DNA of 10,539 bases from Calditrichia bacterium (lineage in GTDB: Bacteria > Calditrichota > Calditrichia > RBG-13-44-9): positions 1 through 10,539 of the forward strand of contig JARRQT010000113.1 of NCBI GenBank assembly GCA_037381445.1, given 5' to 3'. This document shows positions 1-10,539 of this stretch, piece by piece (the stretch's first letter is position 1; each line of letters opens with the position of its first letter). The position numbers and the translations under genes were made by a program. The notes beneath the pieces were generated by a model. The model saw only the letters and a program-made list of their open reading frames with translations. It did no database searches and had not been told where the DNA came from.

Positions 1-958
1 TCCCGGTTCCAGCGGAAATCACAATATTGCCGCCAGTTCATCCACCAGGGATCAATATGCACAACGTCAGCCGGCAGATCATGCTCCTCCAAGCTGTCCA
101 GCAGCTTTTCCATGGCTGCCTGGTTACGATAGGTTCCTCCTGATGAGACCCACAAACCAAAACTCCACTTAGGAGGCAATGGTGCATGGCCGGTCAGCTC
201 TGCATAGTGCTGCAGTATTTCGGCGGGCGAAGGACCATAAATCAGATACAGATCCAGATCTTCAGATTCGATCGTGATCGTCGCACTCTGACAGGAGACC
301 ATTCCCAACTCCCAGGTGATCCTGGCGGTTGAATCAATGAAAAGTCCATCCCCCGGGTGCTCCATAAAAACGGTATATTTTTATGGGATTTTTCACTGGT
401 AGAACCCAGCGCATCCCGGGTCCAGCTGACAATCCGTTGACCCATTTTATTAAGTGGGAGGAATTTTTCTCCAAGACCATAAAGACGTTCATCCGGCCGG
501 AGATGAAAAGAGAAAGTCACTTTCCGAACGCCATTTTTATCGCGAACATATCCCAGCGGAAGGACAAAAGGACGTCCCAGTCCATCCACATCCTCCGGAT
601 TTTCACGAAATATATCCTGTTCGAAATCGTTCCCGAAAAGGATACGCCACGGTTTTGCCCGGAGCTTCAATGTCAGATTGGCGCCGGTGACCATTATTTC
701 ATCATTATTCGAAGAGAATACCGGTTTTTCATTCAGGCCGGCTGGAATTCTTGCGGGGGAATCTTCCCATTCGCCCTCCGGATTCGGGGAAAAGCGGATA
801 CGCCAGATATCCGGCGTCAGGGGATGAAACAAAACGGGAACACTTTCACCGGCAGCGGTTTCCGCCATCACCTGCAAGCGGTCTTCGCCGGGAAACCAGG
901 AATAGGCAGCTGTGATCCAATCGAAGTTTTCAGGAGCATTATGCGGGCGATTTGACAT
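1..958 (-). pseudogene. GH31 glycoside hydrolase (YicI-like alpha-xylosidase/alpha-glucosidase), 5' part; frameshifted at ~349-354 (real lesion or sequencing error), truncated by window edge
   Basis: ORF 958-242 has GH31 N-terminal motifs (ERLYGLGEKF, SHKNIPFLWSTRG). A -1 shift at CGGGGGATGGA continues without a stop to position 1 as GLFIDSTARITWELG...DLYLIYGPSPAEILQHYAELTGHAPLPPKWSFGLWVS...DLPADVVHIDPWW...CDFRWNR, typical GH31 sequence. The start overlaps the upstream gene by 20 nt. Confidence 0.85.
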
Positions 959-2087
959 TCGTATTCAGCCTCATCAGTTGATAGATTTCGTGAAGATCCG
1001 TTACCGGCCAGTCTTCTCCGGTAATCCCATTAGTTATATCTACATTTATAAATAAACCACGGGTCGTTTTGCTGGAATTGAGTATACGGGTCACGTAATC
1101 CACCATTCCCTGAAATTTTATTTCCTGGTTTAAGCCCACGCGGCATGCCAGTGGAATTTTTCCACCGAAATGCCCAATGACATCCTGGTAAGGGGCTTCA
1201 CTGGCACCGAACTCGAGGCCACGCAGCCGGTGCACCTTGTCCAGGCTGGGAAACTGGTGCGTCCAGTTGCCACAGGAATGAATATAGATACCGCCAAATT
1301 CCTCAGAGAGTTGATTCACATAAGGAATATGGAATTCATCGTGCATATCCGCCGAGATCATGACACATTCATCATTGGAGATTGAAATGCCCTTTCCGTT
1401 TGGCAGCCATGGCTGGAACATGGCAGGAACGAATTCCACGTTGTATTCTTCCACTATCTCACGCTGGGCTTTTGCAAATGCGATCGTCAGTTCGGTTACC
1501 GCCTTCATAAGAAAATGTACTTCAGCCGGGTTTGTCAGCATGGCGGTGAACAGGTTGGTATGCCCAAAGATAAGCGCGGCATTGTCGAGCGGGCCCTGGA
1601 TGTCGGTCAGGCGAATGGGGTATTTGCCTTCGGTTTTCTCTATAAAATAGCGGGTATAATCCAGAATCCGTTTAAGCTCTCCGTGATGAATGGAGGGCAT
1701 CTCCAGGTCATATATCTTCTTAGGATCGCTGCCGATCACCGGACGTGCAGAAGGAAAGTCATTATCCCACCACACCACCTCGCTCCCAAAAGCCGATGCT
1801 ATGGCGATCACGCCCAGGGACGGGCAGAGACTGGGGACATAATCCCCTTTCAGTTTCAATTGCCCTTCAATCTCCTGAAGCTGCGCCTGCAGGTATTTTT
1901 CCGGATCCAGCAAGCGGTCTTTCACTGTATCCCTGCCTTCGGTTGAAAACAGCGCGCTCTTTACGGCTTTACCTCCCTTTACCCCGGATCCGGGGTAACC
2001 GATCATAAATGCCGGCCGCTCATCATTTTCCAGATTCCAAAAGCGATTTAAAAAGGCTTTGTTTTCCCTGATGTGCTCTTTTATCAC
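939..2087 (-). CDS. UroD/MtaA-CmuA superfamily protein (putative corrinoid-dependent methyltransferase), divergent
   Basis: 382 aa; GTG start with AAGGGA Shine-Dalgarno; family motifs TDIQGPLDNAALIFG, ISISND and IYIHSCG (HxC); lacks the UroD MRQAGR catalytic motif. Confidence 0.8.
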   Translation of the reverse strand: MIKEHIRENKAFLNRFWNLENDERPAFMIGYPGSGVKGGKAVKSALFSTEGRDTVKDRLLDPEKYLQAQLQEIEGQLKLKGDYVPSLCPSLGVIAIASAFGSEVVWWDNDFPSARPVIGSDPKKIYDLEMPSIHHGELKRILDYTRYFIEKTEGKYPIRLTDIQGPLDNAALIFGHTNLFTAMLTNPAEVHFLMKAVTELTIAFAKAQREIVEEYNVEFVPAMFQPWLPNGKGISISNDECVMISADMHDEFHIPYVNQLSEEFGGIYIHSCGNWTHQFPSLDKVHRLRGLEFGASEAPYQDVIGHFGGKIPLACRVGLNQEIKFQGMVDYVTRILNSSKTTRGLFINVDITNGITGEDWPVTDLHEIYQLMRLNTNVKSPA

Positions 2088-2232
2088 TGCGATTATCCCT
2101 TTTTGTCAGTTTATAGAGACAAAGTTTCAAAATAAGGGAACGGATACACCTGTATCACCATCCTCTCCAGACACCTGGTCCAGGCAGTCCGCACTCCCAA
2201 AAGACTTTCTACCGCTATTGCGGTTTCGTTGT

Positions 2233-3387
2233 TTAATCATAGCGGCCGTATTGTTCGGCGGCTTCCATCATGGCATTGATGTTCTCCACAGGGGTTCCCG
2301 GTGGAATGTTGTTACCATCCTGGAGAATGAGTCCGCCATAGGGGCCTAGTTTTTCGATGACTACCCTGCAAGCCTGACGCACCTCCTCCGGTGTGCCGGA
2401 ATGAATTAGCATGGGATTCACATTGCCGATCAGAACCACTCTTCCGCCCATCACTTCGGCTATGGTATCCAGATCCACCTGGTATCCGAATCCCTGCAGC
2501 TCGTTTATTTGAAGATCTTCAGCAAAGGTTTTTAAGAGATGGTCAGATTTTCCACACATATGCAAACTGAGATAACCATCAAAATGGAAGCGCAGTTTCT
2601 TTTCAAACGGAAGCACCAGCTCGCGATAAGTTTCTTCGGAAAGGGAAACTGCCAGATCATCGGTCCAGGCGAAATCTTTTGGGGTCGGCAGATTTTCTTC
2701 TTCCCAACAAAAATCCAGGTATTCGATTAATTTATCGGTAACAATTCGCAGTAATTCCCTCACAAATTCAGGCCGCTCATATACCGCAGTGAATATTTCG
2801 GTGACGCCCATGAGATCGCCTGCTACGCCAAACGGCCCGTCAGAAGTGTGGGTAAGAGACGGATTTTCGCCGGGATAAAATATCTCTCCGCCCTGGAAAC
2901 GCACCGGGTACTTTTCAGCTACGGCCATCATGGCATTGCGGTATTCCACCTGTCGGGCATTCAGACCACTGTGGATAAAATCCATATCCTCCAGCCGCCT
3001 GAGATCGTCATCATTTTTAACCCAGGCAGGCCCCACCCAGGGAATATCATCATCGGGAAACACAATTTCGCACCCCAGGCTGCCGGCCTCAAAGGTATTC
3101 TGAAAGTCGGTCCAGGCACCCACCCAGGCACCGGTAATGGAATAGGCATCGGTACGGATATTTTCCATCAACCATTTCTGGGCCAGAATCTGGGTACGCA
3201 GCATGGTCTCGGGATCGCGATAATAATCCCGGAAGCGAACGCCCACCTGTGGCACCAGAAGACGGTGCGCAATTGCCGGTACCACCGGAACCCGATCCGG
3301 TTTCTCAAAGTGCTTTGCTTTCCGTATTCGCTCTTCTCTTTTGGCAATTTCTTCAGCAGGTATTTCAATTTCAATGATATCTTTCAT
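2233..3387 (-). CDS. UroD/MtaA-CmuA superfamily protein (putative corrinoid-dependent methyltransferase)
   Basis: Motifs PDRVPV, DGPFGVAGDLMG, WTDD, LHMCG, IGNVNP, GTPEEV and GGLILQDGNNIPPGTPVENINAM. ATG at 3387 preferred (GGA 7 nt upstream); TTG at 3393 is the alternative start. Confidence 0.88.
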   Translation of the reverse strand: MKDIIEIEIPAEEIAKREERIRKAKHFEKPDRVPVVPAIAHRLLVPQVGVRFRDYYRDPETMLRTQILAQKWLMENIRTDAYSITGAWVGAWTDFQNTFEAGSLGCEIVFPDDDIPWVGPAWVKNDDDLRRLEDMDFIHSGLNARQVEYRNAMMAVAEKYPVRFQGGEIFYPGENPSLTHTSDGPFGVAGDLMGVTEIFTAVYERPEFVRELLRIVTDKLIEYLDFCWEEENLPTPKDFAWTDDLAVSLSEETYRELVLPFEKKLRFHFDGYLSLHMCGKSDHLLKTFAEDLQINELQGFGYQVDLDTIAEVMGGRVVLIGNVNPMLIHSGTPEEVRQACRVVIEKLGPYGGLILQDGNNIPPGTPVENINAMMEAAEQYGRYD

Positions 3388-3425
3388 GGGCAATTCCGGC
3401 TTCTGCTTTCAGGATATCTGATAAT

Positions 3426-4589
3426 TTAATAGACACACTTTCTGGCTTCATCGGCAAAAGCTTCGATCAGTTCCGGCTGGGCATCGAAGAAATGATCGGA
3501 GGGCGAAAGAATGAACCCGCCACCTTCTCCCGCAGCTTCAAAACAGGAACGCACCGCCTGACGGGTATCCTCCGGGGTGCTGTCCTTAAAATAGTGGAAC
3601 TGATCAAATCCGCCTATCATACACACCTGATCACCGATGCGCTGCTTGGCTTCCTGCAGAATGGTGTCCCCTCCCATGGCAGGTGGCGTAAAGGTTTCCA
3701 TGGCATCCGGCTTCATACCGGCCAGCTTTTCCAAAAAGGGCATCATCCCGCCGCAGGTATGATACACCACTCGCTGGCCCATTTCCTGCGCCAGCACTGT
3801 CAGGGGACCATCATAGGGGAGTACATACTCTTCCAGTATCTGTGGCGAGATCACCGTGGAAGAGGCATCTCCGCCCCCATGTTCAATAATATCAAATCTT
3901 GCATCCTTCATCGAGCGGATGTAAATTTCCTTCCGCTCCTGCAGAATGCGAAGAAAAGTATGCAGCCATTCAGGATCGTAGAATGTCTCCATGATCAGAT
4001 TTTCTATTCCAAAGAGCACTGCCGCATCCTGCCAGCAGCCGGATTGGCCATAGACTTCAAAACCGGGTATCAGCCCTCGGACCAGACCCCGCTGTCCAAA
4101 AGCGTCAGCTTCACGGTTGACGGCTTCCACATCACAGAGTGGTGCGGGAGCATATTTGGCGATAATATCGATGTCGCTTTTTTCCTTTACCAGACGTTCA
4201 GACACCCAGGAGGTGTATTCATTACTCTGAAGCGCCATGCTGAGTGTTTTCTCCGGCGTAGCAAAGTGGTAGCGCACCGTATGATACTGCTCACCGGGGA
4301 TCTCTTCCGTTTTTACACGCCAGGTATCACTGGCCATGCGCCGGGGTTCCAAAAATCCGGGCCGGGTATGCCCGGGATCATAATAGGCGCCCTTTGAAGC
4401 ATCGGGTTTATGCAGTACCACCCAATTAATGGGATCCAGCCCAAAACGGTCAAAGAACTCCTGGTAAGAAATTCCATCCAGATATGTTTTTAAGAAATAG
4501 GGCATTACATGGTGGGTGGTCACCGGCAGACGATCGGGTATCTTCCTATCCAGAACCGTCAGAAAGCGTTCTTTGGAGGTCATGCTCAT
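3426..4589 (-). CDS. UroD/MtaA-CmuA superfamily protein (putative corrinoid-dependent methyltransferase)
   Basis: 387 aa; N-terminus MTSKERF...PDRLPV, ISPQILEEYVLPY, YHTCGG, IGGFDQ, GGGFILSPSDH; AAGGA Shine-Dalgarno. Confidence 0.88.
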   Translation of the reverse strand: MSMTSKERFLTVLDRKIPDRLPVTTHHVMPYFLKTYLDGISYQEFFDRFGLDPINWVVLHKPDASKGAYYDPGHTRPGFLEPRRMASDTWRVKTEEIPGEQYHTVRYHFATPEKTLSMALQSNEYTSWVSERLVKEKSDIDIIAKYAPAPLCDVEAVNREADAFGQRGLVRGLIPGFEVYGQSGCWQDAAVLFGIENLIMETFYDPEWLHTFLRILQERKEIYIRSMKDARFDIIEHGGGDASSTVISPQILEEYVLPYDGPLTVLAQEMGQRVVYHTCGGMMPFLEKLAGMKPDAMETFTPPAMGGDTILQEAKQRIGDQVCMIGGFDQFHYFKDSTPEDTRQAVRSCFEAAGEGGGFILSPSDHFFDAQPELIEAFADEARKCVY

Positions 4590-4685
4590 ACAACTGTTTC
4601 CTTACTGATAAAAGTTTAATTTAAACAGAACAAAGCCAGTGGGCAAAGCAATAACCGTTCAGGCCTGTTCGACAAACATACTTTC

Positions 4686-5270
<585 letters not shown>

Positions 5271-6023
5271 CTATTGATGGCGTTTTTCCTGTCTCCGACG
5301 GAAACAGTTCTTCATATCACAAATGGCACAGGGATAGCTGAGGCGCTTTACGTTTTCCCCTACACCAATGAAACCGCTCACTGATTTTACCGGCACCATC
5401 AGTGCTGATTCGGTGAGGCGGATACCCAGAAATTCGGGCGGCAACAGGGAGAAGAGTTTGTGCTGTTCAAAGACATCCCAGCCACAATATCCCGGGCTGA
5501 AACGATTGGTGATCTTCAGATTCTGTGATGCAAGCTGCTCAATTAACCGCTGTTCCAGCCAATCCGCTGCACTCTCCACGATCTCAGATCCTACGCAATC
5601 CACAACATAGCCACCAGGGAAATCCCCTTCGTTGAAGAGCTCCTTTGACCATTTATCAAATACCGCACCGGCGGTGGAGGCAAAAAGCGCTACCGTGCGG
5701 CTGTTTTTTAACTGGCGGGCAATGATCTTTCCGGTTTGAAACGTCTGCCGGCAGCAGCTCACCTGTTCCTTTTCCAGCAGAAATTGTTCGGGCGGGAGAA
5801 TCCGATATCCGGCACGAATATCCGCGACCTCGGCAGAGCGAGTAATGATCTCGGTGATTTTCTCCCGGTAAAAATCAGGCAGTGAACCGTTTTCGTATCC
5901 CATTCCCCGTTCCACAGACGCTTCATTAAAATTAAGCTCCTGCAGAGGAATCCTGAACTCCCTTACCTGCCCTGTTTCGATACCGGATAGGAAGATTTGA
6001 CTGCTTAGCGTTCTTTCTTGCAT
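5271..6023 (-). CDS. Stand-alone B12-dependent methionine synthase activation (SAM-binding) domain protein
   Basis: 250 aa; RFSPGYCGW...Q..LF.LL...GIRLTESALMVPVKSVSGFIG matches the MetH C-terminal reactivation domain (RxxxGY); C-terminal CxxCxxxxC. Confidence 0.88.
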   Translation of the reverse strand: MQERTLSSQIFLSGIETGQVREFRIPLQELNFNEASVERGMGYENGSLPDFYREKITEIITRSAEVADIRAGYRILPPEQFLLEKEQVSCCRQTFQTGKIIARQLKNSRTVALFASTAGAVFDKWSKELFNEGDFPGGYVVDCVGSEIVESAADWLEQRLIEQLASQNLKITNRFSPGYCGWDVFEQHKLFSLLPPEFLGIRLTESALMVPVKSVSGFIGVGENVKRLSYPCAICDMKNCFRRRQEKRHQ

Positions 6024-6064
6024 AATATTATTTCTGACCGCCTTTTGACTTTCATTCCAATTAT

Positions 6065-6730
6065 TTACAGAAGGTTCTCCAGGTAAGCCGGTAGTCCATG
6101 GGGAGACTGGAAATAAGCGTCAGCACCAATTTTCTTTCGGTAGTCATCGGTTACCGGTGCTCCACCAATGATGATTCTTACGTCCGGATGTTTGGATTTT
6201 ATCTCTTTGACAGATTTCTCCATATTAAGCATGGTGGTAGTGAGCAATGCGCTCATTCCGACTGGTGCTTTTGGATTTTGTGCAATAGCCTGCAAATATT
6301 TTTCAGTGGTCACATCGGTACCCAGATCGATCACCTTCCAGCCGGCTCCTTCCAGTATCATCTTGACAATATTTTTTCCGATGTCATGAAGGTCACCAGC
6401 CACAGTGCCGATGATAAAAGATCCTTTATGCTGAATTTCGCCGGAGGAGAAATAGGGTTTGAGCAGTTCGGAGGAGGCAGTCATCGCCTTGGCGGCAATC
6501 ATCAGGTCAGGTATAAAGGCCTGCCCATTCCCGAATTTATCTCCGATACGGCGCATCCCGATCATAAAACCATGAGTCAAAATTTGCTGAGGCTTGGCGC
6601 CGTTGTCCAATGCCTGTTTGGTCAATTCAACTGCGCCGGGCTGCCCTTTCATATCAGGCGGATACGGCGAAGTTTCATTGACTTTCCCCCGCTCAATACA
6701 TGTAGCTATTTTCTCAAAAATTTCATTCAT
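6065..6730 (-). CDS. Corrinoid (cobalamin-binding) methyltransferase cognate protein, MtaC/MttC-like
   Basis: 221 aa; cap domain (GMRRIGDKF..GQAFIPDLM) plus B12-binding Rossmann domain GTVAGDLHDIGKNIV, SALLTTTM, IIGGAP, IGAD; CAGGGAG Shine-Dalgarno. Confidence 0.95.
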   Translation of the reverse strand: MNEIFEKIATCIERGKVNETSPYPPDMKGQPGAVELTKQALDNGAKPQQILTHGFMIGMRRIGDKFGNGQAFIPDLMIAAKAMTASSELLKPYFSSGEIQHKGSFIIGTVAGDLHDIGKNIVKMILEGAGWKVIDLGTDVTTEKYLQAIAQNPKAPVGMSALLTTTMLNMEKSVKEIKSKHPDVRIIIGGAPVTDDYRKKIGADAYFQSPHGLPAYLENLL

Positions 6731-6843
6731 TGATAACTCCCTGTTGTAAGATACACAAAACTACTATTCGATATGCAATTCAAAGGAATCACAAAAGGCT
6801 ACGGTTATTAATACGACCGGTTGAATATTATAAGATTTCAGCA

Positions 6844-8418
6844 TCATGATCCGATCAGTCCATTAAAAATTTTGAAAGGATCAGTTTTGCCAGTTCCCGT
6901 CCTGATCCGGAGGCTAATTTCGCTGTATGCTTCTTTGATCGACAAATAAGCCTCCTTGTTTTCTGGGATTTTTCTTCTCGTCTCATCCACTTTCACAAAA
7001 GTTTGCGTTAGAGATTGAAGATCCGACTCCGAACCATTCTCCCTGGAATATGCCCATGCCGCATGAATGGCGGCACCCAGCGCAGCTCCTTCACCCTCTA
7101 CCGGCACTGTTTCAATCCCGAACACATCTGCTATGGTTTGACACCAGGCTTCGGATTTGCTGAGTCCCCCGGTCAAACGGATTTCCCGTGGTACAACCGG
7201 CATTCGGTGAAATCCATCATACAAATTAAGCACATGGCCCTCCAATACTGCCCGGCACAACACCGGCTTCTGGAAATCATTAAGACCGAATCCCCAATAT
7301 ATCGGTGATGCCTCAGGAAGATCCGGCGTCCGCTCCCCCATATACCATGGAAAAAGCAATTTGCCCTGGTTCCCGGGGGGCGTTTGATGAAGGATATCAT
7401 CGAATTCCTTATGATTGAGATTGAAGAGGTCCAGAATCTGATTATACCCATTCGCCATATTGGATACACACAACAGGGGCATAAATTTTCCTGTGCTGTC
7501 ACAAAAGGATGCGATCTCACCTTGCGGATCCACATAGGGTTCATCAGTGATTGTATAAGCTGTGCCGCTGGTTCCCAAGCTTATTGTTACAATTCCCGGC
7601 CGGATATTACCGGTTCCGATTGCACCGTACATATTGTCACCGCTGCCCGCATCGATTCGGCAATCTTCATCAAAACCATATTTTTGAACCAAATCTTTGG
7701 AAATAAATCCAATCATTTTATCAGAAGTCTGCACCGGGGAGAGTTTATCCATTAGATCCGGGGAAATCGCATTGCATACTGTTTGATTCCAATCATTTGA
7801 ACCCGGATGCCTGAGGGCCATTCCCGAGACATCACCGGGTTCCATCATCCGAATTCCGCCTTTTTTTCCGCCTGTTAAGAACCAGTTAATAAAATTATGA
7901 ACCAGAAAGAATGTAGCAGTGTTTTTCGCTGCTTCTGCTTCATGACGATAAAAATGAAGTATTTTGCCGGCAGTGTAACCCGGCCGCTGAGTATTTCCGA
8001 TTTCCGAAATCATCTTTTCCGGGCCGCCAACAGCGGCAGTTAACAAATCACACTCCTCAGCAGTAGAATAATCATTCCACAACTTGCTCCGGGATCGCGT
8101 GAGATTACCTGCAATGTCCAGGGCCACCAATCCATGCTGCTGCCCGGATACCGAAATAGCGCGGATACTCCCAATTGGAAATTTGTTTTCCACCATTCTT
8201 GAAAATAAAAGGTCGAGTGCGTCAAGCCACATATTGGGATCCGCTTCTGAAATATTCTTTTGACTCGAGAGGATTACTCCGCCGTTTGTCTGGTATTCGG
8301 GCAAGTCATGATCATAATTGATCGAATCCACATATTCGATTTTGCCTGCCCCGGTGTTAATACAGACCACTTTACAGCCTTGAGTGCTGGAATCAATTCC
8401 CAGGAATAAAGTCTTCAT
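6844..8418 (-). CDS. xylB: Xylulokinase (FGGY carbohydrate kinase)
   Basis: Motifs LGIDSSTQ, SGQQHG, LWND, GSGDN, SLGTSG, GERTP, RAVLEG, LTGG.SKS and EGAALGAA. ATG at 8418 preferred; TTG at 8433 is possible. The exact ketose substrate is not proven. Confidence 0.85.
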   Translation of the reverse strand: MKTLFLGIDSSTQGCKVVCINTGAGKIEYVDSINYDHDLPEYQTNGGVILSSQKNISEADPNMWLDALDLLFSRMVENKFPIGSIRAISVSGQQHGLVALDIAGNLTRSRSKLWNDYSTAEECDLLTAAVGGPEKMISEIGNTQRPGYTAGKILHFYRHEAEAAKNTATFFLVHNFINWFLTGGKKGGIRMMEPGDVSGMALRHPGSNDWNQTVCNAISPDLMDKLSPVQTSDKMIGFISKDLVQKYGFDEDCRIDAGSGDNMYGAIGTGNIRPGIVTISLGTSGTAYTITDEPYVDPQGEIASFCDSTGKFMPLLCVSNMANGYNQILDLFNLNHKEFDDILHQTPPGNQGKLLFPWYMGERTPDLPEASPIYWGFGLNDFQKPVLCRAVLEGHVLNLYDGFHRMPVVPREIRLTGGLSKSEAWCQTIADVFGIETVPVEGEGAALGAAIHAAWAYSRENGSESDLQSLTQTFVKVDETRRKIPENKEAYLSIKEAYSEISLRIRTGTGKTDPFKIFNGLIGS

Positions 8419-8459
8419 TCTTATTTTGTCCAATGAGTAACTTTGACAACCCTAATAAA

Positions 8460-8475
8460 ATGTTAACGATAACAT
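8460..8475. promoter_or_regulatory. LacI-family-like operator ATGTTAACGATAACAT upstream of xylB
   Basis: 16-bp near-perfect palindrome (one mismatched pair) with central CG, about 40 nt upstream of xylB; overlaps a weak minus-strand TTGATT-N15-TAACAT promoter-like sequence. Confidence 0.65.
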
Positions 8476-8505
8476 GATAAAATCAAGCATTTTTTTAGAT
8501 ATTTT

Positions 8506-8540
8506 AAAAAGCATTCTAATCACAAATAGTGACTAAAAAT
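8506..8540 (-). terminator. Possible weak intrinsic terminator after the PfkB kinase
   Basis: Minus strand TAGTCAC-TATTT-GTGATTA stem, extendable with G-U pairs, followed by GCTTTTT directly after the stop codon; AT-rich and weak. Confidence 0.3.
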
Positions 8541-9518
8541 CTAGTTTTCTTGCAGCATATGATGTGTTTCAAAAAGTTCTGCCTTCTCAACCGGTTGAAT
8601 ACCTGCGCGGTGAAATTGCATAGTTCCTGCAATGATTGCCATTTTTGCCGCCGATACAAGATCTCTTCCCTCTGCCAGACAGGCTGCTATAATCGCAGTC
8701 ACCTGATCCCCGCAACCTGTCTCATCCCGGATTTTGCTTTCTTTTGCTTCCAATACCGGCAAATGCATGCTTATTTCGTTATTAAACAAATAAGCCCCCC
8801 TCGCCCCGTGAGTAATGAGAACATTTTGGACGCCTTTTCCCAACAAGACTTCAGCAGCCAACTTTGCCGATGTAAAATCCGTAACGGATAAACCGGTTAT
8901 CATTTTAACCTCATGTTCATTTGGTTTTATGAGGAATATTTTCTCGTCCAGAATATCATCAACTGCCTCACTAATTCCTCCGGGATCAAGAATAATACGA
9001 ATTCCTTTTTGCGAGGCTTTTTCAAGAGCATAACGGACGGCGTCCACAGGTATTTCCAGGGCAAGCATCATAATTTTTTGTCTGTCCGGATTCTCAAATA
9101 AAATGTCGGCCTGGTCCAAATCCTGCCTGCAGAAATCAGCATTTACCCCAGGAAGCACATAAATCTGATTTTTTCCTGATTTATCAACAGGAATAATGGC
9201 AATACCCGGAAATTTTTGACCGGCTTCATCAAACTCTAATATTTTCACAAATGATATATCAACGCCGGCTTTTTGCAAAGACATGAGAGGCGATTTCCAT
9301 AAACCAAAGGGATCTTTGCTGCTGCGACCCATCATGGCAACTTTTCCTTTTCCCAGATAAGACGCTGCCATTTGCGCCATGTTTCGGGCTTTTCCCCCCG
9401 GACCAATTTTCAGTTCTCCGCCTAATGTCAATTCACCCGCTCCCAACAATCTGTCAACACCAAGACCAATAATATCCGTATTCAGCCCACCGGGCACTAT
9501 CACTAAATGATTTGCCAT
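8541..9518 (-). CDS. PfkB family carbohydrate kinase (ribokinase-like)
   Basis: 325 aa; GGLNTDI, GPGGKARNMA, KPNEHE, VLITHGARG and DETGCGD (PfkB signature 2); GGGGAG Shine-Dalgarno. Confidence 0.9.
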   Translation of the reverse strand: MANHLVIVPGGLNTDIIGLGVDRLLGAGELTLGGELKIGPGGKARNMAQMAASYLGKGKVAMMGRSSKDPFGLWKSPLMSLQKAGVDISFVKILEFDEAGQKFPGIAIIPVDKSGKNQIYVLPGVNADFCRQDLDQADILFENPDRQKIMMLALEIPVDAVRYALEKASQKGIRIILDPGGISEAVDDILDEKIFLIKPNEHEVKMITGLSVTDFTSAKLAAEVLLGKGVQNVLITHGARGAYLFNNEISMHLPVLEAKESKIRDETGCGDQVTAIIAACLAEGRDLVSAAKMAIIAGTMQFHRAGIQPVEKAELFETHHMLQEN

Positions 9519-9580
9519 TCAATATCTCCCCGAATTTTCTCTTTCTGGCTCATGATTATTCCATCAAGCAAAACGATTTA

Positions 9581-9609
9581 AATATAAATGTTCATGATAA
9601 CATTTTCAA
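9581..9609 (-). promoter_or_regulatory. Sigma70-type promoter for the PfkB kinase, with a palindromic operator in the spacer
   Basis: Minus strand TTGAAA-N17-TATATT (-35 at 9609-9604, -10 at 9586-9581); overlapped by AAATGTT-N6-AACATTT (9586-9605). Confidence 0.6.
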
Positions 9610-9758
9610 TCACCATTAAAATCGTACAAAGAATGATAATTCTGTAAGCATAATATTAAATTTGAATTCATGGATGGTTACTTTGATCATAGTACCAATA
9701 CGGCAGCCAATCCGCTTGCTAGATTTCAAGGAGCAATCTTATGAGCTTATTAATTTCG

Positions 9759-9787
9759 TTGTTTTTCAGGCTCCATTTTTCTATATT
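9759..9787 (+). promoter_or_regulatory. Candidate sigma70 promoter for the sugar-binding protein gene
   Basis: TTGTTT-N17-TATATT about 175 nt upstream of ATG 9962; the region is AT-rich, so a chance match is possible. Confidence 0.3.
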
Positions 9788-9961
9788 TTTACTGAGTTGA
9801 ATGTTAATTAAATATTGCTTCCGTTTTAACCTGATTTTAGACGATGCCGATTTTTGTTTTAGTGCTCAGTTTTGAGATTCGAATCATTCCCATTTCTCTT
9901 TGCAAAAAAACTGCTTTAGTTATCCAGTTTTAATGATCATATAAAAAGAAGCGAGGAATTT

Positions 9962-10539
9962 ATGGTACGGAAATTTATTGTCTTTGGAATTATGTTATCG
10001 CTATCATCCCTTATAATACTGGGATGTCAGAGTAAAAGCAGCAGCAAAAAATACGTTATCGGATTCAGCCAGTGCAACAGCGCGGAGCCCTGGCGCGAAG
10101 CCATGAACAAAAAAATGGCTGCGGAAGCCGCCAATCATCCGGAGATTGAACTGGTGATCTCCGATGCCCAGCAGGACAATTCCCGGCAGGTGGCCGATGT
10201 GGAAAATTTTATCGTGAAGGAGGTTGACCTCCTTATTATTTCCCCCAATGAAGCGCAGCCATTGACTGCCATCGTCGAAACGGCATATGATAAAGGCATT
10301 CCGGTGATCGTCCTGGATCGAAAAATACTGTCTGCCAAATACACCACTTTTATCGGGGCCGACAATGTGCAGATCGGTGAAGCGGCCGGACAATATGCCG
10401 CCAGGCTCCTCAATGGAAAGGGCAAAGTGGTGGAGATATGGGGGCTGAAGGGATCTACCCCGGCGATAGAACGGCACAACGGTTTTATGAAAGGCATCGC
10501 TGGATTTCCCGGCATCGAGATCATCTACGATCAGGATGG
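9962..10539 (+). CDS. Sugar-binding periplasmic protein (PBP type 1, RbsB-like), likely lipoprotein; 3' end outside window
   Basis: Not in the ORF track because it has no stop. Manual translation gives MVRKFIVFGIMLSLSSLIILGCQSKSSSKKYVIGFSQCNSAEPWREAMN...VDLLIISPNEAQPL...GIPVIVLDR...FIGADNVQIG...VVEIWGLKGSTPAIERHNGF. It has a GAGG Shine-Dalgarno and a signal peptide with an ILGC lipobox. Confidence 0.92.
   Translation, partial: MVRKFIVFGIMLSLSSLIILGCQSKSSSKKYVIGFSQCNSAEPWREAMNKKMAAEAANHPEIELVISDAQQDNSRQVADVENFIVKEVDLLIISPNEAQPLTAIVETAYDKGIPVIVLDRKILSAKYTTFIGADNVQIGEAAGQYAARLLNGKGKVVEIWGLKGSTPAIERHNGFMKGIAGFPGIEIIYDQD

Follow-up and report, generated by a model that had tools for sequence, protein, structure and literature searches.

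A candidate operon for corrinoid-dependent O-demethylation of O-methyl pentoses in a Calditrichia bacterium

Methylated sugars resist breakdown by gut microbes and accumulate in seawater, and the sugar O-demethylase presented in the accessible part of the same source, the P450 CYP236A, removes the methyl group of 6-O-methyl-D-galactose oxidatively so that the sugar can be catabolized (PMC6292453). As far as the available text of PMC13222342 goes, the UroD-fold O-demethylases named in the literature act on aryl ethers; MtvB, OdmB, VdmB, MtoB and CdmBCA comprise UroD-superfamily methyltransferase I candidates, an adjoining stand-alone corrinoid protein, and a metal site other than His-Cys-Cys, and their substrates are aromatics or haloalkanes. 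In MtgBCDE of Ruegeria pomeroyi, a split methionine synthase and glycine betaine demethylase, a corrinoid hub stands between a donor methyltransferase, the MttB-family MtgB, and a homocysteine-binding subunit, and the pterin-binding MtgD is essential (PMC12478193, accessible part). Type 1 mlp clusters contain several co-oriented UroD/MtaA-like genes and a corrinoid gene but no folate methylase, and are characterized by His-Cys-Cys enzymes, a Ram/RACE gene, and ties to sulfur and selenium (Kountz and Balskus, PMC10418091). Our search of the open-access literature found no corrinoid sugar demethylase.

Here we describe a whole contig of 10,539 nucleotides, referred to as the window. On the basis of sequence comparison, we consider it moderately probable that its operon would remove methyl groups from O-methyl pentoses by a corrinoid-dependent, oxygen-independent route. 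It would then share its outcome, a demethylated sugar that can be catabolized, with CYP236A, whose haem, ferredoxin partners, and fold, as given in the accessible part of PMC6292453, are unrelated to the system described here. If true, this would provide an anaerobic route for the breakdown of methylated sugars, broaden corrinoid O-demethylation beyond aryl ethers to include those of sugars, reveal the role of large families currently annotated as "uroporphyrinogen decarboxylase," and offer a source of selective demethylating catalysts; the system consists of few soluble proteins and is directly testable.

All genes of the run, from a PfkB kinase to GH31, lie on the minus strand at positions that agree with open reading frame and profile checks. 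The intergenic spacers range from -20 to 145 bp, and the gene order recurs in relatives, indicating that the arrangement is not due to chance; co-transcription we infer from the spacing alone. The sequence-only reading had described a co-oriented run with short spacers at positions 1 to 8433, and gene calls, strands, and spacers bear this out for the genes in that range, but the run starts earlier, since a ribokinase-like PfkB-family sugar kinase that is kept in relatives (8541 to 9518; PF00294, 128.7 bits; TIGR02152, 160 bits, below the cut-off) precedes the next gene, co-oriented and 122 bp upstream. This next gene encodes an FGGY kinase, likely a xylulokinase (6844 to 8433, starting at TTG 8433 or ATG 8418), whose best PDB matches are xylulose kinases and which scored 355.8 bits against TIGR01312 XylB (cut-off, 380.25). 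It is followed by a stand-alone corrinoid (B12-binding) protein with a cap domain and the DxHxxG motif (6065 to 6730; B12-binding domain, 90.7 bits) and by a stand-alone MetH activation domain (5271 to 6023; PF02965, 41.7 bits), predicted from the known role of this domain to reactivate the corrinoid with SAM. A D-lyxose isomerase close to Thermofilum TsLI (4686 to 5228) is located between the activation domain and UroD1, and thus lies, as first read, inside the methyltransferase module. Three genes of the URO-D/MtaA fold come next, namely, UroD1 (3426 to 4589), a candidate O-demethylase (methyltransferase I), and UroD2 (2233 to 3387) and UroD3 (939 to 2087), both candidate methyltransferases I, with UroD3 overlapping the start of GH31 by 20 bp. 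The GH31 gene, of the YicI alpha-xylosidase type and without an apparent signal peptide, is represented by its 5' part (1 to 958) and runs to the contig end. A divergent periplasmic sugar-binding protein on the plus strand (9962 to 10539) is cut by the other end; in relatives, its gene is followed by a ribulokinase-like kinase and a GH2. Contigs C59 and C248 likely carry the continuation of the locus. A promoter and terminator scan gave a chance-level result, and Rfam gave no match across the window or over a 20-kb part of C59.

The run BT_0338-0343 of Bacteroides thetaiotaomicron can be likened to this operon at the level of annotation. We take BT_0339 to be the GH31 of PDB 5F7C. In the accessible parts of the sources, BT_0340, BT_0342, and BT_0343 are annotated as Mta corrinoid or methyltransferase proteins (PMC8941943), and BT_0338 is a GH141 (PMC8264420).

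UroD1 to UroD3 are 23 to 24% identical to each other over their aligned parts, and the HxCG motif was found in every copy counted (UroD1, 100/100; UroD2, 20/20; UroD3, 16/16). UroD1 carries H277-x-C279 and D365 at the third zinc-ligand position, UroD2 has HxC and Asn at that position, and UroD3 has HxC and an ambiguous third ligand. The third-cysteine motif of MtaA was seen in none of the copies of UroD1 (0/100) or UroD2 (0/20) but in 11/11 copies of UroD5, which is encoded on C59 and is the sole His-Cys-Cys paralogue of the five. His-Cys-Cys marks S-methyltransferases, and its replacement by a carboxylate or non-coordinating residue marks O-methyltransferases (PMC10418091); the alignment thus supports a predicted zinc site of the O type, not the S type, in the UroD-like genes, that of UroD3 being ambiguous in its third ligand. 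Against the NCBIfam model for MtaA/MtbA methylcobamide:CoM methyltransferases (cut-off, 244 bits), UroD1 to UroD3 reached 47 to 92 bits and UroD5 153 bits, and UroD2 matched CdmB weakly (30 bits). A HemE identity for UroD1 to UroD3 was rejected (TIGR01464, best 31.6 bits; cut-off, 302.95); contig C396 carries a URO-D match much stronger than those of the window's UroD genes. The families are large (UroD1, 3285 proteins at E<=1e-30; UroD3, 526 at E<=1e-40), an Atlas search returned URO-D clusters only, and a profile-free search of representatives yielded neither names nor context. Five further genomes gave no UroD1 match, and one Bacillota relative was found (1/301, 41% identity), which has no corrinoid gene in 19 kb and so counts against a corrinoid-dependent role.

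We judge it unlikely that UroD1 to UroD4 are instead B12-independent sugar metalloenzymes, such as an epimerase, a lyase, or a uronate decarboxylase yielding the matching pentose, and that the corrinoid, activation, and homocysteine genes form a separate methionine module that is often nearby. The top Foldseek matches were indeed decarboxylases, but UroD decarboxylases and MtaA ranked alike (TM about 0.55 to 0.63), so that fold alone does not discriminate between these chemistries, while MtaA was the top PDB match by sequence profile and the HxC metal motif is characteristic of the superfamily's methyltransferase side (PMC10418091). We surveyed 90 non-redundant UroD1 loci with a reach of 10 kb, 24 of them having at least 8 kb upstream. 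A homocysteine methyltransferase was found in 9 of the 90 and a corrinoid gene in 25 (11/24 with long flanks); the 65 loci without one, many of which are on short contigs, favor the B12-independent alternative, as does a second UroD pair on C23 that is accompanied by sugar genes but by no corrinoid gene over the 9 kb covered. Hexoside-named glycosidases (GH38, GH31, and GH2) that stand beside enzymes for matching pentoses are also in its favor. Counting against it, a corrinoid protein match was present in 7/7 UroD1-bearing genomes of a 401-genome sample versus 49/401 overall, the close corrinoid subfamily in 5/7 versus 28/401, and all six family genomes with UroD2 carry a corrinoid protein 62 to 76% identical, which upholds the link between UroD-like genes and corrinoid proteins at the genome level. 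In two genomes (G024 and G027), UroD1 is immediately next to the corrinoid gene; in four others (G001, G081, G097, and G273), the corrinoid gene lies away from UroD1, beside a homocysteine methyltransferase.

The corrinoid motif, D113-x-H115-x-x-G118, is invariant in 35 aligned relatives, and the protein has an N-terminal insertion in common with the relatives L001 to L028. The subfamily is not specific to sugars but forms a general hub partnered by a homocysteine-binding protein: a homocysteine methyltransferase occurred in 16 of its 28 loci, a lyxose isomerase in 1, and sugar labels in 7, four of which consisted of a GH172-like gene alone. The subfamily was thus discarded as a sugar marker, and the co-occurrence with sugar genes anticipated for it in the sequence-only reading largely failed to appear.

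The UroD-like genes themselves do travel with sugar catabolism, as had been proposed. A sugar gene lay within 10 kb of UroD1 in 73/90 loci and in 23/24 with at least 8 kb upstream, counts in which related genomes are not independent and part of the reference set behind the sugar labels was drawn from these very neighborhoods. The most frequent sugar partner was D-lyxose isomerase (44/90 and 18/24, respectively), directly upstream of UroD1 in at least 27/68 loci; GH38 was present in 19/90. GH31, cast at first as the releasing enzyme, occurred in 9/90 loci and was dropped as a core partner. The window's isomerase scored 278.8 bits against TsLI, whose specificity for lyxose is attributed to R175 in the accessible part of PMC8378251. 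All active-site residues are kept, as is R175 in 48/48 isomerase copies (duplicates included), so the enzyme is predicted to be a D-lyxose-specific isomerase of the TsLI type. In 201 archaeal genomes, a lyxose isomerase was found in 14 and a UroD-like gene within 1.5 kb in 1 of these, indicating that the link between the isomerase and UroD is not universal. Other neighbors passed the NCBIfam cut-offs for ribokinase, D-ribose pyranase, and ribulokinase. Mannose or fructose as the product, raised by GH38, was weakened by R175 and by a neighboring kinase that scores as ribokinase. Judged by the downstream enzymes, the substrates are more probably pentoses than methylated hexoses. A sister family, whose UroD-like protein is 28% identical to UroD2, had an adjoining corrinoid gene in 18/20 loci, xylan enzymes in 9/20, and GH115, GH67, or CE15 in 4/20; these last three handle 4-O-methylglucuronate.

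These neighborhoods also bear on a corrinoid-dependent alternative in which the glycosidases would free a methoxylated aromatic from a glycoside, this aglycone would be the methyl donor, and the sugar genes would consume the sugar part only. We regard this as quite unlikely. The characterized UroD-fold O-demethylases do use methoxylated aromatics, according to the accessible text of PMC13222342, and GH78 and GH3 are present in several loci, but the tightest partner is an aldose isomerase, aromatic catabolic genes were not recurrent among the neighbor clusters scanned, and the sister family adjoins GH115, GH67, and CE15.

The operon has a stand-alone DxHxxG corrinoid protein and methyltransferase I candidates that lack His-Cys-Cys by alignment (UroD3 ambiguous), in line with corrinoid O-demethylases. 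However, unlike the aryl O-demethylases and CdmBCA as presented in the accessible part of PMC13222342, it stands in a sugar context, and a stand-alone pterin (folate)-binding methyltransferase II, the ATP-dependent RACE/Ram activator (0 matches), and the Wood-Ljungdahl markers CdhC and FTHFS were not found in the genome, which is 91.85% complete; the last result led us to reject an acetogen-type methyl sink. MTHFR is present, and the two PF00809 matches of the genome lie one inside a full-length MetH and one on C119. Compared with MtgBCDE as described in the accessible part of PMC12478193, the donors here are of the UroD fold, with no MttB-family donor among the window genes, and an MtgD-type pterin subunit was not found in the genome but is present in the sister xylan-linked system. 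The homocysteine-binding subunit has its counterpart outside the window, on contig C397, where a stand-alone protein (PF02574, 191 bits; Cys209, Cys263, and Cys264 as zinc cysteines) groups at 100/100 with the homocysteine methyltransferases of three UroD1 loci. In L127, L182, L197, and L198, the corrinoid protein, activation domain, homocysteine methyltransferase, lyxose isomerase, and UroD1 stand in one run. Type 1 mlp clusters have at least two His-Cys-Cys Mlps and a Ram/RACE gene, whereas here UroD5 is the one such enzyme, UroD1 to UroD3 are without the third-cysteine motif, the neighbors are sugar genes, and RACo was found in 0/90 UroD1 loci. Since no folate methyltransferase II, RACE activator, or Wood-Ljungdahl marker was found, the methyl sink is likely homocysteine or another thiol and not tetrahydrofolate; the sequence-only reading had proposed no acceptor.

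A homocysteine acceptor would also suit S-methyl pentoses (5-methylthioribose or 5-methylthioxylose) as substrates, with the methyl group salvaged into methionine, as would the ribokinase and ribose pyranase neighbors, the His-Cys-Cys site of UroD5, and the methionine salvage proposed for related clusters (PMC10418091). We hold this to be very unlikely, because UroD1 and UroD2 lacked the third cysteine in all copies counted and the product would be a thio-sugar with no known use by lyxose isomerase or xylulokinase. The reverse direction, in which the module would methylate sugars with SAM through the activation domain and corrinoid, agrees with the presence of the SAM-binding domain and the failure to find a RACE activator in the genome, but is highly improbable since the neighbors are catabolic (glycosidases, importers, isomerases, and kinases) and glycosyltransferases are rare.

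For the O-demethylation of O-methyl pentoses, which we favor, we propose the following scheme from the observed gene content, gene order, motifs, and co-occurrence. The wider locus encodes glycosidases (GH2, GH38, and GH31) and transporters (SSF and the sugar-binding protein), through which O-methylated monosaccharides or small glycosides would become available. Each of the UroD paralogues would then serve as methyltransferase I for a particular substrate, its metal site activating the ether oxygen and the methyl group passing to Co(I) of the corrinoid protein. Demethylation would leave a pentose, D-lyxose in the case of UroD1 and probably D-xylose, D-ribose, or L-arabinose for the other paralogues, to be isomerized and phosphorylated. 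Methyl-corrinoid would be discharged on homocysteine by the stand-alone methyltransferase, encoded on C397 here and within the operon in several relatives, UroD5 offering a possible second sink (thiol or sulfide), and the MetH-type activation domain with SAM would restore Co(I) in place of a RACE enzyme. Against this scheme, an aryl ether offers a better leaving group than the alkyl ether of a sugar, methionine synthesis would take up little methyl during bulk growth, and we know of no abundant natural O-methyl-D-lyxose, nor did our literature search find one.

A broader reading, which we put forward as doubtful, is that of modular B12-dependent sugar O-demethylases in anoxic-sediment bacteria, with one ancient UroD clade for each sugar or position, a folate-free split methionine synthase, surplus methyl groups passed to sulfide by UroD5, and a PhyH-type dioxygenase at the same locus as the oxygen-dependent alternative. 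If true, it would mark the first case of a corrinoid system cleaving the alkyl ethers of sugars, and methionine and methanethiol would become tied to the degradation of recalcitrant methylated glycans.

Near 349-350, a frameshift of one base interrupts the GH31 reading frame in the window. In contig C59, which overlaps positions 528 to 1 of the window, the frame is open, and an extra base at the break was present in 4/4 runs (from at most three samples). The frameshift is therefore probably an assembly error and a pseudogene was judged unlikely; the GH31 gene likely continues on C59.

The sequence-only reading had described one run of co-oriented genes with short spacers, and this was confirmed, except that the run starts with a further gene, for a PfkB kinase (8541-9518). 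Behind it on the same minus strand come an FGGY kinase, a corrinoid protein, a stand-alone MetH activation domain and a D-lyxose isomerase, followed by three URO-D/MtaA-fold proteins (UroD1, 3426-4589; UroD2, 2233-3387; UroD3, 939-2087) and the start of a GH31 gene; the spacers range from -20 to 145 bp. The window spans contig C113 in full. The closest named locus sharing this gene order comes from a Caldithrix sp. (L001), its proteins being 51 to 77% identical, which makes a Calditrichota host likely. The divergent intergenic region at 9519-9961, AT-rich (about 31% GC) and with no Rfam match or riboswitch found, is likely the promoter region. The GH31 reading frame is broken near 349-350, probably through an assembly error, since the frame is open on contig C59 of the same genome, which overlaps the window at 528-1, and an extra base was found at the break in 4 of 4 sequencing runs compared, of which the best matching (share 0.84) comes from a salt-marsh metagenome that is not independent and may be the sample the genome was assembled from. 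Window positions 1-528 and C59 positions 1-528 (L095) show scattered differences, increasing towards the window's end, which probably reflect strain variation or an assembly artefact.

The genome (5.1 Mb, 401 contigs, 91.85% complete) likely holds further parts of the locus on other contigs. C59 carries the remainder of GH31, a xylose-isomerase-like barrel and the paralogue UroD4, then UroD5, a GH2-malectin protein, a GH38 and an SSF transporter on the opposite strand, and also an aldose epimerase gene. Contig C248 carries a ribulokinase-like kinase, a PhyH-type dioxygenase and a GH2; because relatives place this kinase and GH2 after the divergent sugar-binding protein, we infer that C248 adjoins the one in the window. 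UroD2 was matched in 6 of 16 same-family genomes, which keep the gene order where contigs permit, and in none of 24 genomes related more distantly. An intact relative places GH31 in the YicI alpha-xylosidase type, and neither it nor GH38 has a hydrophobic N-terminus, which is present on the GH2s.

UroD1 is the sugar-linked gene of the run. At E<=1e-30 it has 3,285 relatives, of which the top 120 share at least 66% identity; the 102 loci with an orthologue were merged at 95% identity, leaving 90. Within 10 kb, 73 of these 90 had a sugar gene of any kind, 44 lyxose isomerase, 36 another UroD, 25 a pentose kinase, 25 a corrinoid protein, 21 an activation domain, 19 GH38, 13 PhyH, 9 GH31, 9 a homocysteine S-methyltransferase (HMT) and none RACo, the ATP-dependent corrinoid activator, or MtaB; these are lower bounds, many contigs being short, and are not blind, the labels coming from a reference set built partly on the same loci. 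At the 24 loci with at least 8 kb upstream, a sugar gene was found in 23, the isomerase in 18, the corrinoid gene in 11 and HMT in 6. Two orthologues (L147, L155) follow the gene of a 406-aa protein without annotation, in loci for L-rhamnose isomerase and aldolase. The PhyH-type Fe/2-oxoglutarate dioxygenase (C248 locus L223, 2752-3540; also L089, L199, L200) has retained an HQD motif and is similar to Fe/2-oxoglutarate oxygenases such as EvdO1, EvdO2 and SnoK; in its 13 UroD1 loci it is often directly 3' of UroD1 or adjoins the SSF transporter and GH38, and our guess is an oxidative back-up demethylase.

The explanation that we favor, with moderate confidence, is corrinoid-dependent O-demethylation of O-methyl pentoses by UroD enzymes. 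Among 401 genomes sampled from the phylum to which a Bacteroidales genome belongs, 7 had a UroD1 orthologue and an eighth a 39% paralogue; a corrinoid match was present in 7/7 versus 49/401 overall, and the close subfamily in 5/7 versus 28/401, the bearers being kin and not independent. The 6 UroD2-bearing family genomes, likewise kin, all had a 62 to 76% identical corrinoid protein. In four genomes (G001, G081, G097, G273) the corrinoid gene lies away from the UroD1 locus, adjoining HMT. Two loci count against the corrinoid link. A second sugar locus of the window's genome (L098, G000:C23:1-9000), with two more UroD-like genes, GH2, SSF and Nramp-like transporters, a xylose-isomerase-like barrel and GH28, had no corrinoid gene in the 9 kb read, and the single Bacillota match to UroD1 (1 of 301; about 40% identity, in a fucose-isomerase locus) had none in 19 kb. 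This Bacillota operon (L222, G720:C5:80000-99000) comprises LacI, a UroD4-like gene, a sugar ABC importer, a UroD1-like gene, L-fucose isomerase and an aldolase. That the UroD proteins are B12-independent sugar enzymes is unlikely.

The lyxose isomerase is close to the Thermofilum D-lyxose isomerase, whose mannose activity of under 2% is ascribed to R175 (PMC8378251); this arginine is retained in 48 of 48 isomerase copies, duplicates included. Isomerase and xylulokinase together predict a path from D-lyxose to xylulose 5-phosphate, and the ribokinase, ribose pyranase, ribulokinase and xylose-isomerase-like barrel suggest that further pentoses are used. A search of the open-access literature for a natural source of methylated lyxose found nothing relevant. 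A methyl group coming from the aglycone is, in our estimate, rather improbable.

S-methyltransferases have His-Cys-Cys and O-methyltransferases a carboxylate or non-coordinating replacement (Kountz and Balskus, PMC10418091), and some methyltransferases I are without zinc (PMC13222342). The UroD1 structure model (pLDDT 93.4) matched UroD and MtaA barrels about equally, and the best PDB profile match of UroD1 was MtaA. Aligned sites read His-Cys-Asp in UroD1, His-Cys-Asn in UroD2, His-Cys-His in UroD4 and His-Cys-Cys in UroD5, the third ligand of UroD3 being ambiguous; the third-cysteine motif occurred in 0/100 UroD1, 0/20 UroD2, 0/16 UroD4-type and 11/11 UroD5 copies, duplicates included. The paralogues formed separate deep clades (FastTree, with long-branch warnings). 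With zinc sites predicted from sequence, this agrees with four of UroD1-5 being O-type donor enzymes and one a thiol methyltransferase. S-methyl pentoses as substrates are very unlikely.

The corrinoid protein is a general hub. Its closest 28 loci (L001-L028, the best 28 of 80 matches in the genome collection) had UroD-like genes in 28, HMT in 16, an activation domain in 11, MtaB in 1 and lyxose isomerase in 1. The proposed co-occurrence of this corrinoid subfamily with sugar genes thus failed, and the subfamily is no sugar marker. The sugar-demethylation reading was partly upheld and refined: UroD1 carries the sugar link, corrinoid proteins co-occur with it at genome level, and the predicted sites of UroD1 and UroD2 are of the O type. 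RACo, CdhC and FTHFS were not found in the 91.85% complete genome, whose pterin-binding matches were full-length MetH and one protein on contig C119. Contig C397 encodes a split activation domain and an HMT with three cysteines, which clusters with the HMTs from three UroD1 loci and from three corrinoid modules (32-row tree, support 100/100). In four loci (L127, L182, L197, L198) the run itself includes HMT, flanked by the activation domain and the lyxose isomerase. A module that methylates sugars is the least credible reading.

In Calditrichia-type genomes (L007:9950-13774, L205, L206) the methanol methyltransferase MtaB adjoins the same corrinoid subfamily, a UroD-like gene with His-x-Asp and a MetH activation domain, possibly a methanol-fed variant of the hub. 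A Bacteroidales module (L011, L012, L015, L016, L020, L021) has corrinoid, UroD-like, CobW and HMT genes and a UroD-thioredoxin fusion in which HxC has become FxC and the third cysteine is retained. In L232 (G343:C1:108000-124000), GH78 rhamnosidases are co-oriented with UroD-like, corrinoid, activation domain and His-Cys-Cys UroD5-orthologue genes.

Functionally, the system would resemble an aryl O-demethylase coupled to a split methionine synthase (MtgBCDE; PMC12478193), but by membership tests it belongs neither to these two nor to type 1 mlp clusters. The sugar demethylase described in PMC6292453 is an oxidative P450, and Bacteroides thetaiotaomicron BT_0340, BT_0342 and BT_0343 are Mta by annotation only (PMC8941943) and adjoin a GH141 (PMC8264420). 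Searches of the open-access literature yielded no corrinoid sugar demethylase.

A sister system emerged among corrinoid proteins related more distantly, for which 17 loci were read. Its UroD-like family is 28% identical to UroD2, and 19 of the 216 genomes in its order have a member (84-100% identity). Conserved at 84-92% identity, it lies inside xylan loci with GH115, GH67, CE15, GH10 and GH43 (L233, L235, L242-L259); L235 (G357:C28:1-10000) reads GH10, GH115, UroD-like (2008-3063, minus), corrinoid, CE15. The 20 loci had a corrinoid gene in 18, HMT in 18, xylan enzymes in 9 and GH115, GH67 or CE15 in 4, with arabinose or aldose-epimerase genes in 6 more and no sugar gene seen in 5, three of which begin close to a contig end. 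The system is also accompanied by a pterin-binding protein, MTHFR and RACo. GH115, GH67 and CE15 are enzymes of 4-O-methylglucuronate, so that a sugar methyl ether would be available in these loci, and the UroD-like protein is a candidate 4-O-methylglucuronate demethylase. This supports the reaction class, but not the window's substrate. In one genome the xylan-linked methyl-transfer locus occurs a second time, as a fragmented copy with many broken frames (L252, G1102:C12:236000-252000).
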